Part shown: one piece after another, positions 1 to 64,000 of the stretch | Position numbering within the stretch: position 1 is the first letter of the stretch | Layout of the letters: every line of letters starts with the position of its first letter | NCBI GenBank assembly: GCA_963810935.1 | Contig: CAWEPK010000009.1 | Location: forward strand, 96,001 to 160,000 | Reading direction: 5' to 3' | Origin: an uncultured delta proteobacterium | GTDB lineage: Bacteria; Desulfobacterota; Syntrophorhabdia; Syntrophorhabdales; WCHB1-27 | DNA length: 64,000 nucleotides | Translations under genes and position numbers: made by a program | The notes under the pieces: generated by a model | The model's database searches: none | The model's input: only the letters and a program-made list of their open reading frames with translations | What the model was told of the DNA's origin: nothing

Positions 1-82
1 AACTCGGGCAGAAAATGTTATTTTTGCTGAGGGGAAGAAATAAATACCCACACAGATCACAAGCGTATTCCTCAGGTATCAT
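1..82 (-). CDS. Small zinc-ribbon protein (FmdB-like), N-terminal part only; runs off the window
   Basis: Manual translation MIPEEYACDLCGYLFLPLSKNNIFCPS.. with CxxC...CP; AAGGAGG RBS at 93-99 on the minus strand; not in the ORF track. Confidence 0.6.
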   Translation of the reverse strand, partial: MIPEEYACDLCGYLFLPLSKNNIFCPS

Positions 83-307
83 CAGGTACTGTCCTCCTTA
101 TGTCGCGATACGGGACAGCAGACCACTAAGCGCCGCAAGCGCTCTTCATGAACGATAATCGCCCGGATACGGGCAAGAACCATAGTCTGTCCAGACGTGC
201 CGCTATGTTTAACGCGTGGAACTATTGCTTTCACTTCGGGCCTGTTGAACCCCTACATAGTATGCCGCCGGGCCGCTATTGTCAAGAGCCGAAAAACCCT
301 GTCCGGA

Positions 308-961
308 TTAGAAGAATTCGGAGAGGATCATGTCGAAGTTCTTCTGTACGGCCTCACGCCCTTTCAGCATGTCGCCGTGACCGGGGATCAGGTACTCGAT
401 GTCCAGTTTGGCGAGCTTCTTGAGGCTGGCGATAAGGAGCTCCGTGTCTCCGCCCGGCAGGTCCGTTCTGCCGACGCCTGAGGAGAAGATCGTATCGCCC
501 GCGATAAGGGCCTTCTCCTTTTTCATATAGAGGCAAATGGAGCCCGGCGAGTGGCCGGGAGTCTCGATCACGAGGAACTCCTTCTCTCCCAGAAAGAGCG
601 CCCCTTCTTTCAGGAGCAGCCTGAACGGCTTAGCGGGCGGGCGGGCGCCCATAGCGAGGAACAGCTCCTGCCCCTCTTTCTTCATGTAGGCGTATTCCCT
701 GTCGCCTATCGCCCGGAGCACGCTGTCCTCGAAGAGATCGGTCGCCTCCAGGTGGTCGGGGTGGGCATGGGTGAAAAGGACAAGTTTGATGCGACCTGAG
801 TCTATGCCGTCGCGGGCCATGGCAGAGGCAAGGTTGCCGAACAGGTGGGCGTGGCCCGGATCGATGAGAGTGGGCAGCTTACCGCCTATATATATCGAGT
901 TTGCGTTGTTCTCCTGGTAAGACTGCCAGGGATAGAAATTGACGTCATCGAAAACCCGCAT
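308..961 (-). CDS. MBL-fold metallo-hydrolase (glyoxalase II-like)
   Basis: THAHPDH, TPGHSPGS, GDTIF and PGHG motifs. Confidence 0.9.
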   Translation of the reverse strand: MRVFDDVNFYPWQSYQENNANSIYIGGKLPTLIDPGHAHLFGNLASAMARDGIDSGRIKLVLFTHAHPDHLEATDLFEDSVLRAIGDREYAYMKKEGQELFLAMGARPPAKPFRLLLKEGALFLGEKEFLVIETPGHSPGSICLYMKKEKALIAGDTIFSSGVGRTDLPGGDTELLIASLKKLAKLDIEYLIPGHGDMLKGREAVQKNFDMILSEFF

Positions 962-994
962 GTCAGCGCGCCCTCCGCATTGTTCGCCGTCTCT

Positions 995-1687
995 TTATGG
1001 GACCTGTATATTGAACTTTATCTCGGCTTCCGATCTTCGTCCATAGATCGGCTTCGTCTCCGGCCGGTCGCCTGCATCGAACCGGGCCAGGCCCACTGCA
1101 ATGAGCGCCTCTCCCGAGACCCTGCCGGAAGGACCATCGTCAATAATCTTGAGCCCCTCAATCCCGGTAAAGGCGCCCCTGCACGGCCTGATGCCCGTCC
1201 CGAAGCAGAGGCACGGGGTGGGGATCGACTCTTTTATCGTTTCAGGCTTTTGAGCGTGAAAACCGTCGATGCGGACCACTGCGCCCTTCTCGACGCGGTA
1301 AAGGGCGAAGAAGACCTCGCCTTTTTTGGCGTCGATGAGGGGACAAAGGTAATAGCCTTCCATAAACGCGAAGGGATGGACCAGGACGTCGGGGGTCGGC
1401 ACGCCGAAAAGCGGAACTCTGAGCCCTTGCGACAGCCCCTTGGCGAAAGCGAGGGCCCCCCTCACACCCGTGAACGAGCCGGGCCCCAGCGTAACGAGCA
1501 GCATCGAGAGGTCGGCTGCGGCAAACCCGTGGTCCGCCAGGAGTGAAAAGATCCTGCCGGGCAGCGTTTCCGAAGAATGGCGCTCCATCCTCGAATGGCG
1601 CTCCTCAACGAGCCTGCCTTCGATGCCGAGAACGACATTGATGAAATCCATCGAGTTGTCCAGGCCCAGGATAAGCCTATCGGACAT
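995..1687 (-). CDS. tsaB: tRNA threonylcarbamoyladenosine biosynthesis protein TsaB
   Basis: HSSETLP, GPGSFTGVRG, IDAKKGEVF and C-terminal PIYGRRSEAE motifs. Confidence 0.92.
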   Translation of the reverse strand: MSDRLILGLDNSMDFINVVLGIEGRLVEERHSRMERHSSETLPGRIFSLLADHGFAAADLSMLLVTLGPGSFTGVRGALAFAKGLSQGLRVPLFGVPTPDVLVHPFAFMEGYYLCPLIDAKKGEVFFALYRVEKGAVVRIDGFHAQKPETIKESIPTPCLCFGTGIRPCRGAFTGIEGLKIIDDGPSGRVSGEALIAVGLARFDAGDRPETKPIYGRRSEAEIKFNIQVP

Positions 1688-2750
1688 GAAAAAGCCTCAT
1701 GAAATCGTTGAAGAAGGCAAGCGCCATGATGCACAGGATGATGCCGAGCCCCACCTTCTGCGCGATCTCTACGACCTTGGTCGGGATCTTCCGCCTCACT
1801 ACGATCTCTATTATGGAAAAGGCTATGTGGCCGCCGTCGAGGATCGGCACAGGCAGCAAATTGAGCACACCCAGGTTGATGCTTATCAGGGCGAGGAAGG
1901 ATAAAAAGCTGCTCTTTCCAGCCTTGGCCTGTTGCCCGACCTGCTGGAAGATCAATATGGGGCCGCCGACGTTTTTCGTGGAGATGCTGCCCTTTATGAG
2001 CTTTACGATGCCTATCACCGTAAGCTCCGTCAGGCCCGCCGTATCGGTGAATGCCTTCGACACTGCCGCGACCGGCGACTCTCTCCTGGTCTCCAGCGTG
2101 GGGGCGATCCCTATCAGCTTGGTCTTTCCCACAACCTCCTGGAAGACGTTCTTTTCGTCCCGCACCCTGGGAGTGATCCATACATTCACGGTACGGCCGC
2201 CCCTGTCGATCTGGAAGTCCAGCGGGCGCGCCTGCGTGCCGCTAGTGATCGTCTTCTGGAGGTCTATCCAGTCATGGACCTCTTTCCCGTCGATCCGCTT
2301 TATGATATCGCCCTGCTTCAGCCCCGCGGTATAGGCCGGCTCGCCCGGCATAACCTGACCTACCTGCGTGCTCGTCGATGGGACCGGGTAGCCCGTCGTG
2401 AAAATGACGAAGAAGATCAATACGGCGAAAAGCACGTTGAAGAATGGGCCTGCAAAAGCGATCAGGGTCCTGACGTGCGGCGGCTTGTTGGCGAAAGACC
2501 GGGACGCCTCTCCTTCCGGCACCACGTCGTCCGTAGATTCGCCCAGCATCTTGACGTACCCGCCCAGCGGCAGGGCGGAGATAGCATACTCAGTTTCGCC
2601 TTTCTTGAAGGTAAGGAGCTTCTTGCCGAAGCCCAGGGAGAAGGTGAGCACCTTCACGCCCGCTATGCGTGCGACCAGAAAATGGCCGAACTCATGTACG
2701 AATATGAGAATGCTCAGGACTATGATGAAGTAGACCAGGTTAAGAAGCAT
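1677..2750 (-). CDS. rseP: RIP metalloprotease RseP
   Basis: HEFGH, GGYVKM, PDZ region, NLLPVPILDGGH; start placed at the ATG overlapping the dxr stop. Confidence 0.95.
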   Translation of the reverse strand: MLLNLVYFIIVLSILIFVHEFGHFLVARIAGVKVLTFSLGFGKKLLTFKKGETEYAISALPLGGYVKMLGESTDDVVPEGEASRSFANKPPHVRTLIAFAGPFFNVLFAVLIFFVIFTTGYPVPSTSTQVGQVMPGEPAYTAGLKQGDIIKRIDGKEVHDWIDLQKTITSGTQARPLDFQIDRGGRTVNVWITPRVRDEKNVFQEVVGKTKLIGIAPTLETRRESPVAAVSKAFTDTAGLTELTVIGIVKLIKGSISTKNVGGPILIFQQVGQQAKAGKSSFLSFLALISINLGVLNLLPVPILDGGHIAFSIIEIVVRRKIPTKVVEIAQKVGLGIILCIMALAFFNDFMRLFHVR

Positions 2751-3895
2751 CAATCCTCCTTGAGGAGCGTTTCCATATATCCCTGCGTCCACCCCTCTAT
2801 CTCCCAGATGGTATCCAGGTCGTCTATCTCCCGTACAAAGGGGTGTCGGGCGAGCGCCTCCTCAACAAGGCGCGGAATATCGGTAAAGCCTATCTTTCCG
2901 TCGAGAAAGGCGGAAGCTGCCATCTCGTTGGCTACGTTGAGCGTGATGAGTGCGCTGTCGCCGGCGGCCAGCGCCTCGTAGGCTAGCTTGAGGGCCGGGA
3001 ACCGCGCGGTGTCCGGCTCGTAAAAAGTGAGCTTGCCGCGGCTCGCCAGGTCTATCCTGCCGAACGGTATCTCTTTGCGCTGTCCGCCGTTCAGCGCATA
3101 GGCGATGGGTATCTTCATGTCGGGGTAAGCGAGATAGGCCGAAAGCGCCCCGTCGATGAAATGGACCATGCCGTGTACGACGCTCTCGGGATGGACGAGC
3201 ACGCCGATCTTCTCCGCCTCCATGCCGAAAAGCCACCGGGCCTCTATGACTTCCAGCCCTTTGTTCATCAGCGTCGCGGAGTCGATCGTCACCTTTCTGC
3301 CCATCTGCCAGGTGGGATGGCGAAGGGCGTGCTCTGCTGTAACGCCTTTCAGCTCCTCCGCCGAATGGTCCCTGAAGGGACCGCCGGAGGCGGTTATGAT
3401 CAGCCGCTCTATCTCGTTCCGATCGACGCCCTGCAACAATTGATATAGCGCCGAATGCTCGCTGTCAATGGGAAGGAGGACCGCGCCGTCGCGCTGCCTC
3501 AGGCGCTCGATCAGCCTGCCCGCCATGACCAGGCTCTCCTTGTTGGCAAGGCCGAGGGCGTGTCCGCTTTTAAGCGCCTCGATCGTCGGCTCGAGCCCTA
3601 TGCTGCCGGGCAATGCGTTGACGACCATCCACGCGTCTTCGGAAATAACGGCCTTCATGCCCTCCCGGCCGGTCAGCCTGCGGGCCGCCCCGAAATCTAC
3701 GGTGTCCGCCAGGTCTTCACGCCAGATGCATGCGACGCGCGGCCTGAAGCGCCTTATCTGCTCGCTGAACAACCGTGCGTTTTCGCGGCAGGCAAGCGCG
3801 ACAACCTCGAACTCGTCCGGCTGGTTCGCTATCACCTCGAGCGTCGACCGGCCGATGGAGCCTGTGGAGCCAAGTATGATTATCCCCTTTTTCAT
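2750..3895 (-). CDS. dxr: 1-deoxy-D-xylulose-5-phosphate reductoisomerase
   Basis: LGSTGSIG, LANKESLV, PIDSEHSA, TASGGPFR, HPTWQMG, NKGLEVIEA. Confidence 0.97.
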   Translation of the reverse strand: MKKGIIILGSTGSIGRSTLEVIANQPDEFEVVALACRENARLFSEQIRRFRPRVACIWREDLADTVDFGAARRLTGREGMKAVISEDAWMVVNALPGSIGLEPTIEALKSGHALGLANKESLVMAGRLIERLRQRDGAVLLPIDSEHSALYQLLQGVDRNEIERLIITASGGPFRDHSAEELKGVTAEHALRHPTWQMGRKVTIDSATLMNKGLEVIEARWLFGMEAEKIGVLVHPESVVHGMVHFIDGALSAYLAYPDMKIPIAYALNGGQRKEIPFGRIDLASRGKLTFYEPDTARFPALKLAYEALAAGDSALITLNVANEMAASAFLDGKIGFTDIPRLVEEALARHPFVREIDDLDTIWEIEGWTQGYMETLLKED

Positions 3896-4686
3896 CCCCC
3901 AAACCCCGCGAGATAGTAATAAAGGAAAGGCGCCGTCAGGATGAAGCTGTCGATCCTGTCGAGGAGGCCCCCGTGACCCGGAATAAGACCCGACGAATCC
4001 TTAACCTCGTACACCCTTTTCGCAACCGATTCGAGTACGTCGCCCAGTTGCCCGAGAAGACCGATGAGGCACCCCACGCCGACCGAAGCCGGCGGAGCCA
4101 TGCCCTCCATTTTCCTGAACAGGAGCGTAACGACAGCCGCTCCCGCAAGCGCGCCGAGCAGTCCCTCGTATGTTTTCTTGGGACTGATAAGCGGGGCCAG
4201 CTTATGCCTGCCCATGCTTTTGCCGACAAGATAGGCCGCGGTATCGCTCGCCCATATCGCCAGCACCAGTGCAAGCGGGGCAAGGGGGGCGATCTCTTTC
4301 AGCCTGCACAGAAAGAAAAGCGGCAGCGCAAGGAAGACCTCGGCAGCCACAAGGACCGCGACCGCCCTCCCGATCTCTCTGTTCAGTGAAGCGTCCCCAC
4401 GTCCGGGACACGCCATCCTGAAGGCGAGATAGGCAGCAGGCGACAGAAGAAGCCACAAAGGGTAGAACGCCGGACCGATATACAGGGGCGCCAGGGTCAG
4501 GACAGCCAGGACCGTGAGCGTTTTTCGATTGGCCGCCTGCGCCATCGACATGAACTCGTATACGGCCGCCGCAAGCACGCACCCCATGAATATGAACAAC
4601 AGTTTTGCCGGCAAAAAAATGAGAATGAGGACGATTATGGGGCCTATGATCAGCGCGGAAAGAAGTCTCTTGCCGAAATCACCCAC
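3892..4686 (-). CDS. cdsA: Phosphatidate cytidylyltransferase
   Basis: DTAAY, SPKKTYEG, GDVLES, KDSSGLIPGHGGLLDRIDS; conserved synteny. Confidence 0.95.
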   Translation of the reverse strand: MGDFGKRLLSALIIGPIIVLILIFLPAKLLFIFMGCVLAAAVYEFMSMAQAANRKTLTVLAVLTLAPLYIGPAFYPLWLLLSPAAYLAFRMACPGRGDASLNREIGRAVAVLVAAEVFLALPLFFLCRLKEIAPLAPLALVLAIWASDTAAYLVGKSMGRHKLAPLISPKKTYEGLLGALAGAAVVTLLFRKMEGMAPPASVGVGCLIGLLGQLGDVLESVAKRVYEVKDSSGLIPGHGGLLDRIDSFILTAPFLYYYLAGFGG

Positions 4687-5405
4687 TTAAACCGCCTTCA
4701 GGGTGCCGAATCTTCTCTTTCTTCCCATGAAGTTCTTCAGCGCCTCCAGATAGGCCGCCTTCCTGAAGTCGGGCCAAAGCGTCTCCGTCACGTATATCTC
4801 GGTATAGGCCATCTGCCACAGCAGAAAGTTGGAGAGCCTCATCTCCCCGCTCGTCCTTATCAAAAGGTCGGGGTCCGGCATACCTGCCGTGTAGAGGTGC
4901 TTGCTGAAAAGCTCCTCGTCGATGCTCGTCTTTCCGTCCTTCGCCGCGGCATCGCATGTCAGCCGGGCGGCCCGGAGTATCTCCTCCCTGCCGCTGTACG
5001 ATAATGCGATGCTGAGCAGAAGGGAGCGGTTGCTCTTCGTCTTCTCCATGACACTGCTCAGTTGTTCCTGCAGCTCGGCGGGAAGGTCGCTTGTCGCCCC
5101 TATCGTGTTGAACCTCACGTCTTTATCGAGCATGAGGGACAGGCTCTCTTTCGAGGTAGAGGGCGAGCAACTGAAGGAGCGCCGTCACCTCGTTCCTGGG
5201 ACGCGACCAGTTTTCCTTGGAAAAGGCGTAGAGCGTCAGGTAAGGGATATCGAGCCTCTCGCGTAGTCGTCACTACCTCCCTTACCGATTCTATGCCTGC
5301 GATATGACCTTCAACCCTGGGAAGCGCCCGGCTCCTGGCCCATCTTCCGTTGCCGTCCATGATAATGGCGACGTGTCGCGGGAGCTTCCTCTTGTTTACC
5401 TCCAT
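4687..5405 (-). CDS. uppS: Undecaprenyl diphosphate synthase, interrupted by two apparent +1 indels (~5255, ~5142), probably sequencing errors
   Basis: [13 protein letters not shown] (5' frame), [15 protein letters not shown] (middle frame), [22 protein letters not shown] (3' frame); removing one base at each site gives one ORF. Confidence 0.93.
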
Positions 5406-5409
5406 AACG

Positions 5410-5967
5410 TCAGATCTCCAGGATCTCTTTTTCCTTATCGGAATAAATGGCGTCGGCCGAGCTTATGTACTTGTCGGTCGTCTTCTGGACGTCCTCCTGG
5501 AGCTTGAACACTTCGTCCTTCGAAAGCGCCTTGTCTTTCTCCATTTTTTTCAGCTTCTCGTTCGTCTCTCTTCTGACGTTCCGCATGGCCACTTTCGCAG
5601 TCTCCAGCATTTTGCCGCCGAGCTTCACGAGGTCTTTCCTGCGCTCCTCGGTAAGCCTGGGGAAGACGAGGCGAATGACCTTGCCGTCGGACATCGGGTT
5701 TACGCCGAGGTCCGACTTCATGATGGCTTTCTCCAGCTCCGCTATCGCGGAGGTGTCCCACGGCTGGATGGTGATGGTCCTCGAATCGGGCGCGGCGATG
5801 GCCGCCATCTGGTTGAGCGGCGTGGGCTGGCCGTAATAGGCCACCCTTATGTCTTCAAGGAGCGAGATCGAAGCAACGCCCGTTCTGAGCTTCGACAGGT
5901 CCTTTTTCAGAGTGCTTATCGTTTTCTTGAGCTTATCCTCAAATTCGGCCGGCAGCTCGCTTGCCAT
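5410..5967 (-). CDS. frr: Ribosome recycling factor
   Basis: [34 protein letters not shown]. Confidence 0.97.
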
Positions 5968-5969
5968 AT

Positions 5970-6680
5970 TCACCCCCTGACGATAGTGCCCGTCCGTTCT
6001 CCCCGGACAACGCGCTTCAGGTTCCCCTTCTGCCTGAGATTAAAAACGATGATGGGCAGGTTGTTCTCCATACAAAGCGATATGGCCGTCGCGTCCATAA
6101 CCGCAAGTTTCCGCCTGAGCGCCTCGGTATACGTGACCTCCGGCAAAAAAACGGCGTCGCTGTTCTTCTCCGGGTCTTTGTCGTAGACGCCGTCCACCTT
6201 CGTCGCCTTCAGCATGATCTCTGCGTCCACCTCGACGGCCCTCAGGGCCGCGGCCGTGTCGGTCGTGAAAAACGGGTTCCCCGTCCCGCCTGCGAATATC
6301 ACCACCCTGCCTTCTTCGAGGTATCGTATAGCCTTGTTTCTGTCGAAGGGTTCTGCGACGTTTCCGACGGGAAGGGCCGTCTGCAGGCTCACCGGCAGGC
6401 CGAGTTGCCCCAGCCGGGATTTTAAGGCCAGGCAATTCAGCACTGTGGCGAGCATACCCATGTAGTCGCCCGTCACCCTGTCGATCCCCTGTTTTTCCGC
6501 GCGCATGCCCCTGAAAATGTTCCCGCCGCCGATGACGACCGCCAACTCGACGCCCGCCTCCCTGACGTCCTTGATCTCGGAAGCGATCTCGCCGATGGTT
6601 TGCGGGTCTATGCCGTAACCCGCCGTCCCCATCAACGCCTCGCCGCTCAGCTTCAGGAGGATGCGCTTATAAGGGGCCAT
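5970..6680 (-). CDS. pyrH: UMP kinase
   Basis: LLKLSGEALMG, GGGNIFRG, GTGNPFFTTDT. Confidence 0.98.
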   Translation of the reverse strand: MAPYKRILLKLSGEALMGTAGYGIDPQTIGEIASEIKDVREAGVELAVVIGGGNIFRGMRAEKQGIDRVTGDYMGMLATVLNCLALKSRLGQLGLPVSLQTALPVGNVAEPFDRNKAIRYLEEGRVVIFAGGTGNPFFTTDTAAALRAVEVDAEIMLKATKVDGVYDKDPEKNSDAVFLPEVTYTEALRRKLAVMDATAISLCMENNLPIIVFNLRQKGNLKRVVRGERTGTIVRG

Positions 6681-6685
6681 TTCCG

Positions 6686-7288
6686 CTATTCGACCGTCTC
6701 ACCCAACTGGTACCTTATAAACCGCCGCACGAGTATATGTTCGCCCATCTTCGCGATGAGGTCGTCGAGCAGCTTCTTGATCGTGACGTCCGGGTCCTTT
6801 ATGAACTGCTGGTCCATGAGGCAGGATTCCTGATAGTACTTCTCCAGTTTGCCTTCCGCGATCTTGTCGAGGATCTTGTCGGGCTTGCCGGCCTCTTTCG
6901 CCTGCTTCCTGTAAATCTCCATTTCCTTGGCGCGGACGTCTTCGGGGACGTCTTCCCTTCTGACGTAGGTGGGGTTAGCGGCCGTCACCTGCATGGCCAC
7001 GTCCTTCGCGAACGCCTGGAACTGGTCCGTCTTGGCGACGAAATCGGTCTCGCAGTTTACCTCCACCATCGTGGCGATCTTGCCGCCCATGTGGATGTAG
7101 ACCGCTATAGTCCCTTCGGTAGCGGCCCTGGTTGCCCTTTTCTGGGCCTTCGCAAGGCCTTTCTCGCGGAGATAATCGACCGCCTTGTTCATGTCCCCGC
7201 CGGAGACTTTGAGCGCCTCCTTGCAATCCATCAGACCGACGCCGGTCTTTTCTCTCAGTGTCTTTACCTGTTCCGCAGTTATATCCAT
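6686..7288 (-). CDS. tsf: Elongation factor Ts (short form)
   Basis: LREKTGVGLMDCKEAL, EVNCETDFVAK. Confidence 0.98.
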   Translation of the reverse strand: MDITAEQVKTLREKTGVGLMDCKEALKVSGGDMNKAVDYLREKGLAKAQKRATRAATEGTIAVYIHMGGKIATMVEVNCETDFVAKTDQFQAFAKDVAMQVTAANPTYVRREDVPEDVRAKEMEIYRKQAKEAGKPDKILDKIAEGKLEKYYQESCLMDQQFIKDPDVTIKKLLDDLIAKMGEHILVRRFIRYQLGETVE

Positions 7289-7300
7289 CGGTAGCCTCCC

Positions 7301-8092
7301 TTACTCGCCTTCCACGACGCCGGCGTCGTATTTTTCTTCAAGCACGCTCTCGTCGATGAAAGGCTTGGGCCCTTCTTTTTCGTCTTCCTTACCCTGGAAT
7401 TCCTCTACATAAAGCGCCCTGCCTTCGAGCACCGCGTCGGCGATCTTCGACGTGATCAGCTTGATAGCCCGTATCGCGTCGTCGTTCCCCGGGATGATGT
7501 AATCGATGTCGTCCGGGTCGCAGTTCGTGTCTACGATGCCTACCGTCGGTATGCCGAGCTTCTTTGCCTCGTTGACCGCGATATATTCTTTCTTCGGGTC
7601 CACTATGTAGATAGCGCCGGGCAGCCTGTCCATGTTTTTTATGCCGCCGAGGTGCCTTTCGAGCTTCACTATCTCGCGGTCTATGCTCAGGGCCTCCTTC
7701 TTCGGAAGGACCTTGAAGATATCGCTGTTCTTCAGCTCCTCGTACTTCCGCAGCCTGTCGATGCTCTTGTCGATGGTCTGGTAGTTAGTCAGCGTGCCGC
7801 CGAGCCACCTGACGTTCACGTGGAAGGCCGAACAACGCCGGGCCTCCTCGACGATGGCCTCCTGCGCCTGCTTTTTTGTCCCGACAAAAAGAACGTATTC
7901 GTTCCGGGAAGCGACCTCTTTGACGAAGTTGTAAGCCTCCTTGAACATCTTGAGCGTCTTTTGCAGGTCGATGATGTAGATGCCGTTCCTTGCCCCGAAG
8001 ATGTAAGGCTTCATCTTGGGGTTCCAGCGTTTTGTCTGGTGTCCGAAATGGACACCGGCTTCGAGCAATTGTTTAATGGTTAAATTCGACAT
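7301..8092 (-). CDS. rpsB: 30S ribosomal protein S2
   Basis: [43 protein letters not shown] before ATG at 8092. Confidence 0.98.
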
Positions 8093-8099
8093 CGGACCT

Positions 8100-8185
8100 C
8101 CTGGTTTTATCTTCCGCCTTTCGCGCTTCGGCCCAAGACACGAAAAGATTGTGCACCCTTGGGCCGATTGAAAGACGTGCAGAAT
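8100..8185 (-). promoter_or_regulatory. Structured rpsB 5' leader (putative S2 autoregulatory element)
   Basis: Perfect 10-bp inverted repeat TCGGCCCAAG (8128-8137) / CTTGGGCCGA (8158-8167) with outer pairing, directly upstream of the rpsB RBS. Confidence 0.6.
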
Positions 8186-8355
8186 AAATACAACGTTCAG
8201 TATACGACAAAAAAGGGCCTTTCTCAAGAAGAATTAGGCCGGGCCGGCCGTTACCGGTATGCAAAATAAAACAGTCGCCCGCATTCCCAGGCGCGGACAA
8301 ACTGCCCCAAGGGAGGCGAATAATGAAAAGTTTTGACATTCAGGACACTTGTGCC

Positions 8356-8384
8356 TTGAACCTTAACCGGAACAAAACTATATT
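8356..8384 (+). promoter_or_regulatory. Putative sigma70-type promoter of the DUF5132/HMA_2/ATPase operon
   Basis: TTGAAC-17 nt-TATATT about 40 nt upstream of the first CDS. Confidence 0.4.
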
Positions 8385-8424
8385 TAACGAATGGGAGTTT
8401 TCCAACTAACCTGGGGGTGTAAAC

Positions 8425-8691
8425 GTGGCTTGGCTCAAAGGTAACATCATGACGGCATTAGCAATCGGAATAGGCTCCGCAGTACTCGCGCCGTTGGTAA
8501 CGCCTGTCCTGTCGAAGGCCGCAAAGCCTCTCGCGAAAGCAGCCATAAAAGGAGGCATCTCCCTCCTCGAGGCGGGTAAAGAAAAGTTCGCCGAGATGCA
8601 TGAGGTCATGGACGACCTCATGGCCGAGGCGAAGGCGGAGATAGTTGCCGAGCAGGCCGCGGCGATAGAAGACCAGGGTAAGGACGCGTAG
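8425..8691 (+). CDS. DUF5132-type small membrane protein (FezA/MamC-like)
   Basis: Hydrophobic Gly/Ala-rich N-terminus (ALAIGIGSAVLAP), KPLAKAAIKGG, acidic helical tail DDLMAEAKAE; GGGGG RBS and GTG start. Confidence 0.75.
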   Translation: MAWLKGNIMTALAIGIGSAVLAPLVTPVLSKAAKPLAKAAIKGGISLLEAGKEKFAEMHEVMDDLMAEAKAEIVAEQAAAIEDQGKDA

Positions 8692-8698
8692 GCCGACC

Positions 8699-9199
8699 AT
8701 GATACCGGATGCTTTTATTACACACCGAACGGCAGGCAGGCTGCGGCTGCGGGTCCCATCCAGGAGAGGAAACCTTGTATATTTCGCTTCCGTGCGCGAC
8801 GCGCTCTCAAGCGTAAAAGGCGTGGACAGCATCGAAGTGTCGCCCATGACGGGCAGTATCCTCGTGCGCATGAGCGCGCCGTTCGAAGCCATCGACGCTG
8901 CGCGCCCGGCTGACCTTTTCAACGTCGTCGAGGCGCCTCAAGCGGAGGAGGGAGCGACCGGCCTCCAGACTTCCGTCTCGGCCCTCTTCGGCTCCATTGA
9001 CGACCGCATAAAATCCGCTACGGGAAAAGGCGTAGACCTCGCCGGTATAGCCTTTCTGGGCCTAGTGGCAGCGGGAATCTATCAGATAGCGCGAGGCAAT
9101 TTTACGGCCCCGGCCTGGTACACCGCTTTCTGGTACGCCTTCGGGGTATTCGGCAAGTCGGGCAAGAAAAACGGGGAAGGCGAAAAGAGCCCGACATAG
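8699..9199 (+). CDS. HMA_2-domain membrane protein (FezC-like)
   Basis: N-terminal HRTAGRLRLR...VSPMTGSILV HMA_2 signature without CxxC; C-terminal TM region GIYQIARG...PAWYTAFWYA. Confidence 0.75.
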   Translation: MIPDAFITHRTAGRLRLRVPSRRGNLVYFASVRDALSSVKGVDSIEVSPMTGSILVRMSAPFEAIDAARPADLFNVVEAPQAEEGATGLQTSVSALFGSIDDRIKSATGKGVDLAGIAFLGLVAAGIYQIARGNFTAPAWYTAFWYAFGVFGKSGKKNGEGEKSPT

Positions 9200-9258
9200 T
9201 AAAGAAGAACAAGCCGCCATGCTGCAAATAAATGAATGAAGTGAAGGAGGAACCTAAA

Positions 9259-9951
9259 ATGGAACCGAAGACAGAGGCAGGCGAAGCCAAAGACAAGATC
9301 GAAAACGATTTGGGCCGGGCAGGCACGGCAGTGAAGGAAGGCGTGGTCCGCAGCCTTAAGGGCCTTAACGAGATAGAGGCGGATATCGTAAGCCTGGTAA
9401 GGAATACCGTAGCAGACAGCCTTAAGCTCACCTCCGATACGGCGGGCATGAGCCTCAACCTTACGACGGAGGTCGTCAAAGGTGCGATAAGGGCGACCGA
9501 AGAGGTAGGCACGGGCCTAATCCTCAGCACCAAGAGCGTCACCAAGGGCATCATCATGGGCTTTGGCGACGTCGGCGGGGACGTGGTGGGCATTGCCAGC
9601 CAGACCGTTAAAGGCGCGGTCAAAGGGGCCGCAGAGGTCGGCGCCGACGTATCCATGGTCGCAAGGCGCGCCGTAGACGGGGCGATAGAGGCAGGAAAAG
9701 AGGTCGGGGTCAACGCGGAGGAGATGGCCAGGGTGGCTATATCAGGCGCAGTCGAGGCAGCCGGGACCATCGGCGTGACGGCAGTCAAGGCGGTCAGAGA
9801 GATGCTGATGGGCGTGGCCGAAGGCGTGCGGGACTTCGTAGGGACGCTGCTCGCCGCCAAACCGGCTGCGGCCGGCGCAGCCAAAGAAGAGAGCGGGACA
9901 CCAGAGGAAAGACCTTCCCCGCCCGAGCAGCGACGGAGGTCGAAAGAGTAG
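9259..9951 (+). CDS. Hypothetical protein with tandem 22-aa amphipathic repeats
   Basis: AAGGAGG RBS before ATG 9259; five consecutive 22-aa units of the pattern V(K/D/S)GA(I/V)xxxxEVG. Confidence 0.8.
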   Translation: MEPKTEAGEAKDKIENDLGRAGTAVKEGVVRSLKGLNEIEADIVSLVRNTVADSLKLTSDTAGMSLNLTTEVVKGAIRATEEVGTGLILSTKSVTKGIIMGFGDVGGDVVGIASQTVKGAVKGAAEVGADVSMVARRAVDGAIEAGKEVGVNAEEMARVAISGAVEAAGTIGVTAVKAVREMLMGVAEGVRDFVGTLLAAKPAAAGAAKEESGTPEERPSPPEQRRRSKE

Positions 9952-9954
9952 TCC

Positions 9955-12900
9955 TTGGTCCGGATAGTTCACGCCGCTGTCAGCGGAAGGGTGCGCCTCA
10001 AGGTAGACGGCCTTCACGGGTCTCACGAGCTTAAGAAGTATCTGGAAGAAGGGCTCTCGAAGCGCGACGACGTAACCCACGTCTTTGCAAGCCCCCTTAC
10101 CGGAAACGTCCTAGTTCTTTATTCCGATCCCCGGACGCCGTCCGATATCAAAAACGAGCTTCACGCGCTCCTGCCCCTGAAAGACGGAGCGGAAAGGGCC
10201 GATGACGCCCGGCCGAAGAAGGCCGTCATACGCGAAGACCGGGTCCGTCCAGGCAACTTGAGGAAGCGCCTGGTCAGGGCAAAAGATACGCCCCCCCAGG
10301 TGCTCTGGCACATGCGGCAGCCGGCGGAGGCCGCCGTCGCCTTCGGCGCGGACTGCGAGACAGGGCTCGCCCTGGAGGCATACGGAGCGAGCCTGAAGCG
10401 CTTCGGTCCCAACCTGCTGCCGGAAGCGGTCCCGCGCTCCGGCTGGTCCATCTTCCTCGAACAGTTCAAAAGCCTTCCCGTGCTGCTTCTCGGGGTCGCA
10501 GCCGCAGTCTCGGTCTTCACCGGGGGCCTCGCGGACGCTGTAGTCATCATCAGCGTGGTAGGAATCAACGCAGCCATCGGTTACGTGACCGAAAGCAAAT
10601 CGGAAAAGATCATCCGCTCCCTGAAGAGCCTTGTGCGCCCGACAGCCCTCGTAAGGCGCGCTGGCGAGCTCGTCCAGGCGAACGTCGAAGACGTGGCGCC
10701 CGGCGACCTCCTGGTGCTCAGGCCCGGCGCCTACGTCGCGGCGGACGCGAGGCTCCTCCTCGCGCAGCACCTTAGCGTTGACGAGTCAGCCCTTACCGGC
10801 GAGAGCATGCCGGTCCACAAGACGACGGACCTCCTCGACGAGGCGGGTCTTTCGCTGGCCGACAGGACGAACATGGTGTACATGGGGACCCTGGTAACGG
10901 GCGGCCAGGGCCTCGCGGTCGTTGTTGCAACCGGCCCTTACACCGAGATCGGCCGCATCCAGATAATGGTGGGCGAGGCAAGCACCCCCGCCACACCTTT
11001 AGAGCAACAGCTCGACCGTATGGGATCGAAGCTCGCAATATTGAGCGCGGCCGTGTGCGCAGGTGTTTTCGTTGTGGGCCTTTTGCGCGGCTACGGGTTC
11101 GTCCGTATGCTCAAGTCGTGCATCTCCCTTGCAGTCGCGGCGGTGCCTGAGGGCCTCCCGGCCGTTGCCACCACCACCCTCGCCATCGGCATGAAGAGGA
11201 TGCGCGGGCATCATGTTCTCATCAGGCGCCTCGGGGCCATCGAAGCCCTCGGCTCCGTCCAGACCATATGCCTCGACAAGACAGGCACACTGACCCTCAA
11301 CAGGATGACGGTGACGGCCGTCTACACGGGCGAACGCCTGATGGATGTAGCGGAAGGCAGGTTCGTCTCCGAGGCAGGGGCGGCCGACCCGTATGCCTGC
11401 CCCGAGCTGTTGATGCTCCTCCACGTCGGCGCCCTCTGCAATGAAAGCGAGATATTCGGCTCAAACGGGACTTTTACCGTAACAGGCTCGCCTACCGAAA
11501 ACGCCCTCATCAACGTCGCGCTGGCAGCAGGCATCGATATACGGGGCTTAAGGGCAAGCTTTCCGCTCATGAATATCATCCACAGGTCGGAAACGAGGAA
11601 CCTGATGGCGACCGTCCACTCGACGAGCGACAACGGCAAATGTCTCCTCGCGATGAAGGGGAGCCCGCCGGAAGTGCTGGCCGGCTGCACCTGGTACATG
11701 AAGGACGGAAAGCGCCTCCCCCTGTCTGATGAGGTGAGGGACGAGATACAGACGGCCAACGAGGAGATGGCCGGCCAGGGCCTGCGCGCCCTCGGCATGG
11801 CGCACGCGGTCTCCGACAGCAAGCTGGTCCTGATGGAGAACGGCGACATCACGGTGAAGGACCTGACGTGGCTCGGCATAACGGGCATGACCGATCCCGT
11901 CAGGCACGGCGTAAAAGACCTCATCGCGGGCTTCCACAGGGCAGGCATAGACACGGTCATGATCACGGGAGACCAGAGCGCCACCGCCTATGCGGTGGGA
12001 AAGGAGCTCGACCTCGCAGGCGGCGAAGATATCCGGATCCTCGATTCGCGCCACCTCGCGGAGATCCAGCCGGAGGTGCTGAAAGGCCTTGCCAGGGGAC
12101 TCCACGTATTCGCGCGGGTCAGCCCGGCCCATAAGCTCCAGATCGTGCAGACGCTCCAGGATGGGGGCAAGGTCGTGGGCATGACGGGGGACGGCATCAA
12201 TGACGGCCCTGCCCTGAAGGCTGCGGCGATAGGCATTGCTATGGGGCATACGGGTACGGACGTCGCGCGCGAGGTCGCCGACGTAGTGCTCGAAGACGAC
12301 AACCTGGAGACCATGCTGATCGCCGTGAGCGAGGGGCGCACCATATACAACAATATCCGGAAATCCCTACATTACCTGCTCTCCACGAACATGAGCGAGA
12401 TCATAGTAACGTCCGTCTCGATGACGGCGGGGCTCGGAGAGCCGCTAACGCCCATGCAGTTCCTCTGGATCAACCTCGTATCCGATATCTTCCCGGGCCT
12501 GGCCCTCGCCCTCGAGCCGCCCGAGCCCGACGTCCTCCTCCGGCCCCCAAGGGACCCTGCGGAGGAGATACTGCAACCTGTCCGGCTCAAAAAGATGTTG
12601 AGGGAGGCAGCCGTCCTTTCCGCAGGCTCGCTCGGGGCATACGGGTACGGCCTGTCCCGCTACGGACAGGGGCCGGCCGCGGGCACCATGGCGTTCCTCA
12701 GCCTCACTATAAGCCAGCTCCTGCACGCGCTCACGTGCCGCTCGGAAAACAGGACGGTTTTCTCAGGCGAAAGGCAGGCGCCGAACCGCTACCTGACCGG
12801 GGCCGTCGCCGGCACGTTCCTGCTTCAGGGGGCCGCGATAGCCGTGCCGGGCCTGCGCCGCCTGCTCGGCATCAGCCGCTTGGGGCTCGTGGACGGCCTG

Positions 12901-12975
12901 GTCGCCGGCGGGGGCGCCGTTCTGCCCTTCTTCGTCAATGAAGCGCTTAAAAAGTCCAGGGGAGGCGCAGCTTGA
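9955..12975 (+). CDS. P2A-type (Ca2+/Mn2+-like) P-type ATPase with an N-terminal HMA_2 domain
   Basis: TGES, VAAVPEGL, DKTGTLT, MITGD, GDGINDGPALK, M5 STNMSE, M6 WINLVSD; N-terminus VHAAVSGRVRLKV...SPLTGNVLV. Confidence 0.92.
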   Translation: MVRIVHAAVSGRVRLKVDGLHGSHELKKYLEEGLSKRDDVTHVFASPLTGNVLVLYSDPRTPSDIKNELHALLPLKDGAERADDARPKKAVIREDRVRPGNLRKRLVRAKDTPPQVLWHMRQPAEAAVAFGADCETGLALEAYGASLKRFGPNLLPEAVPRSGWSIFLEQFKSLPVLLLGVAAAVSVFTGGLADAVVIISVVGINAAIGYVTESKSEKIIRSLKSLVRPTALVRRAGELVQANVEDVAPGDLLVLRPGAYVAADARLLLAQHLSVDESALTGESMPVHKTTDLLDEAGLSLADRTNMVYMGTLVTGGQGLAVVVATGPYTEIGRIQIMVGEASTPATPLEQQLDRMGSKLAILSAAVCAGVFVVGLLRGYGFVRMLKSCISLAVAAVPEGLPAVATTTLAIGMKRMRGHHVLIRRLGAIEALGSVQTICLDKTGTLTLNRMTVTAVYTGERLMDVAEGRFVSEAGAADPYACPELLMLLHVGALCNESEIFGSNGTFTVTGSPTENALINVALAAGIDIRGLRASFPLMNIIHRSETRNLMATVHSTSDNGKCLLAMKGSPPEVLAGCTWYMKDGKRLPLSDEVRDEIQTANEEMAGQGLRALGMAHAVSDSKLVLMENGDITVKDLTWLGITGMTDPVRHGVKDLIAGFHRAGIDTVMITGDQSATAYAVGKELDLAGGEDIRILDSRHLAEIQPEVLKGLARGLHVFARVSPAHKLQIVQTLQDGGKVVGMTGDGINDGPALKAAAIGIAMGHTGTDVAREVADVVLEDDNLETMLIAVSEGRTIYNNIRKSLHYLLSTNMSEIIVTSVSMTAGLGEPLTPMQFLWINLVSDIFPGLALALEPPEPDVLLRPPRDPAEEILQPVRLKKMLREAAVLSAGSLGAYGYGLSRYGQGPAAGTMAFLSLTISQLLHALTCRSENRTVFSGERQAPNRYLTGAVAGTFLLQGAAIAVPGLRRLLGISRLGLVDGLVAGGGAVLPFFVNEALKKSRGGAA

Positions 12976-14162
12976 ACAAGCACTTCGTATTTTCTTCCGA
13001 ATCGGTGACCGAAGGACACCCCGACAAGCTGTGCGACCAGATCAGCGACGCTTTCGTGGACCACATACTCCGGCGCGACCCGTACGCGCGCGTCGTCGCA
13101 GAGTGCGCGATATCGAACGCCATCGTTTTTATAGCGGTCCGCTTCGACAGCGCCGCCTCCGTCGATTTCCCCTACATTGCAAGGGAAGTGATCGACCAGA
13201 TTGGATATACGCACGCGGAGTTCAACTCGAAGACGTGCAGCGTAGTTACGAGCCTCCGCGAGATGCCTGCCGACGCTTACAGCCGCTTCGACGAGAGAAA
13301 CCTCACGGACGCAGAGATCGATCGCATTGTGGCCCGCAACCAGGTGACCGTCTTCGGTTTTGCATGCACCCAGACTCCAGCGTTCATGCCTTTGCCCATC
13401 TGGCTCGCCCACAAGCTGTCACGCAGGCTCACGTCGGTCCGCCTGCAGAACAGGCTCACGGACCTCGGGCCGGACGGTTGGACGCAGGTGGGCGTAGAGT
13501 ACGAGGACCGCAAGCCGAGCCGCATCCATAGCATGACGGTCATCGCGAGCACTACGCGGCAGGAGGTGACGCTTAAGACCCTGCACGAGATGATCATGGA
13601 GGAAGTGATCAAGCCCGTTTTCACCGACGAGACCTTCAGGCCGGATGAAAAGACGCGCATTTTCATAAACCCGGACGGCCTCTTTTACGGCGGCGGCCCG
13701 TCCGTCCACAGCGGTCTCACGGGTAGGAAGAACGCAATCGATACGTACGGCGAGTACTCGCGCCACAGCGGCGCCGCATTAAGCGGCAAGGACCCGCTGC
13801 GGATCGACCGCTCCGGGGCATACGCCGCGCGGTACGCCGCAAAGAACGTAGTGGCCGCCGGGTTGGCAGAGGAGTGTGAGGTTACTTTGAGCTACACCAT
13901 AGGGCTCGCGCAGCCCGTGAGCATACAGGTGGAGACCTTCGGCACGGGCAAGCTGTCGGACGATGATATCGTCGCCCTTGTCGGCCGCCATATCGATTTC
14001 CGTCCCGCCGCGGTCCTGCGGCAGTTCAACCTCCGCTATCTCCCGTCAACGGTCAAGGGCGGCTTCTACCGCCGCCTGGCCGCTTACGGACACGTAGGGC
14101 GCATGGATATAGGCCTTCCCTGGGAGGTAACGGACAGGGCGCGCCTCCTCCGGTCGGGCTGA
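12972..14162 (+). CDS. Divergent methionine adenosyltransferase (MetK) paralogue
   Basis: SESVTEGHPDK, GLTGRK, SGKD..IDRS, AYAARY and AAYGH kept; GAGDQG replaced by VARNQV; TTG start overlaps the ATPase stop. Confidence 0.88.
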   Translation: MNKHFVFSSESVTEGHPDKLCDQISDAFVDHILRRDPYARVVAECAISNAIVFIAVRFDSAASVDFPYIAREVIDQIGYTHAEFNSKTCSVVTSLREMPADAYSRFDERNLTDAEIDRIVARNQVTVFGFACTQTPAFMPLPIWLAHKLSRRLTSVRLQNRLTDLGPDGWTQVGVEYEDRKPSRIHSMTVIASTTRQEVTLKTLHEMIMEEVIKPVFTDETFRPDEKTRIFINPDGLFYGGGPSVHSGLTGRKNAIDTYGEYSRHSGAALSGKDPLRIDRSGAYAARYAAKNVVAAGLAEECEVTLSYTIGLAQPVSIQVETFGTGKLSDDDIVALVGRHIDFRPAAVLRQFNLRYLPSTVKGGFYRRLAAYGHVGRMDIGLPWEVTDRARLLRSG

Positions 14163-14194
14163 CGACATTTCCACAGCACGCGAGGTTTTAAGGT

Positions 14195-15256
14195 TTGAGC
14201 CAAGAGGAGCAGATCCCTAAAATTACGAGATCGGCCGAGTTCGGCTACGAGCAGGAGCGCTCCCTGAAGAGGATGAAGCTCTTCGCTACGGCCCTTCTCG
14301 TCCTTATGGCCGTTATTTATTGCATAAGCCGCATCCTTTTGCCGCGATATCCTTTTCTCGGCTTCGTCGCGGCTTTCAGCGAGGCAGGAACCGTAGGCGC
14401 CCTTGCCGATTGGTTCGCCGTCGTGGCGCTCTTCCGCCATCCACTGAACCTGCCCATCCCCCGGACCGGGGTTATCCCGCGCAACAGGGACAGGATAGGC
14501 GAGAGCCTGGCCCGTTTCTTCAACGTGAACTTCCTGACGAAAGACCTCCTGGAGAAGAAAATGGCCTCCGTGGACCTGGCGGGCCTTCTGGCCGCCTGGC
14601 TCGCAGACGAGCGGAACGCCCAGCTCATTGCGCGGACCGCGGCCGAATACGCCCCTTCCCTGCTTCAGAACAAATGTGAAGAAAAACATGACGCCGAGCC
14701 CGCTGCCGGCCGGCCCGAAAAAGGACTTGCCCACTTCTTAGGCAGCGCGACAGAGGCAGACAGCAAGCAGACGTCCATGCGAAGCGCCGCCTTTCGCTTC
14801 CTCTCCGGTCTCGACCGCATGGGGCTTTCTCTCTACGACCGTTTGCTCGCCCCGGTCGGCCGCGCTGTATCCGGGTTCTACGACGGCGGGCTGCGCCGCA
14901 AGATCGGTGAGAAACTCCTCGAAGAGCTGAGCAACCCGGACTCCGAGCTTGTGCGCCAGGCAGCAGACTTTATCAAGAACGCAGGGCAGGAGGCGATAAG
15001 GGACAACGATCTCAGGGAAAGGATCAACAAAGGTCTGCGCGCATGGATATCGGAGGCAGTCGAAGAGAATAAAGAGCTTTTTACTGTCTTCATATCGGAT
15101 ACGGTCAGGAAATGGGACCCCGTAGCTACCAGCAGGCGGATCGAGCTGCACGTGGGCAAGGACCTGCAATGGATAAGGATAAACGGCACCATCGTAGGCG
15201 GGCTCGCCGGGCTCCTTATTTACCTCTTCACTTTTTTATTGCGGGGCATTCAATAA
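14195..15256 (+). CDS. DUF445 family membrane protein
   Basis: EAGTVGALADWFAVVALFRHP, TGVIPRNRDRIG, VGKDLQWIRINGTIVGG. Confidence 0.9.
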   Translation: MSQEEQIPKITRSAEFGYEQERSLKRMKLFATALLVLMAVIYCISRILLPRYPFLGFVAAFSEAGTVGALADWFAVVALFRHPLNLPIPRTGVIPRNRDRIGESLARFFNVNFLTKDLLEKKMASVDLAGLLAAWLADERNAQLIARTAAEYAPSLLQNKCEEKHDAEPAAGRPEKGLAHFLGSATEADSKQTSMRSAAFRFLSGLDRMGLSLYDRLLAPVGRAVSGFYDGGLRRKIGEKLLEELSNPDSELVRQAADFIKNAGQEAIRDNDLRERINKGLRAWISEAVEENKELFTVFISDTVRKWDPVATSRRIELHVGKDLQWIRINGTIVGGLAGLLIYLFTFLLRGIQ

Positions 15257-15275
15257 CGCGGGGAAATGCAGGTTC

Positions 15276-15584
15276 CTATATGAAGGCGGCGATCAGGGAG
15301 AGGACTTTCCCGGCCGCCTCGTGGATATACTGGTCGTTGGTAATCGCCTTGGACGGATCGAAGTATCCCACGCGCACGAGGACCGAGAGGATCTCGTCCC
15401 TCTTCGCCTTTTTCGGGTCGTAGTTGACCAGGCAGCTTCCCGTCCTGGTATTCACTGCGACGCTTGCCACGCCGCTTATCGTCTGGAGAAGACCCTCGAC
15501 CGCGCAGGCCGCCTCGCTATTGTTCTTCATGAAAGGCGTCATTATTCTCAGTCGTCCGGGCAGATCATGCACGTAATGGCTCAT
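15276..15584 (-). CDS. Stand-alone HMA_2-domain protein
   Basis: YVHDLPGRLRI...VNTRTGSCLVNYDP. Confidence 0.8.
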   Translation of the reverse strand: MSHYVHDLPGRLRIMTPFMKNNSEAACAVEGLLQTISGVASVAVNTRTGSCLVNYDPKKAKRDEILSVLVRVGYFDPSKAITNDQYIHEAAGKVLSLIAAFI

Positions 15585-15587
15585 GCT

Positions 15588-15920
15588 CTACTCTCCTTCT
15601 TCAGGCGTTGTCCTCTCTTCTATTTTTGCTTTCACGTACGTGCGGCAATCGGGATAACGGCTGCACCTGAATACCGCGTTGCCGTCTTTTTTTCTCTTGA
15701 ACAGGTGGGTGATTCCCCCGCAGGCGGGGCAGTCGGGCCTTATCCCCGGGCTGCGCCTCTCGCTGCCCGGTATGAACTGCCGGTTGCACATCATGCAGAT
15801 GTAGCGCTGCCGGCTCCTGGCCCATCCGTATTTATATATTGCCCGCGATCCGCACGAAGGACAGCTTACCGCGTTCTGCCCTTCCTCTCCGTTTTGGCCG
15901 TCATGTAGTTCCTGTTGCAT
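15588..15920 (-). CDS. Double zinc-ribbon protein (IS1 InsA-like N-terminus plus topoisomerase C4-type zinc finger)
   Basis: CPSC..YKYG..RQRYICMMC then CPAC..FRCSRYPDC. Confidence 0.7.
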   Translation of the reverse strand: MQQELHDGQNGEEGQNAVSCPSCGSRAIYKYGWARSRQRYICMMCNRQFIPGSERRSPGIRPDCPACGGITHLFKRKKDGNAVFRCSRYPDCRTYVKAKIEERTTPEEGE

Positions 15921-16084
15921 ACATATCAGTCTATATGCGGTTTGTTAATCCTTTATTTCCCGTATGTTAATTTTTAGTAAACTCGCACGTCCCGACACAT
16001 TTGCGGAGTGTGTGCACAATGAGACGGGCAGACTATTGTCCTCTGTTGGGAAAGGTTCTTGCGTCAGAAGGCTGCGTATGTTTC

Positions 16085-16405
16085 TTACACGACGACTTTA
16101 AGGACGCCCGTAGCGGACTCGCAGGCCATTTCAATGCATTCCTCAAGATAATCATCGGGCGTTCTTGCTTGTGAATGGTTGAAAAAGCCGCTTTCGTCCA
16201 GTACTCGCAGGAGCTTGTCGTGATCGAGCTTCGCGGGGTCGTAAAGGATCAGAGCGCTGCCGATCTCCGGCCTTAGCTTGACCGAAGAGACGCCCTCGAT
16301 GAGTGCGATGAAGTCATGGAAGTGATCTATATTCGGACTGCCCGTCTTCAAGGCAGGGCTCTCGATCCTGAGCCGTCCCGGCGTGTCGGCCATATAGTAG
16401 TTCAT
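16085..16405 (-). CDS. Stand-alone HMA_2-domain protein
   Basis: YMADTPGRLRI...GSALILYDP; GGAGG RBS; paralogous to 15276-15584. Confidence 0.75.
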   Translation of the reverse strand: MNYYMADTPGRLRIESPALKTGSPNIDHFHDFIALIEGVSSVKLRPEIGSALILYDPAKLDHDKLLRVLDESGFFNHSQARTPDDYLEECIEMACESATGVLKVVV

Positions 16406-16494
16406 TATATCCCTCCTTGCTGTCCGTCGTACGGCCCGTTCCTATTATAATACGGCGCGACGGCAGGTCCCCGGCCTTTTTCGCTGACGGCCCC

Positions 16495-17127
16495 TTAAAC
16501 TTTCTTTGCGTAGATGTTCTTGCAGATATTGACGCCGGCCACTGCGTCGGGAGCATAATAGTCGGCGCCCGTAAATGCCTGCACCTGCTCGTTGCACGGC
16601 GCCCCGCCGATGACGATCTTCACACGGTCTCGCAGGCCCGCCCTGCCCACTTCGTCGACCACGTTCTTCATCTCGGGATACGTCAGGTTGAGGAGCGCGC
16701 TCAGGCCGAGGACTGCCGCCCCGCTCTCCTTAAGGGCGGACACGAACTTATCGGCTGAAACGTTCACCCCCAGGTCGATCACCTCGAAGCCCGAACCGCG
16801 AAGCAGAGTGACGGCGATGTTCTTCCCGATATCATGGATGTCGCCTTTTACCGTCCCTATGACGACCTTGCCGGCCGACGGCTCCCCGGCAGCATTCTGG
16901 AGAAGGGGCTCGAGGCGCTTCATCACGTTCTTCAATATCTCGGCCGAGAAGATGAGCTGGCTGATGAAATACCGGCAGCTCGAAAAAAGCTCGCCCACCT
17001 CTACCATGCCGCGGTTGCACGCCTTCACGATCTCGATGGCCGGCACTCCCTGTGCGATCTTTTCCTCCACCAGACTGTAAACGCGCTTTTCTTCGAGGTC
17101 CCGCAGTGCCTTGACAAGGTCTTCCAT
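16495..17127 (-). CDS. Corrinoid (B12-binding) protein, MtbC/MtaC family
   Basis: B12-binding cap plus GTVKGDIHDIGKN, DLGVNV, GLSALL, IGGAP; GGAGGGAG RBS before ATG 17127. Confidence 0.92.
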   Translation of the reverse strand: MEDLVKALRDLEEKRVYSLVEEKIAQGVPAIEIVKACNRGMVEVGELFSSCRYFISQLIFSAEILKNVMKRLEPLLQNAAGEPSAGKVVIGTVKGDIHDIGKNIAVTLLRGSGFEVIDLGVNVSADKFVSALKESGAAVLGLSALLNLTYPEMKNVVDEVGRAGLRDRVKIVIGGAPCNEQVQAFTGADYYAPDAVAGVNICKNIYAKKV

Positions 17128-17153
17128 GATGTCTCCCTCCTCTCTGTAACGCT

Positions 17154-18518
17154 CTACAGAACCCACTGCCACAGCCAGACGTATGCCATGGCCTCCAGAC
17201 TTTCCCAGGGTTTGCGGATAAGGCCCTCGTCGCCCATGACTCCGCCTGACTCCGCCTGCCTCACATGCCACGGCGTCACCATCCTCGGGAAGGAAAACCC
17301 CTCGATCCCGCCTTTCGGGGGCGTTTTCGGCCGTGCCTTTGTACCGGCGTCGTAAACGCCGTATTCGCAGACGGCGTCTATCATCGCCCGGAAGTTCTCA
17401 GGCTTCGCCGTATAAGGGAAGTTGCAGCCGCCGCTTACGATGTAGCCGCCGCCTTTACCTACTGTCTCGCAGAGCAACTTTACCTGTTTGCGCATCTCTT
17501 CCGGCGTGCCGAGGATGAACTGCGAATCCTTGATGCCGCCCGCCAGGCACTGGTGGTGGCCTATCTCCTCCTTGGCCTTGAAGATATCGCCCTCGTTGTC
17601 GATGTCGCAAAGCACCTTGCCTTTCGGCAGCTCGAGCATGTGGCGCCAGTGCATCCCCCAATCGCCTTCGAGGTACGCCCTGACCGTGTGCCCGGCGCCT
17701 ATTAGTATCTCCATCACTTTTTTGAAAGAGGGCCAGTAGAACTGCTCGAACTGGTCGGGAGACAAAAAGCAGGCCTTATGGGTCGGCACGAAGATGGGCC
17801 AACGCTTAAGCGGGTCCGCCAGGGCCAGGGCTATGTTGGCCATCTCGCCGACCAGGGAATCGCACGCAGCTATCACCTTTTCCGGCTGGCGGTAGCAATC
17901 TAGGAAAATCCCGGTCAGGCCGCGCATCGCGTCTGCGAGCACGTCGAAGGGCGCCAGGAAAAAGCCGGCCATCGGCTGCGGCATGCCTGCTTCGTTCTGC
18001 AGGACGGCTGTCCGGTTCCGCATCACCTGGCCCGCCATAGCCTGCGCCATCCCGCCTTTGAGGAACGCCATGTACGACCGGATGGACCCGCGCTCGCCGA
18101 ACTCGCCGAATATCCTCGGCAGCCATCTTTCGAAGAGGAATTCGACGGGCCTTTCGATCAGGATGTCATATTCGTCCGCCTTCATATATTCTTCTTCGAC
18201 AAACTGGAACTGGTCGCCGGGCGGCAGGTCGCGGCCGGGCAGCTTATACGTCTTCAGCCCCACGGCGTCGAATAGCGGCCCGTAAATACGGTTATTCCTC
18301 AGTACGTCGACTTCCGGGAAATCACGGCAGAAGGCAAGCTCGGCCTGTAGCCACTTTTCGGGGTCGTAGATCGTTTCCTGGTTGGTGTTGCCTGAGTAGA
18401 CCTCGGCGAAATAGTTGCTCCCCGGGGCAATCGGTATGCGGTCGGTCGGCTCCAGGGCGATGGCGGCCTGGTAGCGGCCAAGCCTCTGCTCGAAAAGCTC
18501 GTTCATCTGAGCCGTCAT
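17154..18518 (-). CDS. Uroporphyrinogen decarboxylase-family protein (probable corrinoid-dependent methyltransferase)
   Basis: EPTDRIP, APFDVLADAMRG, FEQFYWP, GTPEEM, GGGYIVSGGC, ENFRAMID; adjacent to a corrinoid protein. Confidence 0.85.
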   Translation of the reverse strand: MTAQMNELFEQRLGRYQAAIALEPTDRIPIAPGSNYFAEVYSGNTNQETIYDPEKWLQAELAFCRDFPEVDVLRNNRIYGPLFDAVGLKTYKLPGRDLPPGDQFQFVEEEYMKADEYDILIERPVEFLFERWLPRIFGEFGERGSIRSYMAFLKGGMAQAMAGQVMRNRTAVLQNEAGMPQPMAGFFLAPFDVLADAMRGLTGIFLDCYRQPEKVIAACDSLVGEMANIALALADPLKRWPIFVPTHKACFLSPDQFEQFYWPSFKKVMEILIGAGHTVRAYLEGDWGMHWRHMLELPKGKVLCDIDNEGDIFKAKEEIGHHQCLAGGIKDSQFILGTPEEMRKQVKLLCETVGKGGGYIVSGGCNFPYTAKPENFRAMIDAVCEYGVYDAGTKARPKTPPKGGIEGFSFPRMVTPWHVRQAESGGVMGDEGLIRKPWESLEAMAYVWLWQWVL

Positions 18519-18598
18519 GTCCCAAGACCTCCTTGTCGTATTAATCGCGCATGTCCGGACCGCGCGGACCTGTCAGGGCCGGGTGCGAATTTATGAAA

Positions 18599-19621
18599 TC
18601 ATCTCTGGACGCGGCCCGAGGCGTCCCCTGCCATGAGGCCCTTCACTTCGTCCACAGTCACCTGGTTGAAGTCTCCCTCGATGGAGTGCTTGAGGCAGGA
18701 GGCGGCCACGGCGAACTCCAGGGCTTCCCTGTCGCCGTAACCATTCAGGAAGGCATAGATCAGGCCGGCTGCAAAGGCGTCGCCCCCGCCCACCCGGTCA
18801 ACTATGTGGACGCCATAGGTGCGCGAGAAAAAGCTTGCGTCCCTGTAAAGCATGGCGGCCCATGTGTTGTCGGATGCGGAGATGCTTCCCCGAAGCGTGA
18901 TGGCTACGGCCTTGAACCCGAACCGCCCCTTTAACTCGCGCGCAACGCTCTCGTACCCCTGCTCGTTCAGCACGCCGCCCGTGATATCGCTACGCGCCGC
19001 CTTGATGCCGAAGACCTTCTCCGCGTCCTCTTCGTTGGCTATGCAGACGTCTACGTAAGGCATAAAGGCAGCCATCACCTTCCCCGCCTTCTCGCTCGAC
19101 CAGAGGTTCTTGCGGAAGTTCAGGTCGCAGCTAACCGTAAGGCCCGCCGCATGGGCGGCCTTGCAGGCATCGAGCACCGCTTCCGCGACGTTGTCCCCGA
19201 GGGCAGGCGTGATGCCGGTAAAATGGAACCAGTCAGCATCTGCGAAAATAGAGGGCCAGTCGAAATCGGCGCTCTGCACTTCGGAAACCGCCGAGTGTTT
19301 CCTGTCGTATATCACCCTCGATGGCCTTTGCGACGCGCCCTTCTCCAAAAAATAGATGCCCAGCCTGTCGCCGCCCCTCAGCATGAACCGCGTGTCCACC
19401 CCGCAGCGACGCATCTCGTTGACGGCCGCCTGGCCGATGGCGTTTGCCGGGACCTTCGTCACAAAAGATGCATCGAGCCCGTAATTGGCAAGGGAGACGG
19501 CCACGTTGGCCTCTCCGCCGCCGTATACCGCGTCGAAGGAACGGGCCTGCTCGAAGCGGAGATATCCGGGGGGCGAAAGCCGCAGCATGATCTCACCGAA
19601 GCAGACGACCTTTTTTCCCAT
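18599..19621 (-). CDS. kdgK: 2-keto-3-deoxygluconate kinase (PfkB family)
   Basis: FGEIMLRLSPP, GGGEANVA, GITPAL, DLNFRKNLW, DRVGGGDAF. Confidence 0.9.
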   Translation of the reverse strand: MGKKVVCFGEIMLRLSPPGYLRFEQARSFDAVYGGGEANVAVSLANYGLDASFVTKVPANAIGQAAVNEMRRCGVDTRFMLRGGDRLGIYFLEKGASQRPSRVIYDRKHSAVSEVQSADFDWPSIFADADWFHFTGITPALGDNVAEAVLDACKAAHAAGLTVSCDLNFRKNLWSSEKAGKVMAAFMPYVDVCIANEEDAEKVFGIKAARSDITGGVLNEQGYESVARELKGRFGFKAVAITLRGSISASDNTWAAMLYRDASFFSRTYGVHIVDRVGGGDAFAAGLIYAFLNGYGDREALEFAVAASCLKHSIEGDFNQVTVDEVKGLMAGDASGRVQR

Positions 19622-19632
19622 CGCTTTACTCC

Positions 19633-20298
19633 TTATACGGCGCGGATTTCACCGGCCTCTCGCGCCTCCCTGATCCTGGCTATGAACTCCTTAGCAAGCT
19701 CGGTGATCGACGCGTAATCGCCCTTCCTGGCCCCTGCCGTCAGGTTGCCCCCGGCGCCGAGGGCTACGCAGCCCGCCTTGATCCAGTCGGCCGCGTTTGC
19801 GATGCTCACCCCGCCCGTAGGCATGAGGGATGCCTGCGGCAGCGGCCCCAGGACCGCTTTTACGAAAGTCGGGCCGAGCGTCTCGCCAGGGAACACCTTC
19901 ACGATATCGGCCCCTGCCTCCATCGCCTCGACGACCTCTTTGGTTGTTCCTGCCCCAGGCATGCACGGGACCTGGTAGCGGTTGCACAGCTTCATCGTCT
20001 CCACATTGAGGTGCGGGCTGACTACGTACCTCGCGCCGGCCAGTATGGCTATGCGGGCGGTCTGTGGGTCGAGGACCGTGCCCGCCCCTATGACGATCTC
20101 TCCCGCGCGGTACTTCCCTGCAAGGGCTTTTATCACGTCTTCGGCCCCTGGCACCGTGAAGGTGACTTCTATTGCGGCCACCCCGCCCGCAATACAGGCA
20201 TCGGTTATCTTCACGGCCTGCTCGGCCGACTCCGCCCTTATGACTGCGACCAGGCCCGCTTCGACTATCCTGTGCAGCACGTCGTATTTAGGCAGCAA
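19633..20298 (-). CDS. eda: KDPG/KHG aldolase
   Basis: VAVIR, IEVTFT, GAGTVLD, VKVFPG, MPTGGV. Confidence 0.92.
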   Translation of the reverse strand: MLPKYDVLHRIVEAGLVAVIRAESAEQAVKITDACIAGGVAAIEVTFTVPGAEDVIKALAGKYRAGEIVIGAGTVLDPQTARIAILAGARYVVSPHLNVETMKLCNRYQVPCMPGAGTTKEVVEAMEAGADIVKVFPGETLGPTFVKAVLGPLPQASLMPTGGVSIANAADWIKAGCVALGAGGNLTAGARKGDYASITELAKEFIARIREAREAGEIRAV

Positions 20299-20357
20299 TT
20301 TTCGTCACCCCCTTACCTTTGTCATCTCATTATTTTCCCACAAGCACCTATATGCTA

Positions 20358-20762
20358 TCAAGCCCGGTCCTGTATCAGCGGAGTTGCGCGCCATATGAGG
20401 TGGAGTACATTGCCCTCCGGGTCGCGGAAAAAAATCAGCTTGCTCGCATCCGACGTCCGGAAGTCGAAAAATGCCTCTATCCCGTGTTTGCGCAAACGGT
20501 TTACAGCCGCGTCGAAATCGGGGACCGTTATGGCAACGTGCCTGAAGCCCGGCGCGTACTGCTCGTATACCGTCCTGTCCTCATATGCGGCGGGCATGAT
20601 CTCAAGGACGGTCCCGTCCGGCGCGCTCAAAAGGCACGTCGGCGGGGTCTTGCTGTTGTCGTAGACGACCTTGAGATCGAACACCTTAACGTACCAATCG
20701 ACCAATTCCCTGCTGTCATGGGCTGCGATTGCAGCGTGCTCGAAGCCTGAGAATGTGCCCAT
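20358..20762 (-). CDS. VOC/glyoxalase family protein
   Basis: FEHAAI, LEIM, FRHVAI, FFRDPEGN. Confidence 0.85.
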   Translation of the reverse strand: MGTFSGFEHAAIAAHDSRELVDWYVKVFDLKVVYDNSKTPPTCLLSAPDGTVLEIMPAAYEDRTVYEQYAPGFRHVAITVPDFDAAVNRLRKHGIEAFFDFRTSDASKLIFFRDPEGNVLHLIWRATPLIQDRA

Positions 20763-20768
20763 TTTGGT

Positions 20769-22455
20769 CTATCCCTCCTCATACATGGCCAGCCGTGCGC
20801 CTTTCCAGGCAGGCTGGGCGTTTGTCGCATAAAGGGCCAGTACGCCCCTCGTCTCGCGCGGCGCGGGCTTGCGCCAGCTTTTCAGCCGCTTCTCAAGGTC
20901 GTCGATGAGAAGTGAAAGCTCCCGCTTAGGCATCGAGATATGGATCATGTCCCCGTCTCGTATCACTGCGAGCGGTCCGCCCACGGCCGCTTCGGGCGAT
21001 ATCTGGCAGACGCCCAGTCCGCGCGCGAAGCCCGAGAACCTTCCGTCCGTGACAACCGCCACCTTGCCCTCAAGCCCACGGCCCACGACTGACGCGAGCA
21101 CCGCATAGGTGTCCGGCATGCCCGGCGCGCCTTTCGGCCCCGCGTAGCGGACGACGATCACGTCTCCTTCCTTCACCTGCCCGCTGTTGATGCCCGCTAT
21201 CGCGTCTTCCTGGCAATCGAAGCACCGGGCGGGCCCGGTATGCTCCGGTATCGTGTTGTTGAGGCGGCGCGCAACCGACCCCAAAGGCGCGAGACTGCCC
21301 CTTAAGATCGCGATGCCGCCCGTATCCGCCACGGGGTTTGTCCTCGGGCGGATGACGTGCCGGTCATCGACAACGACCCGTTTTTTTGTCTCTGCGATCT
21401 GCTCCCCTATGGTTTTTCCCGTCACTGTAAGCGCATCGAGGTGCAGCTCTTTTTTGAGCGCCTCCAGCACCTTCGGCATCCCTCCGGCCGCGTGGAGGTC
21501 GGTCAGGTGGTAGAAGCCCGTAGGCGTCACGTCCACCAGGCACGGCGTCGTATCGCTGAAACGGTCTGATGAGGTCGAGATCGACCTTGCCCCGCAGTCC
21601 CAGCTCCTCCGCTATCGCGAGGATATGGAGCACCGCGTTCGTCGAGCCGCCTAATGTCATCTGCGCGCGCACCATGTTTTCGAGCGCCTTCCTCGTCATG
21701 ATCTTCCTGGCCGTTACGCTGTTACGGACGAGGTCCATCAGGGCGTTCCCCGCGAGCTTGGCAAGGCGTAGCTGCTCCCCGGACATCGCGTAGCACGTGC
21801 CTGAGCCGGGCATCGCCATGCCGATTGCCTCGACAAGGCACTGCATCGTGTTCGCGGTGCCGAGGATCGGGCAGGCACCCGGCCCCGGGCAGACTTCGTC
21901 TTCCAGGCAGAGTATCTCTTCGGCAGTCGCCTTCCCCATCTGGAGGGCGCCCCATACCTTCTCGTCGAGGTCGGCGAGCGATACAGGCTTGCCCTCGTGC
22001 CTGCCTACGGCCATGACGCCGCCGGGCACTACGATAGCCGGCATGTCCAGGCGGGCGGCAGCCATGAGCGCGCCGGGTATCGTTTTGTCGCATGTCACGA
22101 TCATGACTACGCCGTCGAAAATCTGCGTCTCGACGATGGTCTCTATGTCGAAGGCGAGCAGGTCCCTCGCCGGGAGGTCGTAGCGCATGGAGGCAAGCCC
22201 GAGTGACGGGGTCGCGCACTGCGAGATGGACGTGAACTCCATCGGCGTGCCGCCGGCCTGCCAGACGCCCGCCTTCACCGCATCGGCCACCGCCCTCAGG
22301 TGGAAATGGCCGGGGCAGACCTCGCTCGGCGTATTGACGACGGCGATGAGGGGCTTTTTCATGTCGCTGTCCGTGTATCCCATACCCTTGTACGCCGCGC
22401 GCCTGTGCGTCCCTTCGACGCCGTGGAAATAGCGGGCCGTTTTCAGCTTTTTCAT
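20769..22455 (-). CDS. IlvD/Edd-family dehydratase (probable sugar-acid dehydratase) with one apparent +1 indel at ~21567
   Basis: CDKTIPG, GACPILGTANTM, GGSTNAVLH (5' frame); GPKGAPGMP, TDGRFSG, SPEAAVGG (3' frame); removing one base joins them. Confidence 0.88.
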
Positions 22456-22468
22456 CGGAAATCCTCCA

Positions 22469-23488
22469 TTAAGGTCTAAGTACGACTTTGATCGCTGACT
22501 TCGACGGATCGAGGGCCGTCTTCATCGCAATGTCCACATCTGCAAGGTCGAACGTGTGCGAGACGAGGCCGCCCAGGTCTATTTCGCCTGCGAGCCGCAG
22601 TGCAGTCCCGAAGTCCCAGCAGTAACCCTGCGCCCCCTGCACGGTAATCTCCTGCGAGACGAAGAGCGTAACGGGGACCCTTATGACGGGCTGCTCGAAG
22701 ATGCCCACGACGGTTGCGACGCCCCCTTTGCACAGGCACCGCATCGCCTGCTCGAAGGTCTGCTCGCTGCCCGCGCACTCGAAGGACTTTGCAACGCCCC
22801 TGCCACCCGACGCCTTCAGGGTCGCCTCGACAATCGAGCCTTTGCGCGCATCGACAATCTGCGTCGCACCCATGATCGACGCGTGGCCAAGGCGCGCTTG
22901 TGTTACGTCGGCTGCTATGATGTCGGTCGCGCCCGATGCCCTGCACGCGGCGATGACGAGCAGCCCTATAGGTCCGGCACCGATAACTGCGACCGTGTCG
23001 CCCAGGCCGATCCCCGCCCTTTTCACGGCATGAACCGCTACTGCGAGCGGCTCGATCAATGCCCCCGCCTCGAAGGAAAGGCCTTCGGGCAGCTTGTAGA
23101 CCCAGCGCTCGTCCGCCATGAAATAATCGGCCATGGCCCCTCGGCCCTGCCTGTAATGAAAGCTAAGGTTGTCGCAATATCCGTATTCTCCCCGCAGGCA
23201 CGGGCTGCATTGCCCGCAGGCGATCACCGGCTCGACGGTCACCCGGTCGCCGACTGCCACAGAACCGACTTTCTTACCGACGGCTGCGACCTCCCCGGAC
23301 ATCTCATGCCCCAAGGCCATGGGCAGCGGCGCGGAAGGGTGCTTGCCTTTGTAAATGTGCAGGTCTCCGCCGCAGATGCTGGATGCCCTCACTGCGATGA
23401 GCACCTGGCTCTCTCCTGGCGGCGGCACGTCCCGCTCGACCAGCTCGGCCTTCCCTGCCTCCCGCACTATCGCCATCCTGGTTTTCAC
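22469..23488 (-). CDS. Zinc-dependent medium-chain alcohol/polyol dehydrogenase
   Basis: ICGGDLH, GHEMSG, CGQCSPC..C, GAGPIG. Confidence 0.92.
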   Translation of the reverse strand: MKTRMAIVREAGKAELVERDVPPPGESQVLIAVRASSICGGDLHIYKGKHPSAPLPMALGHEMSGEVAAVGKKVGSVAVGDRVTVEPVIACGQCSPCLRGEYGYCDNLSFHYRQGRGAMADYFMADERWVYKLPEGLSFEAGALIEPLAVAVHAVKRAGIGLGDTVAVIGAGPIGLLVIAACRASGATDIIAADVTQARLGHASIMGATQIVDARKGSIVEATLKASGGRGVAKSFECAGSEQTFEQAMRCLCKGGVATVVGIFEQPVIRVPVTLFVSQEITVQGAQGYCWDFGTALRLAGEIDLGGLVSHTFDLADVDIAMKTALDPSKSAIKVVLRP

Positions 23489-24690
23489 GTGTCACCGTCC
23501 TCTTCGAGCAGGTACTGCTCTTTCGGTCCGAACAGCCTGTACTGCCCGGCCAGCTCGCGCAGCTCATCGGCGATCACGAAGACCTGCGCGGGGCAGCCCG
23601 GCACGTAATGCTTCCTGCCTCTGTAGCGTTTCAGGCACCGGCCGATGATTATGTCGTTTGCCCTCGTGACCTCGCCTTTCTCGCCGACAACGATATTTAC
23701 TGCCGGCAGGTTATCGAGAAGCCCTGCCATCTTTATGCGGCCGAGGGCGATCCTTGCCCCGTCCAGGCAACCGGGGCACGCGCCGCCGTCGATCAGGGTA
23801 ACACCCGGGACATCCGGGAACGGGCCGGATGCAGGACGGAAGGGCCGCCGGACAGCATCTATGGGAATGCCGGTAAGGCTGATCTCTTCCTCGCGCCAGA
23901 CGCCCAGGTTTTGCTTTCTCGCATTATTGAAGCACTTGAACGTCCAGGGGTCGAGCCCCATCACGCGCGTTGCGACGATGTCCGTCGCCACGGTGTCGCT
24001 CCCGGCGAGTATGAGGCCGAGGCCGACAGGCTCTCCCTGCATCGGCCCGTCGCCTTCCATCGCGATGGTCGCATCGATGACGGAGAGATGGGGCCTGACG
24101 ACGGAGTTGAGGTCTGCGACGAATTTGTTGACGCCCAAAAAATGGGACCGCCTCTTCTCGTTCTCGGGCAGAACGCCTTTGAGGTTCTTCATGCAGAGGC
24201 TCACCCCCGTGGCAACGTGCGTCTTCATGGTGGGCACGTTGATGAGAAAATCGGCCTCAATCACCCTGCGGGCCACCTTTATCTCTCCGGTTGTCATTCC
24301 GCCGGTCACGGTTACGCCGATGAATTCTTCATCATAGAGATCGACGACGGACGCGCCCGTGCGGGCAGCCACTTCGTAGAATCCGTTTGCGCGGAACGCC
24401 TCCTTGTTGTCCAGGCCGCAGGCTGTCGCCTCGGCAATAACTATTTCGGCCGGGGCCGCTTTTTGCGCCCAGCGGACGATCCCTTCCACCGTGTACGGGC
24501 TGGTCACGATGCCCTTCTGCCAGAGCTCGGTATCCGCGGTGAGGTTCGGCTTGATCACTACTTTGGCGCCGCGTTTTATGGCGGCGCCCGCCGGAGCGAG
24601 CGCATCGAGGGCGGCAATGACGTCCGCCACCACCGCGTCCCGGTTCAGCGCATCCCTCACGCGTCCTATATGGACAGTCGCCTTCGCCAA
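23485..24690 (-). CDS. DUF362 domain protein (putative Fe-S)
   Basis: VIKPNL, PTMKTH, CMKNLKG, EGDGP; C-terminal ACPGC, GRC and PGCP cysteines. Confidence 0.85.
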   Translation of the reverse strand: MAKATVHIGRVRDALNRDAVVADVIAALDALAPAGAAIKRGAKVVIKPNLTADTELWQKGIVTSPYTVEGIVRWAQKAAPAEIVIAEATACGLDNKEAFRANGFYEVAARTGASVVDLYDEEFIGVTVTGGMTTGEIKVARRVIEADFLINVPTMKTHVATGVSLCMKNLKGVLPENEKRRSHFLGVNKFVADLNSVVRPHLSVIDATIAMEGDGPMQGEPVGLGLILAGSDTVATDIVATRVMGLDPWTFKCFNNARKQNLGVWREEEISLTGIPIDAVRRPFRPASGPFPDVPGVTLIDGGACPGCLDGARIALGRIKMAGLLDNLPAVNIVVGEKGEVTRANDIIIGRCLKRYRGRKHYVPGCPAQVFVIADELRELAGQYRLFGPKEQYLLEEDGDT

Positions 24691-24700
24691 TATCCTTGCC

Positions 24701-26530
24701 CTATCGTTTTTCGAGCCTGTCGGGGTCGCGGACTTCGAGCCGCATCCCTATCGCTGCCTTCTTTACTATTATATACCTGCACCACCGTGAATCGTCCCGG
24801 GCAACCGGCACTGTGTCGTCCGGCCGGTCGAACCGAAGGTGAGGTCCCCTGCTCTCATCGCGCAATGCGGCGGCGGCGAGCACCATTTCAGCAACAATCA
24901 GCATACCCTTCGTCTCCAAAAGGTATGATACGCCCCGGCTGTCTGCGGCTACGTTCAAGTCCTTGAGCCGCCTGACCTGGGCCAGTCCGCTTATCAGGCC
25001 TGAGGCCGTGCGGATAACGCTCGCCTTTTCGTCCATGATTGCCCGGAGCCTGCTGCGCAGCTCGGAGGCTGTGACATCGCCCGACGCAAGACCGGAGAGC
25101 CGGGCGCCGAAGGACTTGACCTCCCCGGCAAGCGAAACAGGCCTCTTCCGTCCGGCCGAAGAGGCATAGCCTGCCGCAGCGAGCCCCGCGATCTTCCCGA
25201 AGACCTGACAGTCGAGGAGCGCGTTGCCTCCGGGCCTGTTGGCCCCGTGCTGCCCTCCGGCCGCCTCCCCGGCAGCGTAGAGTCCGGCAACCGCGGTAGC
25301 CGCCTGGGTGTCGATCTTCACGCCGCCCTGAAAATGCTGAGCGCATTCGTCCACTTCTATGGGCTGGCCTTTTGCGAGGTCGATCCCCCGCCCTTTGAAC
25401 CATTCGATGGAGTCGGGGTTGATCTCCGCCAGACGCATGAACGGAGAGCGGCGACGGGCATCTTCGCCCATGTCGTTCCGTACCTCTTTTACGTAGCGGG
25501 CGCGCAGCTCCGGGGCAAGGGCGTCGAATGAAAAACCTTCCGGGTTGCGGGCATAGTCGAGGTAGACCTTCCGCCCGGCCTGCCTCTCCCTGTATACCGC
25601 GATATCGATGATATGCGTATCGTGCTCGTAGCTCACCGGCCAGCTCGCGCCCTTTTTGAAGAGCACGTCGAAGCGCCCGCTTGCCTGCGCGCCTGCGCCT
25701 GTGTACCGTCCAAGGAATTCCTCGCCTGCTTCGTTGACGAGGCGGGGGATGGCGCGCATCATGCTTCCGGAGCAGTTGAACCGCGTCCGCGTCGAGGCGA
25801 TCCCTATCTGAATGAACTCCATGTTGACCAGCTCGGCCCCGGCCTCGAACGCCATCGCCTGGCCGTCCCCCGTCATGCCCGCGGGAAAGACATGGTGCTT
25901 GTAGATAAGCCCCGCGCCGCCCGTTGCAAGGATAACGGCGGGAGCGGTGAAGGCGACTACGGCCGCATCCGGCGTTTTTGCTCGTGTGTCGATCGCAAGG
26001 GCGCCTGCAATCCGTCCGCTTTTGACAACCAGCTCGTGCACCGCCGTATAGTCGAAGGCGTCGATAGCCAGAGTCATGAACCGGCGCAGAAGGGCGTCTT
26101 CGATGTCGCCTGCGGTCCTCGGCCCGGTATAGCAGGCCCTCGCGAATTCCGAGCCGTCCGTGACGAACTGGTCGGCTATCCCGTTTTTCTTCACGAAGGG
26201 GACGCCAAGGCCATCCAGATATTCGAAGGCCTCCTTGCCTCCTTTGGCTAGCACCTCCGCCAGAGAGACGTCGGAGACCATGCCGCCGATCCGGTAGATA
26301 TCGTCCGCGTGATATCTCCAGGCGTCGCCCTTGGGCTCTGTATAATCCAGGGCGGCGTGAAAGGCCATCCGGTCGGAATAGGCATTGGCCGTCACCCCGC
26401 TTGCCCCGAGCTTACCTTTGACGGCAAGCGCCACCTTCAGGCCGGGCGCGCTTTCCTTCGCGGCAATAGCCGCCCGCAGTGCCGCGCACCCTCCTCCGAC
26501 AATCAGGACATCGCAGGAAATGTTCCTCAC
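24701..26530 (-). CDS. FAD-binding oxidoreductase, SdhA/FrdA/NadB family
   Basis: GGGCAALRAA, LATGG, NMEFIQ, HFQGG, HGANRPGGNAL, RDESRGPH. Confidence 0.85.
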   Translation of the reverse strand: MRNISCDVLIVGGGCAALRAAIAAKESAPGLKVALAVKGKLGASGVTANAYSDRMAFHAALDYTEPKGDAWRYHADDIYRIGGMVSDVSLAEVLAKGGKEAFEYLDGLGVPFVKKNGIADQFVTDGSEFARACYTGPRTAGDIEDALLRRFMTLAIDAFDYTAVHELVVKSGRIAGALAIDTRAKTPDAAVVAFTAPAVILATGGAGLIYKHHVFPAGMTGDGQAMAFEAGAELVNMEFIQIGIASTRTRFNCSGSMMRAIPRLVNEAGEEFLGRYTGAGAQASGRFDVLFKKGASWPVSYEHDTHIIDIAVYRERQAGRKVYLDYARNPEGFSFDALAPELRARYVKEVRNDMGEDARRRSPFMRLAEINPDSIEWFKGRGIDLAKGQPIEVDECAQHFQGGVKIDTQAATAVAGLYAAGEAAGGQHGANRPGGNALLDCQVFGKIAGLAAAGYASSAGRKRPVSLAGEVKSFGARLSGLASGDVTASELRSRLRAIMDEKASVIRTASGLISGLAQVRRLKDLNVAADSRGVSYLLETKGMLIVAEMVLAAAALRDESRGPHLRFDRPDDTVPVARDDSRWCRYIIVKKAAIGMRLEVRDPDRLEKR

Positions 26531-26579
26531 TTACGGCCCCTCCGGTTCATATGGCCTCATGGCATACAGTTCTTAATGC

Positions 26580-27271
26580 TTAAGACTCGCCTAGGTAGGA
26601 TTTCTTTATGGCCGGATCGCACAGCAGGTCTTTGCCTGAGCCACGCATCACTATCCTGCCGTTTTCCAGCACATATGCGTAATCGCAAAGGGCAAGCGCT
26701 TTCCTTGCGTTTTGCTCGACGAGCACTACCGTTATCCCCTGCTCCCTGATCTGTTTGATAAGGCTGAACACGCCGGTCACGATGATGGGACCCAGCCCCA
26801 GAGAAGGCTCGTCGAGGAGAATCAGCTTCGGCTCGGCCATCAGCCCTCGGCAGATAGCCAGCATCTGCTGCTCCCCGCCGGAGAGCGTGCCCGCCTGCTG
26901 GGCCTGACGCTCTCTCAGGATCGGGTAAAGGGAGAACATCTTTTCCATATTATTCTGAAGGCGCATACCGTCCGTGAGCACGTACCCGCCCGCCATCAGG
27001 TTCTCCCGCACAGTGAGGCTGCCGAAGATCTTGCGCCCTTCCGGGACCTGCACGATCCCCATCTTGACTATCTGGTGCGTCGAGCGGGGCAGCTCGCGCT
27101 CTTCGAACTTTATGACGCCGCTCTTCTGCCGCACCAGGCCGCTGATGGTGTTCAGCAGCGTGGTCTTACCCGCGCCGTTCGCGCCGATGATGCTGACGAT
27201 TGCGCCCTTTTGGATTTCCAGGTCCACGCCGCCGAGGGCTACCACGGGACCGTAAGCGACGTGCAGCTTCT

Positions 27272-27284
<13 letters not shown>
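26580..27284 (-). CDS. Liv-type ABC transporter ATP-binding protein (LivF-like)
   Basis: GANGAGKT, VPEGRKIF, LSGGEQQM, LLDEPSLGL. Confidence 0.93.
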
Positions 27285-28050
<766 letters not shown>

Positions 28051-28051
<1 letters not shown>

Positions 28052-28905
28052 TACCTTCCGGCCCCCTTTCTCAGGCGCCCCAGGAAGCGCAGCGATATCT
28101 CGTGCTCGCCGAAGATGCCGCTCGGCCTGAAATTAAGGATCAGAAGCACGATGACGCAGTAGATCGCGATGCGCCACTCGGAGGCGAACCTTAAGAATTC
28201 CGGCAGTCCGGTCAAAAGGATGGTGGCGAAAATTGCGCCGCTGAGGCTGTTTACCCCGCCGACAAAGACGATGATCATCCATTCTGCCGACACGGTCCAG
28301 CCGAAGGCGCCCGGCTCGACGTAGGTGGTGTAAAAAACGTAGAGGACGCCTGCGTAACTGGTTATAACCGCGGCTATAAGAAAGGTGAGAAGCTTCAGCC
28401 TTTCCACGTTGATGCCCATCGACTTCGCGGCCAGCTCGTCGTTGCGCAGGGCGAGACATTGCCTTCCATACTTCGAATATTTGTAGCTTATGACGATCGC
28501 CACGCAGACGAGCACGCTGATCACTACGACGAGAAAACTTGTGCGCTGCGGAACGCCCGATAACCCCATCGCGCCGCCGGTGATGTTGGCTGTATTGTTC
28601 AGAACCGCGATAATCGCCTCGCCGAAGCCGAAGGTAACGAGCGAGATATAGTCCCGGCGCAGGCGCACGGTAGGGAGGCCGACCAGAAGGCCCGCGCCCA
28701 GGCCGACGGCCATGGCCGCAAGCGCGGCGACCGGCAGCGGCAGGCCCACGTTCTTATAAAGGACTGCGGAGACGTAGGCGCCAATAGCCAGGAACGCCGC
28801 CTGGCCGAAGGAGAACAGACCCGTCAGGCCTGTTACCATGTACGCCCCAAGGACGCCTATCAGGGCAATGCCGGTAAAGGTCAACGTAGATACTACGTAT
28901 TCCAC
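28051..28905 (-). CDS. Liv-type ABC permease (LivM-like)
   Basis: TGLFSFGQAAF, multiple TM segments, RPSGIFG. Confidence 0.9.
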
Positions 28906-28916
28906 AGGTCCCTTTC

Positions 28917-29807
28917 TTAAGCCCTTTCCTGCACGATCAGGCCCGATATGCCGCGCGGCCTGAGCAACAGGAAGACCAGCATGACAATGAAGATAACGGC
29001 AGGGGCCCAGCCGGCCCCAACGAGCCCGATGAGAAATATCTCGACGATCCCGAGCAACACGGCCCCTATGAGCGCGCCCGATATGCTGCCCAGCCCGCCG
29101 ATGACGGAGGCGACGAACCCTTTGACGATAAGCTGCCCAAGCTGCGGATAGAGTGTGTAGTTGATCCCCAGGAAGATGCCCGCCACCCCGCCCAGCACGC
29201 CCGAGGCGAAGAACGCCGCGGCAACCACCCTGTTAGGGTCCATGCCCATCAGTTTCGCCGTGGCTGTGTCGAAGGATGTGGAACGGATTGCGAGCCCTAT
29301 CTTTGTATGGAAGAGCACCACGAGCAGTATCACCAGCGACCCGGCCGAAAAGAGCAGGGTTAGCACGTCGGGGACCGCTACGCTGTGCGTCCCGAACCTG
29401 ACGAGGGAAGCCGGGAAAAACGTAGGGTAGGAATAAAAGTTGGAGCTGGCGAAGATCGTGACGCAGTTCTCCATCAGGATGCCCATTGTTATGGAGGAGA
29501 TAAAATAGTAGATGACCGAGCTGTTGTTGTCGCGCAGGCGCCTGAAGGCGACACGCTCGACTACGAGCGCGAGGAACCCGCCGCCCAGCGCAGCCGCGAG
29601 CAGCACCAATATGAACAGCGTCAGGCCGCTGGTGTAGCGCACCAGGAAGATCGACGCAAGATAGCCGATATAGGCGGTCACCGACATTAGGCCGCCGTGC
29701 GAGAAATTTGAGAATTTAAGTATGTTGAAGATCAGCGCGAAACCGACTGCGATGAGCGCGTATATCGAGCCGAGTGAGACGCCGTTAATGAGCAGTTGTA
29801 GGATCAC
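28917..29807 (-). CDS. Liv-type ABC permease (LivH-like)
   Basis: NGVSLGSIYALIAVG, NFSHG, GGLGSISGA. Confidence 0.92.
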   Translation of the reverse strand: MILQLLINGVSLGSIYALIAVGFALIFNILKFSNFSHGGLMSVTAYIGYLASIFLVRYTSGLTLFILVLLAAALGGGFLALVVERVAFRRLRDNNSSVIYYFISSITMGILMENCVTIFASSNFYSYPTFFPASLVRFGTHSVAVPDVLTLLFSAGSLVILLVVLFHTKIGLAIRSTSFDTATAKLMGMDPNRVVAAAFFASGVLGGVAGIFLGINYTLYPQLGQLIVKGFVASVIGGLGSISGALIGAVLLGIVEIFLIGLVGAGWAPAVIFIVMLVFLLLRPRGISGLIVQERA

Positions 29808-29823
29808 GCTCCAGCACCTTCAA

Positions 29824-29856
29824 CCTTCCGGTCCGCGCGACGCGCGGACCGGAAGG
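29824..29856. terminator. Perfect 16-bp hairpin between the binding-protein and permease genes (attenuator or mRNA-stabilising stem)
   Basis: CCTTCCGGTCCGCGCG-A-CGCGCGGACCGGAAGG. Confidence 0.6.
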
Positions 29857-29879
29857 GATGATTCCGAAACAGCCTTCAA

Positions 29880-31064
29880 TTAGTGCTGCTGCCTGTGTTT
29901 TGCCGGTATATAACGGCCGAGGTCCTTGTACACGCCTTTGTCGATGCGGTACATTACCATCGAAAGGCCGACGGGCTGGTGCGTCTTCGGCGAGATGGTG
30001 AGCACGCCGGTCGTCCCCTGGAGGCCGCTCACCTTGTTAAGGCCCTCGATGATCTTATCGGGGGTGGCCCCTCCGCCCTTCCTGATCCCTTCGGCGACTA
30101 CCAGCATCTTGTCGTATCCGAGGTAGACCTTGTTAATGGGGTCTTCGTTGTATTTCGCCTTGTATGCCTTCCTGACCTCCGTAAGCTGCGGCTCGCTGTC
30201 GGAGTAGTTATTCGCGAAGTAGATGTTGTTGGCCGCCTCCGGGTCGTTGACGAGGGAGGCAAAAGGCGCGGCATAGTCGAGCGCGCCGATGAAAGGCATC
30301 TTGAGGCCGAGCTGCTTGGCCTGCTTGGCCGTTATAACGAGGCCCTGGATATAGTTAGGGGCGAATACGCAGTCTGCGCCCGACGCCTTGATCTTCGAGA
30401 GCTGCGTCCTGTAGTCCCTGTCCGTCTTGCCGTATACCTCTTCATCCACGATCTTCGCCCCTACCGATTCTGCATAGGCCTTGAAGGGGCCGACCAACGA
30501 GACTGCGTACGCGTTCGACTGGTCGTAAAGGATGGCTATCTTTTTGAGACCGAGCTTCTCGACTGCGTAGCTCGCCATGATCTCGCCGTACTGCACGGTG
30601 CTCGGCTGGACAAGGAACATGCTGGGGTGCACCCTGCCGTCCTCGCCCACGGTCGCCCTCGGGTCTGCGAAGCTGCCTACGAAGGCGACCTTCTTCGCGT
30701 CTGCGACGGGGGCAAGGCCGATGCCGATGTTGCTTATAGGCGGCCCCAGCACCGCAACGGCCTTCGTCTGGTCGACGAGCCGGTTGAACGCCTTTATTGC
30801 CTCCTGGACGTCGCCTTTTGTGTCGAGGGTGACTATCCTGATCTTAGCGCCGTTGATGCCGCCCTGGGCGTTGATCTTCTCGGCGGCAAGCTCTGCGCCC
30901 CTCGCCACTGCGTTGCCCCATACGGACGTGGGCCCGCTGAGGTCCTGCAGGTTGCCGATGATGATCTCTTTAGCCGGCGCGGCGTTGCCCTGACCCTGCC
31001 CGGCAAAAAGGAACACAGCAATCGCGAACAGCGCGATCATTACCGTGACCGGATATCTTTTCAT
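29880..31064 (-). CDS. Liv-type ABC substrate-binding protein
   Basis: Signal peptide; DLSGP, INAQGGING, DYRTQLSKIK. Confidence 0.9.
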   Translation of the reverse strand: MKRYPVTVMIALFAIAVFLFAGQGQGNAAPAKEIIIGNLQDLSGPTSVWGNAVARGAELAAEKINAQGGINGAKIRIVTLDTKGDVQEAIKAFNRLVDQTKAVAVLGPPISNIGIGLAPVADAKKVAFVGSFADPRATVGEDGRVHPSMFLVQPSTVQYGEIMASYAVEKLGLKKIAILYDQSNAYAVSLVGPFKAYAESVGAKIVDEEVYGKTDRDYRTQLSKIKASGADCVFAPNYIQGLVITAKQAKQLGLKMPFIGALDYAAPFASLVNDPEAANNIYFANNYSDSEPQLTEVRKAYKAKYNEDPINKVYLGYDKMLVVAEGIRKGGGATPDKIIEGLNKVSGLQGTTGVLTISPKTHQPVGLSMVMYRIDKGVYKDLGRYIPAKHRQQH

Positions 31065-31120
31065 CTCTATCTCCTCCCTGATCTTATGGTTCTTCTTTTC
31101 AGGATACTATTATATATAGC

Positions 31121-32254
31121 CTATTTCTCCATGGAAGTCGCGCCAAAGTTTGAACCGGCAGGCAGAAGCACGGCTTTGAGGGCCTCCTTGCCCGCCATCG
31201 CCGCCAGGGCCTCGTTCGCTTCATCCAGCCGGAACCGGTGCGTGATCATTTTGGCGAATAGTTCCCTATCCGCCTCGATCAAGGCGAGGGCAAGCTGCGT
31301 ATGGCGCGTCCCGCTCACCCATACGCCCTGGATCTTGACGTTCTTTCTGACTATTTCCCTGAAGAAATCGACTTCGCATTTGCCCGGCGGCTGGGAAAAC
31401 CCGATGGAGAGATAGGTCGCGCCCGTCCGCAGGAGCCGCAATCCCTCCGGGACGGCCGACGGATCGCCCGCGGCCTCTACCACAACGTCCGCGCCCCTTC
31501 CTTCCGTCAGGCTCAGGATAAATTCTTTCCGCTCTTCGACGCTCGTTGCGCGCCGGTCGAGGACGTCCGTAGCCCCGAAGTCCTCGCAGAGGCGGAGGCG
31601 GTTTTCGGAGCCCCCTATGACTACGACACGGCCTGCACCGAGGCGCCTCGCGAAGGCGGCGGCGTAAACGCCCAATGGCCCCGGTCCCTGGATCACGACG
31701 GTGCTCCGCAGCGGGAAATGGTGCTCGTCGAAGGCATGGGCGACCGTTGCGCCCGAACATGACGCGGAGACGAAAATAGCCGGGTCTGCTTGGCGGTCGA
31801 TCTTAAAAATATCCGTAGAGGCGGTCAGCACAAGGTGCTCCGCGTAGCACCCGTTGATGCCCGGCGCGTCGTAAAGGGGCCGGTTGATCCCGTATACCTT
31901 GCGCTCCGGGCAGAGCCACGGCTGATTCAGGACAGCGCAGTAATAACAGCCGCCGCAACTCACACCCCGGCTCCAGAGGATGCGGTCGCCGGCAGCGAGC
32001 GCCTCCCCGGTCACGTATTTCTTCTTTCCATTCACTTCGATGATCGTGCCCACGCCTTCGTGTCCGAGCACGATGGGAAGCGGCGTCCTTTCGTCCTCGC
32101 CCTTCCACATGTGCACGTCGGAGCCGCAGACGCCGGCAGCGTCGATCCTGACAAGCACCTCCGACTCCCGCAGGGAGGGGACTTCGATCTCCCTCATCCT
32201 TAAGGGGGCGTTGAACGATTCAAGGACCATTGCCCTGGTCTTCAAAAAACCCAC
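31121..32254 (-). CDS. Zinc-dependent medium-chain dehydrogenase
   Basis: VCGSDVH, GHEGVG, CGGCYYC..C, GPGPLG. Confidence 0.9.
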   Translation of the reverse strand: MGFLKTRAMVLESFNAPLRMREIEVPSLRESEVLVRIDAAGVCGSDVHMWKGEDERTPLPIVLGHEGVGTIIEVNGKKKYVTGEALAAGDRILWSRGVSCGGCYYCAVLNQPWLCPERKVYGINRPLYDAPGINGCYAEHLVLTASTDIFKIDRQADPAIFVSASCSGATVAHAFDEHHFPLRSTVVIQGPGPLGVYAAAFARRLGAGRVVVIGGSENRLRLCEDFGATDVLDRRATSVEERKEFILSLTEGRGADVVVEAAGDPSAVPEGLRLLRTGATYLSIGFSQPPGKCEVDFFREIVRKNVKIQGVWVSGTRHTQLALALIEADRELFAKMITHRFRLDEANEALAAMAGKEALKAVLLPAGSNFGATSMEK

Positions 32255-32266
32255 CTCAAAAAATAT

Positions 32267-33626
32267 TCACAGGTGCTCCGCCACGCGGTCGCTCGTCGCG
32301 GGAGGCTTCCCTTCGCGTCCTTTCCGGTATATCGGTCCGTAGACGTCTTTGTCGCGGGGCACACAGCCGGCGCAGCCGCCGTCGCGCATGATCTCGGTGC
32401 ACTGGCTGCACGCGAGGCACGTTTCTTTCGGATCGAGCTTTCCCGTCTTCAGTATGTCGGCGGCGAACCCAGGATGCGCGATGGACTGTCTGCCGAAGCC
32501 GGCAAGCTTCAGCCAATTGTTTTCTATGCACCCTGCGGCGACGTTCGGCGCGAACTGCCTGAGCCAGCTTAAGCCCCCGCCCATAATGACAGCTTCAGGG
32601 ACGGCCGCCTGCATGGCCTTCGCGGCTGACAGCAGGAGTGACACGCCTTCTGCCGGGTGCACGGGCGGGATATAGGCCCCATTATTGTAGGGTCTCGTCA
32701 GGTGCGGATTATAATAAGGATTGCCCAGGCTGATGCCGAAGAGCTTCACGCCCTTCTCCCACAGCAGCCTCACTAGCGCGGCCGGCTCGGAATAATCCGG
32801 TCTACGGAAGTCGTCCTTATCGGCGCCCCAGTTATAGGGGTGTGGGGCCTGCTCGTAAACACCCAGACGTACCGCTATCGTCAGCCGGCCGCCCATCTCG
32901 CTTTTGATGGCGTCCACGATGGAGCAGAGCGCGCGCGTCCGGTTCTCGAAGCTGCCGCCGTAGCGCCCCGGCCTCGTATGGGCCGAGAGCAGCTCCCCCA
33001 GCAGGTAGCCGTGGCATGTCTTTATATCGACCGCATCGAAACCGGCCTGTGCCGCGTACTTGGCGGCAGAGACGAATTGCTCGATCAGCCGGTCGAGCTC
33101 CTCGTCGGAGATGACGCGCCCTTCCGGGCGACCTGCGTCAAGAAACGGGTTGCGCGCCGCGACGATAGGCGCCGGGGCATCGACAGGCTTGCTGTAGCGC
33201 CCGGAATGGGTCAACTGCACGACAGAATAAGGACGACCGTGGCCCGCTGCTTTCGACGCCGCGAGCATCTGGCCGAGGGCCGCTGCGATATCCGGCGCAG
33301 TCTCAGCGTTGATCTGCAATTGCCTCGGGTTTGCACGCCCCTCATTGACTACCGCCGTTGCCTCGAACCATACGAGGCCCGCCCCTCCCTCGCCGAAGCG
33401 ACTGTAACGGCGGCGCGTCAGGTCGCTCGGCCTGCCGTCGGGCGTGCCGTCGCACCCTTCCATCGGGTCGATCGCCAAACGGTTGGGTGCAAAGCCTGAG
33501 CCGATCTCGACCGGCCGGGACAGGACTGATAAGTTTTCAGAGATGGGTAAATCGATGCCGAGCCTCGCTAAGTCTTCCTTCAGCCTCGCCGAGGCTCTTG
33601 TAGCGAAAACGATCGTGCCGGGACAT
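32267..33626 (-). CDS. NADH:flavin oxidoreductase (Old Yellow Enzyme family); apparent +1 indel at ~33584
   Basis: PMEGCDG, QLTHSGR, GFDAVDIKTCHGYL, YGGSFENR, C-terminal CxxCxxC..C; RBS AAGGAGG and ATG at 33626 give MSRHDRFRYKSLGE, which joins the main frame if one base is removed. Confidence 0.85.
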
Positions 33627-33885
33627 TCACCCTCCTTCTTGCGGGCTGCCTCCATGACTCCTTTTGGCGGCAGACACCGTATTATAACACATACGAGGCA
33701 ACAGCGGAGCGGTCCGTGATGCTTAAAGCTCGCGTCATCGCCGTATGCCCTGCGGTGAGCGACAGACGGCATGTGTTAGCGACCAAAGAGGTACAGGCTT
33801 ATATACGGTAATATACGGAACAACGAAACGGCGCGTCAGAAATGCGCCCGCGTTACGGATGCCCGGAGGTGAATGAGATGAGATA

Positions 33886-33916
33886 CCCCTGCCCGGGCGA
33901 ATCCGCCGGGCAGGGG
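33886..33916 (-). terminator. Hairpin downstream of the Lys-rich micropeptide gene
   Basis: Perfect 11-bp stem CCCCTGCCCGG / CCGGGCAGGGG; weak U-tract. Confidence 0.55.
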
Positions 33917-33929
33917 CAACAAATAATGT

Positions 33930-34019
33930 CTACTTCTTCTTCGGAGCCGGTTTTGCTACTTTCTTTGCTGCCTTCTTCGCCGGTGCCTTTGCCGCTTTTG
34001 CTTCCATTTTCTTTGCCAT
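33930..34019 (-). CDS. 29-aa Lys/Ala/Pro-rich histone H1-like micropeptide
   Basis: MAKKMEAKAAKAPAKKAAKKVAKPAPKKK; AAGGGGG RBS; AT-rich upstream region; downstream hairpin. Confidence 0.7.
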   Translation of the reverse strand: MAKKMEAKAAKAPAKKAAKKVAKPAPKKK

Positions 34020-34254
34020 GTTTCCCCCTTAAGAAATGGATTTATATATGATCTAATTTTTTGTAAAAAATATGCAAGAAAAAAACGCATAATTTGAAAA
34101 AAAGTTTTCGAAACCTCATCCCGGACACTCCTGCTTCCGGTTCAGTGGAGTGTCGCTCTGCACTGAAATAGTGGTCCTGCCGCAGGCGGCAGGGTAGCGA
34201 GCTACAGGGAATGACCAAATTGACAGCCGTAGAGTAAAAGTGTAGACTCCGACC

Positions 34255-35934
34255 ATGACAGAGCGGCAGCGCCCGGCGAACGGACAGCACGGTCCGGAAG
34301 AAGGAACCGGGGATTCCGGAACCGCCGCGAAAGAGGCTGTCCGGCCGGAAGGAAAACAAGCGGCGTCCAGCCGCCACGCGATGCTCGTCGCATCGGGCAT
34401 CCTGCTGAGCCGCATCGCCGGTCTCCTGAGGGACCGCGTTTTTGCCCACTATTTCGGAAGCTCCGATGCGGCCGACGTCTTCAGGGCTGCTTTCCGCATA
34501 CCAAACCTTTTACAGAACCTTTTCGGCGAGGGCGCGCTTTCGGCGTCCTTCATCCCTGTTTACGCAAACCTGCTGGCGCGCAAGGAAGAGAAGGAGGCGG
34601 ATGAAGTCGCTTCCGCAGTCTTCTGCATGCTGTCGCTGGCAATATCGTTTTTGGTCCTCCTCGGCATACTGACGGCGCCGTATCTCACCGCGGTGATCGC
34701 GCCCGGTTTTTCCGGAGAGAAGCTCGACAGGACCGTTGCCTTGGTGCGCATCCTTTTCCCCGGCGCAGGATTGCTTGCGGTCTCCGCATGGTGCCTCGGA
34801 GTCCTTAACAGCCACAGGCGGTTCTTCATCTCTTACTCTGCCCCGGTTGCGTGGAACGTGATGATGATCCTGTCGATGGTCTGCTTTGGCGGCAGCCTCG
34901 ACCAGATAGCTCTCAGCAAGGTCCTTGCCTGGGGATCGGTCGCGGGCAGCGTGTTCCAGCTAGGTGTGCAGCTTCCCTGGGTCATGCGGCTTATGGGCAG
35001 GTTCAGGGCAGTGGTCGGCCTTGGCATGGAAAGCGTGAGGACCGTAATCCGCAACTTCCCGCCCATGCTCGTCAGCCGGGGCGTCGTGCAGATCAGCGCA
35101 TATGTCGACACGCTCATCGCGAGCTTCCTGCCTACCGGCGCCCTTGCGGCCATCGTTTACGCTCAGACCCTGTACATTATGCCGGTGAGTCTCTTCGGCA
35201 TGTCCGTGTCCGCTGCCGAGCTGCCCGCCTTTTCGAGCGCCCTGGGCGACACCGACGATATAAACGCCTACCTGCGGGCACGCCTTAACGCGGCCCTGCG
35301 ACGGATCGCATTTTTCGTCGTCCCGTCCGCCATGGTGTTCCTTGTGCTGGGAGACGTCGTGGCAGCGGCCATCTACCAGACGGGCAGGTTCGGGCGCCAG
35401 GACGCGGTTTACGTTTGGGCGATACTCGCCGGATACGCCATAGGGCTTCTCGCCAATACGTGCGGCAGGCTTTACGCGTCGGCGTTTTACGCGTTGCGCG
35501 ACACGCGCACGCCCCTGGGCTTCGCCGTGCTGCGCGTCCTTCTGGCTGCGCTGCTGGGATATATATCCGCCCTGCACCTGGTGCGTCTTGCCGGCCTCGA
35601 CGCACGATGGGGTACGGTGGGACTCGCCGCATCGGCCGGCATAGCCGGCTGGCTGGAATTTATTCTCCTGAGAAATGCCCTGAACGGACGCATCGGAAAA
35701 ACGGGCCTTTCCGCAGCCTTCTCCGGCAAGCTGTGGGCGGCGGCGGCGGTCGCCGCAGCGGCGGGCTGGACCGTCAAGCTGTCAATGCACGGCAATCACC
35801 CGATCACGCTCGCCGCAGCCTGCCTAGGGTTGTACGGCGTCGTCTACTTCTCCATGACCGCTCTGCTGCGCGTGCCCGAGATGCGGAGCCTCGCCGGAAA
35901 GGCTGCGCGCCTGGCGAAGAGCATGATTCGCTGA
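34255..35934 (+). CDS. murJ: Lipid II flippase MurJ
   Basis: SRIAGLLRD, AFRIPNLLQNLFGEGALSASFIP, AFYALRDTRTP. Confidence 0.95.
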   Translation: MTERQRPANGQHGPEEGTGDSGTAAKEAVRPEGKQAASSRHAMLVASGILLSRIAGLLRDRVFAHYFGSSDAADVFRAAFRIPNLLQNLFGEGALSASFIPVYANLLARKEEKEADEVASAVFCMLSLAISFLVLLGILTAPYLTAVIAPGFSGEKLDRTVALVRILFPGAGLLAVSAWCLGVLNSHRRFFISYSAPVAWNVMMILSMVCFGGSLDQIALSKVLAWGSVAGSVFQLGVQLPWVMRLMGRFRAVVGLGMESVRTVIRNFPPMLVSRGVVQISAYVDTLIASFLPTGALAAIVYAQTLYIMPVSLFGMSVSAAELPAFSSALGDTDDINAYLRARLNAALRRIAFFVVPSAMVFLVLGDVVAAAIYQTGRFGRQDAVYVWAILAGYAIGLLANTCGRLYASAFYALRDTRTPLGFAVLRVLLAALLGYISALHLVRLAGLDARWGTVGLAASAGIAGWLEFILLRNALNGRIGKTGLSAAFSGKLWAAAAVAAAAGWTVKLSMHGNHPITLAAACLGLYGVVYFSMTALLRVPEMRSLAGKAARLAKSMIR

Positions 35935-35999
35935 TCGAAGGCATGTAACCTGACACTGTCGTGCACTGCAAACCCTATTGTACGAACTTAAATAAAAAA

Positions 36000-36009
36000 T
36001 TGTATACAA
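36000..36009. promoter_or_regulatory. GntR/FadR-type operator palindrome
   Basis: Perfect TTGTATACAA 70 nt upstream of the GntR gene. Confidence 0.6.
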
Positions 36010-36079
36010 CCTGGTGACTTTTCATGTTAAAATATGATGGCTGAAATATAAAGAGTCATTCGCACGAAGGAGGACGGCA

Positions 36080-36775
36080 ATGAAGACGAGGGGCAGCGGT
36101 GAGGAACGCAAGAGAAAGAAGAAGAGGCTCCTGAGAGAGCACGTTTACGGGGGTATCAAGAACGCCATCATCTGCGGCGAATTCGAGCCTGGCAAGAGGC
36201 TTATAGAGGAAAGACTCGCGGAAGACATGAAAACCAGCCGCACTCCTGTGCGGGAAGCAATACAGAAGCTCGAAAAAGAAGGGCTCATCCAAAGACTTTC
36301 CAGGGGCGGCTTTTCCGTCAAAGGCGTCAGCGAGGAAGAGGTCGAGGAGGTCTTCGGACTGAGGGAAGTCCTCGAAGGTTACGCTGCTTTCCTTGCGACT
36401 GCGAGAATAGAAGAAGCCGAGGTCAAGATGCTCGAGCGTATCATCGGCCTCCAGGAAGCCTGCCTCCAGGAAATGGACGTCGACGAGTTCATAAGGCTTG
36501 ACACCGAGTTCCACGATAAGCTTTATCAGGCAGCCAAGAACAACCGGCTCTACATTCTGCTTAACGACCTGCGCGACTATATGTACCGCTACAGGGTCAT
36601 ACTGCTCCGCTACGGAAGAAAATCGACGGCTGCGGTCCAGGACCACAGGGACATGCTCGCGTCGGTGAAGGCGAAAAACGCCCGGCAGGTAGAGAAGCTG
36701 GTGCGTAAGCACATGACGCGCGGCAAGAACCTCATCAAGAAGAAGATAAGACAAGGACAGGAGCCAAGAATTTAA
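36080..36775 (+). CDS. GntR-family (FCD domain) transcriptional regulator
   Basis: PGKRLIEERLA, SRTPVREA, DTEFH, DHRDML. Confidence 0.93.
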   Translation: MKTRGSGEERKRKKKRLLREHVYGGIKNAIICGEFEPGKRLIEERLAEDMKTSRTPVREAIQKLEKEGLIQRLSRGGFSVKGVSEEEVEEVFGLREVLEGYAAFLATARIEEAEVKMLERIIGLQEACLQEMDVDEFIRLDTEFHDKLYQAAKNNRLYILLNDLRDYMYRYRVILLRYGRKSTAAVQDHRDMLASVKAKNARQVEKLVRKHMTRGKNLIKKKIRQGQEPRI

Positions 36776-36857
36776 ATCTAAATAATCGCCGGCGGGCCGC
36801 AGGTTTGCAACATTGGGGACGGCGTATGCCAGGGGGTCGGCGCCTAAAGGAGAAACT

Positions 36858-38630
36858 ATGTCGGGTATAGTCGAAAAATGGGTCGAGGAGCAGGCGGCGC
36901 TTACTAAACCCGCCAGAATATGGTGGATGGAGGGAACTGAGGAAGAGGCAAGGAAGCTCGTCGAGATAGGCATCAACGAAGAGAAGATAGCCGGCCGGCC
37001 GACCTTTCAGCCCCTCAATGCGTCCGTCTTCCCGGGGTCCTACATACACCGCAGCCATCCTACAGACGTGGCGAGGACCGAGCACCTGACGTTCGTCTGC
37101 CTGCCGAAAAAAGAGGACGCAGGCCCTAACAACAACTGGATGGAGCCGGGTCAGGCCAAAGAGATGCTCCGCCCTCTCTACGACGGCTGCATGAAAGGCA
37201 GGACGCTCTACGTCATCCCCTACATGATGGGCCACCCCGACTCTCCATACGCCAGGGCGTGCGTCCAGATCACCGACTCCGTCTACGTGGCAGTCAGCAT
37301 GTACATCATGACGAGGGTCGGCTCCTTCGTGCTCGACATCATCAATCAGAAGGGCCGCTTCGTGAAAGGCCTCCATTCAATAGGGGACCTCGACCCGCAG
37401 CGGCGCTTCGTCATGCATTTCCCGCAGGACGACCTGGTCATGAGCATCGGCTCCGGTTACGGCGGGAACGCACTTCTCGGAAAGAAATGCATCTCCCTGC
37501 GCATCGCTTCTTACCTGGGCTATCAGCAGGGATGGCTCGCGGAGCACATGATCATCATGGGCGTCCAGGACCCGGAAGGCGACATCACCTACATTCTCGG
37601 CTCGTTCCCGTCGGCCTGCGGCAAGACGAACCTCGCCATGCTCGACCCCGTCTTCGAAGGGTATAAGGTGTGGACGCTGGGCGACGACATCGCCTGGATA
37701 AACCCGGGGCCGGACGGCAGGCTCTACGCGATAAACCCGGAGGCGGGCTTCTTCGGCGTTGCGCCGGGCACCTCGGACAAGACAAACCCGAACATGATGA
37801 AGACCCTGAAGGGCAGCAAGTTCTACCCGACCCTTTTCACGAACACAGGCCTCGACACAGACAGCAATGCGCCCTGGTGGGAAGGCCTCACGGACAACCC
37901 GCCGGCCCACATGCTCGACTGGCAGGGACGCCCATGGGACACCTCCGCCGGACCTGCGGCCCACCCCAACTCACGCTTCACCGCTTCCATCTATAACTGC
38001 CCGGGCCTTTCGCCTGAGGTAGATAGCCCGAGGGGCGTGCCCATATCGGGCATCCTCTTCGGCGGCAGGAGGTCGAACACGATACCACTGGTCACGGAAT
38101 CCTTCGACTGGGAGCACGGCGTTTTCAGGGCATCCGCGAATGGGTCGGAAACGACCGCGGCAGCAACGGGCCAGGCGGGCGTCGTGAGACGGGACCCAAT
38201 GGCCATGCTTCCCTTCTGCGGATACAATATGGGCGACTATTTCACCCATTACCTGAAGGTAGGCGCGAACCTTGCGCACCCTCCGAAGATTTTCTCCGTC
38301 AACTGGTTCAAGAAGGACAACAATGGAAAGTTCATCTGGCCGGGCTTCAGGGACAACTCCCGCGTCATTAAATGGATGATCGACAGGATCAAAGGCAAGG
38401 TCGGCGGGGTACGGACCCCGGTCGGCATTATGCCGGAGCCTTCAGACTTCGACGTCAGCGGCCTTGATATCACTGATGCGACTATGAAGGAGCTGTTCAA
38501 GGTAGACAAGGCCGAGTGGGAAAAGGAGGTCGCGGAGACGGAAGCCTTCTACACCCAGTTCGGCGACAGGCTGCCCGCGGCCCTCACCGGAAGGCTCGCG
38601 GAGCTTAAAGAGGGCATCAAGAAGCTATAG
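36858..38630 (+). CDS. pckG: Phosphoenolpyruvate carboxykinase (GTP)
   Basis: DVARTE, GSGYGGNALLGKKC, FPSACGKTNLAM, GDDIAW, AHPNSRF, RDPMAMLPFCGY. Confidence 0.96.
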   Translation: MSGIVEKWVEEQAALTKPARIWWMEGTEEEARKLVEIGINEEKIAGRPTFQPLNASVFPGSYIHRSHPTDVARTEHLTFVCLPKKEDAGPNNNWMEPGQAKEMLRPLYDGCMKGRTLYVIPYMMGHPDSPYARACVQITDSVYVAVSMYIMTRVGSFVLDIINQKGRFVKGLHSIGDLDPQRRFVMHFPQDDLVMSIGSGYGGNALLGKKCISLRIASYLGYQQGWLAEHMIIMGVQDPEGDITYILGSFPSACGKTNLAMLDPVFEGYKVWTLGDDIAWINPGPDGRLYAINPEAGFFGVAPGTSDKTNPNMMKTLKGSKFYPTLFTNTGLDTDSNAPWWEGLTDNPPAHMLDWQGRPWDTSAGPAAHPNSRFTASIYNCPGLSPEVDSPRGVPISGILFGGRRSNTIPLVTESFDWEHGVFRASANGSETTAAATGQAGVVRRDPMAMLPFCGYNMGDYFTHYLKVGANLAHPPKIFSVNWFKKDNNGKFIWPGFRDNSRVIKWMIDRIKGKVGGVRTPVGIMPEPSDFDVSGLDITDATMKELFKVDKAEWEKEVAETEAFYTQFGDRLPAALTGRLAELKEGIKKL

Positions 38631-38649
38631 ATGCCTGCTGTAAGCAGCA

Positions 38650-38682
38650 AGGCATTAAGGTTCTTAATGCCTCTTCCTTTTT
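38650..38682 (+). terminator. Rho-independent terminator of pckG
   Basis: AGGCATTAAG-GTT-CTTAATGCCT followed by CTTCCTTTTT. Confidence 0.65.
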
Positions 38683-38684
38683 CT

Positions 38685-38739
38685 GAGGGGGAGGCTCCAC
38701 GGACTTTGTTCGTGGAGGGGGCGACGCAAGCCCCAGTAA
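38685..38739 (+). repeat. Dispersed structured repeat, copy 1
   Basis: GGGGGAGGC-[hairpin]-AGGGGGCG..CCCC(A/G)GTAA; same architecture at 58840-58892 and partially at 39939-39956. Confidence 0.6.
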
Positions 38740-38761
38740 TTGCAGCGCCGCGCTTTGCGGC

Positions 38762-39798
38762 CTAGCTTATAAAAACCTTGCTGTAACGGTCCATTTCCTC
38801 CAGGGCCTTGCCGCTGCCCATAACGACCGTCGTCAGCGGGTTCTCCGCGATGTTGACGTGCAGGCTCGTCTTCTCGGCAATCCTCATGTCGAGCCCTTTC
38901 AGGAGCGCCCCTCCGCCTGCCAGGGTTACGCCCGACTCCTGCAAGTCCGAGACAAGCTCAGGCGGCAGCTTCTCAGGGCCCTGCTTATTGAGTCGACTAT
39001 AGCCGCCACCGGCTCTTCTATCGCTTCCCTCACGTCGGCGCTGGTGATCGTCAGCGTCTTCGGGATGCCGTTCATCATGTCCTTGCCTACGACCGACATC
39101 GACCCGGCGTCCACCGCCTCGTGGGCCGAGCCTATCTGCATCTTCACTTTCTCCGCAGCATTAAGGCCGATGGCCACCTGGTATTTCTTCTGCAGGTAGC
39201 GCACTATCGCGTCATCCAACTCGTCGCCGGCCACCCTGAGAGATTCGCTGTAGGCGTTCGCAGATAAGCTTATGATCGCCACCTCCGTCGTGCCGCCCCC
39301 GATATCGACGACCATGTTCCCCTTTGGCAGCTCTATGGGCAACCCTGCGCCTATTGCCGCCGCCATCGGCTCCTCTATAAGGTGGACGTTATGGATGCCT
39401 ACCTGTAGGCAGGCGTCATAGACTGCTTTCTTCTCTACCTGGGTGATCCCGGTCGGCACGCAGACGACCATCTTCGGCCTGGACACGCGGTTCTTCTCCC
39501 TGACCGCAGTCAGAAAGTATTTAATCATCGCCTTGGTCACGTCGAAATCGGCGATAACGCCGTCCTTCATAGGACGTATGGCAGTCATCTGCTGCGGCGT
39601 CTTTCCTATGAACTCCTTGGCCTCTCTGCCCACTGCGATGACCTTGCCCGTGTTCCGCTCGATGGCTACGGCCGAAGGCTCGTTGAGCACGATGCCCGCA
39701 CCTTTCATGTAGATGAGCGTGTTCGCAGTCCCAAGGTCCATGGCGAAGTGCGATGAAAGGCCGGTGAAATAAGCGCCGAGTCTCCTGAACCATTCCAT
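38762..39798 (-). CDS. mreB: MreB-family actin homologue (no mreCD); apparent -1 indel at ~38975
   Basis: DLGTANT, RPMKDGVIADF, EEPMAAAIGAG, DIGGGTTE; the C-terminus (EKLPPELVSD..LAGGGALL) is in a shifted frame. Confidence 0.88.
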
Positions 39799-39938
39799 AC
39801 CTTTCGAATCCCCCTTTATCCATCTTCGGGGCAGACGATGCCCTCGATTAACAAGAACGTATTATTATGCCTTTTTTCTCCGGGAAGAAACAGACAAATT
39901 TGTCTCGGTCACCCGCATACTGCCCAGCCCCCCGCACA

Positions 39939-39956
39939 TTACCGGGGCTCAACGCC
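39939..39956 (-). repeat. Partial (3' end) copy of the dispersed structured repeat
   Basis: GGCGTTGAGCCCCGGTAA versus GGCGCTGACCCCCGGTAA in copy 2. Confidence 0.4.
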
Positions 39957-41320
39957 TATTTCTTCTTGCCCCTGCCCGTAGCGATTTCCAATAGCTCCCA
40001 TAGATCCATACTGTCCCTGGGGAAATAGGCGGTGCCGACCTCTATCTCGCGCTTGTCGCCTGCCGCCATGTCCGCGAGCATATTGAGGATCGTGAATTTC
40101 AGGACGTTCAATATGTTCTGCCCTTCTTCGAGGCCGTCGGAGCCGGCCAGCGCAGCGTAGAAGTGCGCGCCGCCGCTCCTTGTCACGATGGCGCTCTTTC
40201 CGACGCAGCATTCTATGCCCTGGCGCATCCTCGTGAGTATCTCGTCACCGTAAGCAGCGCCGAAGGACCTGTTAAGGCCGGGCAGGCCGGGCAGCCTTAC
40301 CGAGACGACCGAGAAGCGCCTTTTCTGGTGCGCCATCTTTTCAAGGCCGTCGAAAAACAGGCTGAACCGCGAGACGCCGGCCGCAGGGTCGAGCCCGGTT
40401 TGCGCCTCCATCTCTTCGGCAAGCCGCAACCGCCCCAAAAAGAGCGACATGAGCACGGCCGCGTCGCTCAGCGCTGTTATCGCGTGCTCCCGCAGCCTGC
40501 GCGCAGACACGGACGCGAAGCCCAGGAAACCGAATGGCTTCTCGCGCATCATGAGGGGGAAGCCGAAGTACTGCCGCACCCTCACTCCGTCGTTCGGGAA
40601 AAGGAAAGGCTTCTCCCTCAGAAACCCGCTGTCGTAAGGCAAAAGGAACTCCCGCCCGCCCTCCAGCACGGTTGAGGCAATCGTCGCCTGCATCGGGCAT
40701 TCGGCGCCTGCGAGCGGCCCTGCGCCCGTCCCCACGGCACAGACTATAGAAAGGCCGCCTTTCCGCTCGACGCCTGCGAGGGCCAGGTCGCCGCCGGAGA
40801 CGGAGAGCGCCTCCCGAATGACCTCTTCCATCAGCGCGTCGTCCGGCCGGGGCTGCCTTAAGAAACGGATCTGCCGCCTCAAAAGCTCCGCCTCTTCGCG
40901 CTCCTCTTCCATCTCGGAGAGCCGCTTCTCGCCTTCGACCTCTTTCGAGAGCATTTTCCCGAAATGGGCCAGGATCTTCTTGTCCTTCTCCGTGAAGACC
41001 CATTTGCCCTTGCTGTCAACGACGATCACGCCCGGTATCTCCAGGGGATAGGCCATGAACGACTTGATGTCTTCTTTCTTCCCGTAGTAGCCGAGGGTTT
41101 CCTCGTCCTTGTCGAAGTTGCCTATGATGAGCGGCTCCCTGTGCTTCAGCACCCACCCGGCAAGCGTCCCCTCCAGCGGCAGGCTGTGCCCCTTGTCGAA
41201 GCTCTGGGCGAAGCTGACCGCGGAAAGGCAGGAGAGCCGGTCGTCTTCCTTCATATAGAGCGCGACCGTATGGGCCTCGTAGACGTTGAAAATCAGCTCG
41301 ACGAAACTGTTCAGGCTCAT
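39956..41320 (-). CDS. GAF-GAF protein with a degenerate GGDEF domain
   Basis: GWVLKHREPL, SFMAYPL, GVIVVDS; DPAAG..NRSFG..GDEIL..RSGGAHF..AYFPRD; ATGA overlap with ttuA. Confidence 0.75.
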   Translation of the reverse strand: MSLNSFVELIFNVYEAHTVALYMKEDDRLSCLSAVSFAQSFDKGHSLPLEGTLAGWVLKHREPLIIGNFDKDEETLGYYGKKEDIKSFMAYPLEIPGVIVVDSKGKWVFTEKDKKILAHFGKMLSKEVEGEKRLSEMEEEREEAELLRRQIRFLRQPRPDDALMEEVIREALSVSGGDLALAGVERKGGLSIVCAVGTGAGPLAGAECPMQATIASTVLEGGREFLLPYDSGFLREKPFLFPNDGVRVRQYFGFPLMMREKPFGFLGFASVSARRLREHAITALSDAAVLMSLFLGRLRLAEEMEAQTGLDPAAGVSRFSLFFDGLEKMAHQKRRFSVVSVRLPGLPGLNRSFGAAYGDEILTRMRQGIECCVGKSAIVTRSGGAHFYAALAGSDGLEEGQNILNVLKFTILNMLADMAAGDKREIEVGTAYFPRDSMDLWELLEIATGRGKKK

Positions 41321-42255
41321 GATGCTGCCTTTGGCTCGTGGACCTGGAAGCGGACGTGGGCTGAGATGCCGAACCTCTCCATCAGCCGGCAGAAGCCGCA
41401 TTGCGCGCCGTACGACGGGTAGCCGCAGGATGTGCAAAACGTCTTCTGTCCGATAGGCGCCTTTCTCTCTTCCCTGCCCCTTTTCAGGTAGCCTTTCATG
41501 AAGGCAAGCTTCGTCGCGGGCGAGTTCTCCTCCACCCGGTTGAGCAGCGCCTTGTAAAGGAGCGTCTTCGCCCCCTTCGAGTGGGGGCACTCTTCGTAGA
41601 CGTAGTCGATGCCGTTCATCAAGGCGTAGGCGGCCGTCTCCTTCTCGGAGCAGAGGAAGAAAGGCTTCACCTTCTTGACGAGGCTATCGCCCTCGGCTTC
41701 CAGCACTACGTCTTTTTTCCAGAGGTATTCTTCCTTCCAGTGGAGGATGTTGCCGAGAAGGGCCGAGGCCTCGTCGTCCAGGTTGTGGCCCGTGGCGAGC
41801 ACGGTATAGCCGTAGTCGGTGCACGCGCGGTTCATAACGTACCGCTTTATAGAGCCGCAAAGCGAGCAGGCCGGCCGTCTCATCTTCCGCGCAAGCTCCT
41901 CTACGCCCTTGTCGAAGACTTCCGCGAAGGAGAACACATAGAGCTTCCGGCCCAGCGCATCCGCCATCGCCTTCGCCTTATCGTGGGAGACGCGCGAGTA
42001 GTCGCCGATGGCGAGGTCGATGTAAATGCCGTCCGCCGGGCGGCCCAGCTTGTTCAGGAGGTGCCACAGGGCAAGGCTGTCCTTCCCGCCGGAGACTGCC
42101 ACGAGCAGCCTGTCTGATGCCGTAAAAAGCTTATATTTATCATTTGTGTTGGAGACGCGCTTTTCGATGAAAGAAATAAAATCGCCCGCGCACAGCGCCG
42201 TGTTGTACTGAGGTAGGCGAATATTCGCCTGTGCGCCGCACACCCTGCACTTCAT
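41317..42255 (-). CDS. ttuA: tRNA thiolation enzyme TtuA (TtuA/Ncs6 family)
   Basis: N-terminal CxxC, SGGKDS, CSLCG, GHNLDDE, EECP, C-terminal CxxC..CxxC; adjacent to a sulfur carrier. Confidence 0.85.
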   Translation of the reverse strand: MKCRVCGAQANIRLPQYNTALCAGDFISFIEKRVSNTNDKYKLFTASDRLLVAVSGGKDSLALWHLLNKLGRPADGIYIDLAIGDYSRVSHDKAKAMADALGRKLYVFSFAEVFDKGVEELARKMRRPACSLCGSIKRYVMNRACTDYGYTVLATGHNLDDEASALLGNILHWKEEYLWKKDVVLEAEGDSLVKKVKPFFLCSEKETAAYALMNGIDYVYEECPHSKGAKTLLYKALLNRVEENSPATKLAFMKGYLKRGREERKAPIGQKTFCTSCGYPSYGAQCGFCRLMERFGISAHVRFQVHEPKAAS

Positions 42256-42440
42256 CCGCCCGATATTACCCGGACAATCCTGACCCGGTCGTTGCGGTCG
42301 AGCATTCGGTCCTCTGTGACGAGCGTGCCGTTGGACGTGACAAGATGGGCTTCGGGGCTCAACTGAAACATGTCAAGCAGACGGGCGACAGTAATCCGCC
42401 GGTCAACCTCATGCAACTGGCCTTCCCATTCTACAGTCAT
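42252..42440 (-). CDS. Ubiquitin-like sulfur carrier (TtuB/ThiS/MoaD family)
   Basis: C-terminal VISGG; overlaps the ttuA start. Confidence 0.85.
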   Translation of the reverse strand: MTVEWEGQLHEVDRRITVARLLDMFQLSPEAHLVTSNGTLVTEDRMLDRNDRVRIVRVISGG

Positions 42441-42445
42441 GCACA

Positions 42446-42474
42446 TTTCTATCATACGGCGCGTGGCTTGTCAA
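42446..42474 (-). promoter_or_regulatory. Sigma70-type promoter for ttuB-ttuA (probably a leaderless transcript)
   Basis: TTGACA-17 nt-TAGAAA with upstream TG; ATG at 42440 lies 6 nt past the -10 and has no SD. Confidence 0.5.
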
Positions 42475-42537
42475 AGGCAGCGGGCGCCGGAAGGGCGCCC
42501 GCCGGATGCCTTTGACAAGCGCCGTATGATATTACGT

Positions 42538-42662
42538 CGGCCGGGGCCTTTCCGCGCCTTTCGCGTCATTTTCTCGGGCGCGAGTCCTCACGTACAGAAA
42601 ACGTACGCTGCGGCTCGCTTCGTCGAAAATAACGCGAAATCCATCGGAAAATCCCCAGCCGG
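42538..42662. repeat. REP/MITE-like nested hairpin element
   Basis: Nested inverted arms: GGGG..TTTCCG/CGGAAA..CCCC, TTTCGCGT.ATTTTC/GAAAATAACGCGAAA, GCGAG/CTCGC, CGTAC/GTACG. Confidence 0.55.
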
Positions 42663-42825
42663 GCAGAGCCCGCTAGTTTGTGTACCGCTGCTTATGTGAT
42701 GGGGTTCAATATTTCAAATCAAGTATTGGGAGAAAAAACAGCGTCTACCGATGTTGGAAGAATACCTAACCGGTAGCCTACAGCAAGGTAACGTCGACAG
42801 CCATAGCATATCAGGGCCACCACCC

Positions 42826-45248
42826 TCAGGTTCTAACCCTAGTCTGTAATTCAATTTCCGTCAGTACGTTCTGCACCTCCGTATAGACCTGAGTCGTTCG
42901 CGTAGTATCCTCAAGTCGAATAACAACAGCGTATGGAATGGGAGCAACTTTCCGGGCCCACTTATGGTATGCGGCTACTGCTAATGTATACGTTGCGGTG
43001 CTGTAGTGCTCTTGATGGCGAGTCCATTCCGCAACATCGTGTTGCACACACCCCCGCGAACGAAGATTTACGCCTAGCCGGAAACGGAGTTCGTTCGGAG
43101 TCCGCTCGGGATGCACTTCGCTATCATCACCATTTTCGACGGACATTCTAGCGATCACTTCCTCCCGGTCAACGTCACCACGGAATATCCGCCACTTCAT
43201 TGTAGTCCCGAGGTAACGCTCAAACCCCCAACGTTGAACTTCGGGAGCGTGCACCAAGGTGACGCTAAGACGTTTGATGCCGTCCCCCGATTCGGCCAAC
43301 GCCGCGGGAACAGGCACATCGAAGTATGCCACACTATTAGGGTCAAGCTCTCCCTGGTAGTATAGCACCGCAGAAAACGGATCGCAGTCAGTGGCAAAGC
43401 CTGCATCTGGGAGCCCATATCCAACTATATACCGCCATGAATTGACCGGAACTGCTCCATATTGCTCACGGAGTTGTTCAAATTCTGGCCCAAGACGTAG
43501 CCAATTTGCTGAGTTAACCAAAAATGCTTTGAGTAACGAAGCAGACGGGTGACCAAGCCCTAGCATCTGCATATCAGCCATAACCATCGCAAGCTTGTGG
43601 GCTATTCGTGGAGTGCATAGCTGCTACCCGAATCGTGTATTATCGCAGGGGTCAACTGGTGACTCGCCATCATGACGTCTGTCCCAGGGTTGCGCCGCAC
43701 CTGCCCACCTTCAGGATCGTAAATGAGGTTTCCGCCATAATCCACCAACTCGGGTTTGATCTCGCGGTTCATTCCCGGCCCGTGTCGCGTAAAGGGTGAC
43801 GGCTGATTCGTCTCCGCGATTGCCATCGCAGCAGTGGGTCGTGCCAAAAGGGTGCCCGAGGCCACAGAGCCAACAGTCAATGCAAGGGCCGCCTGCGCTG
43901 GGTCGAGAAGGGCGGTTTCTTCCTCAGTGAAATACATTGGATATGGTTTACCGTCGGCAAAATAAAAACTAACCTCGTTAGCCGCTATATTACCGGTGCT
44001 CACGATAAAAACAACGTCTTTCTGTCTAGACAAACGATCAATCGTCCGAGCAATCCACGATTTACGCGGTATCGTTCTTTTAGCTTCGGTAGTCCATTTT
44101 CTATTAGTCACATTGACTGAGAGATTGAAAATACGGACACCCAGTGGTACGAAAGTGTTCACAACTTCATCTAGAACCTTCGAGAAAAGGCGTTCTTCCT
44201 CGACCTGATTGCTATCGTCCAGCACACGAGCACTTGCAATCCAGACCTTGCCACTGTTCGTAGCTCCTTGCTGAAGATTTAAGGCATAGTATGTTGCCAG
44301 CGAGGCGACGCCCGAGCCGTGACCAAATACGTCAAACGGTTGATCGTGAGCACGGCGGAGAAACGATCGAAAAAGACTATCTCTCGACACAGGTGTAAGG
44401 AATGGATTACCGCTTGTAACCCCAGAATCTACGATACATACTACGGGGGCCGATTCCGCTGGTGGGTCCAGCTCGCCCAGGGTATCTATGGAAAAATTAT
44501 GCAGTACGCTATTAAACGTCTCGAACTGAGGCTTTGCGTCAAACCAGGAAATCCTCGTTTGCCATTCCGGGGCTTCAACAAGTAACCTAAACAGCTGACC
44601 CGAGCAGCGGATCACAGCCCGGGATGTTCCAGCAATTTCTTCCTGTTCAAAGTAGTTCCCATTTACGCCTGCTGCAAATGCATGCCGAAGTGTCTGGCGG
44701 GTTTGCTGAAGCTCCTTTCTCCGCTTACGAGGGCTTGATGTTAATGAAATCATTTCAATTTCGCAGATTACCCACGCCTGCTGTATCAGGTGATCGTACT
44801 GTTCAAAAAGGGCTTCGCTCAACCGGTCTTTCGGGTCCCCGCGCATAATATTTAGAATATGCACCGCTAACTGCTCGTTGGGGACATGACCCTTCTTAAT
44901 CTCTGCAGTACCGAAAATCTCAATCTTGGCGGCAAGCTTGTCCAAATTGTCAGCCTTCGGCACTGCAAGTGTGAAACGATCCGAGTGTTCGGTAAAGGGT
45001 TTTAGATCTGTTCCCACCAAGTTAACGGGAACCTCATGCTCCAACTTATAGAAAACAGCCCTCCTCTCTACCTCCGTCATCTGATGAAGCGAGTGAGACA
45101 GGGGAGCGATCTGATCGACAAGCTTTCGAACGATTTCTTGACGCCGTTGAAGACGCTCTGGTTCTATCGGAACCAGATGAGGCTTTTCCTTTCGCCTGGC
45201 AGCAATCTGGGGCACTGGGATGCGTAAGGGCGGAAATTCGCCGTTCAT
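42826..45248 (-). CDS. S8 (subtilisin-like) peptidase, IetS-like; apparent -1 indel at ~43613 in the catalytic-Ser motif
   Basis: IVDSGV (Asp), GHGSGVAS (His), STGN, KPELVDYGGN; SGSSYA(A/T)PRIAHKLA restored by one base, joining ORFs 43602-45248 and 42826-43587. Confidence 0.85.
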
Positions 45249-46300
45249 TTCTTTCTTCCCCTACGTTCTACCCCTGGAGTCTCAGTCGCCGCTGACAGAT
45301 CAGCGCGCAAAGTATTCAGCGGTTCGGAAATGTCACTCATCGAAAGGCTCGTATCCCCTCTCAAAATCATGCTCTTGATAGCATCTATGACCACTTTCTG
45401 TATGTCTGCAAATGAAAGTGATGCAAGCATTCGCGACGCTTGTTTTACTGAATCCTTAAAAACTAGTCCGCTGAGAAGTAACTTCAGGTAAAGTTGGCGC
45501 TCGTTCTCCGAAGGCAAAGGAAAATGTACGATCTCGTCAAAACGTCGCCAGAGCGCAGGATCGAGAAGGTATTGATGATTACTTGCTGCTATAATAATGC
45601 TTTCACTGGAGACAAACGCGTCCATGGCTTGGAGCAAGCTATTTACCACACGTTTCAATTCTCCAACGTCGTTGCGGTCGTCGCGATTCTTCGCGATAGC
45701 ATCTATTTCATCGAGTAACAGAACTATGGGTCTACTGTCGGCTAAGTCAAACACTTTTTGTATGTGGGAGGCAGTATCACCCAGGAAGCTCGAAATAACT
45801 GCATTAAGTCTGATTGTTCCCACCGACATGCCCAACTCGTGCGCAATGAAACTCGCAGTGAAGGTCTTCCCACATCCGGGTGGTCCCCAGAATAGAAGTT
45901 TGCGTTTGGGTAGATAACCATACTGGGCAAGTAAACGTCTATTTCTATGTTCTTCGAGTATCCGGTCTATTTTTTTTGAGCTGGCCCTATTGAGAACTAT
46001 CTGATCTTGAGCTACCTTAGGCTCGCCGTACGTGATGAGTTGCTCTCCATTTCTTCGATCTTTGGGTAATGGCAACATCTCCTGTGCGTATCGCCGTTCG
46101 GTCGGTTTGGTTCTAGCCTTACCAAGCGCAGCCTGAAGTTCTGTAGCCAATGCATGATGGTTTGCGGCTAATTCTTCCGCGATGATTCCTTCGGCGACCC
46201 TCATAAAGGTCGCATCCTGGCGCTCCCCGAAAGCACGGAATAGTGAGACCAAGTTTTCATTCTTTATCATGATATTATCCCTACGGCTCAATTGTATCAT
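45245..46300 (-). CDS. AAA+ ATPase, IetA-like
   Basis: GPPGCGKT, ISSFLGDT, LLDEIDAIAK.R, GELKRVVNSLLQ, LDPALWRRF; overlaps the peptidase start. Confidence 0.9.
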   Translation of the reverse strand: MIQLSRRDNIMIKNENLVSLFRAFGERQDATFMRVAEGIIAEELAANHHALATELQAALGKARTKPTERRYAQEMLPLPKDRRNGEQLITYGEPKVAQDQIVLNRASSKKIDRILEEHRNRRLLAQYGYLPKRKLLFWGPPGCGKTFTASFIAHELGMSVGTIRLNAVISSFLGDTASHIQKVFDLADSRPIVLLLDEIDAIAKNRDDRNDVGELKRVVNSLLQAMDAFVSSESIIIAASNHQYLLDPALWRRFDEIVHFPLPSENERQLYLKLLLSGLVFKDSVKQASRMLASLSFADIQKVVIDAIKSMILRGDTSLSMSDISEPLNTLRADLSAATETPGVERRGRKK

Positions 46301-46498
46301 GCAACCATTGGAACATTGGGGGGCGAACCTTTATTCTCGACCAGCAAGGAACCCCGCCAATACCCCATTAAGTACTACCATAGGGAAGAAAACGCTGCAA
46401 TAAGAATAACAAAAATTGTCAACGCAAAATAAAAATGTCCTAGTTCTTGGAATTCCCGGTAATTTATGAATAGCGCAGGCGGGACACACTGGCGCTGG

Positions 46499-46671
46499 TT
46501 ACAGCCCTAGTTGGCGGCGGATCAGGTCGCAGAGAGAGTTCTTGATTTCATTGTGCCGGGGAACCGGCGCCTTTTTCCGTTGGCGGGATTTGCGTAAATC
46601 GTAGCCACTGCCGCGTCTCTTAAGTAGCAGCCTGCCTCGACCAGCTCCTTCAGAAATTCGTGCCGTTTCAA
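46499..46671 (-). pseudogene. hicA: HicA-family toxin with several frameshifts
   Basis: Fragments MKRHEFLKELVEAGCY / KRRGSGYD / IYANPANG / KAPVPRHNEIKNSLCDLIRRQLGL alternate between frames; TTG overlaps the hicB stop. Confidence 0.7.
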
Positions 46672-46874
46672 ACAGCGACCTCGATCTGTTTGGTCTGGCG
46701 TCCCTCCACATTAGGCTCGACTTCGCCTTCCATCATCAGCGCATAGGCTTCCCGGATATTGCTTTCGAGATCGTTTAACGTTTCGCCCTGGCTGAATACG
46801 CCCGGAACTTCCTTAAGGCGGCCCACGTACCAATTGTCGTCAAGCCAGTACTCAAGGGTAAACCGCGTTGTCAT
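46668..46874 (-). CDS. hicB: HicB-family antitoxin (short form)
   Basis: WYVGRLKEVPGVFSQGETLNDLESNIREA. Confidence 0.85.
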   Translation of the reverse strand: MTTRFTLEYWLDDNWYVGRLKEVPGVFSQGETLNDLESNIREAYALMMEGEVEPNVEGRQTKQIEVAV

Positions 46875-46921
46875 GATTCAGTCTCCTGCATGTTTCCCTA
46901 TTTTGCTTCTCCTTTCTTACA

Positions 46922-49066
46922 CTACCGCTTTCCCTGCCCCTTCATTGTAAGGGATATCCTTCCTCTCTTTACGTCCACGTCGAGGACTTTTACCGTTACC
47001 CTCTGGTGTACCTTTACTACGTCCGACGGATTCTTTACGTACTTTTCGGACAACTGGCTTACGTGAACCAGACCGTCCTGGTGCACGCCTATATCGACGA
47101 AAGCCCCGAAACCCGTCACGTTTGTCACGATCCCCGTAAGCTCCATATCCGGCTTTACGTCCTCGATCTTTTCAACCCCTGCCGTGAAGGCGCCCGTTTC
47201 GAAGGCCTCTCTCGGGTCCCTTCCGGGCCTGGCGAGCTCGTCCAGGATATCCCGCAGTGTCGGCAGGCCCGCCTTTTCCGTCACGTACTGCATCGGGTCG
47301 ATGCGCGCCTGGAGGGCCTTGTCTTCGATGAGACTGATAACCGGCACGCCCAGGTCTTGGGCCATCTTCCGGACGACGTGATAGCTCTCGGGGTGTACGG
47401 CCGTGCGATCAAGGGGCTCCTCCCCGTCGGCGATCCTCAAAAAACCCGCTGCCTGCTCGAACGCCTTCGGGCCAAGCTTCGGCACCTTCTTCAGGCCCTC
47501 CCGCGTCCTGAACGGCCCGTGCTCGTCCCTGTACGCGACGATGTTGGCCGCTAGCTGGGGCCCCAGGCCCGATACGTAGGTGAGAAGCTGTCTGCTCGCC
47601 GTATTCATATCGACCCCTACCGAGTTGACGCAGCTTTCCACGGCGTCGTCGAGACTCTTTTTCAGCATCTTCTGGTCAACGTCGTGCTGATACTGTCCCA
47701 CCCCTATCGACTTGGGGTCTATCTTTACGAGCTCGGCAAGGGGGTCTATCAGGCGCCTGCCTATCGACACTGCGCCCCGCACGGTCAGGTCGAGGTCTGG
47801 AAACTCCTCCCTGGCCGCCTCAGACGCGGAATAGATGGAGGCGCCGCTCTCGTTGACCATTACGACTACGATGCCTTCCGGGAGTGCGAGGTTCTTGATG
47901 AAGGCCTCCGTTTCCCTCCCGGCAGTCCCGTTGCCGATGGCCACGGCCTCAATGGCATATTCCCGGCACAGCCTTTCGACGGCTGCCCGTGCCCGCGCCG
48001 CCTCACCGGGACCGGTGTGGGGAAAGATCGTCTCCGTATGGAGCAGCTTCCCCTGCCCGTCCAGGCAGACGACCTTACAACCCGTTCTGAAGCCGGGGTC
48101 GATTGCCAGAACGCGCTTTTGCCCCAGGGGAGGCGCAAGAAGGAGATGGCGAAGGTTCTCGTTGAAGAGCCTGATCGCCTCCTCGTCGGCCTTCTTCTTA
48201 GCTTCCTGTCTGGCCTCCGTTTCCATGGAAGGACCGAGGAGCCTCTTGTAGGAGTCATGGACTGCCGTCTTCATCTGCTCGGTCGCCGCGCCGCTCCCTT
48301 TCACGAAAAGGGATTCCAGGATGGATAGCGCTTCATCGTCCGGAGGCGCAAGACGGACCGCCAGCATGCCTTCCTTCTCGCCGCGCATGATCGCCAGGAC
48401 CCTGTGGGACGGCGCCTTCCCTGCCGGCTCCTCCCACGCAAAGTAGTCCCTGAACTTGGCGCCTTCCTCGGCATGCCCCGCCACCCCTTTCGATTTCAGC
48501 ATCCCCTTCGAGACAAACAGGGTCCGCATCCGCGCCCTTGCCTCTTCATCCTCGGCTACCTGCTCGGCGATGATGTCACGGGCCCCGGCGAGGGCGTCTT
48601 CGACGGAAAGGACAACTTTTTCCGGCGAGATGAACCGGGCAGCCTCGGTAAAGACATCGAAAGGCACCTGGGAAAAGAGCCGCTCCGCCAGAGGTCCCAG
48701 GCCCTTTTCCCTTGCAACGGACGCCCTCGTGCGCCGCTTCGGCCTGTATGGGAGGTAGATGTCTTCAAGGACCGACATCGTCCCGGCCTCCCGGACCTTC
48801 CCTTCGAGCTCGGGAGTCAGCTTTCCGCTCTCCTCCAGGGACTTGAGTATGCTCTCCTTCCGCTTGTCGAGCTGGCGGAGGTCCTCCAGGCCGTCGCGCA
48901 CTGCGGCGACCGCCACCTCGTCAAGGCCGCCCGTTGCCTCCTTCCTGTACCTGGCGATAAAGGGTATCGTCGCCCCTTCGTCGAGGAGTGCGGCCGTCGA
49001 ACCGACCTGGCCCTCGGAGATCTTAAGGTCCGTGGCAAGCTTCTGCGCGTGTTTCTGGTCCACCAT
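46922..49066 (-). CDS. tex: Tex family RNA-binding transcriptional accessory protein
   Basis: EGATIPFIARYRKE, DPGFRTGCK, SIGVGQYQHDV, C-terminal S1 domain. Confidence 0.96.
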   Translation of the reverse strand: MVDQKHAQKLATDLKISEGQVGSTAALLDEGATIPFIARYRKEATGGLDEVAVAAVRDGLEDLRQLDKRKESILKSLEESGKLTPELEGKVREAGTMSVLEDIYLPYRPKRRTRASVAREKGLGPLAERLFSQVPFDVFTEAARFISPEKVVLSVEDALAGARDIIAEQVAEDEEARARMRTLFVSKGMLKSKGVAGHAEEGAKFRDYFAWEEPAGKAPSHRVLAIMRGEKEGMLAVRLAPPDDEALSILESLFVKGSGAATEQMKTAVHDSYKRLLGPSMETEARQEAKKKADEEAIRLFNENLRHLLLAPPLGQKRVLAIDPGFRTGCKVVCLDGQGKLLHTETIFPHTGPGEAARARAAVERLCREYAIEAVAIGNGTAGRETEAFIKNLALPEGIVVVMVNESGASIYSASEAAREEFPDLDLTVRGAVSIGRRLIDPLAELVKIDPKSIGVGQYQHDVDQKMLKKSLDDAVESCVNSVGVDMNTASRQLLTYVSGLGPQLAANIVAYRDEHGPFRTREGLKKVPKLGPKAFEQAAGFLRIADGEEPLDRTAVHPESYHVVRKMAQDLGVPVISLIEDKALQARIDPMQYVTEKAGLPTLRDILDELARPGRDPREAFETGAFTAGVEKIEDVKPDMELTGIVTNVTGFGAFVDIGVHQDGLVHVSQLSEKYVKNPSDVVKVHQRVTVKVLDVDVKRGRISLTMKGQGKR

Positions 49067-49182
49067 CTGTTGCCGCCTTTTGTGTCGTTTACCTGCTGTA
49101 CCCGATAATTGAACGGTAGGACGCCGGCCTTGTCAAGGAGTTGCAGCGGTCTTCGACAGACAAAGAACAGGACTTGAACGAG

Positions 49183-49950
49183 TCAGATCGGGAGACAGGG
49201 CACGAAGAGGCGAGCGGCGGTTATGATGAAGGGGCATTCGTAGCGGTTGTCGCGCCGGTTCCCGGGCGCGGGTTTCTCGGTGAGAAGGTAACCGCCGCAC
49301 ATGACCGCTCCCACCAGGAACCAGACTGCAAAATTGCTCAACGGGGTCCCGAAGTATCGGCCCGGCTCGCTCCAGACCCACATGCCGGAAAAGGTCCCCA
49401 ACGGATCGAGGACGAGGTCGCTTCCCATAATGTAAGAACCGCATAGCGCGCTTTGTACGAGCAGACGCCGCAGCGACAGGGCGCCCCTGGGCCCGGTCGA
49501 AAGGGAACGCATGAACCCGAGCGCCATGTAGGCCAGGTCGAACCAAAGGAGGAGAATGAAACAGGGCACGCCTCCCGGCAGTCTTGGAAGCAGGGCCGGA
49601 TCGTAGCTATACGTACTTCCGAACACTCCCCAGTGAATTCCCATGCTTTCTGCGGCGTAGGAAACGAAAACGGAAAAACCGAACAGCCGAACGGCATTGG
49701 GAAACGAAACACTAAGGCAGGCGTGACAAAATACGGCTGCGGTGAAAAGCAGCGCCAACCCCTGAAGCGTGAGGTTCATCCCCGCCCAGAAATAATGCGT
49801 CTGCCGGAGGAATGGAATGCACAAGGCGGGAGCTGCTATAGCCAGCGCTGCAAAAATGCATCGCCCGATCAGGGGTTTTCCCGCGCCCCCGCCCACAGGA
49901 CCAAAAAGCGGGCGACGGGGACTTGATTTCCGTATTCTATCCGTCCTCAT
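49183..49950 (-). CDS. DUF422/CruF-like ('carotenoid biosynthesis') membrane protein
   Basis: ESMGIHWGVFGSTYSY, GVP..LLW, DLVLDP, YFGTPLSNFAVW. Confidence 0.7.
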   Translation of the reverse strand: MRTDRIRKSSPRRPLFGPVGGGAGKPLIGRCIFAALAIAAPALCIPFLRQTHYFWAGMNLTLQGLALLFTAAVFCHACLSVSFPNAVRLFGFSVFVSYAAESMGIHWGVFGSTYSYDPALLPRLPGGVPCFILLLWFDLAYMALGFMRSLSTGPRGALSLRRLLVQSALCGSYIMGSDLVLDPLGTFSGMWVWSEPGRYFGTPLSNFAVWFLVGAVMCGGYLLTEKPAPGNRRDNRYECPFIITAARLFVPCLPI

Positions 49951-49979
49951 ACCATGATTGCCGATCCTAACATTCTACA

Positions 49980-50966
49980 CTATCTTACTTCCTTAATCCT
50001 CTTGACGAGCGCCTGGATATCCTTTGGCTGTGCCTCATACAACGGTTTCACCGCGTCAGAAAACGCCTGGCGCTGGAAGCTGCTTGGCGCGGTTATCACG
50101 CAGCCGGCGGCGATCACCTTGTCCCTCGACTTCATCACCGTCTGGGCCCACAGCTTGAACTGTAAAGGCTGCGCTTCCCTCACGGCCTGTTTGACGATCT
50201 CGATCTCTTCGGGCGTGAGCTTGGTCGCCAGGGATGTAAGGCTGCCTATGATGATATCCGGGAGCCTCGTGTGCTCGTCCTGGATGAAGTATTTGGCAAC
50301 CTGATAGTGGTTCGTCTCGTCGTAAGTGGGGTAGTTGTTCTCCGCCCCGTCGAGGGCGCCGCTTACGAGCGCGGCGTAGGTGTCGCCGTGCGGCATTGGG
50401 ACCGCGATTGCGCCGAACGCCTCGATCATGGCCACCATCAACTGGCTCTGCAGGGTGCGTATCTTCATGCCCTTGAGGTCCGTCGGGGACCTGACGGGCT
50501 TCTTGGTGTAAAAGTTCCTCGTGCCGCCGTCGAACCACCCGAAGCCTATAAAATTGGCCTTCTCGACCGACTTCAAGACCTCGTCGCCGACTTCCCCGTT
50601 AATGACGTCGAGCATGTGCTCCGTGTCCCTGAAGAGGTAGGGCATGAGGAACGCATTCAGGGTGGGGACATACTTGGCGACCGGGCCGATATTGATCCTT
50701 GTCAGGTCGATCTCGCCGTCCTGCACCTTTTTGATGACTGCCGCCTCATCACCCAGCTTCATGTTGTCGTAAACCTCGATGATGACCTTGCCCTTCGTCC
50801 TCTGCTTGACGATTTTAGCGATCTCGAAATCCCCGACGGTAGTGGGGTAGGCTGCATCGTGTATCTCGGCGAACCTGAGCGTCACCGGCTTCCCGGCAAA
50901 TGCCCTATCGTTTGAGCCGCACAGGACGACGGCAGACAGCAAGGAAACGAGGACCAGTTTTTTCAT
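49980..50966 (-). CDS. TRAP transporter substrate-binding protein DctP (orphan)
   Basis: Signal peptide, PYLFRD, GTRNFY, DLKGMKIR, DGAENN. Confidence 0.9.
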   Translation of the reverse strand: MKKLVLVSLLSAVVLCGSNDRAFAGKPVTLRFAEIHDAAYPTTVGDFEIAKIVKQRTKGKVIIEVYDNMKLGDEAAVIKKVQDGEIDLTRINIGPVAKYVPTLNAFLMPYLFRDTEHMLDVINGEVGDEVLKSVEKANFIGFGWFDGGTRNFYTKKPVRSPTDLKGMKIRTLQSQLMVAMIEAFGAIAVPMPHGDTYAALVSGALDGAENNYPTYDETNHYQVAKYFIQDEHTRLPDIIIGSLTSLATKLTPEEIEIVKQAVREAQPLQFKLWAQTVMKSRDKVIAAGCVITAPSSFQRQAFSDAVKPLYEAQPKDIQALVKRIKEVR

Positions 50967-51046
50967 GGGGCCTCCCTTTCGCGCAACGTTTCGGTCGGTA
51001 TGCTATTTCTCTACCACCCCGCGCCCGCCCAATGCAAGATAAATTG

Positions 51047-51343
51047 CTATTTGGCGACAACCTTGGGGGTAAGGCGGGACACGGCTATCTTATCCGCCCT
51101 TTTGCGTACCTGTGCGAGGTCGAAATTTGTCTGCATGCGCAGCCAGGTATCGGCCGTACTACCGAATGCCTTCTCGAAACGTACCGCCATTTCCGGCGTA
51201 ACGCTGCTGCGGCCTGCTATCACGTTATGAAGCTGCTGGCGGGTAACGCCGAGGCCTTTTGCGGCTTCCGCTACGCTTAAACCAAGCTCCGAGAGGCACT
51301 CTGCCACGAGAGCGCCAGGATGCACGGGATGTTTCATCTCCAT
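51047..51343 (-). CDS. higA: HigA family antitoxin
   Basis: HPGALV, HTH AAKGLGVTRQQL, TPEMAVR, WLRMQ. Confidence 0.9.
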   Translation of the reverse strand: MEMKHPVHPGALVAECLSELGLSVAEAAKGLGVTRQQLHNVIAGRSSVTPEMAVRFEKAFGSTADTWLRMQTNFDLAQVRKRADKIAVSRLTPKVVAK

Positions 51344-51357
51344 GGTTCATACCTCCT

Positions 51358-51636
51358 TTAATGATAATCGACGAAGTCAACGTCGAAGACGTCTCCCCCG
51401 TCGAAACGAAACGTTATTCTCCAATTGGCCCTGACGGTCACTGCAAAATGACCTTTCAACGCGCCTTTAAGGGGATGCAGCCGGAAAGTCGGCACATCTA
51501 TCCCTTCTATGTTCGATGCCGCGTGCAAGACGGACAGAATGAGCATGATCCGGGCCAGCATATCGGCAGGCAATTTCCTGCCGTCGTCATCCTCAAATAA
51601 CAGTTGCAGGCCCTTGCTCCGGAAATTCTTAATCAT
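51358..51636 (-). CDS. higB: HigB/RelE family toxin
   Basis: MIKNFRSKGL, RLHPLKG, VRANWRITFRF, DYH. Confidence 0.9.
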   Translation of the reverse strand: MIKNFRSKGLQLLFEDDDGRKLPADMLARIMLILSVLHAASNIEGIDVPTFRLHPLKGALKGHFAVTVRANWRITFRFDGGDVFDVDFVDYH

Positions 51637-51644
51637 CTGCTATA

Positions 51645-51672
51645 TTGTAAAGCGTCAAATTACATTTTACAA
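51645..51672. promoter_or_regulatory. Putative HigA operator overlapping the higBA promoter
   Basis: Inverted TTGTAAA / TTTACAA; minus-strand -10 TACAAT about 7 nt from the ATG. Confidence 0.45.
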
Positions 51673-51780
51673 CACTTTTTTGAAAGGCACACTACGCATG
51701 CGTCCAGGAATCTTTAGTTTTTACTTTCCCTTCCGTTTTTCATATAATACCGGAAGTTACGAGCGCAAAAAAGGTAAGGC

Positions 51781-53118
51781 ATGGCAAGGCATACTATCAT
51801 ACTGGGCGATTCGAGGCAGATGTTGGAGGTGCCTTCAGGGTCGGTCCACCTCGTCGTTACCTCGCCCCCGTATTGGCAGCTCAAGGACTACGGCTCGCCG
51901 ACGCAGATCGGCTTCGACGACTCCTACGAAGACTACATCAACAACATGAACTGCGTCTGGATGGAGTGCAGCCGCGTGCTCCACGGCGGGTGCAGGATGT
52001 GCGTCGTCCTGGGCGACCAGTTCGCCCGTTCCGTCATTTACGGCCGGTACAAGATTATCCCGATCAAGACCGAGGTCATAAGGTTTTGCGAGACTATCGG
52101 CTTCGACTTCATGGGCGCTGTCATATGGCAGAAGCTGACAACCTGCAATACCACGGGCGGCGCGAGCGTCATGGGCTCTTACGGTTACCCGAGGAACGGG
52201 GTAGTGAAGCTCGACTACGAATCGATCCTCATATTCAGGAAGGCAGGGGAGCCACCCACGGTGCCGGCCGAGGCGAAGCAGGCATCCAGGATCACTCCGG
52301 AGGAGTGGAACGTCTATTTCACCGGCCACTGGCGGCTGCCGGGGGAGAGGCAGACGAGCCACCTGGCGGTCTTCCCAGAGGAGATACCCCGGAGGCTGAT
52401 CAAGATGTTCAGCTTCGCGGGCGAGACTGTGCTCGATCCATTCCTGGGCAGCGGCACTACGATGTGCGCGGCTGAGAGGAGCGGCAGGAACTCGATAGGT
52501 TACGAGATCAACCGGGCCACCCTCCCGGTCATCGAAGAAAAGCTCGGACTGACCGCCCTCATCCACCCCGGGTCGTTCGAGGTCATCAAGCAGGACGGCG
52601 CGACGCCCCCGAAAGAGGAGCTTTTCACAGCGCTGCCTTACCTGTTTAAGGACCCGGCCGGGATCGTCCGCCGGATGGACCCCAGAGAAAAGGACTTCGG
52701 GTCGAAGATCGCGGCCGGGGTGAAGCCCCAAAAGCGCGAGCTGTTTACCGTAAAGGAGGTGCGCAGCCCCGAAGAAGTGGTGCTCTCCAATGGAGATACC
52801 ATCAGGCTGATAGGCATAAGGGGCAACGGGCTGACGGACAGGGAGGCGGTCGCGTGGCTGGAGGAGGCGACAAAGAACCAGAGGGTCTTCCTGATGTCCG
52901 AAGACGAAAACGGCGCAGGAGGCGAGGCCGCGGACATGCACACTGCCGGTGCGCCGGGCGCAAGGCAGTGCTACCTCTATCTCAAGAACCGGACTTTCCT
53001 GAACGCCCACCTTATCAAAAAGGGCCTCGTCGACGTCGATCTATCGTCCGAATACTCGAAGCGCGGGAAATTCTTAAGCTACCTCCGGCCCCCGCCGGCC
53101 CCCATAAAAAAAATCTGA
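51781..53118 (+). CDS. Orphan beta-class N4/N6 DNA methyltransferase with a C-terminal degenerate SNase-like domain
   Basis: VTSPPY precedes DPFLGSGTT; C-terminal IRLIGI...YLYLKNRTFLNAHLIKKG. Confidence 0.88.
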   Translation: MARHTIILGDSRQMLEVPSGSVHLVVTSPPYWQLKDYGSPTQIGFDDSYEDYINNMNCVWMECSRVLHGGCRMCVVLGDQFARSVIYGRYKIIPIKTEVIRFCETIGFDFMGAVIWQKLTTCNTTGGASVMGSYGYPRNGVVKLDYESILIFRKAGEPPTVPAEAKQASRITPEEWNVYFTGHWRLPGERQTSHLAVFPEEIPRRLIKMFSFAGETVLDPFLGSGTTMCAAERSGRNSIGYEINRATLPVIEEKLGLTALIHPGSFEVIKQDGATPPKEELFTALPYLFKDPAGIVRRMDPREKDFGSKIAAGVKPQKRELFTVKEVRSPEEVVLSNGDTIRLIGIRGNGLTDREAVAWLEEATKNQRVFLMSEDENGAGGEAADMHTAGAPGARQCYLYLKNRTFLNAHLIKKGLVDVDLSSEYSKRGKFLSYLRPPPAPIKKI

Positions 53119-53162
53119 CCGCTGTAGTTGACAATTTGCTGCACTAAACTCTTAATAAGAGT

Positions 53163-53396
53163 ATGGGATCAGAGAATAAGATCCTGAAATATCTCAAAAA
53201 GAGGAAAATCGCATCCGGCAGGGAGATATGCGGGTTCTTCGGGTTTTCCCGTCAAAATCTCAACAAACTCGTAAAAAAGCTTATCTGGAGAGGCGCAGTC
53301 ATCAAAGAAGGCAAAACAAAGGGCGCCATCTACAGGGTCGCAGAGAAGATAAAGAGCCTGCGCCAGCATGAGCAAATAGGCTTTTTGAAGAAGTGA
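53163..53396 (+). CDS. Small winged-helix protein (possibly a truncated remnant)
   Basis: ILKYLK..SGREIC..FSRQNLNK..L...G.VIKEGKTKGAIY; TTGACA upstream. Confidence 0.55.
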   Translation: MGSENKILKYLKKRKIASGREICGFFGFSRQNLNKLVKKLIWRGAVIKEGKTKGAIYRVAEKIKSLRQHEQIGFLKK

Positions 53397-53465
53397 CGGG
53401 CGAAGGGCGCCTTTGCCCACGTAAAGGCATCCGTTCGCTTAAGTCAGCCGTGGTGTGATTATTCC

Positions 53466-54479
53466 CTAAAGTCCGACACCGTCGATCTTCGCCTTACAGA
53501 AACGGCAATGGCCGTCTTCCAGATCGGACCCGGTGACCGTAAACCCCGACCTCGTGATTACCGGCTTTTTGCAGGCATAGCAGTAGGTGTTCTCCCCGTC
53601 TATGCCGGGGATGTTCCCCGTGTAGACGTACCGGAGGCCCGCCTCGAGCCCTATCTCCCTCGCCGCAATAAGCGTCTCCGCCGGAGTCGGAAAACTGTCC
53701 TTAAGCTTAAAGGTCGGGTAGAAGGCGCTCACGTGCCAGGGCGTCTCGACGCCCACCTCATCCCTTATGAACGCGGCTATGCGCGCAAACTCGTCCACGC
53801 TGTCGTTGTACTTCGGGATTATCAAAGTCGTCAGCTCCACCCATATGCCGAGGGACTTGTAAACCTTGATCGAAGCCAATACCTCTTTCAGCTTCGCCCC
53901 GCAGACCCTCCGGTAAAAGCCGTCCGACATGCTTTTCAAATCGATGTTCGCAGCACTGAGGTACGGCCTTATCGCCTCCAGGGGCTTTGCCTCGATGTAG
54001 CCGTTGGTCACGAAATTATTGTAAATGCCTTCCGCTTTGGCCAGTATAGCGATGTCCGAGGCATACTCGTAGAACATGGTCGGCTCGGTGTAGGTATACG
54101 AGATGCTCTTGCACCCGGCCGCTTTCGCTTCCGCGACGACGGAGGCCGGGCCGATGGGGTAGCCCGCGATCTTGTCGCCGCTTCGGGGCTGCTGCGATAT
54201 CTCGTGGTTCTGGCAGTGGAGGCAGCGGAAGTTACAGCCTACAGTGGCTATAGAGAACGCCGTCGAGCCGGGGAAGAAATGGTATAGCGGCTTTTTCTCG
54301 ATGGGGTCAACGTGCCAGGAGCACGGATTGCCGTAGACGAGGGTGTAAAGCGTGCCTCCTTTGTTCTCTCTGACGCAGCAGATACCCCTTTTGCCGTCGG
54401 GGATCAGGCAGTGGTGCCTGCAAAGGAAGCAGGCGACCTTTCTACCCTCGCGCTTCTCATAAAAGGAGGCTTCTCTCAC
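53466..54479 (-). CDS. amrS: AmmeMemoRadiSam system radical SAM enzyme
   Basis: CxxC..C N-terminus, DPIEKKPLYHF, GCNFRCLHCQN, YTYTEP, YVYTGN. Confidence 0.92.
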   Translation of the reverse strand: MREASFYEKREGRKVACFLCRHHCLIPDGKRGICCVRENKGGTLYTLVYGNPCSWHVDPIEKKPLYHFFPGSTAFSIATVGCNFRCLHCQNHEISQQPRSGDKIAGYPIGPASVVAEAKAAGCKSISYTYTEPTMFYEYASDIAILAKAEGIYNNFVTNGYIEAKPLEAIRPYLSAANIDLKSMSDGFYRRVCGAKLKEVLASIKVYKSLGIWVELTTLIIPKYNDSVDEFARIAAFIRDEVGVETPWHVSAFYPTFKLKDSFPTPAETLIAAREIGLEAGLRYVYTGNIPGIDGENTYCYACKKPVITRSGFTVTGSDLEDGHCRFCKAKIDGVGL

Positions 54480-54498
54480 GGCTACCCCCGCCCACTTA

Positions 54499-56934
54499 CT
54501 AGTGCGGGCTACGTCCGGACGTCGGCCGCGCGTATGCCCGGCTCAAGCCGGATGCGCGGTGGCCAGTCCCTTTCTTCGGTTTCTTGATACGCGCTTTCCC
54601 GCGGCCGCCAAAGAGGATACCGGTAACGCCGTCCATGTCCTTTACCGGCAGGAACTCGACCCGTCTTCTCACGTACGGCGGCATCTCTTCAAGCTCCCTC
54701 GCGTTGTCTGCGGGGATGATTATCCTGCCTATCCCCGCGCGCAGGGCGGCCAGCGTCTTCTCTTTCAGGCCTCCGATGGGAAGCACCCTGCCGGTGAGTG
54801 TAATCTCCCCGGTCATGGCGATCTTCTTGTCTACGGGCTTGCCCGTCAGGGCGCTTATCATCGCCACTGCCATCGTGATGCCTGCCGACGGACCGTCCTT
54901 CGGTATCGCGCCCTGCGGTACGTGGATATGCAGCTCCAGATCGTTGAACACGGTGTCGTTTATGCCCAGCGCCTTTCCCCGTGCCTTGATGTAGCTTAAA
55001 GCCGCCTGGGCCGATTCTTTCATTATGTTCCCCATGTTGCCCGTTAGGATAAGCTCTTTCTTGCCCTTCCGGACGGACGCCTCGATAAAGAGCAGGTCGC
55101 CGCCCGCCTCGGTCCAGGCAAGGCCGCAGACTACGCCGACCGTGTCTTCCTCGAGCACGTTCTCCGGCAGGAATTTAGGCCGGCCGAGCAGGTTGTGCAG
55201 GTTGTTGGCAGTCACCGTTATGCCCTGCTCGCTGCCGCCCGCGATCTTGCGCGCCACCTTCCTGGCCACCGCCGCTATCTCCCGTTCCAGGTTGCGAAGG
55301 CCCGCCTCCCTGGTATACTCCGTGATGATCTTCGTGATCCCCTTGTCGTTGAAGCGCAGGTAGCCCTTCTCGAGCCCGTTCTCCCTGATCTGCTTCGGGA
55401 CGAGGTGGCGCTTCGCGATGAGGAGCTTCTCAAGCTCGGTGTAGCCGGGGATGGGTATCACTTCCATCCTGTCGTGGAGCGCCGCAGGGATCGTGTCCAC
55501 CTGGTTCGCGGTGGTGATGAACATGACCTTCGAAAGATCGAAGGGGAGGTTCAGGTAGTGGTCGCTGAAGGCGACGTTCTGCTCCGGGTCGAGCACCTCA
55601 AGGAGCGCGCTTGCCGGGTCGCCCCTGAAGTCCATCCCGATCTTGTCCACCTCGTCCAGCATGAAGACAGGGTTGTTGGTCCCGCCCTGCCGCAGGCCCT
55701 GCATGATCCGGCCCGGCATGGCGCCCACATATGTCCTCCTGTGGCCGCGTATCTCCGCCTCGTCCTTCATGCCTCCCAGCGACATGCGCTGGAAGCTCCT
55801 GCCCAGCGCCCGCGCTATGCTCTTGCCCAGCGAAGTCTTACCCACTCCGGGAGGGCCGACGAAGCAAAGGATGGGCCCCTTCATCTCGCCTTTCAGCTTG
55901 ATGACGCTTAAGAATTCGAGGATCCTCTCTTTCACCTTCTCCAGGTCGTAGTGGTCTTCGTCGAGGATGGCCTTCACCTTTTTTATGTCTATGTTGTCTT
56001 TCGTCGATACGCTCCAGGGCAGTTCGACCAGCCACTCTATATAGGTCCTGAGCATATTCGACTCTATCGCGTCGGGATGCATCATCTCCAGCCGCTCGAC
56101 CTGCTTTTTTGCCTCTTTCTCCACCTCGCGCGGCATCTTCGCCTTCTTGATCCTCTTGCGCAGGTCTTTGACCTCTTCGTCGCGCTCGTCGGTCTCGCCA
56201 AGCTCGGAGCGTATGGCCTTCATCTGCTCCCTGAGGAAGTAATCCCTCTGGCTTTTGGTCATCTCTTCCTTGGCCTGCGAGAGTATCTTCGCCTGCATGT
56301 TCAGGAGCTCGATCTCTTTGCCGACGATCTCCGAGAGCTTGCGCAGCCGGGCGATGGGGTCTACGATCTCCAGTATCTCCTGTGCCTTCTCGACCTGGAG
56401 CCCCAGGTTGGCGCAGGCGACGTCGGCGAACCGGCCGGGCTCGTCTATCGTGTCCAGGACCAGGAGCACGTCGGAGGGCACCATCCTTCCCATCGAGACG
56501 ACCTTTTCCATCTCTTCCCTGATGTAGCGCATCAGGGCTTCCGTCTCCAGCGATATCTCCGTTATGAGCGGCTCTTCAATGGGCTTTATCCGCACCAGGA
56601 ATGTCGGGGTCTCCTGTACGTATTCCTCGATCTGCGCCCTCTTTAGCCCCTGTATGAGTATCTTTATCCTGCCGTCGGGCAGGCGCAGCATCCGCATTAC
56701 CTGGGAGATGACGCCCATCGAATAGATCCTGCCCGGCAGGGGGTCCTCGTCCGTAAGGTCTTTCTGCGCAGCGACGACTATGAGCCTATCCTGCGACAGC
56801 GATTTCTCGACTGCGTTTATGGATGTTTCCCTCCCGAGAAAAAGAGGGAGGGTGACGGAAGGATGCATGACCATGTCCCGCACGGGGAGCAGGGGCAGCA
56901 CTTCCGGCACCTTCAATGTTTCATTCTCCATCAT
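54499..56934 (-). CDS. lon: ATP-dependent protease La (LonA)
   Basis: LON N-domain, GPPGVGKTS, LDEVDK, PKDGPSAG, IGGLKEK. Confidence 0.97.
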   Translation of the reverse strand: MMENETLKVPEVLPLLPVRDMVMHPSVTLPLFLGRETSINAVEKSLSQDRLIVVAAQKDLTDEDPLPGRIYSMGVISQVMRMLRLPDGRIKILIQGLKRAQIEEYVQETPTFLVRIKPIEEPLITEISLETEALMRYIREEMEKVVSMGRMVPSDVLLVLDTIDEPGRFADVACANLGLQVEKAQEILEIVDPIARLRKLSEIVGKEIELLNMQAKILSQAKEEMTKSQRDYFLREQMKAIRSELGETDERDEEVKDLRKRIKKAKMPREVEKEAKKQVERLEMMHPDAIESNMLRTYIEWLVELPWSVSTKDNIDIKKVKAILDEDHYDLEKVKERILEFLSVIKLKGEMKGPILCFVGPPGVGKTSLGKSIARALGRSFQRMSLGGMKDEAEIRGHRRTYVGAMPGRIMQGLRQGGTNNPVFMLDEVDKIGMDFRGDPASALLEVLDPEQNVAFSDHYLNLPFDLSKVMFITTANQVDTIPAALHDRMEVIPIPGYTELEKLLIAKRHLVPKQIRENGLEKGYLRFNDKGITKIITEYTREAGLRNLEREIAAVARKVARKIAGGSEQGITVTANNLHNLLGRPKFLPENVLEEDTVGVVCGLAWTEAGGDLLFIEASVRKGKKELILTGNMGNIMKESAQAALSYIKARGKALGINDTVFNDLELHIHVPQGAIPKDGPSAGITMAVAMISALTGKPVDKKIAMTGEITLTGRVLPIGGLKEKTLAALRAGIGRIIIPADNARELEEMPPYVRRRVEFLPVKDMDGVTGILFGGRGKARIKKPKKGTGHRASGLSRAYARPTSGRSPH

Positions 56935-57055
56935 TTAGTTCTTGCCTCCATTATTGGGGCTCAGCACCCCCTCCACGAGCAAAGCCCGTGGAGCCTCCCT
57001 GCTCAGCGCTTCGCATACGCTCGCTTTGTTAGTGCAAGCAGCAGGCACGTTGATT

Positions 57056-58408
57056 CTACCCGGCAAAAAACGCCTTAAAGGCACGGTATGCCTCATATAT
57101 ATCCAGCTTGCTCGATATCTCGAACGGGGAGTGCATCGTAAGGATGGGGGCACCCATATCGATGATGTCCATGCCGTATTCGGCAAGGAACTTGGCGACC
57201 GTCCCGCCTCCTCCTTCGTCGATTTTTCCCAGCTCTCCCACCTGCCATACGACGCCTGCCCTGGAAAAAAGCTCTCTTATCTCTCCCATGTATTCCGCGT
57301 GGGCGTCGTTTGCCCCTACCTTGCCGGCATGACCCGTAAATTTCGTGACGCAGACGCCGGCGCCCATGTAGCACGCGTTCTGCTTCTCGTGCACTTCCTG
57401 CCAGTTGGGGTTGACCGCGCCGTTGACGTCGGCGCTGATTGCCTTCGACCTGAACAGCGCGCGCCTTATCACGGTCTCGACCTCGTGCAGACCCAGGCCC
57501 TCAACCACGTCCTCGAGGAAGACATGTATAAAATGGGATTGCGCGCCTGTGTTCCCCTCAGAGCCTATCTCTTCCTTGTCGGCAAAGATGGCGAGCATCG
57601 GCCGGTCCGGCTCTTCTTCCAGGTCGGTGAATGCGGTGAGCAGAGGGTAGGCGGAAGCCCGGTCGTCCTGGCCGTAGGCGCCTACCATGCTCCTGTCTAT
57701 GCCTACGTCCCGCGCCTTGAACGCGGGCACTGCCTCGATCTCCGCGCTCAGGAAATCTTCTTCCCCTATGCCGTACCGCTCCTCCAGCAGCCGGAGGACG
57801 CCAGTTTTTACCGGCTCTTTCTCCTCGCCCATGAGCGGCATGTTCCCGAAGAGAATCGTCAGCTTCTCGCCCTCGATCGCCTCCGAGAGCTTCTTCTCGT
57901 CCTGATGCTTGTGCGAGAGATGGGGGAGTAAATCGTCGATAGAAAAGACCGGGTCGCCTTCGTCCTCTCCGATGCAGAGAGTGACGATGCCGCCGTCCGC
58001 CTTGACGACCACGCCGTGCAGTGCGAGCGGCATTGCCACCCATTGGTACTTCTTTATGCCGCCGTAATAATGGGTGCGAAGGAGCGCCACGTCCACCTCT
58101 TCGTAAAGCGGGTTTTGCTTCAGGTCGAGGCGCGGGGCATCGATGTGGGCGATCACGATCCTCATACCATCCGCAACGGCAGCTTTGCCTTTTCTGAAGG
58201 CGATAACTTCCTTGCCTCTGTTCACCCTGTAATACCTGGCTGCCCCGGGGTCGTCCGTGAAGCCTGCGGTGCGGAGGGCCTGCTCGATCTGCACGGCCGC
58301 CTCCCGCTCGGTCTTGCCGGCGTCAAGGAACTTCTTGTAACCTTCGGAAAAAGCGAAAATACGGTTTATTTCCTCTGTCGATTTCTGCTTCCAGCCTTTT
58401 TTTTCCAT
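57056..58408 (-). CDS. M18 family aminopeptidase
   Basis: AHIDAPRLDLK, HYYGGIKKYQW, GQDDR, DKEEIGS, MHSPFE; alternative start at 58450. Confidence 0.9.
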   Translation of the reverse strand: MEKKGWKQKSTEEINRIFAFSEGYKKFLDAGKTEREAAVQIEQALRTAGFTDDPGAARYYRVNRGKEVIAFRKGKAAVADGMRIVIAHIDAPRLDLKQNPLYEEVDVALLRTHYYGGIKKYQWVAMPLALHGVVVKADGGIVTLCIGEDEGDPVFSIDDLLPHLSHKHQDEKKLSEAIEGEKLTILFGNMPLMGEEKEPVKTGVLRLLEERYGIGEEDFLSAEIEAVPAFKARDVGIDRSMVGAYGQDDRASAYPLLTAFTDLEEEPDRPMLAIFADKEEIGSEGNTGAQSHFIHVFLEDVVEGLGLHEVETVIRRALFRSKAISADVNGAVNPNWQEVHEKQNACYMGAGVCVTKFTGHAGKVGANDAHAEYMGEIRELFSRAGVVWQVGELGKIDEGGGGTVAKFLAEYGMDIIDMGAPILTMHSPFEISSKLDIYEAYRAFKAFFAG

Positions 58409-58479
58409 GGGGGTTACCTTCGCTATGTGGATTTGGTTGCCCGGTTCCATATCGTCGTGCCGGGTTCGAGGCTGAAACG

Positions 58480-58677
58480 TCAGGAGGCAGGGTCGATCTC
58501 GCAGGCGTTGGTGGCGTCAATCTTCGCCGCTTCTTCTGCCTGACCCTCCGTAAGCTCTCGCAGGTATTCGCAAAGATGGAGGCGCTGGAAAGCACCCTCC
58601 CTGTATATAACCATATCATCGGGTTGTTTGGGCGCCTGGGACTTTTTGTCCGTCATACGATAGTTTACCTCATCCAT
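58480..58677 (-). CDS. Hypothetical small protein
   Basis: Co-oriented ORF filling the gap before the aminopeptidase; no motif recognised. Confidence 0.3.
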   Translation of the reverse strand: MDEVNYRMTDKKSQAPKQPDDMVIYREGAFQRLHLCEYLRELTEGQAEEAAKIDATNACEIDPAS

Positions 58678-58839
58678 CGCCCCGTTTCAACCCACCGAAA
58701 GCGGCCCGGACCGGCGTTGACAGGGGGGCCGGGCGTTGCCATATTTCCTAGTGAATCAATCTTCCGGCCGGCAATAAATGACCCTGCTGCAGGCGGCGGG
58801 GTATCCGTAGGGATAAAGCAAGCGAATGCGCAGCGCTGA

Positions 58840-58892
58840 AGGGGGAGGCCCCGGCGGCTCATGCCGCCGGAGGGGGCGCTGACCCCCGGTAA
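58840..58892 (+). repeat. Dispersed structured repeat, copy 2
   Basis: GGGGGAGGCC-CCGGCGGC-TCAT-GCCGCCGG-AGGGGGCG..CCCCGGTAA. Confidence 0.6.
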
Positions 58893-58918
58893 TCACACAA
58901 GCGAGACAAAGGGACGGG

Positions 58919-59446
58919 ATGAAACGACTCCTTATGGGGCTGATCCTCGTTGTTTGCGCGGCTGTGCCGGCGTACGGCGTGGAACAGGCCATGAGCGTAG
59001 GCTATGGCATAGCTGCGTTCAACCCCGGACTGCACTTCGGCAGGATCGAGGGCGGAAGGAACTACGATTTCTTTCAGGTCACCTACCTCGTGGAAAGGCC
59101 CTGCACCGACCACCTGCCGCTCGCGGTCTTTATCGAGCCCTTTGCCTCTTACGTGAACAGGCCGAACTCCGGTGTTGATTTCGGCTTTTTCACCGGACTG
59201 AAATATTGCCTTCAAGGGGCCGACAAGAAGGGGTTCTATTTTACGGGAGGGACCGGAATGGTTTACTCCACCATAGGCTTCAAGGAACAGGGCACCCATC
59301 TGGACTTCACGCTCGAAGCGGGGGTGGGCTACCGCTACGGGCGGTTCTTCATCGAAAACCGTCTGCGGCACTACTCGAACGGAGCATCGGCCACGCCAAA
59401 CAGGTCGGTCGACGCAAACGTCCTCAGCGTCGGCCTCTACTTCTGA
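58919..59446 (+). CDS. PagL-like acyloxyacyl hydrolase (outer-membrane beta-barrel)
   Basis: Signal peptide, RLRHYSNG..PN motif, terminal aromatic F. Confidence 0.75.
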   Translation: MKRLLMGLILVVCAAVPAYGVEQAMSVGYGIAAFNPGLHFGRIEGGRNYDFFQVTYLVERPCTDHLPLAVFIEPFASYVNRPNSGVDFGFFTGLKYCLQGADKKGFYFTGGTGMVYSTIGFKEQGTHLDFTLEAGVGYRYGRFFIENRLRHYSNGASATPNRSVDANVLSVGLYF

Positions 59447-59658
59447 AATACCGCACGGCTCCCTAAAAGCAGGCACGCGCCAAGGCCGCGAGCGGCCGGC
59501 TTAACTCTTCCGCCCGGTATCCGATAAATAGAATATATGGCTGCGGTCGGGCGGCGCCCTGGCCTGCAAGTGAGCGTCGTTTACGGGCCGAACCTCGCGC
59601 GGCATTTCGCGTCTTTTGAGGACGCCCGCGATACTCGAGGTTTCACCAGGGAGTAGGC

Positions 59659-60387
59659 ATGATGACAGTCGAAGACGTCAGCAGTGAAAAAGATGAAGCT
59701 TCCTTCAACGATTTGAGCAAACCGGGCAAATCGTTCTTTTTCCCTGTCGGTCTCCCATTACAGATTGAGATCAGCGGGGTCTCACTCAGGATGAGCAGCG
59801 TTTCGGTCGGTTACCTGGCAGGCAACTGGTTGATAATAAAATATCCCTCCACCGGCACTTTCGGCTCTATCGCGAGCAAGCTGTTCAAAGGCAACAAGAT
59901 CACCGTGCGATACGTCAATGAAGGGGACGTTTTCGGTTTTCAATCCGAGCTGGTGGGCACGACGGTAGAACCTATGAGGCTCCTGTTCATCTCGTTTCCG
60001 ACAACGATTGCCCGCCGCAGCCTGCGGGCCAACAGAAGGATCGAGTGCTACCTTCCGGCCGAAATCCAGGGTGAGAAAATTAAAGAAGGCGAGACCGTCA
60101 AGGACGGCATTATTCTCGATATAAACAGTGCGGGCTGCCACTTTACGATGGTGCGCGGGGCGGCCGAGCAGGTATTGCCCGATGTGCGGATGAACGACCA
60201 GCTCTCGATCAGCGTGCAGCTCCCTGGGACGCAGGACAAGGTCACGCTTTCGGCCATCATCAAGAACATCCACCGGGACTCCCAGAAAATCGGCCTGGGC
60301 CTCCACTTCGACGACATAGACGAGGAAAAGAAGAACAGGCTTGTGGAGTTTGTATCGACCCTCGAAAAATTTAGCTGGGAGAAATAG
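59659..60387 (+). CDS. Flagellar-brake/YcgR-like PilZ-domain protein
   Basis: PilZN-like N-terminal domain; RANRR and DINSAG c-di-GMP motifs. Confidence 0.8.
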   Translation: MMTVEDVSSEKDEASFNDLSKPGKSFFFPVGLPLQIEISGVSLRMSSVSVGYLAGNWLIIKYPSTGTFGSIASKLFKGNKITVRYVNEGDVFGFQSELVGTTVEPMRLLFISFPTTIARRSLRANRRIECYLPAEIQGEKIKEGETVKDGIILDINSAGCHFTMVRGAAEQVLPDVRMNDQLSISVQLPGTQDKVTLSAIIKNIHRDSQKIGLGLHFDDIDEEKKNRLVEFVSTLEKFSWEK

Positions 60388-60395
60388 AAAGGGCC

Positions 60396-61736
60396 CTAAA
60401 AAGGATAACCCAGCCCGGCAAAAATCGCGATCCCTTCCGAGCCCATGCCCATATCGACGCGCCCCACGATGTTCGGCCTTACGATCCCCCTGAAGCCTAT
60501 GCCCGGATTGAACTTGAAGTTCTTATGACGGATGTCCGTCAGGTTGGGCATTACCGTCCCCGCGTCGAAGAAAGGCGCAACCTCTATTTCGGCATCGACG
60601 TCAAAGAGATTCATGCGGGTAAGCCGGATACGCTCCTCAAGATTGCCCAGTATGTAGCTGTTGTCTATGAAACGGTTCCGGCCGTATCCGCGTAGTGTGT
60701 TCTCTCCACCGAGCATGGACTGCTCCAAAAACGGCACGTTGCTCCCCAGTGTCTGGCTGTAAGCGAAGCGGACAACGCTCACAATGTTCTTGTCGTAGGC
60801 CGGGAAATATCCCTTCATTTCCGCGTCGTAGTGCTGAAAACTGTCACTGGAGCCGAGAACTGCGGTGGACGCCTCGAATGTTGTCCTCCCGTACAGCCCC
60901 TTAGTGGGCGTGATGAGAGAATCCATGGTGTTGTAAATGAAGGAGACCCTCTGGGAATTGATCAGAAAGCCGTTAATGCCCGGGACCTGCTGCGGCGTAA
61001 ACACCTGGCCGATAAAGGGAAGTCCTTTCAGTGCGCCATGCTCGATATTAACGTTCCGGAACTTCTCGCCGACGGCTACCTGAAAGTTTTTAAAGATCTC
61101 GTAGCCGAGTGAGAAATTAAAACCTGTTTCCTGATCTGCATAATTTGACTGGTCCCGGCGGTGGCTTGTCGACTGAAAGCCGAAGAACCTGGCCGAGCCG
61201 TCGGTAAAATAGCCTGCGTAGCCGTTCGTCTCAAGCTTGGCGTCCATGAAAGTCTTGTCCCGGAACCTTACGTCGAAGTCCCGGTTTATGATGGTCGACT
61301 GCGAAAGGTTCACCTCGACCTGCTGGTTCAGCTTGGGGTAGTACGCCCCGTACAGCGTCATCGTAGACCCGAAGTTCTTATTGTAGTTGTATTGAGGCGC
61401 AAGGAGCGTCGAGACCTGATTCTCCTTGTTGTATTTCATAATGGCTGTCAAAAAGCCGTATGATGTGCCCTCATTAGGCGTTGTGGAGACAAAGGGCACG
61501 GGCACGTATGTGAACTCCTTATCGTGGGCCGGCGGTTTGTCCTTGGCCTGACTGCCGGGCTGTCCGGGGTCGGGCGCGTCAGGCTTCACCGTTCCGGCGG
61601 CGCCGGCGGCGTTTGGCGATTCATTCTTGAGCGATTCGACGGCTGGAATCGGAGGCGGCGTGCCCTCACCCGCAAACGCGAACGCAGCTATAAGTGGCAA
61701 TAGGAGAGCGAGCAAAAACCTGGTAGTAATCCGCAT
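60396..61736 (-). CDS. BamA/TamA (Omp85) family outer-membrane protein without POTRA domains
   Basis: Signal peptide, GGENTLRGY, FFDAG, C-terminal GYPF. Confidence 0.8.
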   Translation of the reverse strand: MRITTRFLLALLLPLIAAFAFAGEGTPPPIPAVESLKNESPNAAGAAGTVKPDAPDPGQPGSQAKDKPPAHDKEFTYVPVPFVSTTPNEGTSYGFLTAIMKYNKENQVSTLLAPQYNYNKNFGSTMTLYGAYYPKLNQQVEVNLSQSTIINRDFDVRFRDKTFMDAKLETNGYAGYFTDGSARFFGFQSTSHRRDQSNYADQETGFNFSLGYEIFKNFQVAVGEKFRNVNIEHGALKGLPFIGQVFTPQQVPGINGFLINSQRVSFIYNTMDSLITPTKGLYGRTTFEASTAVLGSSDSFQHYDAEMKGYFPAYDKNIVSVVRFAYSQTLGSNVPFLEQSMLGGENTLRGYGRNRFIDNSYILGNLEERIRLTRMNLFDVDAEIEVAPFFDAGTVMPNLTDIRHKNFKFNPGIGFRGIVRPNIVGRVDMGMGSEGIAIFAGLGYPF

Positions 61737-61783
61737 GGGGGTTGATTAGGATACCACGCAGAATGGCCCGACTGCAACGATAC

Positions 61784-62950
61784 TCAACCGCCACCGTGCG
61801 TTTTGATCATTTTGCCCCCTTCGACAACCCGGTAGCGTATGCCCCTCCAACGGACTCTTGACCCCGCGAAGCTCCACAGCCATACAAAAAAACTGATGAC
61901 GTCCTTTACGGGCAGGAGAAACAGCCACCTGGCCCAGGCAGCATCGCGGATAACCTTCCTATGTATAAGACTCGCAATCGCGTACCGCAGAGCGAGCGCC
62001 AGGCCCGCGACCCAGGCGGTCAATCCGCCCGGATTGGCGAGAAGGAGCAGGAGGGCAAAGGGAAAGATATGGGTAATGCCGTAGCCCGCGAAGCCCTTTG
62101 GCCTCGACGCCCGGTAAGTCCTTGCCCAGCGCAACTGGTGGAGCAGGTACTCGCCGATTTCCATCCGTCCGACGCTGTTTTCGACAACGTACCCGCTCAG
62201 GACGTTCTCGTAGCCCTTCTGAGCGCACCTGTACCCCAACTGGTAATCATCGGCCAGATAGTCGGCGACTGCCGCGAAGCCGCCGATATCGCGAAGTGTA
62301 TCCTTCGATATGAGGATGGAGGCGCCCAGCCCGAAGCCTATGCCCTCCATGCGCCTTGCAACGAGCACCGAGGGGATGAAATCGACGGCAATCGTCAGCG
62401 ACTCCAGGGCGCTGCCGACGGAGGCCGGCCTGGACGTCTTGTAGAGGGAGGTCACGATCCCCGTCTTTTTGCCCTGCATGTATTCGCCCATTATACGGCT
62501 TAAGTAATCCCTGCCGACGAGCATGTCGCTGTCGGAGAGCACGAGCATGGGGTAGCGGGCCGCACCGGCGAGGTTTTGGAGGTTGAGCACCTTCAGGTTG
62601 GCGCCGGTCCCGGCGTCGCTCACTACGACGCGGGCGTCGCAGGGGGCGGACGCCGCAAGCTGCGAGACAAGCGGGAGTGCCGGGTCGTCCGCGTCCCGAA
62701 AACCGAAGAGCACTTCGAAGGCAGGGTAGTCCTGATCGAGAAAGCTTGCCAGGTTTTCCGCGCACGAGGGGTCCGCACCCTTTATCGGCTTCAGGATCGA
62801 GACGCCGAGGACGTCTTTGGGCCGGGGGCCGGTCGTCTTTTCCGACCGTGACTTCCTGAAGAAATCGAGCACGCAGAAGAGGGAAAGAATGTGGTAGCAG
62901 CCCCCCAGTACGACGAGTGCAAAAAGGAGGATGGAAAGGGTCGTTATCAT
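61784..62950 (-). CDS. hpnI: Hopanoid glycosyltransferase HpnI (ceramide glucosyltransferase-like GT2)
   Basis: SILKPIKG, NLKVLNL, SDSD, LADDYQLG, HQLRWART. Confidence 0.8.
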   Translation of the reverse strand: MITTLSILLFALVVLGGCYHILSLFCVLDFFRKSRSEKTTGPRPKDVLGVSILKPIKGADPSCAENLASFLDQDYPAFEVLFGFRDADDPALPLVSQLAASAPCDARVVVSDAGTGANLKVLNLQNLAGAARYPMLVLSDSDMLVGRDYLSRIMGEYMQGKKTGIVTSLYKTSRPASVGSALESLTIAVDFIPSVLVARRMEGIGFGLGASILISKDTLRDIGGFAAVADYLADDYQLGYRCAQKGYENVLSGYVVENSVGRMEIGEYLLHQLRWARTYRASRPKGFAGYGITHIFPFALLLLLANPGGLTAWVAGLALALRYAIASLIHRKVIRDAAWARWLFLLPVKDVISFFVWLWSFAGSRVRWRGIRYRVVEGGKMIKTHGGG

Positions 62951-63000
62951 CTCGTCAAAGCCTTCCCAAGACGGGTCCGCAGATAGTACAATATAGGACC

Positions 63001-63735
63001 ATGAAGCTGCTCATCCTCTACGCCATTCCAAGGGAGATCGCTCCCGCCGCCAGGCTGTTCGGGCAAAAAGAGAGACTTTCCGGCAGGCCGTATCCCATTG
63101 TTCGCTTCCGCCACCCAATCCACACGGTCCTGGCTGCCGAGACAGGCGTCGGCGTCCTGAACGCGGGCCGTCTCTTCCTGCGTCTCATGGAGTCCGAAAA
63201 GCCCGACGCGGCAGTCTCCCTCGGCTACTGCGGCGCCCTCAGCCCCGACGCGGATATCGGCGACCTTGTCTGGGCTTCCAGCGTCTGCCTGATTAAAAGC
63301 GGGCGGTCGGAAACCCTCTCCCTACCCGACCCCGGAGGCCTCCTCGGGCTTATCCAGGGCCGCCTTTCCATAAGGGCGGGGACATTCTTTACGCTTGCCG
63401 GGCCGATGAAAAAAAAGGAGATCGTCCGTTTCGTACCCGACGGCACGCCGCTGCCCGTCTGCGACATGGAAACCTTCGCCCTGGCCCGGCACGCAACCGC
63501 CGCGAAGCTTCCGTTTTTCGCTATCCGGAGCGTAAGCGACCGCCACGACGAAGACATAGCCTTCGACCCACAGGCCGTCTGCGACCGCTTCGGCATTTAC
63601 AAGCCGCTTCTCGCGGTCCGGCTCTTCCTCACAAAACCGGGCCTTCTTGCCCAGGCGATACGCCTCGGCCGGACATCGAAGGTCGCGTCGCGCAGCCTCG
63701 CCCTGGCCCTCGACGCCCTGCTGCGCGCCTTGTAA
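63001..63735 (+). CDS. Nucleoside phosphorylase family protein (HpnG-like)
   Basis: ETGVG, SLGYCGAL, CDMET, IRSVSD; next to hpnI. Confidence 0.7.
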   Translation: MKLLILYAIPREIAPAARLFGQKERLSGRPYPIVRFRHPIHTVLAAETGVGVLNAGRLFLRLMESEKPDAAVSLGYCGALSPDADIGDLVWASSVCLIKSGRSETLSLPDPGGLLGLIQGRLSIRAGTFFTLAGPMKKKEIVRFVPDGTPLPVCDMETFALARHATAAKLPFFAIRSVSDRHDEDIAFDPQAVCDRFGIYKPLLAVRLFLTKPGLLAQAIRLGRTSKVASRSLALALDALLRAL

Positions 63736-63761
63736 AACCGCCCCCCTTTTTTTGGGAAACG

Positions 63762-64000
63762 TCAGGCCTGCCCGGGCACAACCGCCTCGGGGAAATCCCT
63801 CATGTGCGCCTCCAGGGCTTGCGCGGTCGCCGTCCCGCGAAGCCTCGTCCTGACTACCGAAACCAGTAAGGCCAGCGGGAGCAGGACGATGAAGATGTCT
63901 GCCCAGAGGAGGTTATATTCACCGATGTAGAGCGTCATCGACATATTAAATGCCATGACGGAGCAATAAAGGGCCGGGCCGAACAGGTATCTCCAGGGGA
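63762..64000 (-). CDS. C-terminal part of a membrane protein; its 5' end lies outside the window
   Basis: Open frame from the window end: PWRYLFGPALYCSVMAFNMSMTLYIGE.. with hydrophobic helices. Confidence 0.5.
   Translation of the reverse strand, partial: PWRYLFGPALYCSVMAFNMSMTLYIGEYNLLWADIFIVLLPLALLVSVVRTRLRGTATAQALEAHMRDFPEAVVPGQA

Follow-up and report, generated by a model that had tools for sequence, protein, structure and literature searches.

Described Systems Closest to the Cluster

Three described systems combine small membrane proteins and metal transporters in ways that resemble the gene cluster analyzed here. Ferrosome (fez) clusters comprise FezA, FezB, which is a P1B-6 ATPase, and FezC (bioRxiv 10.1101/2020.01.10.902569). 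The cluster shares with them a small membrane protein, membrane-bound and soluble HMA_2/Arg-rich proteins, and an Arg-rich N-terminus of the pump. However, the cluster encodes a ten-helix P2A pump with a Ca-type site in place of the P1B-6 ATPase, only the cluster includes a MetK paralogue, a 22-mer solenoid and a zinc ribbon, and its context appears Pho-type rather than iron-linked.

The second system is the neighborhood of ccyA, the calcyanin gene, in Microcystis PCC 7806, where DUF5132 and CoBaHMA proteins (CoBaHMA being equivalent to Pfam HMA_2) cluster with a calcium transporter; calcyanin is described as a marker of intracellular CaCO3 (bioRxiv 10.1101/2024.07.07.602159; PMC8890360). That combination recurs in the cluster, but the transporter at the calcyanin locus is a Ca/H exchanger and not a P-type pump, and no MetK is mentioned for it. 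When the genome and the loci were searched with a rough glycine-zipper pattern, not calibrated on a known calcyanin, no calcyanin-type protein was found.

The third is the PacL1-CtpC platform for plasma-membrane efflux, in which PacL1 attaches to the N-terminal end of its pump, a P1B zinc ATPase, and forms foci in the plasma membrane (PMC9374683). Here too, the gene ahead of a P-type pump encodes a small protein that spans the membrane once and has a helix rich in Glu and Ala, and DUF5132 resembles DUF1490 and DUF6110 at the level of features, a comparison that serves as a lead only. PacL1-CtpC differs in its zinc pump and in operating without a MAT partner, whereas the cluster's small protein scores as DUF5132, in place of a DUF1490/DUF6110 scaffold protein, and its pump is of the P2A type and not P1B-6-like. 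One helper kit of DUF5132-type and CoBaHMA proteins thus serves an iron pump, calcyanin and, in this cluster, a Ca-type pump, which makes it testable what decides between a storage organelle and an efflux platform.

Organization of the Locus

The window, meaning the whole stretch of 64,000 nucleotides that was analyzed, contains all nine open reading frames of the cluster at the coordinates originally proposed, and Pfam recovered the families claimed for them, namely DUF5132, HMA_2, three MAT domains, DUF445 and two zinc ribbons (Table 1). Successive plus-strand genes are separated by 7, 32, 3, -4 and 32 bp. HMA_2 scores above the Pfam cut-off in the membrane-anchored protein and in both stand-alone proteins, and the fourth domain, at the ATPase N-terminus, is borderline (27.7 bits in one Pfam search and 30.7 in another, against a cut-off of 30). 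A GRxR motif lies near the N-terminus of all four, in agreement with the four GR(L/V)R domains first reported.

Table 1. Features of the cluster and its putative control regions (window coordinates).
Feature	Position	Strand	Basis
Operon-specific DNA motif AGGYRRRTAATKRAA, upstream of promoter	8314..8328	+	Conserved upstream of homologous operons
Sigma-70-like promoter candidate, TTGAAC-17-TATATT	8356..8384	+	Consensus match; 5 found in region vs 2.4 expected
DUF5132 small membrane protein, 88 aa	8425..8691	+	Pfam; profile homology to small protein preceding FezB
HMA_2 (CoBaHMA) protein with C-terminal membrane segment, 166 aa; FezC-like architecture	8699..9199	+	Pfam
22-residue repeat protein, 239 aa; predicted helical solenoid	9232..9951	+	No Pfam family
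P2A-type (Ca/Mn-type) P-type ATPase, 1006 aa; N-terminal HMA_2, Arg544	9955..12975	+	Pfam and alignment
MetK/MAT paralogue, 396 aa; distinct clade, pocket R57/H246/R277	12972..14162	+	Profiles, tree, alignment
DUF445 membrane protein, 353 aa; accessory, lineage-restricted	14195..15256	+	Pfam and locus survey
Stand-alone HMA_2 (CoBaHMA) protein, 102 aa	15276..15584	-	Pfam
Double zinc-ribbon protein, 110 aa; accessory	15588..15920	-	Pfam; kept with cluster
Pho-type direct-repeat array before zinc-ribbon gene	15944..15982	-	Two ATTAAC half-sites 22 bp apart, degenerate units between/before
Second stand-alone HMA_2 protein, 106 aa	16085..16405	-	Pfam

The minus strand had been described as a single convergent HMA_2/zinc-ribbon/HMA_2 unit. 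Two units are likelier, because 164 bp with a Pho-type array lie between the HMA_2 gene at 16085..16405 and the zinc-ribbon/HMA_2 pair, and the former is probably transcribed separately. No Rfam family was detected between positions 7900 and 16700. Low-depth contigs from metatranscriptome X1 cover parts of the operon, although contigs cannot show transcription.

A Conserved Core of Pump and MetK Paralogue

When loci were collected from either side, the pump and paralogue genes were adjacent in 78 of 78 and in 68 of 71 loci with room, and they often overlap; by comparison, of 28 ordinary P2 pumps not one lies within 1.5 kb of a metK or HMA_2 gene. In the remaining three of the 71 loci, two of which are near-copies, and in one further genome (G080), no paralogue is adjacent to the pump. 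The combination spans several phyla, and in a sample of 151 genomes the paralogue was present in 14, DUF5132 above its cut-off in 14, and both in 13. Cultured carriers include Chlorogloeopsis fritschii PCC 6912, Fischerella thermalis PCC 7521, Azotobacter bryophylli and Thermithiobacillus tepidarius. In plasmids, the best match to the paralogue reached 50%, short of paralogue level, and DUF5132 had no match.

The cluster is a real and widely conserved one, and its conserved core is the pump together with the MetK paralogue; in many cyanobacterial loci, these two stand alone within 8 kb. The other proposed operon members are less constant. In the two locus surveys, the repeat-protein gene is found in 43/80 and 46/76 loci (about half to 60%), the zinc-ribbon gene in 26/80 and 32/76, and the lineage-specific DUF445 gene in 14/80 and 9/76, while an MntP-family gene occurs in 12/80. 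No phosphate transporter appears as a constant member among the recurrent neighbors. Three apparent pump-MAT fusions (P0272, P0273 and P0318) were rejected as functional fusions, as each is without the C-terminal membrane part of the pump, has a different junction and is known from one contig; they are treated as deletions or misassemblies.

The MetK Paralogue

The paralogue matches TIGR01034 with 377 bits (cut-off 309) over the full three-domain MAT homology, its family forms a branch of its own in the tree (SH-aLRT 100), and a separate canonical metK coexists with it, a second, weaker match being present in 12 of 13 carriers of the family. In E. coli MAT, the positions of E55, D238 and K269 contact methionine. 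Canonical-type representatives keep these residues in 79, 87 and 91 of 93 sequences, respectively, but in the paralogues they are replaced by Arg (76/81), His (81/81) and Arg (81/81), and Q98 and D118 are mostly lost. The window protein has R57, M98, H246 and R277 at the positions of E55, Q98, D238 and K269. Judged from the alignment, the paralogue has lost the methionine pocket, which has turned basic, and the earlier assignment as a non-canonical MAT holds on the strength of these substitutions and the separate clade. Because archaeal MATs bind the methionine carboxylate through different residues, the altered pocket does not prove that SAM synthesis has been lost.

Much of the remaining active site is retained. 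H14, D16, K17, E42, K245 and K265 are kept in 81 of 81 paralogues, R244 and D271 in 79 each, and the ribose-binding D163 in 80; His14 is the catalytic His, while D16, K17, E42, K165, R244, K245, K265 and D271 have metal or triphosphate roles. H14, D16, K17, R244 and K245 persist even in all 17 distant representatives; in the most distant members K165 and E8 are lost as well. K165 is Trp in the window paralogue and Lys in 67 of 81 members of the family, and F230, present in 82 of 93 canonical sequences, is found in 53 of 81 paralogues and 2 of 17 distant members. A multi-phylum MAT subfamily is hence defined that is annotated as SAM synthetase and has a methionine pocket turned basic.

Rather than supply phosphate, the paralogue might sense a ligand and regulate the pump as one of its subunits, a reading that would fit either cellular location but that we regard as unlikely. 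It would bind ATP, pyrophosphate or polyphosphate in its retained site and dock on the cytosolic head of the pump, with Arg544 of the pump being part of the control. Strict gene adjacency and frequent overlap argue for such a role, as does the correlation between pairwise identities of pump and paralogue (Spearman 0.76 over 64 loci, a value inflated by kinship), and the loss of K165 and E8 in the most distant members suggests decaying catalysis. However, the invariance of His14, Asp16, Lys17, Lys245 and Lys265 is more than bare binding would usually need.

The P2A-Type Pump

The pump shares its phosphorylation, actuator and M4–M6 ion-binding motifs with P2A Ca2+-ATPases (LMCA1/lmo0841, SPCA1 and SERCA). 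DKTGT, TGES and PEGL are intact in the window and in 64 of 64 family proteins, and the ion-site residues E399, N812, E815, N840, S/T843 and D844 are kept in all 64. Its closest solved relatives are Ca2+-ATPases, the nearest being lmo0841, a bacterial Ca2+-ATPase with an export role. These residues, together with the P2A profile, bear out the assignment to the P2A/Ca-type class and not to P1B-6, and the pump is probably a transporter of Ca2+ (or Mn2+). M8 has a Gln, which is also the case in 12 of 28 ordinary pumps.

The pump differs from its relatives in its N-terminal HMA_2 domain, in a TGDQ in place of TGDH, and at the nucleotide site, and it scores below both P2A equivalog cut-offs. The adenine-site Phe, present in 27 of 28 ordinary pumps, is replaced by Arg544 in 64 of 64 proteins from the loci and in 113 of 120 database homologues, and the following residue is mostly Asn where ordinary P2A pumps have Lys. 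By alignment through lmo0841, Arg544 corresponds to Phe487 of SERCA, which is a nucleotide anchor; K568, R611 and the GxxTE motif, all kept, correspond to SERCA K515, R560 and E442. This defines a P2A subfamily with an altered nucleotide site, and both it and the MAT subfamily are directly assayable.

Such a site would lead one to ask whether the pump is energized by tripolyphosphate, by a polyphosphate end, or by an adenosyl-phosphate produced by MAT-type chemistry in which an anion takes the place of methionine, the donor being supplied or trimmed by the paralogue. The pump and the MAT have both changed adenine contacts independently and gained basic residues, with the Phe replaced throughout the pump family and F230 only partly kept in the paralogues, which is consistent with this idea. 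Against it, the pump retains K568, R611 and GxxTE and the MAT retains D163, Arg can itself stack on adenine, and pumps without an adjacent paralogue have the Arg too. We know of no P-type pump driven by a non-ATP phosphate donor and consider this one quite improbable. The same low likelihood is given to the broader proposal of a Ca/Mn-phosphate organelle whose pump is driven or gated by (poly)phosphate or adenosyl-phosphate from a repurposed SAM synthetase; if true, it would mean that a P-type pump has a phosphoryl donor of its own other than ATP and that an enzyme of the MAT fold carries out a new reaction.

Scaffold Proteins and the Question of Compartment

Profile searches place the small membrane protein in DUF5132 with 49.3 bits (Pfam cut-off 25). 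It had been likened to the small Gly-rich, MamC-like proteins of fez clusters; the window protein has AxxxG/GxxxA motifs and not GxxxG, whereas GxxxG is present in 30 of 38 scored homologues (from a family cluster of 60), and the Pfam search gave no MamC similarity for the window proteins. Four FezB-type loci, picked by pumps bearing DYSCA and HNxxT, were used for comparison. The profile of the cluster's DUF5132 family matches the small protein preceding FezB in all four (E 1e-5 to 1e-6), whereas every remaining ORF of these loci stayed above E 1. Proteins adjacent to FezB are also matched by the cluster's HMA profile, in two of the four loci. The proposed similarity to Fez-type proteins is thereby substantiated.

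This homology notwithstanding, none of the nine DKTGT-bearing pumps of the source genome (93% complete) has the FezB signature D[Y/F]SCA plus HNxxT, which argues that the cluster is not a ferrosome. A true ferrosome variant storing iron by means of a P2A pump would agree with the scaffold homology, with a genome that has no FezB signature elsewhere, and with the many hosts from groups known as anaerobes. However, the pump carries Ca-type residues instead of the FezB signature, no Feo, Fur or ferritin-like family was identified among the recurrent neighbors (19 representatives scanned with Pfam), and the regulatory signal points to phosphate, making such a variant very improbable.

The scaffold is shared with calcyanin loci and with plasma-membrane efflux platforms and so does not by itself establish a compartment. 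Of the earlier suggestion that a fez scaffold builds a new organelle, the scaffold homology therefore stands, but the organelle does not follow, as the same proteins flank calcyanin and resemble PacL/DUF1490. The module could instead be a Ca2+/Mn2+ efflux platform of the PacL1-CtpC kind in the plasma membrane, where the scaffold would stabilize and cluster an exporter. There would be no store, and the export would keep scarce phosphate in the cytoplasm from precipitating. The nearest other families of the DUF5132 protein by features are DUF6110 and DUF1490 (PacL), at 0.89, which is a lead only; in addition, PacL1 binds a pump N-terminus and gathers in foci, the closest solved pump is the bacterial Ca2+-ATPase lmo0841, and some loci have an MntP-family gene. 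A platform of this kind leaves the near-constant MetK paralogue and the altered nucleotide site unexplained, and ordinary P2A exporters have none of these partners; on balance, we consider it possible but rather unlikely.

A Possible Storage Module

The reading we tentatively prefer, with a probability of about 0.38, is that of a module in which a Ca2+ (or Mn2+) pump held by a scaffold would deposit cation and phosphate in a membrane-bounded compartment—a Ca/Mn counterpart of the ferrosome with homologous helpers. It is supported by the fact that two of the three known uses of the scaffold, in fez and calcyanin loci, go with mineral stores. Against it stand the third use, which is the efflux platform, the cyanobacterial loci reduced to pump and paralogue, the pumps that have no paralogue beside them, the different methionine contacts of archaeal MATs, the want of a Pho-type pair at the main promoter, and the inconstancy of phosphate transporters among the neighbors. 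The DUF5132 and HMA_2 membrane proteins would gather the pump in one patch of membrane, with the HMA_2 domain at its N-terminus as the probable point of contact, a role suggested by analogy with PacL1-CtpC and fez, the homology itself being established. The pump would then move Ca2+ or Mn2+ from the cytoplasm into the enclosed space. The paralogue, possibly no longer converting methionine to SAM, may use its metal/triphosphate site and basic pocket to hold a chain of inorganic phosphate and split it by the tripolyphosphatase half-reaction of MAT, and this cleavage could supply or recover phosphate for the deposit.

The 22-mer protein might coat or organize the patch, in which it would be dispensable. 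Its repeat, as first noted, is confirmed by autocorrelation peaks at 22, 44 and 11. The structural model has a pLDDT of 67 (80–89 in residues 101–190) and no Foldseek match at E 0.001, its top structural matches are designed helical repeats (best Z 14.9, rmsd 2.5, 136 aligned), and an Atlas search returned unnamed clusters only. A helical solenoid is predicted, which is a common arrangement and offers no functional clue.

Overall, the residues and gene context suggest that the cluster probably handles Ca (or Mn) and phosphate in an undescribed way. Literature searches on ferrosomes, CoBaHMA, DUF5132/HMA_2, metK with P-type ATPases, MAT residues, and SAM synthetase with PhoB found no description of it among the papers listed, although a published CoBaHMA survey may already include CoBaHMA-P2A fusions.

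Upstream DNA and Regulation

The Pho-type half-site pattern was derived from pstS/phoB-like promoters of the genome and the Pho consensus. Homologous zinc-ribbon promoters show a period of 11 in 42 of 55 cases and of 22 in 43 of 55, other periods occurring 0–3 times. No Pho-type pair was found at the main promoter of the window, and most arrays of relatives are on the strand opposite to the main operon (21/71 minus versus 6/71 plus); a direct activation of the main operon by Pho is not supported for the window. Among the 74 loci that span 15 kb or more, 31 contain genes of the pst, phoH or phoB-like kind, a raw count with no background rate. In the storage module, PhoB might respond to phosphate starvation by inducing the zinc-ribbon protein together with the free HMA_2 proteins, and these could retune the module, for example by releasing the store. 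This apparent phosphate-regulon link and the change at the nucleotide site of the pump are both additions to the preliminary description.

The main operon is preceded by the motif AGGYRRRTAATKRAA, which is likely a transcription-factor site, judging by its conservation; the zinc-ribbon protein is a candidate for its regulator. Of the 71 distinct upstream regions, 37 contain the motif, where shuffling gave a mean of 0.1; it had been chosen by eye from the same set. A leader peptide encoded by the motif was considered and rejected, as the ATG is missing in three loci (L003, L011 and L027). The site in the window is the highest-scoring one in its own genome, and of 10 exact matches in 10 other genomes, seven are located at the promoter of a homologous operon.

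Conservation of the gene pair and of its companions

The HMA_2-fused P2A-type ATPase (hereafter, the pump) and the MetK paralogue behind it form a more constant unit than the accessory genes. A GTDB genome scan with the paralogue as query gave 398 confirmed stretches, the best 80 of which were kept, and a metagenome scan with the pump as query gave 317, of which 76 loci were kept. In these sets, which hold the closest relatives and are not independent, the pump ends at most 700 bp from the metK start in 78/78 GTDB loci that extend 300 bp or more upstream (two without room dropped), and a metK-like gene lies directly behind the pump in 68/71 metagenome loci that extend 600 bp or more downstream (five dropped). 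The preliminary description had expected the combination to be conserved in other genomes, as indeed it is; record titles of the GTDB loci include Syntrophorhabdales, Nitrospirota, Desulfobaccales, Brocadiales, Acidoferrales, several cyanobacteria, Azotobacter, and Thermithiobacillus. As a control, 28 ordinary P2 pumps of the same phylum were examined (30 loci fetched, 2 dropped as cluster members), and neither a metK nor an HMA_2 gene lay within 1.5 kb of any of them. Two separate pairs (L080 and L274) occur within one cyanobacterial genome.

Of 151 sampled genomes from the phylum (one sample), 14 carry the paralogue, 14 carry DUF5132 over the cut-off, and 13 carry both; in one genome (G080) the paralogue was not found, though pump, DUF5132, and HMA_2 genes are present. 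Carriers make up 13 of the 19 genomes of the window's family, and 12 of these 13 have a second, weaker match in the canonical-metK score range, whose residues were inspected in the window's own genome.

Among the accessory genes, DUF5132 occurs in 52/82 loci and the HMA_2-membrane gene in 47/82 (BLASTP, two own-genome loci included). By tblastn, the repeat protein is present in 43/80 GTDB and 46/76 metagenome loci, the zinc ribbon in 26/80 and 32/76, and DUF445 in 14/80 and 9/76. The positions first assigned to the nine ORFs agree with the checked coordinates, and the four HMA_2 domains then counted are four of the six matches in the whole genome. Pfam and NCBIfam assign the plus-strand products to DUF5132, HMA_2 with a membrane segment, P2-type ATPase with N-terminal HMA_2, three-domain MAT, and DUF445, and the minus-strand products to a double zinc ribbon flanked by two stand-alone HMA_2 proteins. 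A 239-aa plus-strand protein matches no family in either database; its repeat has a period of 22, it is modelled as a solenoid of 22-residue helices, and a search for structural relatives gave no natural match of note.

The MetK paralogue

The paralogue had been described as non-canonical, and its residues, its separate branch, and a canonical metK elsewhere in the genome (43% identical, canonical residues present) bear this out. In E. coli MAT, methionine is contacted by Glu55, Gln98, Asp238, and Lys269, adenine stacks on Phe230, and His14 is the catalytic acid (PMC3853416; PMC1282579). We compared 81 paralogues with 93 canonical-type representatives, drawn from 110 full-length sequences among the best 150 matches. 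Position 55 is Arg in 76/81 paralogues versus Glu in 79/93 canonical-type proteins, position 98 is mostly Leu, Tyr, or Met versus Gln in 80/93, position 238 is His in 81/81 versus Asp in 87/93, and position 269 is Arg in 81/81 versus Lys in 91/93; Phe230 is retained in 53/81 versus 82/93. H14, D16, K17, E42, K245, and K265 are invariant in the paralogues, and R244 and D271 nearly so. By these counts, an acidic amino-group pocket has turned basic while the metal/phosphate site is retained. The changed pocket should not be over-read, because archaeal MATs bind the methionine carboxylate differently, but retain the Asp238 equivalent (PMC3853416).

The His/Arg pattern is common to 17 further MAT representatives, down to ~41% identity, and in a quick tree of 76 selected rows a branch with SH-aLRT 100 sets the subfamily apart. 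At position 165 the paralogues have Lys in 67/81 and Trp in 13/81, the window protein being among the latter. MAT has a tripolyphosphatase half-reaction, which the K165A substitution in the E. coli enzyme reportedly accelerates (Taylor and Markham, 1999, 2000). Distant subfamily members P0009, P0013, P0017-P0020, P0029, P0119, and P0138 lack both K165 and the adenine Phe. Whether the paralogue would act as an enzyme is a separate question from where the pump resides; a role as a sensor subunit of the pump seems to us rather improbable.

The pump

The best solved relatives of the pump are lmo0841, SPCA1, and SERCA, and its best-scoring equivalogs are P2A, yet the score is below their cut-off. 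DKTGT, TGES, PEGL, N812, E815, N840, S/T843, and D844 are retained in 64 family pumps. P2A ion-site residues go with Ca2+ or Mn2+, and the retained transport residues point to one of these as the pump ion. The M8 Gln is unremarkable, being also present in 12/28 control pumps.

SERCA anchors its nucleotide through Phe487 and Arg560 (PMC3203174; PMC5259720). The Phe of lmo0841 'PFDSDRK' aligns with Arg544 in the N-domain of the pump, a position that is Arg in 64/64 family pumps versus Phe in 27/28 controls, and a pattern search found Arg there in 113/120 database homologues. The next residue is most often Asn (46), Leu (8), or Pro (4), versus Lys in 20/28 controls. The Arg560 equivalent is retained, pump positions being presumably those of SERCA Phe487 and Arg560. 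Adenine contacts are altered in both pump and paralogue, which might suggest that the pump is powered by a donor other than ATP; however, Arg can itself stack on adenine, so ATP is the likeliest fuel and a different donor is improbable.

Comparison with scaffolded pumps

Ferrosome clusters are defined by a FezB pump with D[Y/F]SCA and HNxxT and by GxxxG and R-rich partners (bioRxiv 10.1101/2020.01.10.902569). The cluster had been called ferrosome-like, which holds for its small and HMA proteins but not for its pump. The FezB signature is found in 4/30 P1B loci fetched from the phylum; there the cluster DUF5132 profile matches the small protein before the pump in 4/4 loci (E 1e-5 to 1e-6; other ORFs, E above 1), and the cluster HMA profile matches a downstream protein in 2/4. 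No DKTGT-bearing pump of the own genome has the signature, and an iron ferrosome is very improbable. Three cyanobacterial loci combine a P1B pump of related motif, a DUF5132 protein that shares 48-49% identity with that of the window, and an HMA_2-membrane protein. The cyanobacterial loci L270, L271, and L272, near a dnaA-like gene, have a P1B pump (DF/LxTG motif), DUF5132, and multi-HMA_2 proteins, and are read from sequence as an uncharacterised fez-like cluster.

DUF5132 genes and genes for CoBaHMA, the domain that Pfam calls HMA_2, also flank Microcystis calcyanin and are co-expressed with it (bioRxiv 10.1101/2024.07.07.602159; for background, PMC8890360 and 10.64898/2025.12.07.689555). 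The families nearest DUF5132 by features are DUF6110, which accompanies P1B-6 pumps, and DUF1490, whose member PacL1 binds the N-terminus of its partner pump and builds plasma-membrane efflux platforms (PMC9374683). Therefore, the DUF5132/HMA_2 scaffold marks a pump that is clustered, which need not imply an organelle, and an efflux platform is a possible, though unlikely, reading. The system is neither a ferrosome nor a canonical MetK and, as far as tested, not a calcyanin locus; in its workings it resembles the scaffolded pumps of fez and PacL systems, to which it adds new parts. The literature searched gives no account of it, although the pump fusion may appear in the CoBaHMA survey of Gaschignard et al. 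(2024).

Regulation and proposed function

The own genome's pstS and phoB-like promoters carry half-sites at an 11-bp period. With the same pattern, half-site pairs precede the zinc-ribbon gene at period 11 in 42/55 distinct regions and at period 22 in 43/55, versus 0-3 of 55 at other periods; in the window, two half-sites lie 22 bp apart. Upstream of the main operon, 21/71 regions have pairs on the minus strand and 6/71 on the plus; the window has none. Therefore, the Pho-type signal appears to lie chiefly with the zinc-ribbon/free-HMA_2 genes. A motif specific to the main operon, AGGYRRRTAATKRAA, is present in 37/71 upstream regions (0.1 in shuffled sequences). Within the own genome this is the top-scoring site, and of exact matches in 10 other genomes, 7/10 lie at the main-operon promoter and 3/10 at apparent gene starts. 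Syntrophorhabdales-type and Nitrospirota-type genomes share the motif, sometimes in two copies.

Overall, gene coupling, residue patterns, scaffold homology, and DNA repeats are observed, and ion, direction, compartment, enzyme activity, and regulator are all conjectural. In our best joint reading, to which we give a probability of about 0.38, a scaffolded pump would put Ca or Mn with phosphate into a membrane compartment, the paralogue would split chains of inorganic phosphate, and an accessory unit induced through Pho would retune the pump module. Phosphate supply did not come up in a term search of a 2026 ferrosome preprint.

Other genes in and around the loci

In the stretches examined, no pump lies beside the second DUF5132, HMA_2, or HMA_2-membrane gene of the own genome. 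The corrinoid protein/methyltransferase pair immediately 5' of the last HMA_2 gene is absent from the recurrent neighbours of the cluster. A small DUF3562 gene is present in 23 loci, often as the next gene after the paralogue; the window's genome has no match to it. In 12/80 loci, mostly of Desulfobaccales-type relatives, the cluster has an MntP-family (manganese efflux) gene nearby, a hint of Mn.

Coordinates of features in the own genome (G000), the window, and related loci (L-numbers)
Feature	Location	Strand
Second DUF5132 gene, apart from cluster	G000:C10:183060-183359	-
Second stand-alone HMA_2 gene, apart from cluster	G000:C7:14255-14587	-
Second HMA_2-membrane gene, apart from cluster	G000:C17:231528-232274	-
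Motif AGGYRRRTAATKRAA	window 8314-8328	
Corrinoid protein and URO-D/MtaA-family methyltransferase genes	window 16495-18518	-
DUF3562 gene (example)	L016:9262-9525	
MntP-family gene (example)	L081:1178-1870	
P1B ATPase, (A/T)CPC motif, with HMA_2	L072:9458-11761	
P1B ATPase, (A/T)CPC motif, with HMA_2	L074:9425-11635	
P1B ATPase, (A/T)CPC motif, with HMA_2	L082:1195-3435	
P1B ATPase, (A/T)CPC motif	L162	
P1B-type ATPase homologue	L051:2160-4325	

In several cluster loci there is a second pump, a P1B ATPase that carries an (A/T)CPC motif and is reminiscent of FezH. In addition, one cluster locus (L051) encodes a homologue of P1B-type ATPases that has an N-terminal HMA_2 domain and a DYC motif but lacks the DKTGT phosphorylation motif, possibly a pseudo-pump linking the P1B and cluster systems.
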